Positions 1 to 64,000 of a DNA stretch of 64,000 bases are shown here, one piece after another (the first letter of the stretch is position 1; each line of letters starts with the position of its first letter). A program made the translations under genes and the position numbers. Source of the stretch: an uncultured Oscillospiraceae bacterium (GTDB lineage Bacteria > Bacillota > Clostridia > Oscillospirales > Oscillospiraceae); NCBI GenBank assembly GCA_944387615.1, contig CALXFP010000001.1:1088-65087 (forward strand), written 5' to 3'. The notes below the pieces were generated by a model that was not told the DNA's origin, made no database searches, and saw only the letters and a list, made by a program, of their open reading frames with translations.

Positions 1-1799
1 GGATAGGAGCTGATTCCGGCGCTGAAAGTCAGAAATTTTTTGGTTTTTCCATCGGCGGACATGATTTCCTTCGTCAGCCATTCTTTTGCGCTTTTTGCAC
101 ACTCCAAAGCGGTAGCCGGGGGACAGAAGGGGAAGCTGATGACAAATTCCTTGCCACCATAGCGGGCCACGGTACCCCGGTTGTTTACCAGGTATTTCAG
201 CGCTTCTCCAAAACGCTTGAGAATCCGGTCGCCTTCCGCGGTGCCATAGAGTTCGTTGTACAGCCGGAAATCATCCAGATTGATAATCATCAGCGTAATC
301 TGGTCATGTTTGGAAAGGGCAAATTCTTTCGCAATGTTTTCCAGGAAATATCCCCGGTTATACAGATTGGTCAAAGGATCTTTATGGGCTTTGCGCTTCA
401 GCTCTTCACACAGCGCTGCATTGTTCAGGGCAATGGAGAGGACCGCGGCAGTGGATTCCAGGAACGTCATATTGCTGACGGAAATTCCCTTGTGCTTTTT
501 GGCGGCCGCATCATTCAGCGAGATCAACGTAACTGCCACGAGTTCGTGGTTGCTGATGACGGGGAGAATCACATTTACGTTCATCTCCTCCAGCCGCTTT
601 TTTTCGTTTCTCCACATGGCCCGGAAGTTCTTGGTCTTGGAGAAATTTTCATAGCTGATGGCCTGCATATGCTCTTTCAGCCAGGTAATCATCGGATGAT
701 CGGCACCAAAGGCGTCCCGATTGGCGATGGACATATCCGTGGTGCTTTTCATACAATAGCTGCCGTTTTTGCGGTTCATCAGGAAAACCCGGGCAGTCTG
801 GCCGGGGAAATTCTGCTGTAAAAAATCGCAGTACAGCGCCAGCAGTTCATCCAGCTGCAAAATCTTGTTCACGGCAGTGCTGAATTCCCGAAGATTCTGT
901 TCCTGAAGTTCGGTGCCTTTCAGCAGCAGATTTTCCATCAGACGATAAAACAGACGGTGAAACACCAGGGTGGTTATGGTCAGCATCGCTGCCATTACGA
1001 TGGTTTCATAGGACTTATAGTCGCCGAAATAGCGAAGATAGAGACCGTGGAACTCGTCATACACGTTCAGGAACAGCAGAACAGAGATGACCAGAGAAAC
1101 CACATAAATCGGAGCGTTGTTGGTAAATCCCCGCAGCTGTACCACCCGGCGCTGGTAAAGCATGTAGTACAGGCAGATGGCATTGATGGTGCACGAGAAG
1201 GTGTCCACCGGTATGGAAACCATCTGGGGAAGGGCGGCGGATACGGTGCCTACAAACATGACACCCACGCCAAAGAACATGGGCGTGAACTGCCGCATGG
1301 GAACATTGCCGGTGCGGCAATTTTTATACACCACATATCCGGCCAGCCCCAAGGTGATCACTGCCAGCAAGATCGGGGCAATGATCCAGGGAGATACGCC
1401 ATACTCAAACCGCCATTCGGTACCGTCAAAGCGGATCTGGGGATCAATGATAAATACATTGCTCAGATTCAGAACAATTACCAGAATCCAGAGAACCAGC
1501 AAAATACCTTTTGTAAAGGTGCCTTTGGAGTTGGTAAACCGGTAAACAAAGTTGTAGATGCAAAACGGAACCAGAAAAATGCCGGTAATGGAGACCATAT
1601 ACCAGAATTCCGGACTGGGGAACAGCTTCATCCGCAAAAACAGCGAGCCGGTGGACCATGCGGTAAACGACAGCAGCAGATGAATAAATGCAGAAATCAG
1701 CCGGTCTCTCTTGACACTGACAACGGTAAACAGCAAGAAAACATTGCAGATTACAGACAGCAGCGGAACAATCACGAAGAGGCGTTCATTCAGTGACAC
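1..1799 (-). CDS. Membrane sensor: HisKA_7TM-like N-terminus + GAF + degenerate GGDEF domain (3' end runs off the window)
   Basis: Not in the ORF track because no stop falls in the window. Manual translation from GTG at 1799 (RBS GGAGG 8 nt upstream) gives a multi-TM N-terminus, a GAF-like segment ending STAAVLSIALNNAAL, then DPLTNLYNR...INLDDFRLYNELYG...ARYGGKEF. Confidence 0.85.
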   Translation of the reverse strand, partial: MSLNERLFVIVPLLSVICNVFLLFTVVSVKRDRLISAFIHLLLSFTAWSTGSLFLRMKLFPSPEFWYMVSITGIFLVPFCIYNFVYRFTNSKGTFTKGILLVLWILVIVLNLSNVFIIDPQIRFDGTEWRFEYGVSPWIIAPILLAVITLGLAGYVVYKNCRTGNVPMRQFTPMFFGVGVMFVGTVSAALPQMVSIPVDTFSCTINAICLYYMLYQRRVVQLRGFTNNAPIYVVSLVISVLLFLNVYDEFHGLYLRYFGDYKSYETIVMAAMLTITTLVFHRLFYRLMENLLLKGTELQEQNLREFSTAVNKILQLDELLALYCDFLQQNFPGQTARVFLMNRKNGSYCMKSTTDMSIANRDAFGADHPMITWLKEHMQAISYENFSKTKNFRAMWRNEKKRLEEMNVNVILPVISNHELVAVTLISLNDAAAKKHKGISVSNMTFLESTAAVLSIALNNAALCEELKRKAHKDPLTNLYNRGYFLENIAKEFALSKHDQITLMIINLDDFRLYNELYGTAEGDRILKRFGEALKYLVNNRGTVARYGGKEFVISFPFCPPATALECAKSAKEWLTKEIMSADGKTKKFLTFSAGISSY

Positions 1800-3429
1800 A
1801 GAATACGCCTCCTTCCTGCACGGACTCCTTCTGGATACGCAGAATCTCCAGAACGCTTTCCTTGGAGGTGCCTACCCGGGGAATCTTGCAGCCGTTTTCT
1901 TTTTCGTACTGTGCCACCACGCCGCGCTTCAGAATGGTGACCTTCAGAGGGTCCACATTCAGCAGCCGCTTCAGGTCACTGTAATCTCCGTCGTAAGAGC
2001 GGAAATACAGTGCCAGGTGATCCCGCAGAAGCTGACGGCTCAAAGCTGCGCTTTGGGTGTCTTCCGGGTCCAGCTCCACATACAAATTCAGGAAGGAACG
2101 GCCGGTTTCGTCATATTCTTTGATGGCGAACCAGGTTTCGATGGGCAGACGGGACAGGGTAATCACCCGCTCGATTTCCCGCTGGGTAATGCGGGTGAAG
2201 CCGGCGATGTCAATTACCGTGGGAATCCGGTCTACATACTCAAATTGCGGCAGCTCGATTTTGTCCGACGCATTGCGAAGCCGCAGGCAGCGGTATACAT
2301 CGCCCACCCGGTAACGCAAAAATGCGCCGCCTTTCAGCACGGTGATGACCAGCTCGTATTTCTGACCGGCAACCAGCTCATCCATCAGATAGGTCTTGGG
2401 AACATAACCGGGCTCGGACATTTCCTTATACAGTTCCATCTCCGGAATGAACTCATAGAAGCATGCGTCGGGGAACAGAACCAGTCCGTCTTTGCTCCAG
2501 GTTTCCGTACCCATGCACGACGGCTCTGTGCCGCCGGCAATTTCCAGAGGACGGATACCCCACGCTTCTTCCAGCTCATTTTTGTAAAGAGCGGTGTCGG
2601 TGCCTACGCAGACAAAACCCTGCAGGCGGAACAAATCCTTGGGTTTGACGGAAACGCCGTCCCGTTTTTCCCGATACCGGGCCGCCATCAGCCGCCAGAG
2701 CATCTTGGGATTCATGGACAGCAGGTCTTTCAGATGTATTTTCCCTCCGGATTTCTGAATCAGTGTATCCAGGCTCTTGGTTGCGCCGTAGAGCACGCTG
2801 CTCATACCGAAGAACAGATTCATATCATGCTTGATGGCCAGCTTATAGCCGTCTTTCATCTGCTGGCCAAAGGACATTTTCCGGGCTTCCCGCACCGAGG
2901 GCATAAACCGAAGGTAGATTTCCGAACTGATCAGATCCGGGAACATACCGGTAGCATAGGGCAGGGGAGCAAGGCTGTACAGCACCCGCATGCCGGGACG
3001 GACACAGAAGTGATTGCGTCCCCGGCTGGTTGCCAGGAGCATGGCGCCGAGAATGTTGGTTTTGTATGTTTCCAGCATGCTCTCGGTGTAAGGTGCCCGT
3101 TTGGAGGGGAAATCGCCGCCTTCCCAGGTGGTGTGCAGCCAGAGCACCGGCTTTTCCGGCAGCATCTCATCTTTTTGCGGGAGCAGAACATCGGCGTAGT
3201 CTTCAAATTTTGTCAGAGGCACTTTGGTACGGAACTCTTCGACACTGGTGGGCACACCCTGCCGGAAGAAGCGCTTGCCCAATTCACAGTGGGACATCAG
3301 CTCAATCTGCTCCAGCAAAAGCCGCTTCTGGATGTTCATGTACTCCGGCAGTGTCAGATCCAGAAAACCGCAGTATTCCTGCCATATTTCGTTTGCGGGG
3401 CATTTGCGCAGCTTTTCTTCAAACGTCAT
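1786..3429 (-). CDS. GH3 (auxin-responsive promoter) family acyl-adenylate/amido synthetase
   Basis: GH3 motifs: FRTKVPLTKFEDY, AGGTE (motif II-like), FYEFIP, YELVITVLKGGAFLRYRVGD (motif III). Confidence 0.85.
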   Translation of the reverse strand: MTFEEKLRKCPANEIWQEYCGFLDLTLPEYMNIQKRLLLEQIELMSHCELGKRFFRQGVPTSVEEFRTKVPLTKFEDYADVLLPQKDEMLPEKPVLWLHTTWEGGDFPSKRAPYTESMLETYKTNILGAMLLATSRGRNHFCVRPGMRVLYSLAPLPYATGMFPDLISSEIYLRFMPSVREARKMSFGQQMKDGYKLAIKHDMNLFFGMSSVLYGATKSLDTLIQKSGGKIHLKDLLSMNPKMLWRLMAARYREKRDGVSVKPKDLFRLQGFVCVGTDTALYKNELEEAWGIRPLEIAGGTEPSCMGTETWSKDGLVLFPDACFYEFIPEMELYKEMSEPGYVPKTYLMDELVAGQKYELVITVLKGGAFLRYRVGDVYRCLRLRNASDKIELPQFEYVDRIPTVIDIAGFTRITQREIERVITLSRLPIETWFAIKEYDETGRSFLNLYVELDPEDTQSAALSRQLLRDHLALYFRSYDGDYSDLKRLLNVDPLKVTILKRGVVAQYEKENGCKIPRVGTSKESVLEILRIQKESVQEGGVFCVTE

Positions 3430-3471
3430 GCTGATTTGCCTTCCTTCTCTCTCTTCTATGCAAACAAGTCC

Positions 3472-4041
3472 TCAGCCGCCAAGGAACCGCCGGACGCTTC
3501 CGGGAGTAGGCAGCAGAAATGGGGTTTCTTTTTGATAGTGGGCGTAGTTTTCAATGCTCAGCGGGAAAATCATGCGGTCCTGCCAATAAGCATAGGCGGC
3601 ATCTGCTGCAGTAAACAGCACAGTGGCTATCAGCCAATGGATGCCGCCGCAGGCGCACCAGAGAAACAGATACACGCCGCACAGCCACAAGACGCCGGGA
3701 TGCCGGCACAGCGCATAAACTCCGGTGCACACCAGCGGGTATTTTTCCCCACTGTTTGCCGGAAGGCCGCTGCTTCCATTGCTGTGCAGGACGAAAAAAA
3801 CGGAGTGCACCAACAGCCCCAGCATCAATGCCACGCCGCACCAGCTCATGGCGCTGAGCAGGATGCTGCCATTGCAGAAGGGGCCGCTTATCAGCATGGC
3901 CAGCGTTGCGCCGCTGAGCATCAGGCATCCTGCGATGAACAGGCAGGCTCCGTTTTTAACCCCTTTCACCACACACAGCCAGTCCGACAGCGCCATCACC
4001 AGAAAGGATACCGTGCCGATGAGCAAATACAATGTCATCAT
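3472..4041 (-). CDS. PEMT/ICMT-family integral membrane methyltransferase
   Basis: Hydrophobic protein with LVCTGVYALCRHP and C-terminal YAHYQKETPFLLP; ATGA overlap with the DegV stop. Confidence 0.75.
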   Translation of the reverse strand: MMTLYLLIGTVSFLVMALSDWLCVVKGVKNGACLFIAGCLMLSGATLAMLISGPFCNGSILLSAMSWCGVALMLGLLVHSVFFVLHSNGSSGLPANSGEKYPLVCTGVYALCRHPGVLWLCGVYLFLWCACGGIHWLIATVLFTAADAAYAYWQDRMIFPLSIENYAHYQKETPFLLPTPGSVRRFLGG

Positions 4042-4883
4042 TTTTCCGTGAAAGACAGTCCCAGGCATCCGGCTCCGGTATAGACGCCGATTACGGCGCC
4101 AACCCAGCCGATGCGAATCTGCGCCTGGGGGTCCAGTTCCAGAATCCGCTGTTTGACCTGCTGGGCCAGATCTTCTCGGTCAGCGTGGAAAAGGAATACT
4201 TCCCCACCGTACTGGGCCTTGCTTTTGTACAGGGAGATCACCCGTTCCACGGCATTGGCATATCCGCGCACAATGCCGATATCCCGAACCAGACCGTCCC
4301 GGAACGTCAGAATCGGCTTGACTTTCAGCAAATCTGCAGCCAGCACCCGAATGGCGCCGACCCGTCCGCCTCTGCGGGCATTTTCCAGGGACTCCATAAC
4401 GAAATAGACACCGACCTTCGGCCGCAGCTGATCCAGTCGGGCAACAATCTGCCCGGCGCTAAGCCCCTCTTTGGCCATCCGTCCGGCTTCTCTTGCCAGC
4501 ACGGCCAGGCCAAAGGAGACCTGCAAAGAGTCATAAACGGTGATGGGGGTGGTGAAGCCCTGATCCTTTAACAGCTCTCTGGCGCTGCATGCGGTGTTGT
4601 ATGCACCGGACATTTTGCTGGTTGGACTCAGACACAGAACCTCGTCCCCCTCGCCAACCGTTTGAAATGCCTGCATGCACTGCTCCAGATTGGGATGGGC
4701 GGTGGTAGGAAGCTGAGTGGAGGAAGCCAGTCTGCGATACAGGGTTGGGGCATCTACATCCAGGTTATTCATATACTGCTCTTCCGGAGAAAACACGATC
4801 ACATCCGGAATCATGGTAACACCATACTCCGCAGCCCACTGCGGAGTCAGATCGCAAATGGAGTTTGTAAAAACCTTTACCAT
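4038..4883 (-). CDS. DegV/FakB family fatty-acid-binding protein
   Basis: TNSICDL, PTTAHP, SKMSGAY, DSLQVS, GGRVG, LKVKPIL, GAVIGVYTG; ATG 4883 with AGGAG RBS. Confidence 0.9.
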   Translation of the reverse strand: MVKVFTNSICDLTPQWAAEYGVTMIPDVIVFSPEEQYMNNLDVDAPTLYRRLASSTQLPTTAHPNLEQCMQAFQTVGEGDEVLCLSPTSKMSGAYNTACSARELLKDQGFTTPITVYDSLQVSFGLAVLAREAGRMAKEGLSAGQIVARLDQLRPKVGVYFVMESLENARRGGRVGAIRVLAADLLKVKPILTFRDGLVRDIGIVRGYANAVERVISLYKSKAQYGGEVFLFHADREDLAQQVKQRILELDPQAQIRIGWVGAVIGVYTGAGCLGLSFTEK

Positions 4884-4933
4884 GGAATTCACTCCTGTTT
4901 TTATAAGATCAACTGCCCGATCAAAGGAAATCT

Positions 4934-5890
4934 TCAGGAATCCTCAAACAGCCGGCAGCCGTTTTTGGAGGTGCGCTTGACCTGATACAGGGCTGTATCT
5001 GCCTGCCGGAACGTATCCTGGAGGGAATCGCAAGGTTTTTTCCTGGCAATTCCGATGGAGATGTGGACGTCGATGGAAAAATCTCTGCCAACATATTGCT
5101 GGACATTTTTTACCATGCGCAGGGCAACAGCCAATGCAGCATCATCCGAATCGATGCCGATACACAGCACGGCAAGTTCATCGCCGCCAATCCGGCCCAC
5201 AATGTCTTTTTCCCGAACGGCGCTGCGCAGAATTTGCCCGGCTCGTTTGAGCACAGCATCTCCCGTCAGATGCCCATAGGTATCATTGATTTGCTTGAAA
5301 TTGTCCAGATCCACCACCATCAAATAGCAGTTGTCAAGACTGACGCTATTCTGTGCCGAGTCAAAGAAAGCCCGGTGATTGTAAAGGGAAGTGACCGGGT
5401 CCTGGTTTGCCAGCTGGGTTACCTGCTGAAACTGTTTCAGCAGTTCGTGAAGGGAGCCGAATTTGGCCCCAAAAGCCAGACAAAGGTGCCCGGAGATCAT
5501 TTTGAAATCATCGCCGCAGCGAAGAAATGTGGCGATAAAGCTGCACTCCACATCGATCAGATGGTCCGGACGCACAGTGGCGGAGGCAGTTGGATCATCT
5601 CCCAGAATATGCAGATTTCCAAATACCTGACCAACCTGGTCCTGAAGGAAACGTTGGTGGTACTGGGCATTGGTGAAACGGAAGGATAGGTGCACCTTTT
5701 CCTGCTTTTTTCGCAGCAGCAATTCCTCAATGGCGTCAAGGCCCACACACATCTGGGAATCTTCCAATCCGCTGAGGATGCAGTCTTGGTGAAAGTAATG
5801 GAAAACACGACGCAGTCCGGCGCTGTCCGGCTGCAAAAAGAAAGCGTGAAATATTTCCTTGACACGCTCTGTCAGGGGAATGGCAGACAT
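4934..5890 (-). CDS. Diguanylate cyclase with N-terminal NTF2/SnoaL-like domain
   Basis: DPVTSLYN, DLDNFKQINDTYGH, RIGGDEL A-site, RxxD (REKD) I-site, ADTALYQVK. The N-terminal fold call is inference. Confidence 0.85.
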   Translation of the reverse strand: MSAIPLTERVKEIFHAFFLQPDSAGLRRVFHYFHQDCILSGLEDSQMCVGLDAIEELLLRKKQEKVHLSFRFTNAQYHQRFLQDQVGQVFGNLHILGDDPTASATVRPDHLIDVECSFIATFLRCGDDFKMISGHLCLAFGAKFGSLHELLKQFQQVTQLANQDPVTSLYNHRAFFDSAQNSVSLDNCYLMVVDLDNFKQINDTYGHLTGDAVLKRAGQILRSAVREKDIVGRIGGDELAVLCIGIDSDDAALAVALRMVKNVQQYVGRDFSIDVHISIGIARKKPCDSLQDTFRQADTALYQVKRTSKNGCRLFEDS

Positions 5891-5990
5891 ACAAATACCT
5901 CGCACTTTCTGCTCCTACGACAGCCTGATTGCCCGGACATACCGGTATCTGGTTTGCGGCATTCTTCAGAAAGCGTATTACACGGATACC

Positions 5991-6019
5991 ATCATATCAG
6001 TTCGTGAAAAAATTGTCAA
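5991..6019 (-). promoter_or_regulatory. sigma-A promoter for the GGDEF-DegV-PEMT-GH3 operon
   Basis: TTGACA-17 nt-TATGAT on the minus strand. Confidence 0.7.
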
Positions 6020-6141
6020 TGGAGAGGATTGCAAAATTGTAAAAATTTGTAATCTTTTGTCGGAAAAGAAAGACAGTATACAAAAGAGAGATTCTGTGGT
6101 ATAATTACGCCCGTTATCTTGACAATAAGGAGTATCCCCTC

Positions 6142-8124
6142 ATGGTTTCCACAGCCGGAAAGTATTTGCAAAAGAAAGACATATCGGCGAAACGCGTATC
6201 TGCCTGGCTGATTCCCGCTTCCTTTTTTCTGATTGAGTTATTTGCCTTTGTTTTTCTCAAAACAACAGTGCAGGAGCAGACTCAAAGCGTATCATCCCAG
6301 CTCTCTTCCGGAGAAGAGACTTCTGCTTTTTTTGCCTGGTGGCCGCTGGTGTTCGGCGGCGTTTGGACGGTTTTGTTAACGGGGCTGATTTCTGCGTTAC
6401 CTGGCAAACTTGCCAGAGTTGCATACGGCATCAGCTATTTCCTGTTCCTGATTTATTCGTTCATCCAAACCGGATATTATCTGCTGTTTCAGGGAATGAT
6501 CTGGATCTCTGATTTTCGGTATGCCTCCGAAGGTGCGGATTATCTGGATGTCCTGCTGAGTTATCCGATCTCCTGGTGGATTTGTCTGCCGGTAATGATC
6601 GGCATCGGCGTGTTCACCCTTTGGAACTTCCCCAAAAACCAAAAGTACTGGAAAAATCAGCTGCTCAGCGCGGGTATTGCTGTGATGGCGGCGGTGGGAG
6701 CATGGCTTCTGCCCCAGTTGGTATTTCTCAGTGACAGCAGCATCCGCTATGCCGAATCGGACTATGGCCGTGTCCAGTCAGCGGAAGCGGCTTATGAAAA
6801 CATGTTTGATGCCCATCGGCTGTATCAGGTCTGCGGTATCTACCAGACAGCGGTGAAAGATGTCTATACCAATTACCTGTATCCCATCACACCGGCCTAT
6901 GCCCAGGCCCAGCAGAAGGCAGAGAAAACCCTGGATACCTTTTTTGACACCCAGGAAGAAGGTCAGGACAATGCCATGACTGGACTGCTCCAGGGAAAAA
7001 ATGTGGTTCTGGTGCTGATGGAATCCATGGACGACTGGATGATTGGAGAGCATACTCCCACCATCGCCCGGCTGATGGCGGAAGGAATGAATTTTACCAG
7101 GTTTTATACACCTGGGTATGGCGGCATCCGGACGTTCAATACGGAATTCTGCATCAATACCGGGTCCTTCCTCAGCAGTTCCGGCGGATATGCCTTTGAC
7201 TATGTGACCAACTGCTTTGACCAGTCGCTGGCAAATGTACTGGGGGGCCAGGGCTATTCTGCAAAGGTATACCATTATAATGAACCGTCGTTCTACTCCC
7301 GGGGGGTGTTCTCTCCGGCGATGGGATATGAAGAGTACATTTCGTATCAGGATTATGTAACCGAGCAGACCAAGGATCAGCTGTACGACGACCAGTTCCT
7401 GTTTGACAACCAGCAGCTGTCTGACAGCTTCTTCCGGGAAGGGCAGAAGCTCAACTTCATCATCACCCGCTCGGCTCACCTTAGCTATAAGTATAACGAG
7501 GTGCTGAGCTATTGGGGACTGAAGAAATACCCCCAATACCGGGACCTGACAGACAACGAAGAAACCAACTGCGCATACTTAAAAGCAAAACTGGTAGACG
7601 ACATGTTCGCAAGGCTTCTGGAAGAACTGGAGAGCCATGGCGAACTGGAAAATACCGTAATCGTGGCGGTAACGGACCACTATACCTATGGCTATAAAAA
7701 TGAACCGGCCCTTCTGGAGCTGTCCGGCGTCCAGCAAAAACTGCTGCTGGAGCGTACGCCCTGCTTCATCTGGACACCGGGAATGGAGCCGATGGAAGTA
7801 GATAAGGTGCTCAACACCTCGGATCTTCTGCCAACATTGCTGAATCTGCTGGGTGTTCATAGTGACTACCCTTACATCGGCAGCGATGCCTTTGATGAAG
7901 ACTATGAAGGATTTGTGCCTTTCGCCAACGGCAGCTGGATCTGCGGCGACACGGCTTACGATGCCAGCACAGGACAGTATTTCTCTGTCAGCGGCGAAGA
8001 ACTGACGGACACCCCTGAGTTCCGCAGAAGCGTGGCACAGAAGGTGCAGCAGTTTATAAGCGTCAACAACCTGATTCTGGAAACGGACTATTATCAGGAA
8101 AAGGAAGAAGAATTATCAGAATAA
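6142..8124 (+). CDS. LTA synthase / sulfatase-family membrane protein
   Basis: About 5 N-terminal TMs, NVVLVLMES, RTFNTEF, SAH, VTDH, DLLPTLLNLLG. Confidence 0.8.
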   Translation: MVSTAGKYLQKKDISAKRVSAWLIPASFFLIELFAFVFLKTTVQEQTQSVSSQLSSGEETSAFFAWWPLVFGGVWTVLLTGLISALPGKLARVAYGISYFLFLIYSFIQTGYYLLFQGMIWISDFRYASEGADYLDVLLSYPISWWICLPVMIGIGVFTLWNFPKNQKYWKNQLLSAGIAVMAAVGAWLLPQLVFLSDSSIRYAESDYGRVQSAEAAYENMFDAHRLYQVCGIYQTAVKDVYTNYLYPITPAYAQAQQKAEKTLDTFFDTQEEGQDNAMTGLLQGKNVVLVLMESMDDWMIGEHTPTIARLMAEGMNFTRFYTPGYGGIRTFNTEFCINTGSFLSSSGGYAFDYVTNCFDQSLANVLGGQGYSAKVYHYNEPSFYSRGVFSPAMGYEEYISYQDYVTEQTKDQLYDDQFLFDNQQLSDSFFREGQKLNFIITRSAHLSYKYNEVLSYWGLKKYPQYRDLTDNEETNCAYLKAKLVDDMFARLLEELESHGELENTVIVAVTDHYTYGYKNEPALLELSGVQQKLLLERTPCFIWTPGMEPMEVDKVLNTSDLLPTLLNLLGVHSDYPYIGSDAFDEDYEGFVPFANGSWICGDTAYDASTGQYFSVSGEELTDTPEFRRSVAQKVQQFISVNNLILETDYYQEKEEELSE

Positions 8125-8127
8125 ACG

Positions 8128-8199
8128 AAGCCGCCGGGATTTCCCGGCGGCTTTGCTGCGCAGTATGGTTTCAGCCGCCGGAAAGTTCCGGCGGCTGAA
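8128..8199. terminator. Two adjacent GC-rich hairpins between convergent genes
   Basis: aagccgccggga-tt-tcccggcggctt and ttcagccgccggaa-ag-ttccggcggctgaa. Confidence 0.7.
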
Positions 8200-8203
8200 A
8201 ATA

Positions 8204-9169
8204 TTACATGGCGAACTGGCAGATGCAGAAGGCTGCGTAGATGCACAGCAGGATAATACCCTGCCAGCGATGGAGCTTCTTGCTGGCCAGAGCGGGGAAG
8301 GTCAGCAGAACCATGACGGTCAGCATCACCGGAATGTCCATGACCAGGGAGGCATTGCGGCCGAAGATCAGGTTGCCCACCGGCACCTCAAAGGGAGCCA
8401 GGGTTACCGAGATGCCGGAGACCAGCACCAGGTTGAAGATATTGGCACCGATTACGTTGCCGATGCCCAGAGAAGCATGGCCTTTGCGCAGGGAAGTGAT
8501 GGTGGTGACCAACTCCGGCAGGCTGGTGCCCAGGGCCACAAAGGTCAGGGCAATTACCGTTTCCGGAACGCCCAGTTCTCTGGCGATGATGGTGCCGTGA
8601 TCCACCAGAAGATCAGCACCCAGAGCAATCAGAGCAGCACCCACAACCAGCCAGAACAGATCCTGCAGGAAGGTTCTTTCTTTGGCTTCGGTTTCCTCTT
8701 CCTCCACCTGATCCGGGTTTTTCAGTCCCTGGCGGACGGTGATAATCATGTAGACCACAAAAATCGTCAGCAAAATCAAGCCCAGAGGCCGGGTGAACTC
8801 TCCCATGATGTATGCGGCCACACAATAAATGACAGCGCTGAGGAAGAAGAAAATCACCGGCATCTTCATGGATTTGGTATTGACCGGACCGGGGTTGACC
8901 GCAACGGAAATGGCGGCGATCAAAGCAGTGTTGCAGATGATGGAACCGATGGCGTTGCCGTAAGCCATAGCGCCCTGGCCCAGCATGGCGCCGGTGGCGG
9001 AAACCATGACCTCAGGCAGGGTGGTGCCGATGGAAACCACTGTGGCACCGACAACGATGTCAGGCAGATGGAACCGACGGGCAATGCCGGTGGCGCCGTC
9101 GACAAACCAGTCGCCGCCTTTGATCAGCAGCACCAGTCCCACAGCAAACAACAGAACAGAAACAATCAT
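8204..9169 (-). CDS. Ca2+/Na+ antiporter (YrbG/CaCA family)
   Basis: Duplicated alpha-repeats GTTLPE / GTSLPE and GNAIGS / GNVIGANIFN. Confidence 0.9.
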   Translation of the reverse strand: MIVSVLLFAVGLVLLIKGGDWFVDGATGIARRFHLPDIVVGATVVSIGTTLPEVMVSATGAMLGQGAMAYGNAIGSIICNTALIAAISVAVNPGPVNTKSMKMPVIFFFLSAVIYCVAAYIMGEFTRPLGLILLTIFVVYMIITVRQGLKNPDQVEEEETEAKERTFLQDLFWLVVGAALIALGADLLVDHGTIIARELGVPETVIALTFVALGTSLPELVTTITSLRKGHASLGIGNVIGANIFNLVLVSGISVTLAPFEVPVGNLIFGRNASLVMDIPVMLTVMVLLTFPALASKKLHRWQGIILLCIYAAFCICQFAM

Positions 9170-9527
9170 TGGGGTACGCTCCTTCGTAAAATATATTATG
9201 CCGGCACGATTGTGCCAAAACAGACGAAAGATTAGAAAAAACCTGTACAATTCCACAAAGGAAATGACAGGCAGCAGGTTCCGGCGAAATATCTAGCCGA
9301 TTGGAGGAGGAATTTAAAAAACGAAATCTTTAATAAATCTTTACTAACAACCAAAATAATTTACCATGTCTTAGCCGGAAAGTCAAGACTTTTGACAAAT
9401 TGTGGTAAGGCGGATTTCGGCTTTTTCTCCCGGCGGAAATCTGACTGCATTTATCATGCAGACATGCTACCATATACTCCAAACGATTCCTGATGAAAGC
9501 GGGAATACATCCATGGGAGGGATGCCG

Positions 9528-10526
9528 ATGCGATCCATTTGGAAGGATATTCTGACTGCGCTGTTTATGGGCATGGTTTTGCCGGGGCTGGTGCTCAACG
9601 GTGCGGTGATGGCTTTGGATGCTCCGGTTGAAACGCAGCCGCAAAACCAGCCGGTGCTGCAGTCGCCTCAGCGGCAAACGGTTTCGCTGCCGGTGCTGGT
9701 TCGCCATACAGACGGTACGGTGGAGCAGATGGACATGGACGATTATCTGACGGGAGTGGTGTTGGCAGAAATGCCGGCTTCTTTTGAAACGGAAGCACTG
9801 AAGGCCCAGTCCGTGGCGGCCAGAACCTACGCCTGTAAAGCCTACCAGACCGGCGGCAAACACGCAGACGGCAGCGTCTGTACCCAGTCCACCTGCTGCC
9901 AGGCCTATCTGCCCCAGAAGGAGTATCTGCTCCAGGGGGGGACGGTGGAGAATGTGAGCAAAGTCCGTGCCGCGGTGGAAGCCACCTCCGGCTATGTGCT
10001 GACCTATGAGGGAGAACTGATTGAGGCCACCTACTTCTCCTGCTCCGGCGGCAGTACCGAGGACGCGGCGGCGGTTTGGGGAGCGGAGTTTCCCTATCTG
10101 CAGGCAGTAGAAAGTCCCGGTGAAGAGGATGCAGCACATTTTTCCGATACCTTCACATTTTCTCCGGAAGCATTCCAGGAAGCGCTGGGAGTAACATTGG
10201 AAGGCTCTCCCAGCGGCTGGTTCGGGGCAGCATCCTTTACCGATGGGGGCGGCATTGAGAGCATGGACATCGGAGGGAAACTATATACCGGTGTTCAGCT
10301 GCGTTCGCTGCTGGATCTGCCCTCTACGGATTTTACCGTATCCGCCGGAGACGAGCGAATTGTCATTACAACCTACGGCTATGGTCATCGGGTGGGTATG
10401 AGCCAGTATGGTGCCGATGCCATGGCGATCACAGGAAGCAGCTACGCCGATATTCTGGCCTACTACTATCAGGGGACAGAATTGACCCTGATGGACCCTG
10501 AGAAGCTGGAAAACGGAGGAACCTGA
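9528..10526 (+). CDS. spoIID: Stage II sporulation protein D
   Basis: YLTGVVLAEMPASFETEALKAQSVAARTY, CQAY, GYGHRVGMSQYGA, ILAYYY; sigma-E-like -10 CATATACT at 9471. Confidence 0.9.
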   Translation: MRSIWKDILTALFMGMVLPGLVLNGAVMALDAPVETQPQNQPVLQSPQRQTVSLPVLVRHTDGTVEQMDMDDYLTGVVLAEMPASFETEALKAQSVAARTYACKAYQTGGKHADGSVCTQSTCCQAYLPQKEYLLQGGTVENVSKVRAAVEATSGYVLTYEGELIEATYFSCSGGSTEDAAAVWGAEFPYLQAVESPGEEDAAHFSDTFTFSPEAFQEALGVTLEGSPSGWFGAASFTDGGGIESMDIGGKLYTGVQLRSLLDLPSTDFTVSAGDERIVITTYGYGHRVGMSQYGADAMAITGSSYADILAYYYQGTELTLMDPEKLENGGT

Positions 10527-10549
10527 CAGGAATTATGTATATACAAAAA

Positions 10550-10584
10550 CTCCCCCTGATGCACAGTACCTGCATCAGGGGGAG
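10550..10584. terminator. Bidirectional terminator hairpin
   Basis: ctccccctgatgca-7 nt-tgcatcagggggag between convergent genes. Confidence 0.7.
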
Positions 10585-10625
10585 TATGCATACCTGTCTG
10601 TACCGGTTAAGCCGGGCCGGGGAAG

Positions 10626-11747
10626 TTACACGTCAAAGCCCTCTTCCAGAAGCTTTTCTGTTTTCCGCTCCGCTTCCAGTTTGGCTCTGGTTTTCTTCGC
10701 CGCGTCCATCAGACCAAGAAATTCCGTGGACAGCACCCGGCGCATTTTTTCGTCACCGCTCAGAGCTTTGACGTAGGCATGGATATTTTTGGGCTGGAAT
10801 ATGTCGATGGCGTTATCAACGCCGCCGGTACCCAGCAGGGCGAACATCACATCCACCAGCTGGTTGCGTTCCTGGTTGGTCATTTCCGCAAACCAGGTTT
10901 TGATGGTGGCATCCAGGAAATGGGAACCTTCAGTGACCTCTTCCGTGGTGAGGAATTGGCTGCCCATCAGTTCCCAGGAGTAAGGATCATGCTGCAGTAG
11001 TCCCACGGTCTTGCTGCGGATGACCGTGTACGGTTCTTCATGTTCCAGCAGCATGCCGATGACGGAGGATTGGGGAACGTAGGTTTTGATCCGGGGAACC
11101 ATGGCGAGATATCCGGGATCGCCCATCAGGTATTTCGTAAAACCGGGGCCGTCGTGATTGTATACCTGCAAAATCCGCTGCTGCACCATGGGGGAAGAAC
11201 GGGCAGCGGCAAATACCGCCAGATTGCCGCCTTTGGAATGGCCGCCCAGACGCATGGGAGCGATATACTCCTGGGCTACCGCCAGAGTGTATCGCACTGC
11301 TAGCCGTTGGGCGGGGATGGTCTGCTGGAAGGTCATGTTGAAATCTTCTTTCCAGCCTACCAGGGTACTGTCGGTGCCACGGAATGCCAGGAACATACTT
11401 CCGTCATCCAGCAGAAAGGTAAGGGCCGCAAATTGCGTCTCCTGCTCGGGAATCAGCTGATCCTGATACATACACAAACGGACGGAACCGAACCGGACAG
11501 AGTCGGCTGCCAGACGCAGCAGCGTCAGATCGTTTTTGACCCGCACCAGGGCCTCACAGTTGTCTCCGGCGAAAAAGTCCTCAGCCGCTTCCTTCAGGGA
11601 AATGGGGACGGTGGGCTGAGATTCCACCCTGCCGCCGTAGCGGATGTAAACCAGCGCCGAGAAAATCAATGCGTCCACAGGATTCGGCGGGTCCTGGGTA
11701 AACGTCAGGTCACCACGCCAGCGTATGTAGTCCAGTATGTTTGCCAT
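10626..11747 (-). CDS. DUF2974 (Mbeg1-like) alpha/beta-hydrolase / lipase
   Basis: MANILDYIRWRGDL, AFRGTD, GWKEDFNM, GHSKGGNLA, DGPG. Confidence 0.85.
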   Translation of the reverse strand: MANILDYIRWRGDLTFTQDPPNPVDALIFSALVYIRYGGRVESQPTVPISLKEAAEDFFAGDNCEALVRVKNDLTLLRLAADSVRFGSVRLCMYQDQLIPEQETQFAALTFLLDDGSMFLAFRGTDSTLVGWKEDFNMTFQQTIPAQRLAVRYTLAVAQEYIAPMRLGGHSKGGNLAVFAAARSSPMVQQRILQVYNHDGPGFTKYLMGDPGYLAMVPRIKTYVPQSSVIGMLLEHEEPYTVIRSKTVGLLQHDPYSWELMGSQFLTTEEVTEGSHFLDATIKTWFAEMTNQERNQLVDVMFALLGTGGVDNAIDIFQPKNIHAYVKALSGDEKMRRVLSTEFLGLMDAAKKTRAKLEAERKTEKLLEEGFDV

Positions 11748-11920
11748 GAAGGACACCTCCCAACAAAACCAGTATAGCACGCAATTGTGAACATCTCTAC
11801 ACCTTTTCAAAAATACCGGGACTTCTTTTCAAAAGCCCAGCCGATATTGCTTCCTCCGGTTGACAAAGAAAGTCGACAAAGGTAAAATGATTCCATATTT
11901 TGATACAGGAGGCGCATTTC

Positions 11921-12499
11921 ATGGAACTGACAAGAGAGCGGGCTCTGGACCTGCTGCAACGGTATAACAAAGAACCCTTTCACATTCAGCATGCCCTGAC
12001 GGTGGAGGGGGTTATGGCCTGGTTTGCCCGGGAACTGGGGGAGGATGAAACCTTCTGGAGCCTGTGCGGACTGCTGCATGATGTGGATTTTGAGCAGTAC
12101 CCGGATCAGCACTGCAAGAAAGCTCCGGAGCTTCTGGCTCAGGTCAACGCCAGCGAGGAAATGGTTCACGCCATCTGCTCCCATGCCTACGGCCTGTGCA
12201 GCGATGTGGAGCCGGTTCACCAGATGGAGAAGGTGCTCTTTGCGGTGGATGAGCTGACCGGTCTGATCGGTGCCGCCGCCCGGATGCGCCCCAGCAAGAG
12301 TGTGATGGACATGGAACTGTCCTCCCTGAAAAAGAAGTTCAAGGACAAGAAGTTCGCCGCCGGCTGCTCCCGGGATGTGATCCAGGAAGGAGCTCAGCGG
12401 CTGAGCTGGAGCCTGGACGAACTGCTGGAAAAGACGATTCTCGCCATGCGCAGCTGTGAAGCTTCCGTATCCGCAGAGTTGGAGCGGCTTTGCCCCTGA
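11921..12499 (+). CDS. HD-domain hydrolase
   Basis: HA...GLLHDVD...SH...VDELTG...KKKFKDKKFAAG; TTGACA-17-TAAAAT promoter at 11860-11888. Confidence 0.85.
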   Translation: MELTRERALDLLQRYNKEPFHIQHALTVEGVMAWFARELGEDETFWSLCGLLHDVDFEQYPDQHCKKAPELLAQVNASEEMVHAICSHAYGLCSDVEPVHQMEKVLFAVDELTGLIGAAARMRPSKSVMDMELSSLKKKFKDKKFAAGCSRDVIQEGAQRLSWSLDELLEKTILAMRSCEASVSAELERLCP

Positions 12500-12557
12500 G
12501 CGCCAAACAAAAACGCACCCCCGGAAATCCGTCCAGGATTTTCCGGGGGTAAATTCA

Positions 12558-14360
12558 TTATACCAGTTCTTGCAGGGGCTTGATATATTGACGGCGGCGG
12601 CGTTCCTTCTCTGCCATGTAAGCAGCATCGTTGCCGGCGTGGATTTCCCGCAGATAGTCATAGTGATTTTGCAGGATCTCTTCGTTGTTTCTTGCCAGCA
12701 TCATCACGGCGATGGAGGAGCACTGGTCGGAGGTACGCTCCAGATAGGTCAGTGTCTCCATAAACACCAATCCGGCTCCCACGGAACAAGCGCCGGTTTT
12801 CAGCCGCTTGGTATGCCGGTCACGGAGAATCATCACCATATCGTCAATGGTTTCTTCCAGCGGTTCAATGGCCTTGGCGGCATCGTTATCGCCCTTGGCA
12901 AAGGCATCGACGGTGATGGTCAGAATTTCCGTAACGGCGGAGCAGATCAAGTGCAGTTCCTTCTTGGCTGTCTCGGAGAAAGTGGTGCCCTCCGACTGCA
13001 GCCGCTGGGCCAGCTCCACCAGGTTGGTGGCGTAGTCGCCGATGCGTTCAAAATTGGGAACCGTCTGCATCAGCATGTCCAGCTGACGGTCATCCCACTC
13101 GGTTTCCACGTTCTTGGCCAGACCAATCAGGAACCGGTCTGCCTGGTCGGTAAACTGATCGATCACGTCTTCGTCTTCGTCAACCTGGGCAACCAGCACC
13201 GGGTCGTATTTGGACAGAACCCGACAGCCCCGTTCGAAGTTTGTCTTGGCAATGGTGCCCATGGCAGCCACGGCCTTTACGGTTTCGGAAACGGCTACGG
13301 CAGGGGAGATATACAGCTTCTCGTCCAGGGTGTGCAGTTCCGGATGGCGATCTTTGCCGGGCTTGTCATCATGCACCAGCAGCATGGAAAGCTTCACCAG
13401 AACATCGGCAAAGGGGATCAGCACGATGGCGGTAATCAGGTTGAACACGGTCTGGAAGTTGGCAATGTTGCCGCTGTCCACAGCGCGAACCCAGAAGTCC
13501 TGTCCGAATACGGAAAGACGCTGCAAAATATTCATAACCACCAGGAACAAAATGGTGCCGATGGTATTGAAGGCGATGTGTACAACACCGGTACGCTTGG
13601 CATCTTTGGAAGAGCCGATGGAGCAGACCAAAGCGGTGGTTACGCAGGTACCCAGGTTGATACCCATAATGATGGGATAGGCCATGGCAAAGGTGATGCC
13701 GGAACCGGGCACGGAAGCAACGGTCTGCAGCATACCCACCGTAGCGGAAGAGCTCTGCACAATGACGGTCAGCACCAGACCGAACAAAATGCCCAGCAGG
13801 GGATTCTGCAGGAAACCCACAAAGGCCACAAAAGCGTCGGTGCCGATCAGCGGCCGGACACCGTCGGTCATCAGGCTCAGACCCACAAACAGCACGCCGA
13901 AGCCCACAAAAATGTCTCCGATGGTCTTGGAGGACTTGGACTTGACGAACATCAGCAAGATGATGCCGATTACCAACGCAATGGGGGCCAGAGTGTCCGT
14001 ATCAAACAGCATCAGCATCAGATTGTCGCCGGCCTCAATGGAGGACAGACGAATGATCTGTGCGGTGACTGTGGTACCGATGTTGGCGCCCATAACAATG
14101 GACACGGCCTGCTTCAGATTCAGCACGCCTGCGCCGATCAAAGCCACGGTCAGAACGATGGTTGCGGTGGAACTCTGAATGACTGCGGTAACCATGGCGC
14201 CGGTGAGTACACCGATGATGACGTTTCCGGTTACTTTCTCCAGAACCCGCTTCAGTGCGGCTCCGGAGCTGTTCTTCAGTCCGTCACCCATGACCTCAAT
14301 ACCGTAGAGGAACATGGCCAGACCGCCCAAAAGTTGGATAATGGCTCTAAATATCTCCAT
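12558..14360 (-). CDS. Na/Pi cotransporter with C-terminal PhoU-like domains
   Basis: Repeated QSSTAT / QSSSAT and GANIGTT / GINLGT; ERIGDYA PhoU repeat. Confidence 0.9.
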   Translation of the reverse strand: MEIFRAIIQLLGGLAMFLYGIEVMGDGLKNSSGAALKRVLEKVTGNVIIGVLTGAMVTAVIQSSTATIVLTVALIGAGVLNLKQAVSIVMGANIGTTVTAQIIRLSSIEAGDNLMLMLFDTDTLAPIALVIGIILLMFVKSKSSKTIGDIFVGFGVLFVGLSLMTDGVRPLIGTDAFVAFVGFLQNPLLGILFGLVLTVIVQSSSATVGMLQTVASVPGSGITFAMAYPIIMGINLGTCVTTALVCSIGSSKDAKRTGVVHIAFNTIGTILFLVVMNILQRLSVFGQDFWVRAVDSGNIANFQTVFNLITAIVLIPFADVLVKLSMLLVHDDKPGKDRHPELHTLDEKLYISPAVAVSETVKAVAAMGTIAKTNFERGCRVLSKYDPVLVAQVDEDEDVIDQFTDQADRFLIGLAKNVETEWDDRQLDMLMQTVPNFERIGDYATNLVELAQRLQSEGTTFSETAKKELHLICSAVTEILTITVDAFAKGDNDAAKAIEPLEETIDDMVMILRDRHTKRLKTGACSVGAGLVFMETLTYLERTSDQCSSIAVMMLARNNEEILQNHYDYLREIHAGNDAAYMAEKERRRRQYIKPLQELV

Positions 14361-14501
14361 ATGATGATACTCCAATCGTCATTTCCAGGATCGCCCGAAC
14401 CGGGCATAGTACCATTATAGGGAATTTTCAGAGAAATGTACAGTGACAAAATACGAGTAAATTTTACAAAAACTTTACATGGATTTTATCAAAAGCACCA
14501 A

Positions 14502-14939
14502 TTATTTTCCGGTGGAGCCAAATCCGCCGCAGTTTCTGGCGGTTTCGGACAGCTCGGAAACCTCCTGATACGCCGGTGTCAGCACCGGGGTGATAATGAA
14601 CTGGGCAATCCGGTCACCGCTGCGGATGGTCTGGGGCAGAGCACCGTGGTTGTGCAGAGCTACGGTGATTTCTCCCCGGTAGTCACTGTCCACCACGCCG
14701 ACTTTGTTGGCCGGTGCCAGTCCCTGCTTGCAGGCAAGACCGCTGCGGGCATAGACCAAACCTGCGCAGTCCTGGGGGACTTCCAGTGCAATGCCGGTGG
14801 GAAGAAAGGCTGTCTGACCGGGCTGGATGGTGACCGGCTGTGACAGACAGGCGTACAAATCGGCGCCGGCAGCGCCGGCGGTACCATAGGTGGGAAGCTT
14901 GGCTTCCGGGGATAGCCGTTTTACATGAATGGGTTCCAT
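14502..14939 (-). CDS. dut: dUTP diphosphatase
   Basis: AGADL, RSGLA, GVVDSDYRGE, RIAQ, GGFGSTG. Confidence 0.95.
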   Translation of the reverse strand: MEPIHVKRLSPEAKLPTYGTAGAAGADLYACLSQPVTIQPGQTAFLPTGIALEVPQDCAGLVYARSGLACKQGLAPANKVGVVDSDYRGEITVALHNHGALPQTIRSGDRIAQFIITPVLTPAYQEVSELSETARNCGGFGSTGK

Positions 14940-15479
14940 TTACTGCATTCCTTTCTTATCGCCTTGCCAATCCTGCCACAGAACGATTTCTCCGGCAGCC
15001 AGGGAGGCAGGTACGTCAATCAGCCGCTGATTTTCCGATCCCCGGAAGCGCAGGGACAGATTCTTCTGCGCCTCAATAAAAGGACCGTCCACCAGCACAT
15101 CCAGATAACTCAGATACTCCCGGGTATCGCCCAGACGCCCGGACAGAATATCCCGGTCAAACAGATATCCGGAAAAAGCCCAGATGCTTTTTTGGGGCAG
15201 CTCCCGTTTTACTTGCCGCAGCAGCTGCACGATGGCGCCCTGGTTCTCCGGCTCGAAGGGTTCGCCTCCCAGCAAGGTCAGTCCCCGGATATAGTCCGGG
15301 CGGAGCATCTGCACAATCTTGTCCATGACTTCCTGGGTAAAGGGCTGGCCGTAGTGAAAATCCCATGCAACCTCATTGAAGCAGCCGGGACACCGATGGG
15401 TGCAGCCGGAAACAAACAAACTGACCCGGACTCCGGGGCCGTTGGCAATATCACAATTTTTAATGGCAGCGTAATTCAT
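14940..15479 (-). CDS. nrdG: Anaerobic ribonucleotide reductase activating protein (radical SAM)
   Basis: NGPGVRVSLFVSGCTHRCPGCFN, GGEP, DVLVDG, FRGSENQR. Confidence 0.92.
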   Translation of the reverse strand: MNYAAIKNCDIANGPGVRVSLFVSGCTHRCPGCFNEVAWDFHYGQPFTQEVMDKIVQMLRPDYIRGLTLLGGEPFEPENQGAIVQLLRQVKRELPQKSIWAFSGYLFDRDILSGRLGDTREYLSYLDVLVDGPFIEAQKNLSLRFRGSENQRLIDVPASLAAGEIVLWQDWQGDKKGMQ

Positions 15480-15615
15480 AGGTACTCTCCTGATTCTCCG
15501 CAGACAGATTTTGCGGATGTTACCCGGACAGTATACCATAGCCCTGCAGGGAATGCAACGCCGGGAAAAAATGGAACTGCCCGCCGCAGAAAGTGCGGCG
15601 GGCAGCAGAATGTAC

Positions 15616-16809
15616 TCATTTCTCGTCGGGGTAATCGGCTTTGTAGTGTTCCCAGAGATGGATCTGGTCTTTTTTGTCCAGTCCCCGACGGACCAGTTTT
15701 TTGACAACATCGTAAAATACGGCAAAAGCAGGCACGCACACCAGCATCCCGGCTACGCCCCACAGGCCGCCGAACAGCACGATGGCGAACAGAACCCAGA
15801 AACTGGAAAGGCCTGTCCGGTCGCCCAGAATCTTGGGGCCGATTACGTTGCCGTCCAGCTGCTGCAGTCCCAGCACAAACAGGGCAAACCACAGACCCTT
15901 GATGGGGTCCTCGATCATAATCAGCAGGGTGGAGGGGATGGCACCGATGAAGGGGCCGAAGAAGGGAATGACGTTGGTGATTCCCACAAAGGCGGAGACC
16001 AGCAGCGCATTGGGGAACCGGAAAATCACGCAGCCAATGTAGCAGAGCAGACCGATGATTGCCGAATCCACCAGCTTGCCGTCGATGAACCCGCCGAACA
16101 TCCGATCCACAAAGGCCACTTCGTTGAGGAAACGGTCTGCCCACCGGGGAGGAAGTGTGCTGCGAATAATGAGCACGCTTTGCCGGGCAAATTTTTTCCG
16201 GCTGGCCAGCAGATAGCACGCCACAATCAGTCCGATGAGCATGTTGTAAAGAAACAGCAGCACTCTATACACGCTGGAACTCAGACTGCTGATCAGATTG
16301 GTGACGTAAGGCGCCAGAATGTTTCGTCCCCAGGTTTCCACTTCGGAGTACAGGGTGTTGTATATCTGATTAAACATCTGTACCAGCTCTTCATCCTCGC
16401 CGAAGGTAGCTCTTGCCCAGTCCAGGAAGGCATTGACTTTTGCCGGCAGCGTGTCCCACAGGGACATAATGCTTCGGTACAGCTGAGGAGCGATCATAAT
16501 AATCAAGGCATAGACAATCAGAAGACCGGTAATCAGACTCAGCCCTACAGCCAGGGCATTGGACAGTTTCCGCAGACTTTTTGGCAGTGCGTTGGAGAAA
16601 AAGCGCTCATAATGGTTGCACAGCGGCCGCAGCAGATACGCCACCACACTGCCATAGATAAAGGGAGCCAGAATCTCGGATAAGGTGTGCAGCCCATCTC
16701 CGATGCCCCGAAAACGGTACACCGCAAAAAATACCACAATACTCAAACTGATGGCGCCGAAAATCGCCAGCATCAGATATAAATATCGCTTTATGTAAGG
16801 ATCTTTCAT
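15616..16809 (-). CDS. AI-2E (PerM) family transporter
   Basis: IPFFGPFIG, QQLDGNVIGPKILG; multi-TM. Confidence 0.85.
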   Translation of the reverse strand: MKDPYIKRYLYLMLAIFGAISLSIVVFFAVYRFRGIGDGLHTLSEILAPFIYGSVVAYLLRPLCNHYERFFSNALPKSLRKLSNALAVGLSLITGLLIVYALIIMIAPQLYRSIMSLWDTLPAKVNAFLDWARATFGEDEELVQMFNQIYNTLYSEVETWGRNILAPYVTNLISSLSSSVYRVLLFLYNMLIGLIVACYLLASRKKFARQSVLIIRSTLPPRWADRFLNEVAFVDRMFGGFIDGKLVDSAIIGLLCYIGCVIFRFPNALLVSAFVGITNVIPFFGPFIGAIPSTLLIMIEDPIKGLWFALFVLGLQQLDGNVIGPKILGDRTGLSSFWVLFAIVLFGGLWGVAGMLVCVPAFAVFYDVVKKLVRRGLDKKDQIHLWEHYKADYPDEK

Positions 16810-17033
16810 GACATCACTTCCTGTGCAGAACTAGAACAAGTATATCAGGTTCAGCAGAGAGCAGTATGAATAAATTGTGAACAATTTCTTCGACAGTTTT
16901 TGGAGAAATCAGGAAAAAAGTTTACAATTTTCTCAGGGGGAAACGGCTTGCCAGCCCTTGCCATTTCCTGCGCAGATGGGTATACTATAAAAAATAGCCG
17001 GATAACCGGCCATGAAGACAGGAGGAACACACT

Positions 17034-17756
17034 ATGCCGTATTATTATGGCTTCGGTTTTGATCCCACGTTTTTGACATTGGTGCTTCCGTGCCTGCTGC
17101 TGTCGCTGTGGGCCAGCAGCAACGTCAATTCCACCTTCCGCAAGTATTCCCAGCAGCTGTCTGTCCGGAGAATCACCGGAGCGGAAGCCGCTCAGCGGGT
17201 TCTGCGCAACAACGGCGTGCAGGGGGTGCGGATTGAACGGGTCAGCGGGAAACTGACGGACCATTATGACCCCAGAAGCAATGTCATCCGTCTTTCTCAG
17301 GATGTTTATGACAATACCTCCACCGCTGCCATCGGCGTTGCCTGCCACGAGGCGGGACATGCGGTGCAGTATGCTGTAGGATATGCTCCCATCAAGCTCA
17401 GAGCAGCCATTATCCCGGTGACCAACTTTGGCTCCCGGCTGGCTATGCCCCTGATTCTTCTGGGACTACTCTTCTCTGCTTTTGGTCAGATGGCGGAATC
17501 TCTGATTTATCTGGGCATCGCCTGCTTCGGACTGTCCCTGGTATTTCAGCTGGTGACATTGCCGGTGGAGTTCAATGCCAGCCGCCGGGCGCTGCAGGCC
17601 ATTGAAGATGGAGGAATCCTGACCCCGGAAGAGCAGCAGGGAGCGAAAAAAACCCTGACTGCTGCGGCGCTGACCTATGTGGCGGCTACGGCTGTTTCTC
17701 TGGCACAGCTGCTGCGTCTGATTGCCATTTTTGGCGGACGGCGTCGGGATGACTGA
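17034..17756 (+). CDS. Zinc metallopeptidase (YugP-like)
   Basis: LTDHYDP, HEAGHAVQ, TLPVEFNASRRA, AAALTYVA. Confidence 0.9.
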   Translation: MPYYYGFGFDPTFLTLVLPCLLLSLWASSNVNSTFRKYSQQLSVRRITGAEAAQRVLRNNGVQGVRIERVSGKLTDHYDPRSNVIRLSQDVYDNTSTAAIGVACHEAGHAVQYAVGYAPIKLRAAIIPVTNFGSRLAMPLILLGLLFSAFGQMAESLIYLGIACFGLSLVFQLVTLPVEFNASRRALQAIEDGGILTPEEQQGAKKTLTAAALTYVAATAVSLAQLLRLIAIFGGRRRDD

Positions 17757-18190
17757 TGATCTACACACCGCTGACAAACAAGGCCATGCGTTTCGCCTAC
17801 CAGGCACATCACGGGCAGCTGGACCATAATGGGGTTCCCTATATATTCCACCCCATCCATGTGGCGGAGCAGATGGAGGAAGAAATTTCCTGCTGTGTGG
17901 CCCTGCTCCACGATGTTTTGGAGGATACTCAGGTTACCACGGAGGAACTGTCCCGGGAATTTCCCCGTCCGGTGGTGGAGGCGGTTTGCCTGCTGACACG
18001 ACGGGAAGGGGAGGATTACCTTTCCTATATCCGCCGCATCCGGCAAAACCCGGTGGCGGTTCGGGTCAAACTGGCAGATCTTGCCCACAACCTGGATCAG
18101 ACCCGCTGCCTAGGAACCGACCTTTCCCCGGCCCGACTGAAAGTCTGGAAGGAGAAGTATACCACCGCAATGGCCATACTGACACAATAG
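17756..18190 (+). CDS. Stand-alone HD-domain protein, small alarmone hydrolase (Mesh1/SpoT-HD)-like
   Basis: AHHGQ...PYIFHP...ALLHDVLEDT...VKLADLAHN. Confidence 0.8.
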   Translation: MIYTPLTNKAMRFAYQAHHGQLDHNGVPYIFHPIHVAEQMEEEISCCVALLHDVLEDTQVTTEELSREFPRPVVEAVCLLTRREGEDYLSYIRRIRQNPVAVRVKLADLAHNLDQTRCLGTDLSPARLKVWKEKYTTAMAILTQ

Positions 18191-18211
18191 CCAAATTTTT
18201 CCGCTTCGGTA

Positions 18212-18240
18212 TTGACAACTGAAGCGGAATTTTGTATAAT
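18212..18240 (+). promoter_or_regulatory. sigma-A promoter
   Basis: Perfect TTGACA-17-TATAAT. Confidence 0.8.
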
Positions 18241-18293
18241 TCGCCGATGTGAAAAGTATGAAAAATGTGATTTTCTAAGGAAGAAGGGATGCT

Positions 18294-18533
18294 ATGCCTG
18301 GAGGCAAGCACATACTCGGTAAGGGAAAGCCCCAGCGGGTTTTCGGCACAGCCAAGGTTGGCGATCGGGGGCAGATTGTGATTCCCAAGGAAGCCAGAGA
18401 ACTTCTCGGCATCAAACCGGGAGATACCCTCCTGCTGGTGGGGGAAGAAGAGACGGGACTGATTGTTTCCCGCCCGGAAGTGCTGAATGATTTGGCAACG
18501 GAAATTTTGAATACTGTGAAAAAAGAGGATTAA
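18294..18533 (+). CDS. AbrB/MazE/SpoVT-family DNA-binding protein
   Basis: KVGDRGQIVIPKEARELLGIKPGD. Confidence 0.9.
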   Translation: MPGGKHILGKGKPQRVFGTAKVGDRGQIVIPKEARELLGIKPGDTLLLVGEEETGLIVSRPEVLNDLATEILNTVKKED

Positions 18534-18537
18534 AATC

Positions 18538-19821
18538 ATGGAAGAATTACTGGAATTGTATCAGACAATGGGCATTTCTCCGGCGGTTTACGCCCGTGGC
18601 GAAAAAGTGCTGGAATCTCTCAAAGAACGTTTTGCAGCCATCGACCAGGTGGCAGAGCATAACCAGGCCAAAGTTTTGTGGGCCATGCAGAAAAACCGGG
18701 TGTCCGCAGCCTGCTTCGCAGCGACTACCGGATATGGCTACGATGACTTCGGCCGGGACAACCTGGAACGGGTCTATGCCGACGTATTTCATACCGAAGC
18801 GGCGCTGGTGCGGCCTCAGATCACCTGCGGCACCCACGCCCTGACAGTGGCCCTCAGCGCAAATCTGCTGCCGGGGGATGAGCTGCTGTCTCCTGTGGGG
18901 ATGCCCTATGATACCTTGCAGGAGGTAATCGGCATTCGCAAAAGCCCCTGCTCTCTGGCAGAGTATGGCGTAACCTACCGGCAGGTAGACCTGCTCAGCG
19001 ACGGCAGCTTTGACTACGACGGCATCCGCAAGGCCATCAATGAAAAGACCAAGCTGATTACCATTCAGCGCTCCAAAGGCTACGCCACCCGTCCTACCTT
19101 CTCCGTGACCCAGATTGGGGAGCTGATTGCCTTCTGCAAGCAGATCAAGCCCGATGTGCTGGTGATGGTGGACAACTGCTACGGCGAATTTGTGGAGACC
19201 CGGGAGCCTTCCGATGTGGGCGCCGACATGACGGTGGGCAGCTTGATTAAGAATCCCGGCGGCGGCCTTGCCCCCATCGGCGGTTATATCTGCGGAACCA
19301 AGGAGTGTGTGGAGCGGTGCGCTTACCGGCTTTCTGCCCCCGGTCTGGGACAGGAAGTGGGCGCAAACCTGGGTTTGATGCCGGCACTGTACCAGGGCTT
19401 CTTCCTGGCACCTACGGTGGTAGCCGGTGCGGAAAAGGGCGCGGTGTTTGCTGCCAATCTTTACGAGCCCCTGGGCTTCCGCTGCGTTCCCAGCGCCGCC
19501 GAGAGTCGGCATGATATCATCCAGGCAGTGGAACTGGGCAGCGAGGAAGGCATGATTGCCTTCTGCAAGGGCATTCAGGCTGCGGCGCCTGTGGATTCCT
19601 TCGCCACACCCTATCCGTCGGATATGCCCGGCTACAATGACAAGGTGATTATGGCAGCTGGTGCCTTCGTTCAGGGAAGCTCCATTGAACTGTCCGCCGA
19701 CGGCCCCATCCGTCCGCCTTACGCGGTTTACTTCCAGGGCGGTCTGACCTGGAATCATGCCAAATTGGGCATTCTGATGAGCCTGCAGAAAATGGTGGAC
19801 GCAGGACTGGCAACCTTATAA
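18538..19821 (+). CDS. PLP-dependent YnbB-like ('aluminium resistance' / methionine gamma-lyase family) protein
   Basis: TGYGYDD, CGTHAL, QRSKGY, VDNCYGEF, GSLIKNPGGG, MAAGAFVQGSSIELSADGP. Confidence 0.9.
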   Translation: MEELLELYQTMGISPAVYARGEKVLESLKERFAAIDQVAEHNQAKVLWAMQKNRVSAACFAATTGYGYDDFGRDNLERVYADVFHTEAALVRPQITCGTHALTVALSANLLPGDELLSPVGMPYDTLQEVIGIRKSPCSLAEYGVTYRQVDLLSDGSFDYDGIRKAINEKTKLITIQRSKGYATRPTFSVTQIGELIAFCKQIKPDVLVMVDNCYGEFVETREPSDVGADMTVGSLIKNPGGGLAPIGGYICGTKECVERCAYRLSAPGLGQEVGANLGLMPALYQGFFLAPTVVAGAEKGAVFAANLYEPLGFRCVPSAAESRHDIIQAVELGSEEGMIAFCKGIQAAAPVDSFATPYPSDMPGYNDKVIMAAGAFVQGSSIELSADGPIRPPYAVYFQGGLTWNHAKLGILMSLQKMVDAGLATL

Positions 19822-19867
19822 TTGGGCTGCCACTGCACCATCCTAGAAAAACGAGAGAGGTAAGAAA

Positions 19868-20776
19868 ATGACTTGGTTTTGGTTTTCCATTATCACCCTG
19901 CTGTGCTGGTCCGGGTCGGACTTTTTCTCCAAAATCGGCTGCCGGGATGCCAGGGACAAATACAGCCAGTTTAAGATGGTAATGGCTGTGGGCCTGGTGA
20001 TGGGCCTGCATGCAGCGTACATGGTTTTTGTCAACGGTGTGGAGATTTCCTGGAGTGTGATTCTGACCTATCTGCCTGTGAGCCTGCTGTATATCGGCTC
20101 CATGACATTGGGCTATGTGGGACTTCGCTACATTGAACTGTCCATCTCTTCTCCCATCTGTAACGCTTCCGGCGCTCTGGTTGCCATCATTGCCATTGTC
20201 AGCGGCACGGCGGAGCCCATGGAGGCGCTCCAGTACCTGGCAATCGTCCTGGCCTGCGCCGGTGTCATCGGCCTGGGCTTTGTGGAGGCAAACGAGGATG
20301 AAACCCTCCGGGCAGCCCGTCAGGAAGCATCCAATTATAAGTATGCCAAATCCTGGCTGGCCCTGGCTTTGCCCATTGCCTACTGCCTGCTGGATGCTGC
20401 CGGTACCTTTGCCGACGATCTGGTTCTGGAAACCATGAATGAGGATTCTGCCAATGTAGCCTACGAGCTGACTTTCCTGATTGCCGGTATTGTTTGCTTT
20501 GTTTACACGGTCATCATCAAGAAGCAGAAGCTGGTTCCCAAAATGGAACTGCCCAAATATGTGGGCGCCGGATTTGAAACCGCCGGTCAGCTGACTTACA
20601 TCTACGCCCTGGCCAGTGGCGAGTCCGCACTGGCAGCGCCCATTATTTCCTCCTACTGCATGGCCTCCGTCCTGTGGAGCCGCCTGTTCCTGAAGGAAAA
20701 GCTGAGCTGGAAGCACTATCTGTGCATCGCCATTACTTTTGCTGGTATTCTGATTATGGGCATCTACGATATGTAA
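19868..20776 (+). CDS. EamA/DMT-family transporter
   Basis: About 10 TMs in two repeats, ending LFLKEKLS. Confidence 0.8.
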   Translation: MTWFWFSIITLLCWSGSDFFSKIGCRDARDKYSQFKMVMAVGLVMGLHAAYMVFVNGVEISWSVILTYLPVSLLYIGSMTLGYVGLRYIELSISSPICNASGALVAIIAIVSGTAEPMEALQYLAIVLACAGVIGLGFVEANEDETLRAARQEASNYKYAKSWLALALPIAYCLLDAAGTFADDLVLETMNEDSANVAYELTFLIAGIVCFVYTVIIKKQKLVPKMELPKYVGAGFETAGQLTYIYALASGESALAAPIISSYCMASVLWSRLFLKEKLSWKHYLCIAITFAGILIMGIYDM

Positions 20777-20782
20777 ATAAGG

Positions 20783-20812
20783 AAAGCGGCAGCGAATTTT
20801 CGCTGCCGCTTT
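20783..20812. terminator. Bidirectional terminator
   Basis: aaagcggcagcga-attt-tcgctgccgcttt. Confidence 0.75.
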
Positions 20813-20816
20813 GAAA

Positions 20817-20857
20817 CTGTGGGAAAACCCCTGCGGGCTTTTCTGACCAACTTTTGC
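20817..20857 (+). repeat. Fragment of the MITE-like repeat also found at 30629-30669
   Basis: 36/41 identity to the reverse complement of 30629-30669. Confidence 0.7.
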
Positions 20858-20859
20858 GG

Positions 20860-21942
20860 TTAGGAAGAAAATTTTTGCTTTCCTGTAACAATCAAAGCCA
20901 AAACAATACCCAGAACGCCGCCCAGCAGTTTGGCAAGCAGCAGCGCCGGAATCATCTCCGGTTCTTCTGCTACGGCAAAGCCCAGATGTGCTGCAAAGGT
21001 GGAAGCGCCGCAGACCAGAAACGCCCCGATCACCACCTTACCCCGGTTATCCATACGGGGAATCATGGCAAGGGCAGGAACCACACTGACCACGCCTACG
21101 AGCAGTCCGGTGGTGCTGGCGGCATTGAGCCCGGTGTGCCTGCCAATCCAGGCAAAGGGAACCTTCAGCACCTGCTGAATCAGCTCCGCCAGGGGCATAC
21201 TGCCCAGCATGGCGATGGCAATGGAGCAGACCACTTCCATGGCTTCTGACAAAGGAGTGAGGCTTTTCAGCAGGGAAGTGCCGGTCAGATGCTGAACAGC
21301 GCCAAGGGTCAGCCCCAGAATGGCTGCTTTCTGAATCCACTTTGCCAACACCTGAAATCCATGAGCGGTTTTTTGCGGGCATCGGAGCAATCCCCAAAAC
21401 AGCGGCAGACACAGTGCGGCAATGGGTAATATGCTGATAAGTGCAGTGGAAACGGGAAGTCCGCAAGCAATGCCCCCAATCAGCAGCGGCGCAGGCATCA
21501 CCGCCAGACCCAGCAGAATCCCTTTGATGAACCAGGGCTGATCTTCCGGGCGCATGGTTCCCAATCCCACAGGAATGGTGAAAATAATGGTGCAGCCAAA
21601 GATTGCTGCAACCAGAATCCCGGAAAACCGTCCGATTTGCGCATTATCCGCCAAATCCATCGCCAGGGGATAACCGCCCATGTCAATGGGAAGAATCCCA
21701 CCGAACAAACCGGGGTCCAGCCCCAGCATCCGAAAACAAGGGACGATGATTCCTGACAGACCGGAGGAAATCAGCGGGGCCAGACAGATGATGCCTGCCA
21801 TGGACAGGGCAATGGGCCCAAGAAGCTGAAAAGCTTCTTCAAACCGTTTACCCAATCCGAACCGATTTCCCAAAAGATGATCCCCGCCGCCAATTAAGGC
21901 GCCGAAAGCCATGGCCCAGAGAAGAATGGATTGCAGGGTCAT
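20860..21942 (-). CDS. eutH: EutH-family ethanolamine permease
   Basis: LGNRFGLGKRFEE, ALSMAGI, DMGGYPLA, FTIPVGLG, HLGF. Confidence 0.8.
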   Translation of the reverse strand: MTLQSILLWAMAFGALIGGGDHLLGNRFGLGKRFEEAFQLLGPIALSMAGIICLAPLISSGLSGIIVPCFRMLGLDPGLFGGILPIDMGGYPLAMDLADNAQIGRFSGILVAAIFGCTIIFTIPVGLGTMRPEDQPWFIKGILLGLAVMPAPLLIGGIACGLPVSTALISILPIAALCLPLFWGLLRCPQKTAHGFQVLAKWIQKAAILGLTLGAVQHLTGTSLLKSLTPLSEAMEVVCSIAIAMLGSMPLAELIQQVLKVPFAWIGRHTGLNAASTTGLLVGVVSVVPALAMIPRMDNRGKVVIGAFLVCGASTFAAHLGFAVAEEPEMIPALLLAKLLGGVLGIVLALIVTGKQKFSS

Positions 21943-22020
21943 ACTGTCACCTGCCCTTTCTGCAAACGATAAAAGAAAAACCCGAACTTATCCAGAAGGA
22001 AAAGTTCGGATTTCAAAGAC

Positions 22021-22096
22021 TGGTGGACGATAACGGACTCGAACCGCTGACCCTGCGCACGTCAAGCGCATGCTCTACCAGCTGAGCTAATCGTCC
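22021..22096 (-). tRNA. tRNA-Val(GAC)
   Basis: GGACGAT acceptor stem, anticodon loop TTGACGT, GGTTCGAGT, encoded CCA; promoter TTGACA-17-TATAAT at 22130-22158. Confidence 0.95.
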
Positions 22097-22185
22097 ATAA
22101 TTCGATGCCGTCGCTCAAGCACATGATGCATTATACACGATAGGTCAGGGTTTGTCAAGCACAATTTTTCCAATTTCCGATGTTT

Positions 22186-22545
22186 TTATCCAACAGCCGC
22201 ATCCAGCTCCTGCTGACCGGTGAATTGAATGACCAGCTGGTTGGGAAGGCATACAATCGGCGTTCCGCCGCTGCAAAATCCCCGCTGCATGCAGTGATGA
22301 TCGGGACAGTTGGCGCTGGTTACCGCAATCCGGCCGCCGGATACGGTGACCTCATTCTGCCCGCCCTGGGGTGTTTCCACCGTAAAGGTTTGATCCATAT
22401 GCAGGTTCACGGTTTTGATCAGGGTGCCCTGAGAGCGGATTTCGGCAAAATCGGCGCTTTCGCCCGGGGAGAGAACCCAAATGCTCAAGAGCCCGCACAC
22501 CAATAAAATCACGGACAACAGGGCAATCCAATACTTTGTTTTCAC
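22186..22545 (-). CDS. NusG domain II-containing exported protein
   Basis: GTG start with GGAGG, N-terminal TM, ANCPDHHC...IVCLPNQLVI. Confidence 0.8.
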   Translation of the reverse strand: MKTKYWIALLSVILLVCGLLSIWVLSPGESADFAEIRSQGTLIKTVNLHMDQTFTVETPQGGQNEVTVSGGRIAVTSANCPDHHCMQRGFCSGGTPIVCLPNQLVIQFTGQQELDAAVG

Positions 22546-22657
22546 GAACAATCCTCCTACGCCGGCATTTCTCGCATACATCTGCCCATTGCGGGAGGAT
22601 GCCCAACAAGTATAGCAAAAAACCATGGAAAACGCAAGAAAAAGTACGAAAAACTCC

Positions 22658-22686
22658 TTGACTTTTTCTTCCTCAAATGCTAGAAT
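22658..22686 (+). promoter_or_regulatory. sigma-A promoter of the rplU operon
   Basis: TTGACT-17-TAGAAT with extended TG. Confidence 0.75.
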
Positions 22687-22689
22687 AGA

Positions 22690-22760
22690 CGAGCCGCATT
22701 GAAGGGGCTTAAGTTGGTGCGCCAAAACACCACGCCTCAAAAGCGAGACTACACAATATA
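22690..22760 (+). ncRNA. Probable L21 leader
   Basis: Position between promoter and rplU; gccgca...ggtg...cacc...gcgag layout. Not verified with a covariance model. Confidence 0.45.
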
Positions 22761-22775
22761 AAGTAGGTGAAACAA

Positions 22776-23087
22776 ATGAAAGCAGTTATCGTTACCGGAG
22801 GCAAGCAGTACACCGTGGCTGAGGGCGATGTCCTGTACATCGAGAAGCTGAACGCTGAGGCCGAATCCACCGTGAAGTTCGATCAGGTTCTGGCTGTCCT
22901 GGACGGTGAGAACACCAAGATCGGCGCTCCTGTCGTGGCTGGTGCCGCCGTGGAAGCCAAGGTTGTCAAGAATGGCAAGGGCAAGAAGATCGACATCATC
23001 CGCTACAAGGCTAAGAAGAACGAGAAGAAGCACATCGGTCATCGTCAGCCTTACACCAAGGTGGAGATCACCAAGATCGCTCTGTAA
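22776..23087 (+). CDS. rplU: 50S ribosomal protein L21
   Basis: TGGKQY...GHRQPYT. Confidence 0.97.
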
Positions 23088-23090
23088 TTT

Positions 23091-23414
23091 ATGACAAGAT
23101 GCGAATTTTTTACCGAGAACGACCGGATTACCGGATTTTCCGTCTCGGGTCACAGCGGCTACGCCGAAGCAGGCAGTGATATTGTCTGCGCCGCCGTTTC
23201 TGCCGCAGTTGCCATGGCCGAAGCCACCATCAATGATGTGTGCGGCGCAAAGGCCAAGGTTCGGGTCAAGGACGAGCAGGCTCGTATTACCCTGACCCTC
23301 CCCGTTTCCTGCGATGAAGAGGACAGCGTCCAGGCAGTTCTTGCCGGCATGATGCTGTATCTGTGCAGCCTGCGGGATGAATATCCTGATTATATCGAAG
23401 TTTTGGAGGTGTAA
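23091..23414 (+). CDS. prp: Ribosomal-processing cysteine protease Prp
   Basis: GHSGY...DIVCAAVS; lies between rplU and rpmA. Confidence 0.92.
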
Positions 23415-23418
23415 CATC

Positions 23419-23700
23419 ATGCTGAAGATTGGTATTCAGTTCTTCGCTCACCACAAGGGCGGCGGTTCCACCAAGAACGGCCGTGACTCCGAGTCCAAGC
23501 GGCTGGGCGTCAAGCGTGCTGACGGTCAGTTTGTTCTGGCTGGCAACATTCTGGTTCGCCAGAGAGGCACCCACATCCATCCCGGTGTCAATGTTGGCAT
23601 CGGCAAGGATGACACCCTGTTCGCTCTGGTTGACGGTACCGTCAAGTTCGAGCGCAAGGGCAAGGATCGCCGTCAGTGCTCCGTTTACGCTGAGCAGTAA
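23419..23700 (+). CDS. rpmA: 50S ribosomal protein L27 with Prp-cleaved N-terminal extension
   Basis: [19 protein letters not shown]. Confidence 0.97.
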
Positions 23701-23715
23701 TCGCGCATAAAGCCT

Positions 23716-23750
23716 AAAAGCTGCCGCACACTACCTGCGGCAGCTTTTTT
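23716..23750 (+). terminator. Intrinsic terminator
   Basis: aaaagctgccgca...tgcggcagctttttt. Confidence 0.75.
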
Positions 23751-23834
23751 CGTGTGCAGTGCAGAGCGCTGGGACAGCCCAGCACCGTGCAGTGAGCATG
23801 TAGGAAACCCTGTTCTTTTCAAGGAGGTATATTC

Positions 23835-25109
23835 GTGTTTGTAGATAAAGTGCGCATCACGGTCATTGGCGGCCGTGGCGGTGACGGCGCCGTAGCCTTT
23901 CACCGGGAAAAATATGTGGCCTCCGGCGGCCCCGACGGCGGCGACGGCGGTCATGGCGGCAGTGTGATTCTGCGGGTAAACGACAATCTGTCCACGTTGC
24001 TGGATTTCCGGTATAAACGCAAGTATGCTGCTCAGGCCGGTGTCAACGGTCTGGGACGGAAGATGGCCGGCAAGCGGGGAGAAAATCTCATTATCGAGGT
24101 TCCCAGAGGTACGGTGGTTCGGGATGCCGAAACCAACCAGATTATTGTGGATATGTCCACAGGCGAAGATTTCGTCATTGCCCGGGGCGGCCGGGGCGGC
24201 TGGGGCAATGCCCACTATGCCACGCCCACTCGTCAGGTTCCCCGGTTTGCCAAGGCCGGACTGAAGGGCCAGGAGCGGGATATCATTCTGGAGCTGAAGC
24301 TGCTGGCAGATGTGGGCCTGGTGGGTTTCCCCAACGTGGGCAAATCCACTCTGCTGAGTGTTACTTCCAATGCCAGACCCAAAATCGCCAACTATCATTT
24401 TACCACCCTGTTTCCCAACCTGGGCGTGATCTATGTGGATGAAGGCGTATCCTTTGTCATGGCGGATATCCCCGGTATTATCGAAGGCGCTGCGGAAGGC
24501 GCCGGACTGGGACATGATTTCCTGCGCCACATTGACCGCTGCCGTCTGCTGGTGCATGTGGTGGATGTGTCCGGCAGTGAAGGACGGGACCCGGTGGAGG
24601 ATTTCCACGCCATCTGCCAGGAACTGGGCAATTACAGCGTGGATCTGAGCAATCGTCCCATGATTGTGGCTGCCAATAAGGTAGACCTGCTGCCCCCGAA
24701 TTCGGACAACCTGGAGCGGCTGCGCGCAGCCGTGGAAGCAGCCGGCTGCGAGATGTACGAAATCAGCGCCGGTACCACCCAGGGCACCCGGAACCTGATG
24801 CGGGTGGTGGCGGAGAAGCTGCGCACCCTGCCCCCTGTGACCATTTACGAACCGGAGTATGTGGAGGTCATCGAGCCGCCCAAAGACCCCAGCGCTTTCG
24901 AAGTGGAGAATTACGGCAGCACCTGGCTGGTTACCGGTACCTGGCTGGAGCGGTTGGTGCAGAATATCAATTTCGACGACTATGAGTCGAGAAATTATTT
25001 TGACCAGCAGCTGAGAAAGTGCGGCCTGTTCACCCGCCTGGAGGAAATGGGCATTCAGGACGGGGATACTGTGGATATTTACGATATCGAATTTGAATAC
25101 CAGCGATGA
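23835..25109 (+). CDS. obgE: GTPase ObgE
   Basis: Gly-rich Obg domain, GFPNVGKS, FTTL, DIPG, NKVD. Confidence 0.97.
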   Translation: MFVDKVRITVIGGRGGDGAVAFHREKYVASGGPDGGDGGHGGSVILRVNDNLSTLLDFRYKRKYAAQAGVNGLGRKMAGKRGENLIIEVPRGTVVRDAETNQIIVDMSTGEDFVIARGGRGGWGNAHYATPTRQVPRFAKAGLKGQERDIILELKLLADVGLVGFPNVGKSTLLSVTSNARPKIANYHFTTLFPNLGVIYVDEGVSFVMADIPGIIEGAAEGAGLGHDFLRHIDRCRLLVHVVDVSGSEGRDPVEDFHAICQELGNYSVDLSNRPMIVAANKVDLLPPNSDNLERLRAAVEAAGCEMYEISAGTTQGTRNLMRVVAEKLRTLPPVTIYEPEYVEVIEPPKDPSAFEVENYGSTWLVTGTWLERLVQNINFDDYESRNYFDQQLRKCGLFTRLEEMGIQDGDTVDIYDIEFEYQR

Positions 25110-25140
25110 AAAGGTTTTTTACTTTTTGTCTATAAAGTAT

Positions 25141-25200
25141 TTGCCATTTTCGATTTTTTCCGTTATAATAACATACGTCACCAATGTGACGTATGTTATT
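25141..25200 (+). promoter_or_regulatory. sigma-A promoter overlapped by a 15-bp inverted repeat (putative operator)
   Basis: TTGCCA-17-TATAAT; AATAACATACGTCAC-caat-GTGACGTATGTTATT at 25167-25200. Confidence 0.7.
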
Positions 25201-25219
25201 TTTTTCTGGGGGAAGTGCC

Positions 25220-26371
25220 ATGATCCGGAATTTGAATCAAGTAACCTTTCAGGGCTTTGGAACGGTACCGCCGGAGCGCAGCCAAGGCAATAAAAACTTT
25301 GACAAGGCCAGCGCCACACTTTGGAACTTATCCCAGTCAGAACCTACGATTTATCAGGCCCAAGGGGAAACCTGGCTCATGGGCAACAGCGGCATGAGCG
25401 TGCTGTCTGTGGGTGCTTCCTCCGACAGTTTTCAGCATTATTATCTGGATAAGCCCGTGTGCATCAAAGATGGTGTCCTGTTCAGTCTCAGCCCCTTTAT
25501 GGGAGAGGCCTCGGTGCTGATGCTTGCGCCCAATGCCCCGGAGCCGGTGGGCAAGCGGGCCTCCGATACCCTGCGGGTGGATCATCAGCTGCGGGTGGAA
25601 TGTATCTACACCTTTTTCTATCAGGAGAAGGAGCAGGGTTTCCTCTTCTCCGGAGAATCCCATCCCATGGCGGAGCTGACCTATGTGGATCAGGGAGCGC
25701 TGCATTCCGTGGCTGACGGACAGGATCTGCTGCTGAAGCAGGGAGACCTGGTGATTTACGGCCCCAATCAGTGGCATATGCAGTATGCCGATATCGGTGT
25801 GGCACCCCGGTATGTAACGCTTTCCTTTGACTTGACCGGCGGGGACATATCTGCCTTGCTGAATCGGAAATTCACTGCCCCCCAGCATGTGGTTCTGCTG
25901 CTGCAGCGGATGCTTCAGGAGCAGGAGCGGATGGATGCTTACTCCAATGATATCATTTTGTCCCAGCTGAATTTGCTGCTGCTTCTGCTGCTGCGGGAGT
26001 CCGCCGCACCCCGGGCTGGGAAATTGCAGACGGTCAATGCGGTTCACTCGGAAAATGAGATTATCCGTCAGGCCCAGCAGTATATCAGCACCCACATCCG
26101 GGAAAAATTGTCAGTGCCGCTGGTGGCCAGGCAGGTGGACGTCAGCCCCAGCTATCTGACGGCGCTGTTCCATAAGAATCTGCAAATTTCCCCCGGTGAG
26201 TATATCCGCCGGATCAAGCTGCAGGAGAGCAAGCAGATGATCCGGGAGAACAACCTGAACTTTACGGAAATTGCGGCGCTGCTGCAATATTCCACGGTTC
26301 ACCACTTTTCCCGGCAGTTCAAAGAGAAGTTCGGCATCACCCCTACGGAGTATGCAAAGTCAGTGCGATAA
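25220..26371 (+). CDS. AraC-family regulator with extended N-terminus
   Basis: Cupin motifs (GESH...ELTYV...WH) and C-terminal double HTH (FSRQFKEKFGITPTEY). Confidence 0.9.
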   Translation: MIRNLNQVTFQGFGTVPPERSQGNKNFDKASATLWNLSQSEPTIYQAQGETWLMGNSGMSVLSVGASSDSFQHYYLDKPVCIKDGVLFSLSPFMGEASVLMLAPNAPEPVGKRASDTLRVDHQLRVECIYTFFYQEKEQGFLFSGESHPMAELTYVDQGALHSVADGQDLLLKQGDLVIYGPNQWHMQYADIGVAPRYVTLSFDLTGGDISALLNRKFTAPQHVVLLLQRMLQEQERMDAYSNDIILSQLNLLLLLLLRESAAPRAGKLQTVNAVHSENEIIRQAQQYISTHIREKLSVPLVARQVDVSPSYLTALFHKNLQISPGEYIRRIKLQESKQMIRENNLNFTEIAALLQYSTVHHFSRQFKEKFGITPTEYAKSVR

Positions 26372-26487
26372 TGTTTGGCTCCCGGGCAGCATTTCCCGGG
26401 AGCCGCTTTTTTTAAGAAACGTGGATAGCCCTTGCGAAAGAGAATATTGTGTTATATAATTGATAAAAATGTCTGCGGAGGCAAAAA

Positions 26488-27264
26488 ATGGAAATGAAAG
26501 TTCTGGCTGTTGGCGATGTGGTAGGCGGACCGGGCATGGAGCGGGTGCGCCGGAATCTGCGCCAGCTCAAACGCAGGCTTCATGCGGATTTTGTGGTGGT
26601 CAATGGAGAAAATGCCGCCGTGGTGGGAATAACGCCGGATCAGGCGGAGGATATTCTGGATGCGGGAGCCGACGTGATTACCATGGGCAACCACACCTGG
26701 AGCAAACGAGATATCGTTGCTTATATGGACGAATCCAGCCGGATTCTGCGGCCCGCCAATTTTGCACCCCAGGTTCCCGGCAGGGGTTGGGGAATCTATG
26801 AAACCAACGCTGGCCCCGTGGCGGTGATTGACCTGATCGGGCGCTGCGGTATGGACTACGGCCCGGACAATCCCTTCCTGCTGGTGGAACGGATTCTCAA
26901 GGAAATCCCCTGCAAAATGATTCTGGTAGAGCTTCATGCAGAAGCCACCTCGGAAAAGCTGGCCATGGGATACCTGCTGGACGGACGGGTCAGTGCCCTT
27001 TGGGGCACCCACACCCATGTGCCCACAGCGGATGTGCGGATTCTGCCCAAGGGCACCGGATATGTGACGGACCTGGGCATGACCGGGCCCCGGGACTCGG
27101 TTCTGGGGATTCGGCCGGATTTGTCCATTGCCAAATTCCGGGGGGATCTGCCGGAACGCTACCGCTGGGCAGAGGGCCCTACCAAAATGGAAGCGGTGCT
27201 TTTTACCATTGACAGCGAAACAGGAACATGCCGCAAGGCGGAAAGGGTAGACGAATGGGACTGA
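26488..27264 (+). CDS. ymdB: YmdB-family metallophosphoesterase
   Basis: GDVVG, NGEN, GNH, HAEATSEK, GTHTHV, TDLGMTG. Confidence 0.92.
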   Translation: MEMKVLAVGDVVGGPGMERVRRNLRQLKRRLHADFVVVNGENAAVVGITPDQAEDILDAGADVITMGNHTWSKRDIVAYMDESSRILRPANFAPQVPGRGWGIYETNAGPVAVIDLIGRCGMDYGPDNPFLLVERILKEIPCKMILVELHAEATSEKLAMGYLLDGRVSALWGTHTHVPTADVRILPKGTGYVTDLGMTGPRDSVLGIRPDLSIAKFRGDLPERYRWAEGPTKMEAVLFTIDSETGTCRKAERVDEWD

Positions 27265-28322
27265 AGATTTTACACAGTGCAGACTGGCACTTGGATTCTC
27301 CCTTTGCTGGCTTTTCGGAGCAGCAGCGGGAACTTTTGAAGCAAGAGCAGCGGAAGATTCCCGGAAAAATTGCGGACCTGTGCCGCCGGGAACACTGTGA
27401 TCTGGTGCTGCTGGCAGGCGACCTGCTTGACGGTCAACCTACCCGGGATACGGTGGAACTGGTGAAAAAGGCGCTGCAGCAGTGCGGCGTTCCCGTGATG
27501 ATCGCACCGGGCAACCATGATTTCTGCGCACCCGGAAGCCCCTGGATTACGGAGAACTGGCCTTCCAATGTGCATATTTTCACCGGTGCTATGGACAGCG
27601 TGGCATTGCCGGAGCTGGATTGCCGGGTATACGGCGCAGGTTTCCAGAGCGTGGATTGCTCCGGACTGCTGGAAAACTTCCACGCCGAGGGAAAAGAAAA
27701 GTATCTTCTGGGCGTGATGCACGGCGACCCCACTCAGAATACCTCGGTGTACAACCCCATAACTGCATCCCAGGTGAAAAAGTCCGGGCTACAGTATCTG
27801 GCGCTGGGACATATTCATAAAGCGGGTGCCTTCCGCAGCGGAAACAGCATCTGTGCCTGGCCGGGCTGTCCCATGGGACGAGGCTGGGACGAGACCGGAG
27901 AAAAAGGCGTGTGCATTGTCAAGCTGGAGGCCGAGCCGGATATCCAGGCGGTGAGCTTGGACACGGTGCGTTTTTACCAGCTGCAGACGGACATTGGCGC
28001 AGACGCTCTGGCGGCGTTGGAAGCGGTGCTTCCCGGCGCCGGTAGTCAGGACTTTTTCCGCATTACCCTGACAGGCTGCGGTGAGGTGGATTTGTCCAAA
28101 ATCCGTCAGGCCCTTTGCGCTGCATACCCCAATCTGGAACTGCTGGACCAGACCGAACCGCCTTTGGATGTGTGGGCAGATGCCGGGGAAGATACCTTGG
28201 AAGGGGTTTACTTCCATATGCTGCGCAGTGCCAAGGAGCTGAATCCGGAGCATGCCAAGGAAATTCAGCTGGCGGCGGAAATTTCCCGGAAGCTGCTGAA
28301 TGGGCGGGAGGTTACCTTATGA
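27255..28322 (+). CDS. SbcD/Mre11-like (YhaO-type) nuclease
   Basis: ADWHL, AGDL, PGNHD, ALGHIH. Confidence 0.9.
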   Translation: MGLKILHSADWHLDSPFAGFSEQQRELLKQEQRKIPGKIADLCRREHCDLVLLAGDLLDGQPTRDTVELVKKALQQCGVPVMIAPGNHDFCAPGSPWITENWPSNVHIFTGAMDSVALPELDCRVYGAGFQSVDCSGLLENFHAEGKEKYLLGVMHGDPTQNTSVYNPITASQVKKSGLQYLALGHIHKAGAFRSGNSICAWPGCPMGRGWDETGEKGVCIVKLEAEPDIQAVSLDTVRFYQLQTDIGADALAALEAVLPGAGSQDFFRITLTGCGEVDLSKIRQALCAAYPNLELLDQTEPPLDVWADAGEDTLEGVYFHMLRSAKELNPEHAKEIQLAAEISRKLLNGREVTL

Positions 28323-30439
28323 GAATCTACAAAATGACGGCTACCTTCGGCAAGCTGGAACACCAGAGTCTGACCTTGGAGCCGGGACTGAATATCATCA
28401 CCGCACCCAATGAGTGGGGAAAAAGCACCTGGTGTGCTTTCCTGATTGCCATGTTCTACGGTGTGGATACCCGGGCCAAGTCTACAAAAAATGCCCTGGC
28501 CGACAAAGACCACTACACCCCCTGGTCCGGAAGCCCCATGTCCGGCCGGATTGATCTGAACTGGCAGGGCAGGGACATCACCATTGAACGAACCACCAAG
28601 CGGCGGATTCCTCTGGGAGAGTTCCGGGCTTATGAGACGGCAACGGGCCTGACGGTGAAGGAACTGACGGCGGCAAACTGCGGCCAGATGCTGCTGGGGG
28701 TAGAGCAGACGGTATTCCGCCGTGCTGGATTCATCCGCCAGGCAGATCTGCCGGTGACCCAGGACGAAGCCCTGCGCCGGCGGCTCAATGCCCTGGTTAC
28801 CACCGGAGATGAAAGCGGCGCTGCCGACCGCCTGGCGGTGCAGCTGAAGGAATTGAAAAACCGGTGCCGGTATAACCGCTCCGGTTTGCTGCCCCAGGCG
28901 GAGGCGGAGCGGGATGCTCTGGAAGGAAAACTGACAGAGATGGAATCTCTGGAGACCCAGAGCAAGAAGATGAAACAGCGCATTGAGGAAGTCAAGACCT
29001 GGCTGGAGCAGCTGTATAACCATCAGCAGGCGTTGGCGTACCAGGCTGCGGAAGAGAATGCAGCCCGGGTGGCACAGGCCTGGGACGCTCTAGATCACGC
29101 AGAGCGGGAACTGACGCAGCGGGAAGAAGCCTGCGCAAAATTGGCGCCCCGGGAGGAAGCGGAGCAGAAGCTGCGGGATCTGCGGCTGTTCCGGGATGAA
29201 TGGAACGCCATGCAGGCCGAGGTGCAGCGTCTTCCCCAGCAACCTCAGGAGCCGCAGATGCCCCAGCCTTTCACCGGTATGGAGCCGGAAGAGGCCAGAG
29301 CCATGGCTCACGCTGATGCTAAGACATTTGTAGATGCAAAAACCAGCAAAACGCCGGGAATCCTGATGGGAATCGGTATTTTTGGCCTGCTGGCAGCCGG
29401 TGTGCTGATGCTCTTGACCGCCTATGTCTTTGCGGCAGTGGCAGGCGGCGCCGCAGCCATTGCCCTGATTTGGGGAATTGTTGAGGCTATCTCTTCCAAA
29501 AAACGGGCAAAAGACTTGGAACGCAAATATGGTACAGCCCAGTGCAGACATTGGGAAGATCCCGTGGACGAGTACGAGCAGGCTCAAGTCATCTATGAAA
29601 GCGATCTGCGCAGATTCAAGGAAAGCAGCGGTGATGTGGAAGTGCGCATGATGGTGCTGCGGAAAAAGCGGGATTCCCTGTGCGGCGATCAGGAACCGGA
29701 TGCCCTGCTGGATTTCTGGCAGCAGACGGTGAGCCAGTGGGATGGCTACTATGCCGCACGCCGGGAAGTTGCCCAGAACCGCAAGCACTTTGAAACCCTG
29801 CGGGCCATGGTCAAGCCGGCTGAAAAACCGTCAAAGCCCGACCATCTGACACAATCCGAGGCGGAAACTGCCCAGCTGCTGACAGAATGTGCTGTGGAGC
29901 AGCAGCGGCTGCAGAACCGTCTGGGTCAGTACCAGGGACGGATGGCAACCCTGGGGGATAAGCGGGAGATTGCGGCCCAGCTGGAGCAGAAGAACAAGCG
30001 GATTTCCCAGTTGGAAGAAACCTATACTGCACTGACCATTGCTCTGGAGACACTGAACCAGGCCCGTTCGGAGCTGCAGCGTCGGTTTGCCCCCAGAATT
30101 ACCAAGCGTGCCCAGAAGCTGCTGTCTCAAATGACCGACGGACGGTATCACAGCCTGACGATGCGGGAGGACTTCAGTCTGCAGTCCGGCGCCGGGGAGG
30201 AGGATACCCTCCATGACAGCCTCTGGCGCAGCGACGGAACCATCGATCAGCTGTATCTGGCGCTGCGGCTGGCAGTGGCGGAGGAGCTGACACCGGAAAT
30301 CCCCCTGGTTCTGGATGACGCACTGGTGCGTTTTGACGATACCCGGATGAAAGCCGCACTGGACATCCTCCGGGACGTGGCGAAGAATCGACAAGTAATC
30401 TGCTTTACCTGCCAGAATCGGGAAAAGCAAGCGCAATAA
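28319..30439 (+). CDS. SbcC/YhaN-like SMC-type ATPase with central TM hairpin
   Basis: Walker A PNEWGKST, coiled coils, SDGT..QLYLALRLA, Walker B LVLDD. Confidence 0.88.
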   Translation: MRIYKMTATFGKLEHQSLTLEPGLNIITAPNEWGKSTWCAFLIAMFYGVDTRAKSTKNALADKDHYTPWSGSPMSGRIDLNWQGRDITIERTTKRRIPLGEFRAYETATGLTVKELTAANCGQMLLGVEQTVFRRAGFIRQADLPVTQDEALRRRLNALVTTGDESGAADRLAVQLKELKNRCRYNRSGLLPQAEAERDALEGKLTEMESLETQSKKMKQRIEEVKTWLEQLYNHQQALAYQAAEENAARVAQAWDALDHAERELTQREEACAKLAPREEAEQKLRDLRLFRDEWNAMQAEVQRLPQQPQEPQMPQPFTGMEPEEARAMAHADAKTFVDAKTSKTPGILMGIGIFGLLAAGVLMLLTAYVFAAVAGGAAAIALIWGIVEAISSKKRAKDLERKYGTAQCRHWEDPVDEYEQAQVIYESDLRRFKESSGDVEVRMMVLRKKRDSLCGDQEPDALLDFWQQTVSQWDGYYAARREVAQNRKHFETLRAMVKPAEKPSKPDHLTQSEAETAQLLTECAVEQQRLQNRLGQYQGRMATLGDKREIAAQLEQKNKRISQLEETYTALTIALETLNQARSELQRRFAPRITKRAQKLLSQMTDGRYHSLTMREDFSLQSGAGEEDTLHDSLWRSDGTIDQLYLALRLAVAEELTPEIPLVLDDALVRFDDTRMKAALDILRDVAKNRQVICFTCQNREKQAQ

Positions 30440-30444
30440 ACACC

Positions 30445-30700
30445 AACGGCAGGGGCTTAGCCCCTGCCGTTCAGCGAGTCAAAAAAGCCTCGCAGAGTTT
30501 GCTGCGGTAGCAGCAAATAAAGTTAAAACCGTTTTCTGCCAGGGCGTGTACCTGGCAGAAAACACTTATCAGGCTGCAAGTGTGGAATTTGTCCCCCATC
30601 AGGGGACAAATTATGCGCGCAGCAGACTGCCAAAGTTTGTCGGAAAAGCCCGCAGGGGTTTTTCGACAGCCTTAAAGGCAGGGGCTTGGCCCCTGCCTTT
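30445..30700. mobile_element. ~200-bp MITE-like element flanked by a duplicated terminator palindrome
   Basis: ggcaggggctt[a/g]gcccctgcc at 30448-30468 and 30677-30697; imperfect terminal IRs gtcaaaaaa / tttttcgac; internal hairpins; no ORF. Confidence 0.65.
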
Positions 30701-30701
30701 C

Positions 30702-31484
30702 TTACTTATGAAAAATTGGCTGACGATTTTCAAAGGTGCAAACGTATCCAAAAATGTCCTTCAGAATTTCCGCAGCCTCCCGGGAATACTGTCCCACCCG
30801 ATCACAGCGATGAGCATCGGAGCCGATGGTGACAATTTCACCGCCCAGCTCCCGGAAGCGCCGGAAGTAATCTGCCGTGGGCAAAAAGCCGCCGCAGCGG
30901 TCTACGCCGCTGGTGTTCATTTCCAATCCCTTTCCCTTGGCGGCCAGAATTCTCAGGATTTCGTCAATGATTTCCCGGTGCTCCTCATATGGCACAGGAC
31001 GAGGAGCAGGGTGTCCGGCGGTTTTGCTGATGTAGGTCAGATGGGCCAGAACGTCAAAGTCCTGGTGAATCTGAACGCAGGCCAGAGTTTCTTCCAGATA
31101 CCGCCGCTCTGCCTGCCAGACGGTTTTGCCTTCCCAGTAACCGGAAAAATAAACATCCAACTTGTCCACAAAGTGGATGGAGCCCAGCACAAAATCAAAG
31201 GGCCGCCGCTGCAAATCCTGCAAAAGCTGATCCTGATTCTCTTCGGTCAGGCCAAACTCCATACCTCTGCGGATTTTCAGCCCCGGAACTTCCAGATTAT
31301 CATACTCTTGGTTATACTTTGCGGTATCGAAGGCCATGGTGGGGATTTTTCCCAGGGGGTCATAGTCCACATGGTCGGTAAAACAAATTTCCTCCAGTCC
31401 CGCGGCAGCGGCAGCCAGGGCCATATCTTTGCCGGTGTCGTGTCCGTCAAAGGATACCCGAGAGTGCATATGAAAGTCAAACAT
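30702..31484 (-). CDS. PHP-family (HisJ-like) histidinol-phosphatase
   Basis: DFHMHS, TDH, GSIH, AHL, EMNTSG, GSDAH. Confidence 0.85.
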   Translation of the reverse strand: MFDFHMHSRVSFDGHDTGKDMALAAAAAGLEEICFTDHVDYDPLGKIPTMAFDTAKYNQEYDNLEVPGLKIRRGMEFGLTEENQDQLLQDLQRRPFDFVLGSIHFVDKLDVYFSGYWEGKTVWQAERRYLEETLACVQIHQDFDVLAHLTYISKTAGHPAPRPVPYEEHREIIDEILRILAAKGKGLEMNTSGVDRCGGFLPTADYFRRFRELGGEIVTIGSDAHRCDRVGQYSREAAEILKDIFGYVCTFENRQPIFHK

Positions 31485-32550
31485 TCTCTATCTCCTCCCA
31501 GAATTGGCGGAACGCCGTGGGCAGCGCCGCCTGTGTGCGAATTTCTTCCGCTGTAAACCACTGAAAATTCCCGGCTGTATCGGAAACTTCCAGATAAAGC
31601 CCTTTCATATCCCACTGGATGTGGGTAAAAATATGTTTTCGGGATACCTCCCGCAGTACCTGTCTGGGGCGCAGACCCATCTGTTCCACCTGAGAAAGCG
31701 CTGCATCCAGAGGCAGATGGCCTGCTACATTGGGAAACTGCCACAGCCCCGCCAGCAAGCCGGTCTGGGGCCGCTTTTCCAGGGCATACCGTCCGTCACA
31801 GCTGAGGATGAATACGGTGCGGTTTTCCTGGCGTTTTTCCTTTTTGGGCGACTTCACCGGCAAGTTTTCAGCGGTATTGTGCTGATATCCCAGGCAGAAG
31901 CTATGGCAGGGACAGAGGCTGCATTCCGGCTTCCGGTTCGGGCCGCAGAGGGTTGCCCCCAGTTCCATCAGCGCCTGGGTAAAATCTCCGGCGTTTTCCG
32001 GGTAGACGGCCGCCAGCCCTTCCCGAATCCGTGCCTTTGTAGCGGGCAGATCGATGGGTGCGGGATCATCCAGCAAACGGGAACACACCCGAAGCACATT
32101 TCCGTCAACAGCCGGTGTGGGCAAATTGAAGGCGATGGAGCAAACAGCCCCAGCGGTGTATTCTCCGATTCCCGGCAATGCCAGCACCTGCTGGTATGTC
32201 TGGGGAAAGACCCCATCATAGTCCCGGACAATCACCTGAGCGGCTTTCTTGAGATTGCGCACCCGGCTGTAATACCCCAGCCCTTCCCAGAGCTTGTGCA
32301 AAACCTCGTCCGGACACTCTGCTAAAGCCTCCACATTGGGAAGCGCCTCCAAAAACCGGCTGTAATAGCCCTTCACGGCTTCCACCCGGGTCTGCTGAAG
32401 CATAATCTCCGAGAGCCAAATGGGGTAGGGCTGCCGGGTTTGGCGCCAGGGAAGATCCCGATGTCCGGCCGCATACCAGGGAAGCAAAGCTTCCGGAAGT
32501 TTGTCTAAAATCTGCATCAAATCGACTGTTTCACCCTTTCTAGCTGCCAT
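31477..32550 (-). CDS. mutY: A/G-specific adenine glycosylase
   Basis: SEIMLQQT, WEGLGYYSR, LPGIGEYTA, VDGNV, C-x6-C-x2-C-x5-C; the start may be ATG 32517. Confidence 0.95.
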   Translation of the reverse strand: MAARKGETVDLMQILDKLPEALLPWYAAGHRDLPWRQTRQPYPIWLSEIMLQQTRVEAVKGYYSRFLEALPNVEALAECPDEVLHKLWEGLGYYSRVRNLKKAAQVIVRDYDGVFPQTYQQVLALPGIGEYTAGAVCSIAFNLPTPAVDGNVLRVCSRLLDDPAPIDLPATKARIREGLAAVYPENAGDFTQALMELGATLCGPNRKPECSLCPCHSFCLGYQHNTAENLPVKSPKKEKRQENRTVFILSCDGRYALEKRPQTGLLAGLWQFPNVAGHLPLDAALSQVEQMGLRPRQVLREVSRKHIFTHIQWDMKGLYLEVSDTAGNFQWFTAEEIRTQAALPTAFRQFWEEIENV

Positions 32551-32695
32551 GATTGTACAATAGAACCGGATATCCTGTCAAGGAGTCCCCGGGCCGAGAA
32601 AAAATAATTCTGAAAAATGAAAAATTTTGAAAAAAGTACTTGCAATTTTGAAAAAGGTGTGTTATTATACTTTGGCACTTGAGTGATGTGCTTAT

Positions 32696-32772
32696 GCGCC
32701 GATAGCTCAGTTGGATAGAGTGACTGACTACGAATCAGTAGGTCGGGGGTTCGAGTCCCTTTCGGCGTACCA
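32696..32772 (+). tRNA. tRNA-Arg(ACG)
   Basis: GCGCCGA stem, anticodon loop CTACGAA, GGTTCGAGT, CCA; promoter TTGCAA-17-TATTAT at 32640-32668. Confidence 0.96.
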
Positions 32773-32928
32773 AAGAAGAATAATCCGAACCTTATCTCAG
32801 TAGGAGAAGGGTTCGGATTATTTTTGTATTTGGGACTCGAACAATAAAATGCAAATGTCCGGTGGACATTTGCTCGGCGGCTTGACGATGCCGACACAAT
32901 CATGCTGCGAGTCCCTTTCGGCGTACCA
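32752..32928 (+). repeat. 21-bp direct repeat of the tRNA-Arg 3' end enclosing a 135-bp structured insert
   Basis: cgagtccctttcggcgtacca at 32752-32772 and 32908-32928. Confidence 0.85.
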
Positions 32929-33061
32929 GGAATCACCCGGAATCGTAAGATTCCAGGTGATTTTCTTTTTTGCGCCCACTGCACGCCAAATTCTGGAAGT
33001 TTCTACCAAAACTGACACCTGCTTTCCGGTACCGACGTACATTGGAAAGGAGGTGTTTTAT

Positions 33062-34330
33062 TTGAAGGCGAAATTTATCCTGTCCGCCGGATTTGGAGGG
33101 CTGTGGCTGGCTATCTCCACATACTACGCCATCGGCTGGGCAGGAGAGCTTACCCAAATCTTCTCGGCGGTCTACGTCTGGTGGGTGATTGTGGGAATCG
33201 CGCTGCTGCCGGGATTTTTGATGAGCATGATGTTCTTTTCCAATCTGCTGCATCAGAAGCTGAGGCAGTATCCTCAGGTTTTTCAGGATACAACCGTGAT
33301 TCTGTGTGCCCACAACGAAGAAAAAACCATTGGCGGGGCGATTCGGGCTATTTTGAATCAGGAGTATCCCGGCTGTATCCGCCTGATTGTGGTGGATAAT
33401 GCGTCCACGGACCATACAAGAGAGGAAATTAAAAAATATCAGGGCCATTGCCGGAAGGATCGCTGGGTGCAATATGTTTACTGTGCCCATCCCGGCAAAG
33501 CCTATGCCCTGAACATGGGGTTGGAAATGGTCACCACGCCCTATTTTTTGACCGTTGATGCCGACACGTTCCTGGAAAAATACGCTGTGCAGCGCATTAT
33601 GGACCATATTGTTTTCCGGAAAAGCGCCTGCGTGGCGGGAAATTTGTATGTGGAAAATACCAAAGCCTCTCTGGCAGCCAGAATGCAGAACTATGACTAC
33701 CTGCTGAGCATTGCAGCTACCAAGCGATTCCAGGGAAGCTATCAATCCACGCTGGTTGCCCAAGGGGCGTTCAGTGCCTACAATACCGATGCGGTACGCC
33801 GGGTAGGAGGGTGGCAGGACGTACTGGGGGAAGACATCGTTCTGACCTACCAGCTGCTGAGTCTGGGCTTTGCCTCTACCTACGAACCCAGGGCGGTGGG
33901 ATACACCATGGTCCCAGTTACGCTGGAGCAGCTATACAATCAGCGAAAACGCTGGGCAATCGGAATGCTGGAAGGCCTTACCGCGGTTCCGCCCTGGAAG
34001 CAGGCGACAGCTTATTCCCGATACTTTACCAGCGTCAACCTGTCCGTCATCTATCTGGATTTGGCGTATTTGTTTGGTTTCATTCCCGGGGTGATCCTTG
34101 CGTTATTCGGTTACTGCTTCTTTGTGGGGATTTTGACGCTGATTACCGTGGCGATCTGCATTCTGCTTTTCTGGAGTATGTACCGGTATCAAAAGCGCTT
34201 GGGGATACCCTTTCAAAACAGCATCTGCGGATTCGTCTTCTTTTTGCTGTTTTTCCAGGCCATTCAAAGCACGGCGGCGGTGCATGGGTATCTGATTTTC
34301 TTGCTGCATAGGGGGAAAAAGTGGAAATGA
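33062..34330 (+). CDS. Processive GT2 glycosyltransferase (IcaA/PgaC-like)
   Basis: TTG start with AAGGAGG; VVDNAS, GKA, DAD, ED, QRKRW; N- and C-terminal TMs. Confidence 0.88.
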   Translation: MKAKFILSAGFGGLWLAISTYYAIGWAGELTQIFSAVYVWWVIVGIALLPGFLMSMMFFSNLLHQKLRQYPQVFQDTTVILCAHNEEKTIGGAIRAILNQEYPGCIRLIVVDNASTDHTREEIKKYQGHCRKDRWVQYVYCAHPGKAYALNMGLEMVTTPYFLTVDADTFLEKYAVQRIMDHIVFRKSACVAGNLYVENTKASLAARMQNYDYLLSIAATKRFQGSYQSTLVAQGAFSAYNTDAVRRVGGWQDVLGEDIVLTYQLLSLGFASTYEPRAVGYTMVPVTLEQLYNQRKRWAIGMLEGLTAVPPWKQATAYSRYFTSVNLSVIYLDLAYLFGFIPGVILALFGYCFFVGILTLITVAICILLFWSMYRYQKRLGIPFQNSICGFVFFLLFFQAIQSTAAVHGYLIFLLHRGKKWK

Positions 34331-35016
34331 GACGAAAAAACCTCTTTTTCGTGGCGGGAATGTGGATTTTGATTGGGCTGGTCAGTATGGGCCTGCTGAT
34401 GAACGTTCAGGGAAAGATTGATCCAATCCCCCAGAAAATCTCCCCCAAGGAGCCGGTTGTGGCGCTGACCTTTGACGATGGCCCCAACCCTCAATTTACA
34501 CCCCAGATTCTGGATGTCCTGTATGAGCAGCAGGTACCTGCTACGTTTTTTCTGGTGGGGCAGCAGATGGAAGGGCAGGAGTGGCTCGTCCGGAAAATTG
34601 CTGCCAGCGGCCATGAAATCGGGAACCACACCGATTCTCACCCGGATCTGACCACGTTGGAAGGGCCGCAGATCTTGGAAGAGATTCAGAAAACCCAGGA
34701 AACATTGGGGGAGATTCTGCCGGATTACACCATGAAATTTCTTCGTCCGCCTTATGGAAGGCAAAATGAAACAGTTTGCCAGTCTTCGCCGCTGCCGCTG
34801 ATCCGTTGGGATGTGGACAGCGGAGATTGGGAAGATCCCCAGGCCGAAGCGATCTATACAACGGTTATTGAGAATATCCAGGATGGAGATATCGTGGTTT
34901 TTCACGATGATAACCCGGAGACCGTGAAAGCTCTGGAACAGATTCTGCCTGCACTGAAGGCACGGGGATATCAATTCGCTACGGTTTCAACCCTGCTTGG
35001 TTTGAAGAAGGGGTGA
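34327..35016 (+). CDS. Polysaccharide deacetylase (CE4/NodB)
   Basis: TFDDGP, HTDSH, RPPYG, DSGDW, FHD; N-terminal TM; ATGA overlap with the GT2 gene. Confidence 0.92.
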   Translation: MRRKNLFFVAGMWILIGLVSMGLLMNVQGKIDPIPQKISPKEPVVALTFDDGPNPQFTPQILDVLYEQQVPATFFLVGQQMEGQEWLVRKIAASGHEIGNHTDSHPDLTTLEGPQILEEIQKTQETLGEILPDYTMKFLRPPYGRQNETVCQSSPLPLIRWDVDSGDWEDPQAEAIYTTVIENIQDGDIVVFHDDNPETVKALEQILPALKARGYQFATVSTLLGLKKG

Positions 35017-35249
35017 AAACACTTTCTCAGGCCAGGAAACATTATTCACAGAAGGCAGACCCGACAAAGAATCGGTGTCTGCCTTCGGGATATGGAAAAA
35101 AGTGTAAAAATATGATAGAATACCCCCATAGATTGGATTCCATGGGGGCACTGTGCCTGAAGTCAGGAAAAAGCAAGAATTTGGCCATGGATTTTTTGGA
35201 AAAATCCTGATAGGATTCTGTCAGTACCAGCGGCAAGGAGGAAAGCGTA

Positions 35250-37907
35250 ATGTCAAAACAGGCAAGCAGCCCTACCAGAGACTATGCCTGCCAGGAAGCG
35301 CAGGCGCTATGCCGGAATCTGGGGACAACCCTCCAAGGGCTTCCGGAACAGGCAGTGGAAGAAATGCGCCAGCGATACGGCAGCAATGTGTTCAAAGAGA
35401 ATGGACAAGATAGCATACATAGACGGGTAATCCGGGCATTTTTTAACCCCTTTCACATCATTTTGCTGATTCTGGCACTGGTGTCCATCGTGACGGATGT
35501 GCTGATGGCCTCCGATTTTGCCCGCAATGCTTCCACTGCCACGATTATCCTGTCCATGATTCTGATCAGCGGAGTCATCCGGCTGATTCAGGAAATGCGG
35601 GCCAAACGTGCGGCAGATCAGCTGAACCGCCTGATTTATGCGGATGTTTCTGTAATGAGAAATGGTCAATGGTGCCGCATTCCGGCGAAAGAGCTGGTGG
35701 TGGGGGATTTGATTTCCTTCCGTGCGGGCGATCGCATTGCTGCGGATGTCCGGTTGACGGAGGCTTCGGATTTGCTGATTTCCCAGGCCGCCATTACCGG
35801 AGAAAGTGCGGTGTGTGAGAAGCAGGCGGGGGTGGCACCCAAAGACCCCGCACTTCCGCTGACCCAGATTCCGAACCTTGCCTTTATGGCCACAACGGTT
35901 ATCAGCGGCAGAGGACAGGGAATCGTAGTGGCAGTGGGGCACAAAACCCTGTATGGGCAGTTTGAACCGCCCAAAGCGAAACGCAAAGACTCCTTCCAGG
36001 CGGGGGCCAATTCCATTGCCTGGGTGATGATCCGCTTTGTGGCGGTGCTGATTCCCCTGGTGTTCCTCCTTCTGGGGGTGACCAAAGGGAAATGGCTGGA
36101 GTCCCTGGGATTCGCCCTGTCCATCTCCGTTGGCCTGGTGCCGGAGATGCTGCCCATGGTCATTACTGCCTGTCTGGCCAAGGGCAGCGTGGCCATGAGC
36201 AAAAAGCAGACCATTGTCAAGGACATCAACGCCATGCAGTCCTTCGGCAGTATGGATGTTTTGTGCATGGACAAGACCGGAACCCTGACCAACGAGAGCA
36301 TTCTGCTGGAATACTATATGGATGTTCTGGGAATGGAAAGCAAACAGGTGCTGGACTTTGCCTACTTGAACAGCGCCTACCATTCCGGGGTACGAAACCC
36401 CATTGACAATGCCATCCTGGCCTGCCAGTCCATGCCCGGACAGGCAGGGTATTATGAGGGGCTGCTCCACCGGTATCGCAAGCTGGACGAGATTCCTTTT
36501 GACTATGCCAGAAAAAGCGTCAGTGTCCTGGTCCAGGAAGAGGCAGGCCCTTGCCGGCTGATTGTGAAGGGGGAAATTCCCTATGTGGTATCCCGCTGCG
36601 CATTTGTGGCGTATCATGGTCAGATTCTGCCCATGGGAGAGGATGCCATGCAGAGCGTGTCGGCAGTTGTGGACGAGATGCTCCAAGACGGAATGAAGGT
36701 CATTGCGGTAGCAGAAAAGAGCCTGAATGGCCCTCTGGATCTGAATCAGGATGCGGAGAACGATTTGACACTGCTTGGCTACATTGCCTTTTTTGACGCG
36801 CCGAAAGCATCGGCAAAGGAATCGGTGGCGGCGCTGAAGCGGCTGAAAGTCAGTCCCAAAATCCTCACAGGTGACCAGGCGGCCATTGCCTCCTCGGTTT
36901 GCCGCCGGGTGGGAATTGACGCGGAAAAGATTCTGACCGGCTCTGCCATTGACAATATGTCGGAAGAAGAGCTGCGCCGGACGGTGGAAAGTACCCATGT
37001 ATTCGCCGAACTGACCCCGGGACAAAAGATGCGCCTGGTAGCCGCACTGCAGGAAAACGGTCACACGGTAGGATTTTTGGGTGACGGCATCAACGACATT
37101 CCGGCAATGCACCAGGCGGATGTGGGCATCTCCGTGGATACTGCGGTGGATGCAGCAAAAGATGCAGCGGACGTGGTGATGCTGCAAAAAGATCTGAATG
37201 TGCTGGAGCAGGGCATCCTGGAAGGCAGAAAGACCTTTGCCAATATGCGCAAGTACATTAAAATTACCGCTAGTTCCAACTTCGGCAACATTTTTGCCAT
37301 TGTCTGTGCCAGTGCCTTTTTGCCGTTCCTTCCCATGACATCTCTGCAGATTCTGCTGCTGAATCTTTTGTATGACATCTTGTGCATTGTGCTTCCCTGG
37401 GACAGGGTGGACGAAGAGGAGCTGTGTACGCCCAAAGAATGGTCTGGTAAAACCCTGAGCCGCTTTATGCTGTCCTTCGGGCCAATCAGTACGTTCTTTG
37501 ACATGGCAACCTTTGCCTTCTTGTTTTATGTACTGTGTCCGATGATGTGCGGCGGGGTGATGTTCAACAGTATTTCCGATGGGGCCATGCAGCAGCAGTT
37601 TATCGCCCTGTTTCAGACCGGGTGGTTCCTGGAATCCATGTGGACCCAGGTGCTGATTCTGCACTTTTTGCGAACGGCCAAGCTGCCAATACTGCAAAGC
37701 AGACCCTCCCGGCCTGTGATTTTGGTGACCCTGGCGGGAATCGGGGTGTTTACCGGGGTGACCTTTACCCAAAGCGCCGCCCTGTTTGGACTGACCCGGC
37801 TTCCGGGGATGTACTTTGTGTTCTTGCTGGGCGTGGTGATTGCCTATATGATTCTGACCACGCTGTGCAAGCTGCTTTATCAGAAAAAATATGGGGAACT
37901 GATCTGA
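35250..37907 (+). CDS. mgtA: Mg2+-translocating P-type ATPase, copy 1 (divergent)
   Basis: TGES, PEMLP, DKTGTLT, TGD, GDGIND, SSNFGN, GWFLES. Confidence 0.9.
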   Translation: MSKQASSPTRDYACQEAQALCRNLGTTLQGLPEQAVEEMRQRYGSNVFKENGQDSIHRRVIRAFFNPFHIILLILALVSIVTDVLMASDFARNASTATIILSMILISGVIRLIQEMRAKRAADQLNRLIYADVSVMRNGQWCRIPAKELVVGDLISFRAGDRIAADVRLTEASDLLISQAAITGESAVCEKQAGVAPKDPALPLTQIPNLAFMATTVISGRGQGIVVAVGHKTLYGQFEPPKAKRKDSFQAGANSIAWVMIRFVAVLIPLVFLLLGVTKGKWLESLGFALSISVGLVPEMLPMVITACLAKGSVAMSKKQTIVKDINAMQSFGSMDVLCMDKTGTLTNESILLEYYMDVLGMESKQVLDFAYLNSAYHSGVRNPIDNAILACQSMPGQAGYYEGLLHRYRKLDEIPFDYARKSVSVLVQEEAGPCRLIVKGEIPYVVSRCAFVAYHGQILPMGEDAMQSVSAVVDEMLQDGMKVIAVAEKSLNGPLDLNQDAENDLTLLGYIAFFDAPKASAKESVAALKRLKVSPKILTGDQAAIASSVCRRVGIDAEKILTGSAIDNMSEEELRRTVESTHVFAELTPGQKMRLVAALQENGHTVGFLGDGINDIPAMHQADVGISVDTAVDAAKDAADVVMLQKDLNVLEQGILEGRKTFANMRKYIKITASSNFGNIFAIVCASAFLPFLPMTSLQILLLNLLYDILCIVLPWDRVDEEELCTPKEWSGKTLSRFMLSFGPISTFFDMATFAFLFYVLCPMMCGGVMFNSISDGAMQQQFIALFQTGWFLESMWTQVLILHFLRTAKLPILQSRPSRPVILVTLAGIGVFTGVTFTQSAALFGLTRLPGMYFVFLLGVVIAYMILTTLCKLLYQKKYGELI

Positions 37908-37922
37908 AAGGGGGAGATTCAT

Positions 37923-38420
37923 TTGGAAAACAAGTTTCGTTTTGTATCGGTGGATTCTTCCCTGAAGATCTGGCTTCTGGAAAAACTGCTCCAGGACCCG
38001 CCCAAAAGTCCCTGCGCCGGGGAATTTCTGGATGGAGTCCGGGAATTGGTCAGCGGTCAGCAGACTTCGCTGCTCCTTGGTGACGGCCTGGATCAGCGGA
38101 ACCAGGCAATGGCAGACACCCTTACCGCAGGAGCGCTGACCCTGTATCCCAGAAACCGAAAAGTCAGCCTGGACGGCAGGGAAGTCAGCCTGACCCCCAA
38201 GGAATTTGACATTCTGTATTTTCTGATGCAGAATCGGGGAGAGGTGTTTACCAAAGAGCAGATCTACCGTGCTGTCTGGGAAGAGGACTATTTGATGGAT
38301 GACAGCAACATTATGGCCTTTGTCCGAAAACTGCGCAAAAAAATCGAACCGAATCCGGATGCCCCCCAATACATACTGACCATCTGGGGCATCGGATATA
38401 AATTCAACGAGACCATTTGA
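37923..38420 (+). CDS. OmpR/PhoB-type winged-helix regulator lacking a receiver domain
   Basis: LTPKEFDIL...LRKKIE...TIWGIGYKF; only ~65 aa N-terminal to the wHTH; TTG start with GGGGGAG. Confidence 0.85.
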   Translation: MENKFRFVSVDSSLKIWLLEKLLQDPPKSPCAGEFLDGVRELVSGQQTSLLLGDGLDQRNQAMADTLTAGALTLYPRNRKVSLDGREVSLTPKEFDILYFLMQNRGEVFTKEQIYRAVWEEDYLMDDSNIMAFVRKLRKKIEPNPDAPQYILTIWGIGYKFNETI

Positions 38421-38449
38421 CGCAGTTTGCGCCGAAACCATTTCTTGCC

Positions 38450-38509
38450 AAATCGCAAGGAAATCGCAAGGGTTTGACCATGTGATTTTCCTTGCGATTT
38501 TTGTATACT
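38450..38509 (+). promoter_or_regulatory. Tandem 11-bp direct repeat plus inverted copy upstream of a TATACT -10
   Basis: AAATCGCAAGG at 38450-38460 and 38461-38471; CCTTGCGATTT at 38490-38500; TATACT at 38504. Confidence 0.7.
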
Positions 38510-38690
38510 GTCCCTGCAAGCAACGGAAAAACCTGGCCTGGGGATTTCCGAAAAATCTGAAATTGTGAGGTGAAACACATGGGCTCCGGCCACAGTACAA
38601 AAGATGGACAAACCAACATAGGAAAAAACGGCGGGCCAATGTGCACACCTGATTTTTCCTTACCCCAAACGCAAATAGGAGGTAAGCACA

Positions 38691-41456
38691 ATGAACAAGA
38701 ACGAAAAGCGCACGCTGCTGCGCCAGACCGCAGAAAAAGCGGTGATCCGGGATGAACTGAATCGCCGGATGCAATTTGCCGCTACCAACTGTGCAGAGGA
38801 TGTACTGAAAAATCTTCATACCACCCCCCAGGGCCTGGAACCGGGGAATGTGGCACTGAGCCGGACAAAGTACGGGGTAAACCGGATCACCCGGGAAAAA
38901 CAGAAATCTCTGTTCAAGCGCCTGGCAGAAGCTTTTGTCAACCCCTTCACCGCAATTCTGTTTTGCCTGGCGTTGGTGTCGGTGGTTACGGACATGGTTT
39001 TTCCCCATTTTTCCCTGTTCGGCAGCACGCCGGAGGACTTTGACTGCCTGACGGTGGTCATTATTCTGACCATGGTAATGATTTCCGGCACACTGCGCTT
39101 TGTGCAGGAATCCCGCAGCGGCAATGCGGCCCAGAAATTGCTGGCTATGATTACAACCACCTGCACCGTCACCCGAAACGGACAGGAAAAAATGGAAATT
39201 CCCATGGACGAACTGGTGGTAGGCGATATCGTCCACCTGTGCGCCGGGGATATGATTCCGGCGGATGTACGGATTCTGGAGGCAAAAGACCTGTTTGTCA
39301 GCCAGTCCGCCCTGACAGGAGAGAGCGAGCCAGTGGAGAAAACCGGGATGATCAGTGTCTGCAAGGAAAGCATTACCGACTACGGCAACATCGCCTTTAT
39401 GGGCAGCAACGTGATTTCCGGCAGCGCTACCGCAGTCACCGTCAGCGTCGGTGACCGCACGCTGTTTGGCTCCATGGCCTCCGGGGTGGCGGAAGAAGCG
39501 GTGCAGACCAGCTTCACCAAAGGGGTAAACGCGGTTTCCTGGGTGCTGATCCGATTTATGCTGGTGATGGTGCCGGTGGTGTTTGTGGTCAATGGCATCA
39601 CAAAGGGCGACTGGGTGAATGCCTTCCTGTTCGCCATTTCCATTGCCGTGGGACTGACGCCGGAAATGCTGCCCATGATTGTCACCACCTGCCTGGCAAA
39701 GGGCGCCGTTTCCATGAGCAAAAAGCAGACCATTGTGAAGAATCTGAACTCCATTCAGAATTTCGGCGCCATGGATATTCTCTGCACGGACAAAACCGGA
39801 ACCCTGACCCAGGACAATGTGGTGCTGGAATATCACTGGAATGTCAACGGAGAAGATGACAACCGGGTCCTGCGCCATGCGTATCTGAACAGCTATTTCC
39901 AGACCGGCTACAAGAATCTGATGGACTTAGCAATCATCCGCAAAACAGAAGAAGCGGAAGCAGCTGACCCCACCTTGACGGATCTGTCGGAAACCTATAC
40001 CAAGGTGGACGAAATTCCCTTTGACTTTACCCGCCGCCGTCTGACCACAGTGGTGCAGGACACCACCGGGAAAACCCAGATGGTAACCAAAGGTGCGGTG
40101 GAGGAAATGCTGTCTATCTGCTCCTATGCCGAGTATGACGGCGTTGTCCACCCCCTGACCCAGGAGGTTCGCCGCAGAATCCTGCGCACCGTGGACAGCC
40201 TGAACGACAAAGGCTTCCGGGTACTGGGGATTGCCCAGAAGAACAACCCTTCCCCGGTGGGCAGCTTCGGTGCAAAAGATGAGTTTGATATGGTTCTGAT
40301 TGGCTATCTTGCCTTCCTGGACCCCCAAAAGGAATCCACGGCAGGTGCCATCCGGGCGCTGAAGGAGCATGGCGTTACCACCAAAATCCTCACAGGCGAC
40401 AATGACAAGGTAACCCGCACCATCTGCAAGCAGGTAGGGCTGAAGGTGCGCAATATGCTCCTGGGCTCCGACCTGGAGAAGATGAGCGATGCCCAGCTGG
40501 CCAAGGCTGCGGAGCACACCGACGTGTTTGCCAAACTGACTCCGGATCAGAAGGCCAGGGTGGTCAGTGTTCTGCGGGAGCAGGGACATACCGTGGGCTT
40601 CATGGGCGACGGCATCAATGACGCCGCAGCCATGAAATCGGCAGACATCGGAATCTCCGTGGACACCGCTGTGGATGTGGCGAAGGAATCTGCGGATATC
40701 ATTCTGTTGGAAAAAGACCTGATGGTGCTGGAACAGGGCATCCTGGAAGGCCGGAAAACCTATGCCAATATGATTAAGTACATCAAGATGACGGCCTCTT
40801 CCAACTTCGGCAACATGTTTTCCGTACTGGCAGCCTCGGCGCTGCTGCCCTTCCTTCCCATGATGAGCATTCATCTGATTTTCCTGAACCTGATTTACGA
40901 CCTGTCCTGCACCGCCATTCCCTGGGACAATGTGGACGAAGAATTTCTGGCGGTTCCCAGAAAGTGGGATGCCTCCAGCGTGGGCAGCTTCATGATCTGG
41001 ATTGGACCTGCCAGCTCCATCTTTGACTTTATTACGTATCTATTCCTGTATTTTGTCTTCTGCCCCATATTTGTGTCTCACGGCGTTTTGTTCAACGATC
41101 TGCCCAGCCATTTTTCCGGGGCCCAGCTGGCGCTGATGCAGGCAAGCTATATCGGCATGTTCCAGGCCGGATGGTTTGTGGAATCCATGTGGAGCCAGAC
41201 GCTGGTCATTCACATGATTCGCACCCCCAAGCTGCCCTTCCTGCAGAGCAGAGCCTCCGCACCGGTGACGCTGCTGACCATGACGGGCATTGTGGTGCTG
41301 ACGGTGATTCCCTTTACGCCCTTGGGAACGGCTCTTGGGTTTGTTGCCCTGCCGATGACTTACTTTGCGTATCTGATTCCTTGTATTTTGCTCTATATGG
41401 TGTTGGCTACCAGCTTGAAAAAGGCCTATGTCCGCCATTATGGGCAGCTGCTGTAA
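38691..41456 (+). CDS. mgtA: Mg2+-translocating P-type ATPase, copy 2 (canonical)
   Basis: TGES, PEMLP, DKTGTLT, KGAVEE, TGDN, GDGINDA, GWFVES. Confidence 0.95.
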
Positions 41457-41469
41457 AGGAGGGTATTTT

Positions 41470-41619
41470 ATGATGAACTGGAAAATGCTTTGGATGCATC
41501 TGTTTGGAACCACCCGGTTTCTGGGGGTGGATCTGGGATTCTGGGTTGCTATGGGGGCAGTTGTGCTGATTGTGGCGGCGATGAATCTGGTATTCTGGCT
41601 GCAGAAGCCCATGCAGTAA
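41470..41619 (+). CDS. 49-aa single-TM membrane peptide
   Basis: AAGGAGG RBS immediately after the mgtA stop; MMNWKMLWMHLFGTTRFLGVDLGFWVAMGAVVLIVAAMNLVFWLQKPMQ. Confidence 0.7.
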   Translation: MMNWKMLWMHLFGTTRFLGVDLGFWVAMGAVVLIVAAMNLVFWLQKPMQ

Positions 41620-41723
41620 AAAACTTTGGAAAAAAGAAAATAAAAACCGAGAGCGTGATTTTATCACGGAAGATTGCCGCCTTCCTGGGTATACTGTAGA
41701 AAAAAGAAAAAGGAGCGATCATT

Positions 41724-42047
41724 ATGACCGTACAGAATATGAATCAGCAGCAGTATACCCAGGCAGTGCAGGGCAGCAAGCCCGTTCTGGTGGATTTTTG
41801 GGCCCCCTGGTGCGGCTACTGCCGCCGCATCGCACCGGCACTGGATAAGCTGGCCCAGCAGATCGGGGAAGAGGTTACCATTGCCAAGGTGAACATTGAT
41901 GACGAACCCAAGCTTGCCGACCAGCTGGGCATTGAGGTGATTCCAACGCTGATCCTGTACCGGGACGGCAAGGCTCTGGACAGCATTGTGGCGCCGGACT
42001 CCAAGGCAGCCATCGAGGAATTTATCCGGAAGACCCTGGAGCAGTAA
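41724..42047 (+). CDS. trxA: Thioredoxin
   Basis: DFWAPWCGYC, IPTL. Confidence 0.93.
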   Translation: MTVQNMNQQQYTQAVQGSKPVLVDFWAPWCGYCRRIAPALDKLAQQIGEEVTIAKVNIDDEPKLADQLGIEVIPTLILYRDGKALDSIVAPDSKAAIEEFIRKTLEQ

Positions 42048-42057
42048 GGAGGTCATT

Positions 42058-42981
42058 ATGGAGCAGCGGATTTATGACATGGTCATCATCGGCGGCGGTC
42101 CCGGCGGCTATACGGCAGCGCTCTACGCTGCCCGGGCCGGACTGAACGTGGTGGTGCTGGAAAAGCTGTCCCCCGGCGGACAAATGGCCCTGACGACTCA
42201 GGTGGACAATTTCCCCGGGGTGGATGCCGGCATTGACGGCTACACGTTGGGAGAAATCATGCAGCGCAACGCCGAATCCTTCGGCGCGGTGACGGAGCTT
42301 GCCGAGGTGCAGAGCGTGGATTTGAGCAGTGATCCCAAGAAAATTGAAACCAACGAGGGAACCTTCTACGGAAAAACCCTGGTGTATGCCGCAGGAGCAG
42401 GCCCCAGAGAATTGGGGCTGCCCAACGAGAAGGCCCTGACAGGGCGGGGGGTTAACTACTGTGCCTCCTGCGACGGGATGTTCTACAAGGAAAAAACCGT
42501 GGTGGTGGTCGGCGGGGGCAACTCCGCAGTAGAAGATGCGCTGCTGCTGTCCCGGGTGGCAAAGAAGGTTATCATCGTGCACCGCAGAGACACCCTCCGG
42601 GCAACCAAAGTCTATCACAAGCCCCTGATGGAAACGGAAAATGTGGAATTTTTCTGGAACAGCGCTGTAACTCAGCTGCTGGAGAACGGTAAGCTGAGTG
42701 GTATCGTTGTTCAGAATCTGCTGACAGGAGAAGAAACCACAGTCGACTGCGACGGCATTTTCATCAGCATTGGCAGAAAGCCTGCCACAGCCTTGGTGGA
42801 CGGTCAGGTGGAACTGGACAAATCCGGATACATCCTGGCGGATGAAACCACCCGAACCTCCCGCCCCGGCGTGTTCGCCGTGGGAGATGTGCGGACGAAG
42901 GCGGTGCGCCAGATCGTCACCGCAGCATCCGACGGAGCGGTGGCTGTTCACTTTGCCGAAGAATACCTGGCAGGGCTGTAA
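42058..42981 (+). CDS. trxB: Thioredoxin-disulfide reductase
   Basis: GGGPGG, CASCDG, GGGNSA, HRRD, GVFAVGD. Confidence 0.95.
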   Translation: MEQRIYDMVIIGGGPGGYTAALYAARAGLNVVVLEKLSPGGQMALTTQVDNFPGVDAGIDGYTLGEIMQRNAESFGAVTELAEVQSVDLSSDPKKIETNEGTFYGKTLVYAAGAGPRELGLPNEKALTGRGVNYCASCDGMFYKEKTVVVVGGGNSAVEDALLLSRVAKKVIIVHRRDTLRATKVYHKPLMETENVEFFWNSAVTQLLENGKLSGIVVQNLLTGEETTVDCDGIFISIGRKPATALVDGQVELDKSGYILADETTRTSRPGVFAVGDVRTKAVRQIVTAASDGAVAVHFAEEYLAGL

Positions 42982-43054
42982 CGCCGGCATTGACATATTC
43001 CCAAACTCCGGTATAATGGAACCATCCATTTTGAATTTACTGAGGGAAAATGCC

Positions 43055-43504
43055 ATGAATCGGGAAAATAAACGCAAACAATACGAAAAAGGCTACTACA
43101 AAACCCATGCCTGTCAGGAAGCCTTTACCTGCAAAAACTGCGGCCGTCTGGTAGTGCCGGCCGGAGCGGGCAGCGATCACCGCAACCACTGCCCCAACTG
43201 CCTGTACAGTCTGCATGTGGACATTGAACCGGGAGACCGGGAGTCTGACTGCGGCAGCCTGATGGAGCCGGTGGCGGTTTGGGTTCGGGGCAAGGGCGAG
43301 TGGGCCATTATCCACCGCTGCCGCCGCTGCGGCGAGCTCAGCTCCAACCGGGTGCTGGCTGACGATAACCCCATGAAGCTCATGTCTATTGCCATGAAGC
43401 CTCTGGCCAATCCGCCGTTCCCCCTGGAACGCATCGAGGAAATGACCACCATGATGGGCGGCGAAGGACAGATGCCTTCCTTTGGGGAAAACACCCAAGA
43501 ATAA
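43055..43504 (+). CDS. RNHCP-domain protein
   Basis: FTCKNCG...HRNHCPNCL...HRCRRCG; own promoter TTGACA-16-TATAAT at 42990-43017. Confidence 0.88.
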   Translation: MNRENKRKQYEKGYYKTHACQEAFTCKNCGRLVVPAGAGSDHRNHCPNCLYSLHVDIEPGDRESDCGSLMEPVAVWVRGKGEWAIIHRCRRCGELSSNRVLADDNPMKLMSIAMKPLANPPFPLERIEEMTTMMGGEGQMPSFGENTQE

Positions 43505-43508
43505 AGTA

Positions 43509-43544
43509 AATCCGGCGAAGCCTTGCAAAGGGCTTCGCCGGATT
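43509..43544. terminator. Bidirectional terminator
   Basis: aatccggcgaagcc...ggcttcgccggatt. Confidence 0.7.
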
Positions 43545-43550
43545 GGCGTT

Positions 43551-44135
43551 TTAAGGGGTGGTCCGCAGGATCTCCTGGGCAATCTCTTTACGGGAAGTGC
43601 AGCGATCCATGGCCTGTTTTTCAATGTAACGGTGGGCATCCGGCTCGCTCATGTGATACGTTTCAATCAGTAACCACTTGGCCCGGTTGATCAGCCGGAT
43701 TTCCTCCATTTTTTCCTCCACGGTGGAGGCTTTCTTTTCCAGACGGCGCAGCCGCTCTCTGGCGGCAGCCATCCATTTGAGCCCCTGCTGCAATGTCTGG
43801 GCAGGGGTGGGCTTTGCCAGCGTAAATACCCCTTGGGAAAGAACCTTGGCGTTGGTCTGCTCGTAGACTTCAGCCCGAACCAGAAGCAGCACCACACTGC
43901 CGGGACACTGGCTGACGTCGATTGCGAACCGTGTACCGAATTCATCCGGAAGCGGGGCGTTGATGATGATAAAATCAAAACTTCTGCGCAGCAGCTCCCG
44001 ACGGGCAGCGGCAGCATTGGCGGCAATACATACCGGGGAATATTCTGTTTCCGGGAGCATGGGCATCAGGGCATCCAGAAATTTCTGCACCCCGCAAACC
44101 ACCAGAACACTGTAACATCGTTCTTGATATGCCAG
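43551..44135 (-). CDS. ANTAR antiterminator with pseudo-receiver domain (AmiR/NitR-like)
   Basis: C-terminal RAKWLL...SEPDAHRYIEKQAMDR; receiver fold lacks the acidic pocket and phospho-Asp; probable CTG start 7 nt after GGAGG. Confidence 0.88.
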   Translation of the reverse strand: MAYQERCYSVLVVCGVQKFLDALMPMLPETEYSPVCIAANAAAARRELLRRSFDFIIINAPLPDEFGTRFAIDVSQCPGSVVLLLVRAEVYEQTNAKVLSQGVFTLAKPTPAQTLQQGLKWMAAARERLRRLEKKASTVEEKMEEIRLINRAKWLLIETYHMSEPDAHRYIEKQAMDRCTSRKEIAQEILRTTP

Positions 44136-44169
44136 ATGGGTTCCTCCTTTCGGTTGAATTTCGGCAGGC

Positions 44170-45378
44170 TCACCGATTGCAGAAGCAGTCAATCAGAGCC
44201 TTGGGGAAGTGCTGGGACAGGAAGGTACTGGCGGCTGCGCTGCGGATGGCAGTGGGCAGGGACAGAGGCAGGGCCTGTAAATGGGCCACATCCCATTGAG
44301 CGGCGGTGAACAGATTCACATTTGCCGCCTGGGGCAGGGGTAGCTGCTGGGAAATTCCTTCCAGACCAGCCCAGATCAGCAGCGCAAAGGCAAGATACGG
44401 ATTGGCGGTGCAGTCCGGAGAGCGCAGCTCTGCCCGCCGGTATTCTCCGTGGGCAGCGGGAATCCGCACCAGCATGGAGCGGTTGTCATTGGACCAGGAA
44501 ATGAACTTCGGGGCTTTGTGAGAGCCGAGGCGGCGGTAAGACTGCTCCGTCGGATTCAAAAACAGGGTAATTTCCGGTACCCGGTTCAGGATGCCTGCCA
44601 GCATGTGCTGCATCCGGTTGTCCCCCGGGCCTTGTACGGAGATGTTGATGTGAAATCCGCTGCCGGGGTGTTCCGGCAAGGGCTTGGGAGAAAAGTCCGC
44701 AGCCAGACCGTTCCGGGCGGCAATGGTTTTTACCACGGTGCAGAAGGTGTGGGCATTGTCCGCGGCGCGGAGAGCGTCGGAATAACGGAAGTCAATTTCA
44801 TTCTGTCCCGGGCCTTCCTCATGATGGGAAGATTCCGGCTGAATGCCCATCTGTTCCAGGGTCAGGCAAATTTCACGGCGGACATTTTCACACTTGTCCT
44901 CCGGGGCCACATCCATGTAGCTGGCCTGGTCGTAGGGGATTTTGGTGGGCTGGCCGTTTTCGTCCAGCTGGAACAGGTAAAATTCCAGCTCCGAGCCAAA
45001 GGCAAAGGTGTAACCGGCATCGGCTGCGTCGGAAATGGCCCGCTTGAGAATCCCCCGGCTGTCCAGAGGAAACAAGGTGCCGTCGGGATGGGTAATGGTG
45101 CAGAACATCCGAACCACCCGCCCATGCTCCGGACGCCAGGGCAGAACCATAATGGTGGCGGGGTCAGGATGCAGGAATAGGTCCGAGTGTACTTCGTCAC
45201 CAAATCCGGCAATGGCAGAGGCATCCAGGGCAATGCCATAACGGAAAGCCCGTTCCAGCTCCTGAGGCATAATGGAGATGTTCTTGGGGCGGCCGAAGCA
45301 GTCGCAGAAGGCAAGACGGATGAATTTTACATCCTCTTCCTGAATATATTGCATAACCTCTTGAGGTGTATATTCCAT
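44170..45378 (-). CDS. Glutamine synthetase type I-like protein with substituted active-site residues
   Basis: ELEFYLF, HHEEGPGQNEIDF, PKP..GSG.H, NRS..RIP, ELRSPD..ANPYL; the YEAP flap is replaced by HKAP. Confidence 0.88.
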   Translation of the reverse strand: MEYTPQEVMQYIQEEDVKFIRLAFCDCFGRPKNISIMPQELERAFRYGIALDASAIAGFGDEVHSDLFLHPDPATIMVLPWRPEHGRVVRMFCTITHPDGTLFPLDSRGILKRAISDAADAGYTFAFGSELEFYLFQLDENGQPTKIPYDQASYMDVAPEDKCENVRREICLTLEQMGIQPESSHHEEGPGQNEIDFRYSDALRAADNAHTFCTVVKTIAARNGLAADFSPKPLPEHPGSGFHINISVQGPGDNRMQHMLAGILNRVPEITLFLNPTEQSYRRLGSHKAPKFISWSNDNRSMLVRIPAAHGEYRRAELRSPDCTANPYLAFALLIWAGLEGISQQLPLPQAANVNLFTAAQWDVAHLQALPLSLPTAIRSAAASTFLSQHFPKALIDCFCNR

Positions 45379-45544
45379 AGGGAAACCTGCTTTCTTGTGA
45401 AGATATGGGCTTCCGGAAAAACCGGAATGGAATATGTTTACTATAGCACATTTGCGCCAGGGTTTCCACTGGTTTTTCGGCTGGGGCCGCCCATGGCGAA
45501 CTTAGCAATATAGCTAAAGAAAAAGATATTTTTTGTGCAAGGTG

Positions 45545-45573
45545 TTGACAAAGGAAAAAACTTGTTGTAACAT
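45545..45573 (+). promoter_or_regulatory. sigma-A promoter of the purC operon
   Basis: TTGACA-17-TAACAT. Confidence 0.7.
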
Positions 45574-45584
45574 AAAACAGCAAG

Positions 45585-45636
45585 GGCAAAGGCGTCTTTG
45601 AGTGTGTACTCTTAGACGCCTTTGTCGATTTTTTGT
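45585..45636 (+). promoter_or_regulatory. Leader terminator overlapping ANTAR-type hexaloop hairpins
   Basis: GGCAAAGGCGTCT pairs with AGACGCCTTTGTC, followed by a U-tract; embedded GGC-AAAGGC-GTC and GAG-TGTGTA-CTC. Confidence 0.7.
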
Positions 45637-45767
45637 TTGTAATCATGCCGTGAGAACCGGTGCCGGATGGGAAACCTGGGATAATTGCTCCGGGAAACTG
45701 GGAAGAATATCCCCATACGCTCCGGGACTCCTGGCAGAAACCAAAACGCTGTATCGGGAGGAACAAT

Positions 45768-46481
45768 ATGGAAAAGGGTAAACAGCTTTACGAAGGAAAG
45801 GCAAAGAAGGTATTTGCCACAGAAGATCCCCAGCTGCTGATTGTCTCGTACAAGGACGATGCCACCGCCTTCAATGGCCTGAAAAAGGGAAGCATCGCCG
45901 GAAAAGGCATTATCAACAACCAGATGAGCAACCGGCTGATGGCGAAGCTGGAATCCGCAGGCATCCCCACCCACTACGTCCAGGAACTGAACCAACGGGA
46001 AACCCTGGTGAAAAAGGTATCCATCGTGCCGCTGGAAGTCATTGTGCGCAACATTGCCGCAGGCTCCTTCTCCAAGCGTTACGGCGTGGAGGAAGGTGTG
46101 GTATTTGATCAGCCTACCATTGAGTTCTCCTATAAAAATGATGAGCTGGGTGACCCGCTGCTCAACCGCTACCACGCCCAGGCCATGCACCTGGCAACGC
46201 CCCGGGAAATTGACATTATCCAGACCTATTCCTTCCAGGTCAACGAGTTTTTGAAGGAATTCTGGAAAAGCTGCGGCGTGACATTGGTGGATTTCAAGCT
46301 GGAATTTGGCCGCCTGGAAGACGGCACCATTGTGCTGGCAGACGAAATCAGCCCGGATACCTGCCGTCTGTGGGACGCCAAAACCGGGGAAAAGCTGGAC
46401 AAAGACCGCTTCCGCCGGGATATGGGCGGCGTGGAAGAAGCTTACGAAGAAATTATGCGCAGACTGGAAGCAAACCTGTAA
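45768..46481 (+). CDS. purC: SAICAR synthetase
   Basis: LYEGKAK, PLEVIVRN, DFKLEFG, LADEISPD. Confidence 0.96.
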   Translation: MEKGKQLYEGKAKKVFATEDPQLLIVSYKDDATAFNGLKKGSIAGKGIINNQMSNRLMAKLESAGIPTHYVQELNQRETLVKKVSIVPLEVIVRNIAAGSFSKRYGVEEGVVFDQPTIEFSYKNDELGDPLLNRYHAQAMHLATPREIDIIQTYSFQVNEFLKEFWKSCGVTLVDFKLEFGRLEDGTIVLADEISPDTCRLWDAKTGEKLDKDRFRRDMGGVEEAYEEIMRRLEANL

Positions 46482-46497
46482 TTTGGAGGAAAACCCA

Positions 46498-47772
46498 ATG
46501 CAAACTTGTGCGATTGTTGGAATTAACTGGGGCGATGAAGGCAAGGGCCGGATGGTGGACCTGCTGACCCGGGATTTTGATGTGGTGGTGCGCTACCAGG
46601 GCGGCGGCAACGCCGGTCATACGGTAATCAATTCCTATGGCAAATTCGCTCTGCATCTGCTGCCTTCCGGCATTTTCCGTCCGGGTGTTGTGAACATTCT
46701 GGGCAACGGCGTTGCCTTGGACCCGGAGAACCTCTGGCAGGAGATGGAGCAGGTTACCTCCAAGGGGGTTGCCCTGACGCCGGAGAATCTGAAAATCAGC
46801 GACCGGGCATCTGTGCTGATGCCCTGGCACCGGGTACTGGACGGACTGGAAGAAGCCCGTCTGAAGGATAAAAAATACGGCTCCACCAAGCAGGGTATCG
46901 CGCCGTTCTACTCTGACAAATACCAGAAGAAAACCATTCTGGCAGGCGAGCTGCTGTATCCGGAGCAGCTGAAGACCCATCTGCAGGATCTGCTGGAGTG
47001 GAAAAACCTGACCCTCACCGGTGTTTACGGCGCACCTGCTGTGACCATGGAAGAGCTGGAGCAGTGGCTGGATAATTACTGTGAAAAAATCAAGCCCTTC
47101 ATCTGCGATACCGGCGCCTTCCTGGCCCAGGCCCAGAAGGAAGGAAAGAAGATCCTCTTTGAGGCCCAGCTGGGTGCGCTGCGGGATCTGGACTACGGCA
47201 TCTATCCTTACACCACCTCTTCCAATGCCATTGCTGCCTATGCACCGGTTGGTTCCGGACTGCCCAGTGTGAAGCTGGACGAAGTGGTGGGCGTAGTGAA
47301 GGCTTACTCCACCTGTGTCGGTGAAGGCCCCTTCGTCTGCGAACTGTTCGGAGAGGAAGCCGAGCAGCTGCGTCAAGCCGGCGGTGAATACGGCGCCAAG
47401 ACCGGCCGCCCCCGTCGGGTAGGCCCGGTGGATATTGTGGCTACCCGCTATGGTGTAGAGGTTCAGGGGGCTACCAACATTGCCCTGACCAAAATGGACG
47501 TGCTGAGCTATATGGATAAGATTCCTGTGTGCAGCCGCTATACCCTGGACGGCCAGCCCACCGATCGGTTCCCGTTCCCGGTGCTTCTGAACCAGGCAAA
47601 GCCTGTTATCGAATATCTGGAAGGCTGGAAGTGTGATATTTCCGGTGTCAGAACCTGGGAGGATCTGCCCCAGGCAGCCAAGGACTATGTTCTGTACCTG
47701 GAAGAGCAGATCGGCTGCCACATTGGCTACGTTTCCGTAGGCCCGGAGCGGGACAGCATCATTTACAGATAA
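46498..47772 (+). CDS. purA: Adenylosuccinate synthetase
   Basis: WGDEGKG, GGGNAGHT, TGRPRRVG, SVGP. Confidence 0.96.
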   Translation: MQTCAIVGINWGDEGKGRMVDLLTRDFDVVVRYQGGGNAGHTVINSYGKFALHLLPSGIFRPGVVNILGNGVALDPENLWQEMEQVTSKGVALTPENLKISDRASVLMPWHRVLDGLEEARLKDKKYGSTKQGIAPFYSDKYQKKTILAGELLYPEQLKTHLQDLLEWKNLTLTGVYGAPAVTMEELEQWLDNYCEKIKPFICDTGAFLAQAQKEGKKILFEAQLGALRDLDYGIYPYTTSSNAIAAYAPVGSGLPSVKLDEVVGVVKAYSTCVGEGPFVCELFGEEAEQLRQAGGEYGAKTGRPRRVGPVDIVATRYGVEVQGATNIALTKMDVLSYMDKIPVCSRYTLDGQPTDRFPFPVLLNQAKPVIEYLEGWKCDISGVRTWEDLPQAAKDYVLYLEEQIGCHIGYVSVGPERDSIIYR

Positions 47773-47782
47773 GGAGAGAATC

Positions 47783-49198
47783 ATGAAAGACCATTATGAA
47801 TCCCCCTTGGGTTCCCGATACGCATCGGAATATATGCTCCGGCTTTTCTCCAGCGATATGCGAATCCTGACCTGGAGACGGCTGTGGGTTGCCCTGGCCC
47901 GGGCAGAGCAGGAACTGGGCCTGCCGGTGACGAAGGAGCAGGTGGCCCAGCTGGAAGCCCATCTGACGGACATTGACTACGCTTGTGCCGCCGCCAGGGA
48001 AAAAGAAGTGCGCCATGATGTGATGGCCCATGTCTACGCCTACGGCAAAGTGGCACCGGACGCAGCAGGCATCATCCACTTGGGCGCTACCAGCTGCTAC
48101 GTTACCGATAATGCCGACCTGGTGATCTACCGCCAGGGCCTGGTGTACCTGAAAGAACAGCTGAAGAAAGTCCTGGCCAATCTGGCGAAATTTGCTGATG
48201 CCTACAAGGCTATGCCCACGCTGGGCTATACCCACTACCAGCCTGCCCAGCTGGTGACGGTAGGCAAACGAGCAACACTGTGGATGCAGGACTTTGCCTC
48301 CGACCTGGAAGAACTGGAATTTGTGATTCACAGCATGAAGTTCCTGGGCTGCCGGGGCACCACCGGCACCGAAGCCAGCTTCCTGGAACTGTTCGACGGC
48401 GACCGGGAGAAGATTGACGAGATGAACCGGCGCATCAGCGCCGCTTTCGGATTTGAAAGCTGCTTTGATGTCTGCGGCCAGACCTATCCCAGAAAGCTGG
48501 ACAGCCGGATTCTCAACTGCCTGTCCTCCATTGCCCAGAGCTGCTACCGGATGGCAAATGATATCCGCCTGCTGCAGCATGACCGGCAGGTGGAAGAACC
48601 CTTTGAAAGCAGCCAGATTGGCTCTTCCGCCATGGCTTACAAGCGTAACCCCATGCGCAGCGAGCGAATCTGCTCTCTGGCCCGATACCTGATGGCGGAC
48701 GCCATGAACGCCCCCATGACGGCTTCCGTCCAGTGGCTGGAGCGGACCCTGGACGATTCTGCCAACCGCCGGATCTCCATGCCCGAGGGATTCCTCTGCG
48801 CCGATGCCATTTTGCGCCTGGCGCAGAATGTTACCGACGGCCTGCACGTCAATGAAAAAATCGTGGAAAAGACCGTCCGGGAGTACCTGCCCTTTATCGC
48901 TACGGAAAATCTGATGATGGAAGCGGTCAAGCGGGGCGGCGACCGGCAGCAGATCCACGAGATTATCCGCACCTGCTCCATGGAGGCTACCGCCCGGATG
49001 AAGGCCGGAGAAAGCTGGGATCTGCTGGCGTCTCTGGCAGAACATGAAGAGTTCGGCATGAGCAAGGAAGAGATGGAAGCCGTGCTGGAGCCTTCCCTGT
49101 ACATCGGCAGATGCCCGGAGCAGGTAGAGCGGTATCTGGAAAAATTGCAGCCTATTTTGTCTGATGTAACCGCAGAAACTGCGGAGATTACCTTATAA
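47783..49198 (+). CDS. purB: Adenylosuccinate lyase
   Basis: [25 protein letters not shown]. Confidence 0.95.
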
Positions 49199-49211
49199 CG
49201 AGGAGTATACC

Positions 49212-50741
49212 ATGGAAGAAAAAATTCTGGTTCTGGACTTTGGCGGCCAGTACAACCAGCTGATTGCCCGCCGGGTTCGGGAGCAGCATGTTTACGCAGA
49301 AATCAAGCCCTACAATGGCATTACCCCCCAGCAGATTCAGCAGGCGGGCTACCGGGGCATTATCTTTACCGGCGGCCCCAACAGCGTCTATGATCCCGAG
49401 TCACCCCATTACGACCCGGCCGTTCTGGAACTGGGCATTCCCATTCTGGGTATCTGCTACGGCGCTCAGCTGATGGCCTATATGGCCGGCGGCCGGGTAG
49501 ACAGCGCCAAGGATTCCAGCGAATACGGCAAAACCCAGTTTTATACCAGCCAGAGCCTGCTGTGGAAGGACATTCCCGAAAGCAGCATCTGCTGGATGAG
49601 CCATACCGACTATATTGCCCAAGTCCCGGACTCCTTCCGGGTCATTGCCCATACCGACAAGTGCCCCTGCGCCGCTATGTGCGACGAAGCGCGCAAACTC
49701 TATGCGGTGCAGTTCCATCCGGAAGTGACGCACACCCAGTTCGGCAAGCAGCTGCTGACGAACTTCCTCTTTGATATCTGCGGCTGCGAGGGCAGCTGGA
49801 AGATGGAGGACTTTGTAGCCCGGTCCATTGAAACCTATCGCCAGAAGCTGGAGGGCAAGCGGGTACTGCTGGCCCTGTCCGGCGGCGTGGATTCCTCTGT
49901 GGCAGCAGTGCTGCTGCACAAGGCCATCGGCAAGAACCTGGTCTGCGTGTTCGTAGACCACGGCCTGCTGCGTAAAGACGAGGCAGACTTTGTAGAAAAT
50001 ACCTTCCGCCAGATTTTTGACCTGAACCTGATCCGGGTCAACGCCCAGGAGCGGTTCCTGACCAAGCTGGCGGGCGTAACCGAGCCGGAGAAGAAGCGCA
50101 AGATCATCGGTGAGGAGTTTATCCGGGTGTTTGAGCAGGAAGCCAAGAAGCTGGGCAAGATCGACGTGCTGGTGCAGGGCACCATCTATCCCGACGTGGT
50201 GGAAAGCGGCGCAGGCGATGCCTCCACCATCAAGAGCCACCACAACGTGGGCGGTCTGCCGGACGTGATTGCTTTCGACGAAATTCTGGAACCCCTGCGG
50301 GAACTGTTCAAGGATGAAGTCCGGGAAGTGGGCACCCAGCTGGGCATTCCCAAGGAACTGGTGTGGCGGCAGCCTTTCCCCGGCCCCGGTCTGGCTGTGC
50401 GGATTATTGGAGAAATTACCTGGGAGAAGCTGGAACTGCTGCGTCAGGCTGACGCGATTTTCCGGGAGGAACTGGAAAAGGGCGGTGCAAGCTCCAATCA
50501 ATACTTTGCCGTACTGACAGATGTACGCAGCGTAGGTGTTATGGGTGACGGCCGGACCTACGGCAGGACCATTGCCCTTCGGGCCGTGACCACCGATGAC
50601 TTTATGACGGCAGAGTGGACCCGGCTGCCCTATGAGGTGCTGGAGCGAGCCAGCAGCCGCATTACCAATGAGGTGAAGGGCATCAGCCGGGTAGTCTATG
50701 ACATCACCAGCAAACCCCCTGCCACGGTGGAATGGGAGTAA
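49212..50741 (+). CDS. guaA: GMP synthase (glutamine-hydrolysing)
   Basis: [29 protein letters not shown]. Confidence 0.97.
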
Positions 50742-50785
50742 TACGAATCCATCTTTGATCCAAATAACGAATCAGGAGGTTTCCT

Positions 50786-54224
<3,439 letters not shown>

Positions 54225-54355
54225 AGTTTCCTCGTTTTCAACCGGGAAATGTGTGGGATTTGCCACTGGAAAATAGGAAAACGCTGTGATATAATCAAAG
54301 AAAACATAGTATCGCAGCGCAGAAGGAAATTGCCTCTGCGGGAACAGGAGATCTT

Positions 54356-55096
54356 ATGGAACTGGATATTCAGAAGGTAAAACAGGATTTGGTTCAATGG
54401 GTACGGGACTGGTTTGACAAGAATGGTCCCGGCTGCAATGCAGTGATCGGCATTTCCGGCGGCAAGGACAGCTCTGTCTGCGCTGCTCTGTGCGTGGAAG
54501 CTTTGGGCCGGGGCCGGGTCATCGGCGTGCTGATGCCCAACGGCATTCAGGATGATATCGATGACAGCTACCAGCTGGTGCAGCATCTGGGCATCCGGCA
54601 TTTCACCATTCCCATCGGTGTTCCGGTGGCAGGTGTTCACGAGGAACTGCAGCATGTGGGCATTGCCGCTTCCGAACAGACGGTAATCAATCTGCCCCCC
54701 AGAATCCGGATGTGCGTGCTCTATGCCGTGTCCCAGTCCATGAATGGCCGGGTGATCAATACCTGCAACCTGTCTGAGGACTGGGTCGGTTATTCCACCC
54801 GCTACGGTGACAGCGCCGGTGACGTGTCCCCCCTGGGCAAGCTGACGGTGCAGGAAGTGAAGAAACTGGGCCGGGCTTTGGGCCTGCCGGAGAACCTGGT
54901 GGAAAAGACGCCCTCTGACGGTCTCAGCGGCAAGTCCGACGAAGATAAGCTGGGCTTTACCTACGCTACCCTGGACCGCTACATCCGGGAAGGCATTTGC
55001 CCGGACGAAGCTACCCGGAAACGGATTGACGATCTGCATGAGAAGAATCTATTCAAGCTGGCGCTGATGCCCACCTTTAACCCCAATCAGAACTAA
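54356..55096 (+). CDS. nadE: NH3-dependent NAD+ synthetase
   Basis: SGGKDS, RIRM, GYSTRYGD, PSDGL..DE; no glutaminase domain. Confidence 0.92.
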   Translation: MELDIQKVKQDLVQWVRDWFDKNGPGCNAVIGISGGKDSSVCAALCVEALGRGRVIGVLMPNGIQDDIDDSYQLVQHLGIRHFTIPIGVPVAGVHEELQHVGIAASEQTVINLPPRIRMCVLYAVSQSMNGRVINTCNLSEDWVGYSTRYGDSAGDVSPLGKLTVQEVKKLGRALGLPENLVEKTPSDGLSGKSDEDKLGFTYATLDRYIREGICPDEATRKRIDDLHEKNLFKLALMPTFNPNQN

Positions 55097-55142
55097 CGAA
55101 GCGGCCGGTCTCCATCAGGAGACCGGCCGTATTGGTTTCGGG

Positions 55143-55412
55143 CTAGAAAAATTTGCTGTCAGGATCCTCGATCAGCAGTTTTCTCTTCTTTTTCAGGTTG
55201 AGAAACCAGGTGCAGACGGCATATAGCAGGGCAAAGACACCCAGATATGCCAAAATGGACAGAAGCGGTGGGATGTCGGGCAGGAAAGAGGTGATGTTGG
55301 CGGCAAGAATGGATAGCCAGAAATTCATTCCCAGGGAAACGTGTTTCCGGGGTGCCATCACCAGTTCTTCATCCAATTCGGACAGTTCCTTAAACAAATC
55401 AAATTCACTCAT
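55143..55412 (-). CDS. Small membrane protein, probable anti-sigma factor
   Basis: ATGA overlap with the ECF sigma gene; acidic N-terminus (LSELDEELV) plus two hydrophobic segments; 89 aa. Confidence 0.6.
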   Translation of the reverse strand: MSEFDLFKELSELDEELVMAPRKHVSLGMNFWLSILAANITSFLPDIPPLLSILAYLGVFALLYAVCTWFLNLKKKRKLLIEDPDSKFF

Positions 55413-55954
55413 ACCGTATATTCCTCCTGTTGCAGAAGTAAACGCAGTTTTTCCCGGGTGCGGAAAAGGGTGACGGTTACACTGTTTTCCGTACATCCGG
55501 AGCTTTTTGCAATTTCTTTGGTGGATTCTCCAAAATAGTAGCGGCGTACAAAAAAGCTGCGTTCCTTTTTCCCCAAAGACCGGACAAACCGGTTCAGAAC
55601 CTCCTTCAGGGCGATTCGCTCCGGTTCCGGTACGGCGGAGGGGTCTGGAATACATTCCGCCAGTTCATCCAAAAGGACGGTTACGCTGCTTCTTTTTTGC
55701 GCCTGGGTGCGTTCCAGGTGGTGCAGAGCGGTATTCCGGGCGGTTTTTGCCAGATAGGCCCGGAAATATTTGGGTTTCGCCGGGGGAATGCTGTTCCAGA
55801 TTTGGAACCAGATGTCATTTAAGGCTTCTTCCGCATCGCAAACGCAGGGGAGAATACCAGATAGAATCCGGCGGCAAAGACCGCCGTACTGGCGTTCCAT
55901 CTGTGGCAGGGCCTGCTCATCCCGCTGCCACAGCAGAGTTACAATTTCGTCCAT
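55409..55954 (-). CDS. ECF sigma factor
   Basis: Region 2 DAEEALND..W...ARNTAL; region 4 RRYYFGESTKEIA...LFRTREKL. Confidence 0.9.
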   Translation of the reverse strand: MDEIVTLLWQRDEQALPQMERQYGGLCRRILSGILPCVCDAEEALNDIWFQIWNSIPPAKPKYFRAYLAKTARNTALHHLERTQAQKRSSVTVLLDELAECIPDPSAVPEPERIALKEVLNRFVRSLGKKERSFFVRRYYFGESTKEIAKSSGCTENSVTVTLFRTREKLRLLLQQEEYTV

Positions 55955-56066
55955 GGTACTGCCTCCTTCTGCTTTCTTAGACCGGAATCGGAAGAAGATC
56001 CTTACAGATCATTTCTGCATTTTTATAGAAAATGTCCCCAGTTCCACCGGGAACTGGGGACGAATT

Positions 56067-57284
56067 TTATTTTGCCGACAGATCCACGGCTCTGCGAATC
56101 AGAGAGTGGGCAGGGACGGCTTTGGGCAGCTGGATGGAGAAGATCATCTGGGGCTTTTTCGGCTCTTCCAGAGGATTGCCTTCTTCGTCAAACATACCTT
56201 CAGCGGTGATGGAGAAGGGGCGCAGGTCAGGGCCAACCACTTCCAGGGCATCGCCTTTGCGGAATTTGTTGTTCAGGCTGCACCGGGCCAGACCCGTTTC
56301 GTCGCAGGATTCCACCTTGGCGCAAATCTGCCACTGGCGGATGTAGCGGGAATTTTCCACATACTGTCCCGGCTCACCGAAGTAAAATCCGGTGGAGTAA
56401 ATCCGATGGGATACATGCTCCACTTCTTCCCGCCAGACTGGGTCCATGGGGCGGCCTGCGGCCACATCGTCAATGCAGTGCCGGTAAGCACCGGTGACGA
56501 TGGCAGCATAGTAGGCAGACTTTGCCCGGCCTTCAATCTTGATGCAGTCCACACCGGCGTCCATCAGTTCTTTCAGATGGTCGATCATGCACATATCCCG
56601 GGAGTTGAGAATGTAAGTACCTTTTTCGTCCTCAAAAACCGGGAAATACTCTCCGGGCCGCTTCTCTTCCATCAGGGCGTACTGATACCGGCAGGGCTGG
56701 GCACAGGCACCCCGGTTGGCGTCCCGCCCGGTCATGTAGTTGCTCAGAAGACACCGGCCGGAGTAGCTGACGCACATAGCGCCATGGCCGAAGGTTTCAA
56801 TCTCCAGTTCCTGGGGAACCTTCTCCCGAATCCGGATAATTTCCGGCAGGCTCAGCTCCCGGGCCAGCACCACCCGAGTGGCACCCAGGTCATACCAGGC
56901 CTGGGCGCAGGCGTAGTTGGCTACGGACTGCTGGGTGGAGATGTGGCGCTGACAGTGGGGGGCGTATTTTCCTGCCAGGGTGAAAGCGCCCAGATCCGCT
57001 ACAATCAGCGCATCCACGCCCGCATCGTCCAGCTGCTCCAGATATTGGGGCAGCTGATCCACTTCTTCATTTCGGGGCATGGTGTTGACGGTGACGTGGC
57101 ATTTAACACCATGGTCGTGGGCGAATTTTACGGCGGCGGGCAACTCCTCCGGGGAAAAATTCCCCGCAAAGGAGCGCATACCAAAGCTGGTACCGGCAAA
57201 GTACACCGCATCGGCACCGTAAAGCACCGCCATTTTCAGCCGTTCCATATCCCCGGCGGGGCTTAGCAGTTCTAACTTTCTCAT
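56067..57284 (-). CDS. U32 peptidase family (TrhP-like tRNA hydroxylation protein)
   Basis: ELLSPAG, HGAMCVSYSGRC..S...CAQPCR, KIEGR. Confidence 0.9.
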   Translation of the reverse strand: MRKLELLSPAGDMERLKMAVLYGADAVYFAGTSFGMRSFAGNFSPEELPAAVKFAHDHGVKCHVTVNTMPRNEEVDQLPQYLEQLDDAGVDALIVADLGAFTLAGKYAPHCQRHISTQQSVANYACAQAWYDLGATRVVLARELSLPEIIRIREKVPQELEIETFGHGAMCVSYSGRCLLSNYMTGRDANRGACAQPCRYQYALMEEKRPGEYFPVFEDEKGTYILNSRDMCMIDHLKELMDAGVDCIKIEGRAKSAYYAAIVTGAYRHCIDDVAAGRPMDPVWREEVEHVSHRIYSTGFYFGEPGQYVENSRYIRQWQICAKVESCDETGLARCSLNNKFRKGDALEVVGPDLRPFSITAEGMFDEEGNPLEEPKKPQMIFSIQLPKAVPAHSLIRRAVDLSAK

Positions 57285-58909
57285 GATGCCTCCGCAAACT
57301 GGGCTCTGTAAGCCTCGTGTTCTTCGTAGGTGGTGGAGAACTGGTGCATGCCGGTGGCCGGATTCAGAACGTAGTAGTAATAGTCGTGGGCTTCCGGATT
57401 CAGAGCAGCCTGGAGGCTGGAAAGACCCGGGTTGGCAATGGGGGTGGGGGTCAGACCCACGTTGGTGTAGGTGTTGTAGGGGCTGTCGATCTGGGTGTTG
57501 ATGGTGGTATTGTCGCCGCCCTGGGCATAGACCAGCGCTGCGTCAATGTTCAGATAGGCAGGGGTATCGCCCCAGCGGAACAGACGATTGTAGATAACAC
57601 CGGCAATCTTGGGACTTTCGGCAGGGGCGGCGGATTCCTTCTCGATCAGGGATGCCACAATTACCACTTCCCGCACGCCATAGCTGCCGCCGGTGACGTT
57701 GGCGTTGAGGGTATCCAGCTGAGCACGCATTTCCTCGCTGAAACGGAATTCAAAGTTGTCCAGCATTTTCTCCAGCGCCTCTTTGGGGGAGGAGTTCTTG
57801 TAGAACTGGTAGGTATCCGGGAAGAGGAAACCTTCCAGGCAGTACTCACTGCCCCGGGGAATGCCTTCCAGGAACCAATGCTCGTCCAGTTCGCCGCTGG
57901 CGGCATAAGCACCGATGTCCACAGCGGTGCAGATCCGGTTTTCCTCCAGCAGGGCGAAAATCTGACGGCAGGTGTAGCCTTCCGGAATGGTCAGCTCCAC
58001 AACTTCACGGCTGGAACGGGGGGTCATGGCATTTACCATGGCGTGGTAGTCATAGCGGGTGTTCAGGTCATAGATACCGGGCTGAATGTCCTCCTCAGCG
58101 TCGGAAAGGTCGGCATAGAAGTTAAACAGACTCTTGTAGCGAATCAGGCCGTTGTCGTAGAGTTTGTTTGCAATGTCTTCCATGGTGTCCGATTCGTAGA
58201 TGGTCAGAGTCACCACCCGATCCTCCCGCCCGAAGGCCAGAACTTCCGAAGCGCAAATCCACATCATCCGACCGGCGGTGACACCGATGGCCAGAATCAG
58301 AGCCAGCCACACACAGGTTACCAGAATATTGGGGATACCCAGCAGACCTTCGCCTTTTTTTCGCTTGGGGCGGCCTTTCCGGACAGGCCGGACAGGTGCG
58401 GCAGGCTCTTCCGGGGGAGCATTGAACATCTCGTCAAATTCCTGCCCGTTGTCCCGATATTCCTGATCGGCAGAGTCAGGGGCAGCTTCCGGTTCTTCGG
58501 CCTCTGCCAGGTCCGGATCGTCCAGAATGCTCATGTCAAAAGGCGGCTCTTCTTCATCATGGCCCAGCATGCCATGATAGTTCATAGCCCCTTCATCCGG
58601 GGTGATTTCCTCACCCATGGCAGGATCGGTGAGCATATCCTGGGCGGTGTCCTGGGAAATGGATTCCTCATTGGGTTCCTCTTCGCCCACATCGGGAATC
58701 CGTTCCATGAAGGAGCTTCCTCTGCTTACGGGTTCGGTTGCTGGTTCGCTGTCTGCGGCATCAAAAGAAATGTCCACAGGGGGTTCTTCCACAGGAACAT
58801 CCGGCTGGGAAGAGAAGAATTCTTCTTCCAGTGTAGTTTCTTCCTCCGGAATGTCCGAAAAATCCTGGGGCAGAAACTCAGGCTGCTCAGGAAATTGTTT
58901 GTTGTCCAT
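57281..58909 (-). CDS. mltG: Endolytic transglycosylase with long acidic N-terminus
   Basis: TIPEG, LEGFLFPDTY, ASLIEKE, SPYNTY, PIANPG. Confidence 0.9.
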   Translation of the reverse strand: MDNKQFPEQPEFLPQDFSDIPEEETTLEEEFFSSQPDVPVEEPPVDISFDAADSEPATEPVSRGSSFMERIPDVGEEEPNEESISQDTAQDMLTDPAMGEEITPDEGAMNYHGMLGHDEEEPPFDMSILDDPDLAEAEEPEAAPDSADQEYRDNGQEFDEMFNAPPEEPAAPVRPVRKGRPKRKKGEGLLGIPNILVTCVWLALILAIGVTAGRMMWICASEVLAFGREDRVVTLTIYESDTMEDIANKLYDNGLIRYKSLFNFYADLSDAEEDIQPGIYDLNTRYDYHAMVNAMTPRSSREVVELTIPEGYTCRQIFALLEENRICTAVDIGAYAASGELDEHWFLEGIPRGSEYCLEGFLFPDTYQFYKNSSPKEALEKMLDNFEFRFSEEMRAQLDTLNANVTGGSYGVREVVIVASLIEKESAAPAESPKIAGVIYNRLFRWGDTPAYLNIDAALVYAQGGDNTTINTQIDSPYNTYTNVGLTPTPIANPGLSSLQAALNPEAHDYYYYVLNPATGMHQFSTTYEEHEAYRAQFAEAS

Positions 58910-58924
58910 AATTCTTCCTCCCGG

Positions 58925-59467
58925 TTACCGGATTACAATCTGCCGGGCAATGGCGTCGGCGGCTTCCTGGCCTTTCAGCGCGGCAATCAGGGCAAGACCA
59001 AAGGGAATGGCGCATCCGGCAGAGGTGCCGGTAATCAGCTTTCCATCGGTGACGGCAGCGGCATTTTCCGCCATCTTTGCGCCGCCCATTCCCGCTTCAC
59101 AGCCGGGGTAGCAGGTGGCATTTTTGCCGTCCACAATGCCCAGATCCGCCAGAACCGTAGGACCGGCGCAGATGGCGGCGGTGTACTTGCCGTTTTCCCA
59201 GGCGAAGCGAATCACATCCATGGCAGCCTGGCTGGCCCGGATAGAGGCAACGCCCTTCAGTCCGCCGGGAAGCACAATCATATCCAGGTTGGTCAGATCC
59301 ATTTGTCCCAGCTCCAGGTCGGCCTCCACGCCAATGCCGTGGCTTCCGTATACAACTTTTCCGTTAATGCCCACAGTGGCAGCGTCTACGCCGGCCCGGC
59401 GCAGCAGATCCAGGGGCGCAATGGCTTCGGTTTCTTCAAAGCCGGTACCAAGCAACATGTAAACCAT
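58925..59467 (-). CDS. DJ-1/PfpI (YajL/ThiJ) family protein
   Basis: GFEETEA, LPGG, AAICAGP, ATCYPG. Confidence 0.9.
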   Translation of the reverse strand: MVYMLLGTGFEETEAIAPLDLLRRAGVDAATVGINGKVVYGSHGIGVEADLELGQMDLTNLDMIVLPGGLKGVASIRASQAAMDVIRFAWENGKYTAAICAGPTVLADLGIVDGKNATCYPGCEAGMGGAKMAENAAAVTDGKLITGTSAGCAIPFGLALIAALKGQEAADAIARQIVIR

Positions 59468-59469
59468 AT

Positions 59470-60138
59470 TCAATCCTCCAAGCATGCCGCAACATGGCGG
59501 TATATTTCTTCGTGAATGTCTTCTATGGAGCGCATCTTTCCGTCGCGGACACACTGAATCATGGTCCAGCCGTAGAAGGCGGCGGCGCTGCGCCCAATGT
59601 GACGGCAGGTGGCCAGGTAACTGGTATCCTGCTCGTGAATGTCTGCGTGGGTGTGGGTATCCTGCTCCCGGCGGCGCATCAGCTGTTCGGTAAAGTCCGT
59701 GGGAACATCCAGGTAGATTACCAGATCCGGACGGGGAAGCCCCAGTTTGTCATATTCAAAATCATACAGCCAGGCCAGAAAATCCGACTGTTTTTCCGCA
59801 GGTTCTTTGGAAGTCTGGTGAACGGCGTTGGAAGTGGTATAGCGATCAGAGACGATCAGACCGCCGCCTTTATAGTACTGTCCCCAGACTTTCTGAAAGG
59901 ATGCATAGCGGTCCACGGCATAAAATGCCGAAGCTGCATAGGCGTTCACATCCCCGGGATGGGTGCCGAATTCTCCGCCCAGATACATCCGGATCAAAGC
60001 AGAACTCGGTTCGCTGTACTGGGGAAACACCAGCTGCTCAAACGCTTTGCCTTCCTGTTTCAGCCGCTGGGTCAGCAGCCGGAATTGGGTAGACTTACCG
60101 GAACCGTCGGTGCCTTCGATAACAATTAGTTTGCCCAT
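59470..60138 (-). CDS. tmk: Thymidylate kinase family
   Basis: IEGTDGSGKSTQ, DRY, PDLVIYLD. Confidence 0.85.
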   Translation of the reverse strand: MGKLIVIEGTDGSGKSTQFRLLTQRLKQEGKAFEQLVFPQYSEPSSALIRMYLGGEFGTHPGDVNAYAASAFYAVDRYASFQKVWGQYYKGGGLIVSDRYTTSNAVHQTSKEPAEKQSDFLAWLYDFEYDKLGLPRPDLVIYLDVPTDFTEQLMRRREQDTHTHADIHEQDTSYLATCRHIGRSAAAFYGWTMIQCVRDGKMRSIEDIHEEIYRHVAACLED

Positions 60139-60345
60139 TTCTGATCTCCTTATGGTATGGACAGAATAAGATATTCTACAATATACCATATTTTCCCCCT
60201 TTTGTCCACCATTCGGGGGGACGGCATTTCTTAATTTTCTGCAAACCCGATTTCGGCAGAAAACGGAGCAAAGGGAAAATAAGTTGCAAAGTATCAAAAA
60301 AGATGGTACAATTACCCAAAAGATTCTGAAAAAGGAAGCAGATAC

Positions 60346-61527
60346 ATGGATGTTACATTTGAAAGCCTCGGCTTGTCCCAGGCAATGCTGAAGGCTTTGG
60401 AGCAGAAGGGGTATGGTTACCCCACCACCATTCAGGCAGAAGCGATTCCCTATTTTATGCAGTGGCGGGACGTGATTGCCAAGGCACCCACGGGAACGGG
60501 CAAAACCTTTGCCTTTGGCATTCCCATGATTGAACACATTGACCCGGAGGTAGAAGGGGTTCAGGGATTGATTCTGGCACCTACCCGGGAACTGGCCATC
60601 CAGATCGGCGATGAACTGCGGGGCCTGCTGACCTATTACCAGGGAATCCGGGTGGCGGTGCTCTACGGCGGCGCCGGAATCGGCGGACAGATCAAGCAGC
60701 TGGAGCGCAAGCCCCAGATTGTGGTGGCAACCCCCGGACGGCTGATGGACCATTATAACCGCAAAACCATCCGTCTGGACAAAATTCAGACCGTGGTACT
60801 GGACGAAGCCGACCGGATGCTGGATATGGGATTTTTCAAGGATGTGACCCGGATTATTGAAAAGGTAAAGAACCGGAAGAATCTGGGCCTGTTTTCCGCT
60901 ACCATTTCCCAGGAGGTCATGACGGTTTCCTGGATGTACCAGCGGGACGAGGTGGAGATCACCGTGGAACCGAAGCAGGAGGACCGGCCGGATATTGACC
61001 AGTTTAGTCTCAGCTGCACGCCTTTGGAAAAAGCCGAGACTGCTTTGCGGCTGATGCGCAGCCAGGGCTACGAGCGGGTGATGATTTTCTGCAACACCAA
61101 GCACATGTGCCAGCGGCTGACGGAGGAATTCCAGCGGGCCGGTGTGGACTGCGACTGCATCCATGGAGACATCCGCCAGAGCCAGCGGGAAAAGACCATG
61201 CAGCGCTACCGGGATGGCAAGCTGGCGGTTCTGGTTGCCACAGACATTGCCTCCCGGGGCATTGATGTGGATGATGTGGATTGCGTCATCAACTATGATA
61301 TCCCGGAAGAAAATGAATATTACGTCCACCGGGTGGGCAGAACCGGCCGTGCCAAGAGAAAAGGTGTGGCCTGGAGTTTGGTCAGCAATTTCCCGGAAAA
61401 GGCGAAGCTGGAGGAAATCTGCAAATTCTGCCAGTTTACCGTCCGGCCCATGGTTTTGGCGGCGGATGGAACGCTGACAGAGGAAGAAGTCAAGGCACCC
61501 ACACCGCCCAAAAGGAGATTCCGTTGA
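60346..61527 (+). CDS. DEAD-box RNA helicase
   Basis: Q motif, APTGTGKT, PTRELA, DEAD, SAT, HRVGRTGR. Confidence 0.95.
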   Translation: MDVTFESLGLSQAMLKALEQKGYGYPTTIQAEAIPYFMQWRDVIAKAPTGTGKTFAFGIPMIEHIDPEVEGVQGLILAPTRELAIQIGDELRGLLTYYQGIRVAVLYGGAGIGGQIKQLERKPQIVVATPGRLMDHYNRKTIRLDKIQTVVLDEADRMLDMGFFKDVTRIIEKVKNRKNLGLFSATISQEVMTVSWMYQRDEVEITVEPKQEDRPDIDQFSLSCTPLEKAETALRLMRSQGYERVMIFCNTKHMCQRLTEEFQRAGVDCDCIHGDIRQSQREKTMQRYRDGKLAVLVATDIASRGIDVDDVDCVINYDIPEENEYYVHRVGRTGRAKRKGVAWSLVSNFPEKAKLEEICKFCQFTVRPMVLAADGTLTEEEVKAPTPPKRRFR

Positions 61528-62411
61528 CACCCCGGGAGAAGGGCTTTCTGCTGCTGACCAGCCATTTGGGCAATCCTCAGCGTCCAGTGCTGACCACCGC
61601 CCAGCTGCGGGTGTTGGTGGAGCGGATGCGGCAGTCGGAGTGCACCCAGCCGGAGCGGGAGGTAACCAGCGCAGACCTTTCCCGTCTGGGCTATAACCGG
61701 GAAATGTCCCAGCGGATTGCCCGGCTTCTGGAAGAGGGGCAGCTGCTGGAAAGGTATCTGCGCCGGGGTGCTCAGGCAGGCTGCATCCCGTTGACCCGGG
61801 TCAGCCCGGGATATCCGCTGATTTTGCGCCAGCGGCTGGGATTGGACAGCCCCGGGTGTCTGTGGAGCAAAGGTGACCTGAGCCTTCTGCGGACGCCTGC
61901 TATTTCCCTTGTTGGCAGCCGGGAGTTGGGGCAGGACAACCGGGTCTTTGCCCAACAGGCAGGCCGTCAGGCGGCAAAACAGGGGCTGACCCTGATTTCC
62001 GGAAACGCTCGGGGAGCAGACCGTACGGCCCAGGAAGCTTGCCTGGAAGCAGGGGGGACCGTAATCAGCATCATTGCCGATGAACTGGCCAAGGTCGAAC
62101 CCAGAGAACATGTGCTGTATCTCAGTGAGGACGGGTTCGACGAGGGCTTTTCTGCCCAACGGGCCCTGAGCCGGAATCGGTGCATCCATGCCCTGGGGCA
62201 AATCGTGTTCGTCGCCCAGGCGACCCTGGGAAAAGGCGGAACCTGGGATGGAACGGCGCGGAATCTGCGCTTTGGCTGGAGCCCGGTGGCCTGTTTCCGT
62301 GATGGAAGCCCTGCCTCCCAGGAATTGGAGCAGATGGGGGCTTATTTGATCGGCACAGAGGATCTGGAGGATTTTTCCACCCTTCCGGAGCAGCCAAGCT
62401 TTTTTGCATAA
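61524..62411 (+). CDS. DprA/Smf-like Rossmann-fold protein
   Basis: YP..L, VGSR, SGNARGAD, RNRCI, GGTW. Confidence 0.8.
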   Translation: MTPREKGFLLLTSHLGNPQRPVLTTAQLRVLVERMRQSECTQPEREVTSADLSRLGYNREMSQRIARLLEEGQLLERYLRRGAQAGCIPLTRVSPGYPLILRQRLGLDSPGCLWSKGDLSLLRTPAISLVGSRELGQDNRVFAQQAGRQAAKQGLTLISGNARGADRTAQEACLEAGGTVISIIADELAKVEPREHVLYLSEDGFDEGFSAQRALSRNRCIHALGQIVFVAQATLGKGGTWDGTARNLRFGWSPVACFRDGSPASQELEQMGAYLIGTEDLEDFSTLPEQPSFFA

Positions 62412-62424
62412 AAGTACAATAAAA

Positions 62425-62456
62425 ATCCCTATGACCTACGGTCATAGGGATTTTTT
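62425..62456. terminator. Bidirectional terminator
   Basis: atccctatgacc-tac-ggtcatagggat followed by a T-tract. Confidence 0.75.
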
Positions 62457-62461
62457 GACGG

Positions 62462-62977
62462 TTACAGGGCGTTTTTTGCCCAGGTGGTGATCGCCTCTTT
62501 GCTGTCTTTGACCTGATGTCCCAGGATGGAGAAACCGGGCTGCACATCGGCGCCGGTGCAGTACTTTTGCAGATCCTGAACGGAGTTTGCCAGGCCGCTG
62601 CCTTCATTTGTGCACAGGGGATGAATTTTCTTGCCGGTCAGATCATAATGTTCCAGGAAGGTGAAAATGCACATGGGAGCTGTGCCGCACCAGTTGGGGT
62701 AACAGACAAACAGCGTATCATATTCTTCCAGACTGGGAAGGTAATCCTTGATTTCCGGTCTGGCGTTGGTTTTGGCCTCGGAAGCGGCTTCCTTGCAGCA
62801 CTCCCGGTAATTGGAGGAGTAGGCTTTTACGGTGTCGATTTCAAACAAATCGGCATCCAGCGCTTCCTGGATGAATTCTGCGGCATATTCGGTATTGCCC
62901 TTTTCCAGAACCTGGGTACCGCCGGGCATGAAATTTTCTCCTTTGTGGGAGAAGTATACCACCAATGTCTTTGCCAT
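62462..62977 (-). CDS. Flavodoxin
   Basis: LVVYFS...GNT, YPNW, FLE, CTNEGSG. Confidence 0.88.
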   Translation of the reverse strand: MAKTLVVYFSHKGENFMPGGTQVLEKGNTEYAAEFIQEALDADLFEIDTVKAYSSNYRECCKEAASEAKTNARPEIKDYLPSLEEYDTLFVCYPNWCGTAPMCIFTFLEHYDLTGKKIHPLCTNEGSGLANSVQDLQKYCTGADVQPGFSILGHQVKDSKEAITTWAKNAL

Positions 62978-63123
62978 GATAAATGCCTCCTTCGTGATTT
63001 GCTAATCACAGTGTAAAAGGAACTGCCCAAAAAGTCAACCATAAATCCGGGCAGACCATGGGCCAGGTTGACGCAGAGGCAAAATTATGGTAAAGTGTTG
63101 CGGTAATAAAGTGAGGTTTCAAC

Positions 63124-64000
63124 ATGCGTGTATGTTTTCGGCGGGCGGTGTGCCTGTTACTGTCCGTAATGTTACTTATTCCCGCTGTTTTAACGGCTGG
63201 GGCCTATGAAAAGGGCGATGCTTTCCACAAAGACTTGTCTGTCTGGATTCAGAACGAGGATCGCCGGGAGTATGTGGAAATGATGCTCGATTACCATATC
63301 CGTACCGATTCCATGGTTCGCGATGCCTTGGATGGAGGATTTGCGGCGGTATTTCTGTTCGACGGGTGCTCGGACAATATGGATGACCGGGAATTGTCGG
63401 ATTTGTCCTACTACCGCGTCAGCGGTATCTGTGTGGTCATCAAGAAGGACGAAATGGGTCAGCTGCGGATGCTGTATTTCAACGACCAGTGCAGCACCAT
63501 TCCGGATCATCCCCTGAAGTATGGTGCCTGGCAGCTGCCGAAGGTGGGCTCTGTGGGGCCTGCTACGGTTTGCGATGGTACTTACCAGCTGTATTCCGTC
63601 TACCATAAGGGCCGATACGAAGCCCTGAATGCCCGGACAGAGTATTATGATGCCAAGCTGGATGCGGTCTATATGGTTCCGGAGGGGTATGTGGTTTCCC
63701 GGGCTACGGAAATCAATGTCCATACCCGAACGACCAACCATGTGCTTTCCTCCGGAATGTGGTCAGCAGGCTGCCCCTTGGTAGGCGGCGGGGAAGCCTG
63801 GGAGTTCTGGAAGCTGATGTACGCGGTGTATTACACCAGCTTTGACGAATTTGAACTGGATACCTTTGTGGGAAGCCTGACCATTGACCGCCAGGCCCTT
63901 CGCCACGAGATGTATACCCTGTATGAAGATCCCGATGCGGTAGACCGGATTCTGGAACATTCCCGCAGCGTCCAGCCGGAGCAGTATCTGGAAGAATGCA
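63124..64000 (+). CDS. Secreted protein with an L,D-transpeptidase-like His/Cys motif (runs off the window)
   Basis: Manual translation: signal peptide MRVCFRRAVCLLLSVMLLIPAVLTAGA, then GTY...INVH-x13-SAGC; frame open to the window end. Confidence 0.7.
   Translation, partial: MRVCFRRAVCLLLSVMLLIPAVLTAGAYEKGDAFHKDLSVWIQNEDRREYVEMMLDYHIRTDSMVRDALDGGFAAVFLFDGCSDNMDDRELSDLSYYRVSGICVVIKKDEMGQLRMLYFNDQCSTIPDHPLKYGAWQLPKVGSVGPATVCDGTYQLYSVYHKGRYEALNARTEYYDAKLDAVYMVPEGYVVSRATEINVHTRTTNHVLSSGMWSAGCPLVGGGEAWEFWKLMYAVYYTSFDEFELDTFVGSLTIDRQALRHEMYTLYEDPDAVDRILEHSRSVQPEQYLEEC

Follow-up and report, generated by a model that had tools for sequence, protein, structure and literature searches.

The window, a stretch of 64,000 nucleotides from an uncultured Oscillospiraceae bacterium (contig CALXFP010000001.1), carries on its minus strand the gene of a glutamine synthetase (GS)-like protein, designated P0001 and identified by its ORF, Pfam, alignment and a structural model, and directly behind it the gene of an ANTAR protein. 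Divergent from this pair, a hairpin-terminator element precedes a row of co-oriented biosynthetic genes, annotated by Pfam. The relevant features are the following:

44170..45378, minus strand: GS-like gene P0001, 402 aa, GSI-alpha fold
43551..44135, minus strand: pseudo-receiver ANTAR gene, 194 aa from the CTG at 44135, within an ORF open back to the TTG at 44192
44143-44150, minus strand: ribosome-binding site AAAGGAGG of the ANTAR gene, preceding the CTG at 44135
43509..43544, minus strand: terminator-like hairpin of 14 bp, 9 of them GC, beginning 7 nt past the ANTAR stop codon
45440..45468, minus strand: candidate operon promoter (TGGAAA, 17 nt, TATAGT with TG), a consensus match only
45523-45551, minus strand: alternative candidate operon promoter, likewise a consensus match only
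45545-45573, plus strand: promoter-like site ahead of the hairpin-terminator
45582-45599, plus strand: hexaloop hairpin, 6-bp stem and loop AAAGGC, overlapping the 5' arm of the terminator
45585-45626, with a U-tract to 45634, plus strand: intrinsic terminator in the leader of the purC gene row
45768..54224, plus strand: purC-purA-purB-guaA-glmS-pyrG, downstream of this attenuator

The original prediction had the ANTAR reading frame running from 43551 to 44192. The frame itself is as described, but the start is most likely the CTG at 44135 and not the overlapping TTG at 44192, since the CTG follows the ribosome-binding site AAAGGAGG and gives a protein of 194 aa and a gap of 34 nt behind the GS-like gene, in line with 53 homologous loci (median gap of 33 nt, modal ANTAR length of 194 aa). 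The hairpin at 43509..43544 is likely the end of the two-gene operon, facing a convergent RNHCP gene. Two further points concern the surroundings. The minus-strand ORFs adjoining the pair, one of them of 1,523 aa, had no Pfam match and were discarded as shadows of plus-strand genes. Among the neighbouring genes we found no kinase, as had been claimed, and a 98% identical contig (L141) has the same layout.

P0001 matched the Pfam models Gln-synt_N (81 bits) and Gln-synt_C (287 bits), and its best-scoring model was TIGR00653 (type I GlnA), with 321 bits, under the NCBIfam equivalog cut-off of 429. The AlphaFold2 model (pLDDT of 92) resembled Methanosarcina mazei GS (8s59) and 7tdp with a TM score of 0.96 to each in Foldseek, indicating an intact GSI-alpha subunit. 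An alignment of individual residues with the GS of Paenibacillus (7tdp) and of Bacillus subtilis (4lnf) bore out that this protein keeps the metal and nucleotide ligands, with the motifs E-x-E, HHE, NEIDF, His, SYxR, NRSxxxRxP and ExR all retained. It also confirmed that the catalytic flap, PGYEAP in the references, reads GSHKAP with a one-residue deletion, so that Lys288 occupies the position of the flap Glu (E327 in Salmonella, E304 in Bacillus). A further proposed change, the loss of Asn in the NGSG motif, is real (HPGSGFH where the references read VNGSGMH) but has little diagnostic value, because this position is C, A, S or N in the canonical housekeeping GSI-alpha of the order, which weakens the argument from Asn264. 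The Arg62 of glutamine feedback is absent, with Asp61 in its place. There is an internal deletion of 13 residues after His243-x-Asn245, and the C terminus is about 28 residues short, the alignment stopping at position 405 of 442 in 7tdp. Of the thong helices alpha14/alpha15 that join the rings at the C terminus, the last appears to be missing, judging helix identity from PMC9249791.

To see how these features are distributed, we used a comparison sample of 201 genomes of this order. Of these, 103 contained ANTAR homologues, in nearly all cases immediately after a GS gene; at about 85 of 105 loci the GS gene lay directly upstream on the same strand. Short forms like P0001 have an intact frame of 396 to 414 aa in 53 genomes from many families, and their alignment has a mean column identity of 68% with 72 invariant columns. 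Lys occupies the flap position in 42/42 aligned short-form members, as well as in all 54 short forms of the tree set. The residues that bind metal, ATP, phosphate and glutamate (E130, E132, E187, E194, H243, E317, R283, R300, R305 and R319) show little or no variation, and Asp52 (the Asp50 equivalent) and Tyr154 are conserved, while the Arg62 equivalent is Asp, Gly or a neighbouring Glu. A putative 2-oxoglutarate pocket (F19, R21, R167, R168, S184) is invariant too, but we dropped the idea of singling out 2-oxoglutarate as the ligand, since the housekeeping GSI-alpha of the order have F19, R21 and a small residue at 35 just as well, and the pocket therefore does not distinguish one ligand.

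A single branch of the tree separates the Lys-flap group from the rest, so that one change suffices (SH-aLRT of 89). Loss of the flap Glu is thus clade-wide among these ANTAR-adjacent genes, a point that the original prediction had proposed to check. The group is nested within a clade of ANTAR-linked GS (SH-aLRT of 98), apart from the housekeeping GSI-alpha, which retain a canonical D50 loop with Arg62 and the PGYEAP flap. Other ANTAR-linked lineages have changed the flap Glu to Q, L, A or G, compared to 0 of 12 sampled housekeeping genes. In one ANTAR-linked GS (locus L016) even the metal ligands are gone, while its ANTAR partner is still 55% identical. The invariant Lys288 together with the kept metal, ATP and glutamate ligands fits a selection that preserves ligand binding but not the usual chemistry, although full conservation of these ligands and of Asp52 and Tyr154 might equally be expected of a working ligase.

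A true GS, which the original prediction suggested looking for elsewhere in the genome, does exist: the source genome has a GSIII on another contig (C62), besides two copies of the GS-like gene. Every Lys-flap genome had at least two GS-family matches, i.e., at least one other GS-family gene. The five Lys-flap genomes examined closely contained two GSIII genes each, and in four of the five one GSIII lay 3 to 7 kb from the pair. This neighbour is inconstant: the window has none, and in another genome (G122) it lies at a distance of 34 kb.

The partner protein matched the Pfam ANTAR model with 63.7 bits, while Response_reg reached only 23.3 bits, below its cut-off of 30.2. A profile of the ANTAR family matched Rv1626 (1s8n) at an E value of 1e-25. 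In the family, the acidic pair has become Ser-Ala-type, the phospho-Asp is Asn, and Val or Lys stands at the position of the Thr; of these site residues, only the Lys is retained. The protein studied here has Cys-Gly at the acidic pair and Asn78 at the phospho-Asp position. The claim that the receiver lacks its acidic pocket and carries Asn at the phospho-Asp position thus stands, and with Asn in 70 of 84 GS-linked ANTAR homologues, the pseudo-receiver state is, judged by these residues, general for this class. Such a receiver cannot be phosphorylated, which leaves a protein or a small molecule as the source of its input. The AlphaFold2 model (pLDDT of 92.9) comprises the receiver, a long helix at 112-160 and the ANTAR helices, with TM scores of 0.75 to EutV (6ww6) and 0.61 to AmiR (1qo0). 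A complex prediction of the GS-like and ANTAR proteins scored 0.30 against a mark of 0.32 and was counted neither for nor against binding. Among the eight longer ANTAR homologues found, all singletons with unrelated partners, there was no GS-ANTAR fusion, which is weak evidence.

The element at 45582..45634 on the plus strand is probably the target of the ANTAR protein. Being palindromic, it was also considered as the minus-strand leader of the GS-like gene, an assignment replaced by purC because the plus-strand version fits the consensus, has a U-tract and follows a promoter-like site. Similar hairpin-terminators stand ahead of GSIII in at least 11 loci and of GDH in one, ahead of the GSIII of the source genome, on the other contig, where the hairpin is a variant, and ahead of purC here. 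They share one conserved hexaloop overlapping the terminator, with the consensus loop A-A-N-G-R-C; we found no conserved second hexaloop in the target, the second stem-loop being the variable tip of the terminator. The outer stem pairs, which had not been used in finding the element, covary: 86.5% were paired versus 71% in shuffles, and the covariation score of 0.444, versus 0.194 in shuffles, was reached by 0 of 500 shuffles. A search of Rfam gave nothing relevant to the element at gathering or E-value thresholds. The scan of the 201 genomes for GRCAADGRCGYC followed by a gap and T5 was unspecific, and as a reversed-pattern control gave comparable counts, we drew no statistic of co-occurrence between element and ANTAR gene; a naive dual-hexaloop scan of the source genome returned mostly noise from coding sequences.

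As for the genes presumed to be under control, they are a GSIII-amtB/PII-asnB operon in one relative (locus L138) and GSIII or GDH in others. An AmtB::PII fusion gene belongs to the regulated operon of the 85% identical relative. In the source genome, the purC-to-pyrG row would be the regulated set, as a putative single unit. Its enzymes draw nitrogen from Asp or Gln, but the row consists of genes for nucleotide and amino-sugar synthesis and not of a GS operon, which makes the connection with nitrogen assimilation an indirect one in this genome.

The closest known system is the clostridial glnA-nitR pair of Clostridium saccharobutylicum NCP262 and Clostridium acetobutylicum, in which a GSI-alpha gene is followed by a receiver-ANTAR gene, as here; Clo1313_2031/2030 of Clostridium thermocellum is of the same type, with GOGAT and GSIII nearby. 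The pair described here shares the GSI gene immediately upstream in one operon, with its 34-nt gap and a single terminator behind the ANTAR gene. It appears to differ in belonging to a distinct short subfamily with the flap Lys, no Arg62, the 13-residue deletion and the short C terminus. It differs also in scoring below the GlnA equivalog cut-off, in the presence of GSIII as the working GS, and in having purC-pyrG as the adjacent genes presumed to be regulated. In the classical glnA-nitR pair the GS is active, so GS-ANTAR linkage alone does not imply sensing. The ANTAR protein of glnA-nitR is held to antiterminate GS/GOGAT genes under nitrogen limitation (PMC6316151, PMC4676874, PMC9888227), and its input is not fully understood (PMC6316151). 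Neither NitR nor glutamine is treated in a 2025 review of RNA-binding antiterminators (PMC12591593).

Other systems offer partial parallels. AmiR of Pseudomonas aeruginosa is a kinase-less pseudo-receiver ANTAR protein sequestered by a ligand-binding partner from the same operon, AmiC (PMC12591593, PMC3369931), but AmiC has a periplasmic-binding-protein fold and a solved contact with AmiR, whereas here the partner has a GS fold and the contact would be a predicted one. NasS-NasT of Paracoccus denitrificans is likewise a two-protein sensor-ANTAR system in nitrogen assimilation, which dissociates upon ligand binding (PMC3795266), although NasS binds nitrate or nitrite and is unlike the GS-like protein in both ligand and fold. 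The GS of the B. subtilis type, a GSI-alpha dodecamer, reports glutamine by binding TnrA and GlnR through a site made of the E flap, the D50 loop and the thong helices (PMC9249791). It is a full enzyme with a Gln-Glu304-Arg62 latch, both residues of which are changed here (Lys288 and Asp61). The partner here is also different, an RNA-binding protein without the SRF tail of the GlnR type, and the last helix of the GS-like protein appears to be missing. At the RNA level, the dual-hairpin targets of EutV, NasR and AmiR have a hexaloop with A1 and G4 and a short stem competing with a terminator (PMC3369931), a pattern that this element would share, except that here a single conserved hexaloop is evident instead of the canonical pair, with no matching Rfam family.

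Taken together, we favor the reading, with somewhat more confidence than doubt, that the GS-like protein is a GS-derived ligand sensor gating a NitR-like antiterminator, in which the protein contact, the ligand and the loss of GS activity are presumed. It builds on what was observed directly: the residue pattern, the linkage of the genes, their spread over the genomes, and the RNA element with its covariation. The pair would probably act as a kinase-less nitrogen-status switch of gut Clostridia. P0001 would be a paralogue of GSI-alpha that has exchanged its enzymatic role for that of a ligand-binding regulator, still able to bind nucleotide, metal and glutamate or glutamine, perhaps also 2-oxoglutarate. 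The flap Glu, which serves site closure and ammonium handling, has given way to a fixed Lys, and the Arg that latches the flap in the glutamine-inhibited B. subtilis enzyme has been replaced as well. The GS-like oligomer might then hold or release the dimer of its co-translated ANTAR partner according to nitrogen status, in the fashion of AmiC and AmiR, and the free ANTAR protein would bind the hexaloop hairpin in nascent leaders and keep the overlapping terminator from forming; the direction of control is supposed in this scheme. The regulated genes would be GSIII-amtB/PII-asnB or gdh in relatives and the adjacent purC-to-pyrG row here.

The strongest competitor, which we consider unlikely, is that P0001 is still an enzyme, either a GS of low activity or a gamma-glutamyl ligase using another amine, and is merely co-transcribed with NitR in the manner of the classical clostridial glnA-nitR operon, while the signal for the ANTAR protein comes from elsewhere, for instance from PII/GlnK or from a metabolite that binds the pseudo-receiver itself. 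The conserved ligands, with Asp52 and Tyr154, the apparently intact GSI-alpha subunit and the best score to the type I GlnA model would all suit such an enzyme, and the AmtB::PII fusion gene that the 85% identical relative has in its regulated operon means that a PII protein is on hand to provide the input instead. However, the score of 321 bits lies under the cut-off of 429, the flap position is always Lys, neither the feedback Arg nor, apparently, the last C-terminal helix has been retained, and one or two GSIII genes are always also present. Moreover, repeated and independent losses of the flap Glu are confined to the GS genes linked to ANTAR, and in L016 a protein without metal ligands is kept beside an intact ANTAR gene.

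Very improbable in our view is a role of P0001 in regulating some other protein, for example an amidotransferase or GSIII, which it might inhibit or join in mixed assemblies; the operon would then reflect only a common dependence of expression on nitrogen. Members of the GS family are regulated by small partner proteins and through their state of oligomerization (PMC10651883, PMC11957540), and the apparent loss of a thong helix suggests a changed assembly, but GSI and GSIII subunits are very unlike in size and sequence, and the one constant neighbour, at about 85 loci, is the ANTAR gene, while the GSIII neighbour varies. That P0001 is a decaying, functionless glnA pseudogene, as its catalytic-site substitutions, internal deletion and truncation might suggest, can practically be dismissed, being already contradicted by the conservation of an intact frame across 53 genomes, and also by the confident model and the two copies maintained in this genome.

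The sensor reading can be extended, in a form we regard as possible but doubtful, to make the GS fold the missing receptor of NitR-type ANTAR proteins in general. Glutamine, ATP or 2-oxoglutarate would be read by a catalytically disabled oligomer that gates the antiterminator by direct contact, and in this genome the duplicated pair and attenuator would have been rewired from the GSIII-amtB-asnB operon to the purC-to-pyrG row.

Two soluble proteins of small size and an RNA of 18 nt would be enough to put the sensor hypothesis to a direct test. NitR-type ANTAR regulators head nitrogen-assimilation genes in many Clostridia, and if the GS-like protein is their receptor, it would be a second, independent GS-fold nitrogen sensor beside B. 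subtilis GS-TnrA/GlnR, coupled to control at the RNA level. It would also be a clear transition from enzyme to pseudoenzyme with a datable single origin, and would account for the way in which abundant, GSIII-dependent Oscillospirales of the gut control nitrogen. Should the rewiring to the purC row be true, this bacterium would possess a dedicated regulator of the cell's spending of nitrogen donors.

The original prediction began from a glutamine synthetase (GS)-like protein paired with a non-phosphorylatable ANTAR partner, and this observation was confirmed by open reading frame (ORF), Pfam and residue checks. The pair belongs with the known glnA-nitR kind, as a variant of it. The features discussed here are as follows:

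44170-45378, minus strand: gene of the GS-like protein P0001, 402 aa (ORF; Pfam Gln-synt_N and Gln-synt_C)
43551-44192, minus strand: ORF of the receiver-ANTAR protein P0002 (ORF; Pfam ANTAR)
45582-45634, plus strand: hexaloop hairpin overlapping an intrinsic terminator (attenuator) in the purC leader, just past a promoter-like site
45768-54224, plus strand: purC-purA-purB-guaA-glmS-pyrG, divergent from the pair
Contig C62 of the same genome (L003:868-922), plus strand: hairpin of the GSIII leader with the variant loop ACUGAC (AAAGAC / ACUGAC / GUCUUU), within a strong terminator

The minus-strand ORFs flanking the pair gave no family matches, and its genuine neighbors are on the plus strand (two P-type ATPases, a TrxB-like gene, a convergent RNHCP gene and the divergent purC-to-pyrG row). 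In agreement with the original prediction, no histidine kinase was found among these neighboring genes. A strong hairpin lies 3' of the ANTAR stop codon. CTG 44135 is the probable start of the ANTAR gene, with the ribosome binding site AAAGGAGG 5' of it, giving 194 aa and a 34-nt gap to the GS-like gene; across 53 homologous loci, this gap had a median of 33 nt and the ANTAR protein a modal length of 194 aa. This CTG is found 7 nt past AAAGGAGG (window 44133-44150, minus strand), and the start chosen by gene callers is an upstream TTG (213 aa, overlapping the GS-like gene).

For P0001, type I GlnA was the top-ranked NCBIfam model, yet its 321 bits fell below the cut-off of 429. When P0001 was aligned with two GSI-alpha proteins of solved structure, 7tdp from Paenibacillus and 4lnf from B. 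subtilis, the two-metal site was seen to be kept, as were the ligands of phosphate and glutamate, but the flap is GSHKAP instead of PGYEAP, with Lys288 at the position of the catalytic Glu. Asp61 takes the position of B. subtilis Arg62, 13 residues are deleted past the His-x-Asn strand, and the alignment ends at residue 405 of 442, so that about 28 C-terminal residues are missing, a loss that would take in the last thong helix as described in PMC9249791. The AF2 model built from 42 homologues was confident (pLDDT of 92) and superposed on M. mazei and Paenibacillus GS with a TM of 0.96. The Pro replacing an Asn, also put forward as a sign of a pseudoenzyme, is present but uninformative, because canonical housekeeping GSI-alpha proteins of the order have C, A, S or N there.

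P0002 matched Pfam ANTAR with 63.7 bits and Response_reg with 23.3 bits, below the cut-off of 30.2. A profile of its family (42 homologues) matched the true response regulator Rv1626 at an E value of 1e-25, and in this alignment the acidic pair, the phospho-Asp and the Thr are substituted, while the Lys is retained. Asn occupies the phospho-Asp position in 70 of the 84 proteins of the GS-linked ANTAR group, those with Glu-flap GS partners included. The receiver without an acidic pocket is thus borne out and, judging from these alignments, the pseudo-receiver is general in the group. The AF2 model (pLDDT of 92.9) consists of a receiver, a long helix and the ANTAR helices, resembling EutV (TM of 0.75) and AmiR (TM of 0.61).

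ANTAR homologues were found in 103 of 201 genomes sampled from the same order, and about 85 of the approximately 105 loci fetched for neighborhood comparison had a same-strand GS gene directly upstream. These GS proteins have either a short form (mostly 398 to 405 aa, with G-x-x-K-A-P, an internal deletion and a short C terminus) or a long form (around 439 aa in most cases) with the flap Glu still in place. All ANTAR proteins at least 44% identical to P0002 have a short-form partner. Lys288 and every ligand residue were invariant or nearly so across 42 aligned short forms; Asp is found at position 61 in 24 of these, and Glu predominates at position 62. In a quick maximum-likelihood tree, ANTAR-linked GS genes formed a single clade (SH-aLRT of 98) separate from housekeeping GSI-alpha, with the Lys-flap group on one side of one branch (SH-aLRT of 89), nested within Glu-flap forms; flap loss is therefore clade-wide for this group. 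Further ANTAR-linked lineages of this tree carry Q, L, A or G in place of the flap Glu, and none of 12 sampled housekeeping GSI-alpha genes had lost the Glu. Lys-flap proteins from different families (e.g., f19, f9, f14, f8 and f17) clustered tightly, against their family labels, which hints at lateral spread of the GS-ANTAR cassette. At one locus (L016, contig C16 of genome G195; 2119-3246, minus strand), a well-conserved ANTAR gene adjoins a degenerate 376-aa GS-like ORF without metal ligands or flap region, which may be an even more extreme case of a dead sensor, or else a gene in decay or a misassembly.

The genome of the window is a 2.1-Mb MAG, 80% complete, with three GS-family genes: that of P0001, a short GS with its own ANTAR gene on contig C226, and a 698-aa GSIII on C62, so that a true GS does exist elsewhere. 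Every Lys-flap genome had at least two GS-family matches, and the five studied in detail had two GSIII genes each, one of them 3 to 7 kb from the pair in four. The C226 pair (L001:874-2706, minus strand; GS of 402 aa with flap LGRDKAP, ANTAR of 195 aa) is 63% (GS) and 51% (ANTAR) identical to that of the window, and the contig edge is about 20 nt upstream of it. In the quick tree, the window GS is a long-branch paralogue and the C226 copy groups with same-family genomes.

A hairpin whose 6-bp stem carries the loop A-A-N-G-R-C is common to the GSIII leaders of relatives, where its 3' half or the entire hairpin doubles as the 5' arm of an intrinsic terminator. This predicted ANTAR target, which had no Rfam match, was found 5' of GSIII in at least 11 loci and of GDH in one. 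Among 25 aligned instances, the three outer stem pairs, which lie outside the search pattern, covary (score of 0.444 versus 0.194 in shuffles, reached by 0 of 500), and 86.5% of cells were paired versus 71% in shuffles and 36 to 52% in slid registers. Only one conserved hexaloop is evident; its A1 and G4 are those by which ANTAR recognition has been described in EutV, NasR and AmiR (PMC3369931). With a variant loop on C62, the two ANTAR paralogues of this genome might differ in the loop that each recognizes. Divergent from the C62 leader is a class-II amidotransferase-like gene.

On contigs whose GS-like protein shows 85% identity, the genes divergent from the pair are instead those for GSIII, an AmtB::PII fusion and AsnB (slot L138 1-5641), and the GSIII leader carries an attenuator (L138:5672-5726, minus strand) almost identical to that of purC in the window. 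A 98%-identical contig (L141, slot 1-5611) has the layout of the window, purC to glmS. The attenuator-controlled unit beside the pair seems to have been exchanged. In this species, the pair and attenuator consequently abut the purC-to-pyrG row, whose enzymes consume nitrogen from aspartate or glutamine.

Deletion of the type I-alpha GS of C. thermocellum reportedly deregulates nitrogen metabolism, to go by the title of a cited study. In that organism, the ANTAR, type I-alpha GS, GOGAT cluster and GSIII genes are adjacent (PMC4676874, PMC9888227), and in C. saccharobutylicum, GS/GOGAT genes are described as being induced by NitR when nitrogen is limiting, through a mechanism that is only partly understood (PMC6316151). 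The binding of GlnR or TnrA to B. subtilis-type GS follows the bridging of Glu304 and Arg62 by glutamine and takes place at its E flap, D50 loop and thong helices (PMC9249791). P0001 is altered in these three elements, which fits a remodeled partner-binding surface. From these precedents and the altered elements, we consider it reasonably probable that the GS-like protein would gate the ANTAR protein as AmiC does AmiR. The full conservation of catalytic-site ligands is compatible with this sensor reading and equally with its main rival, that P0001 is still a ligase and the NitR-type protein takes its signal elsewhere, which we regard as less likely. The sensor interpretation of the original prediction is partly supported: the flap change, the general pseudo-receiver and the GSIII elsewhere speak for it, and the Asn-to-Pro argument is uninformative. 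As for the ligand of the proposed sensor, the residues given for the 2-oxoglutarate pocket of archaeal GS (PMC10799026, PMC11957540) are conserved in short forms; F19, R21 and a small residue at 35 occur likewise in housekeeping GS of the order, so 2-oxoglutarate is not singled out. What provides the input to NitR-type regulators is an old question, which this pair makes directly testable.
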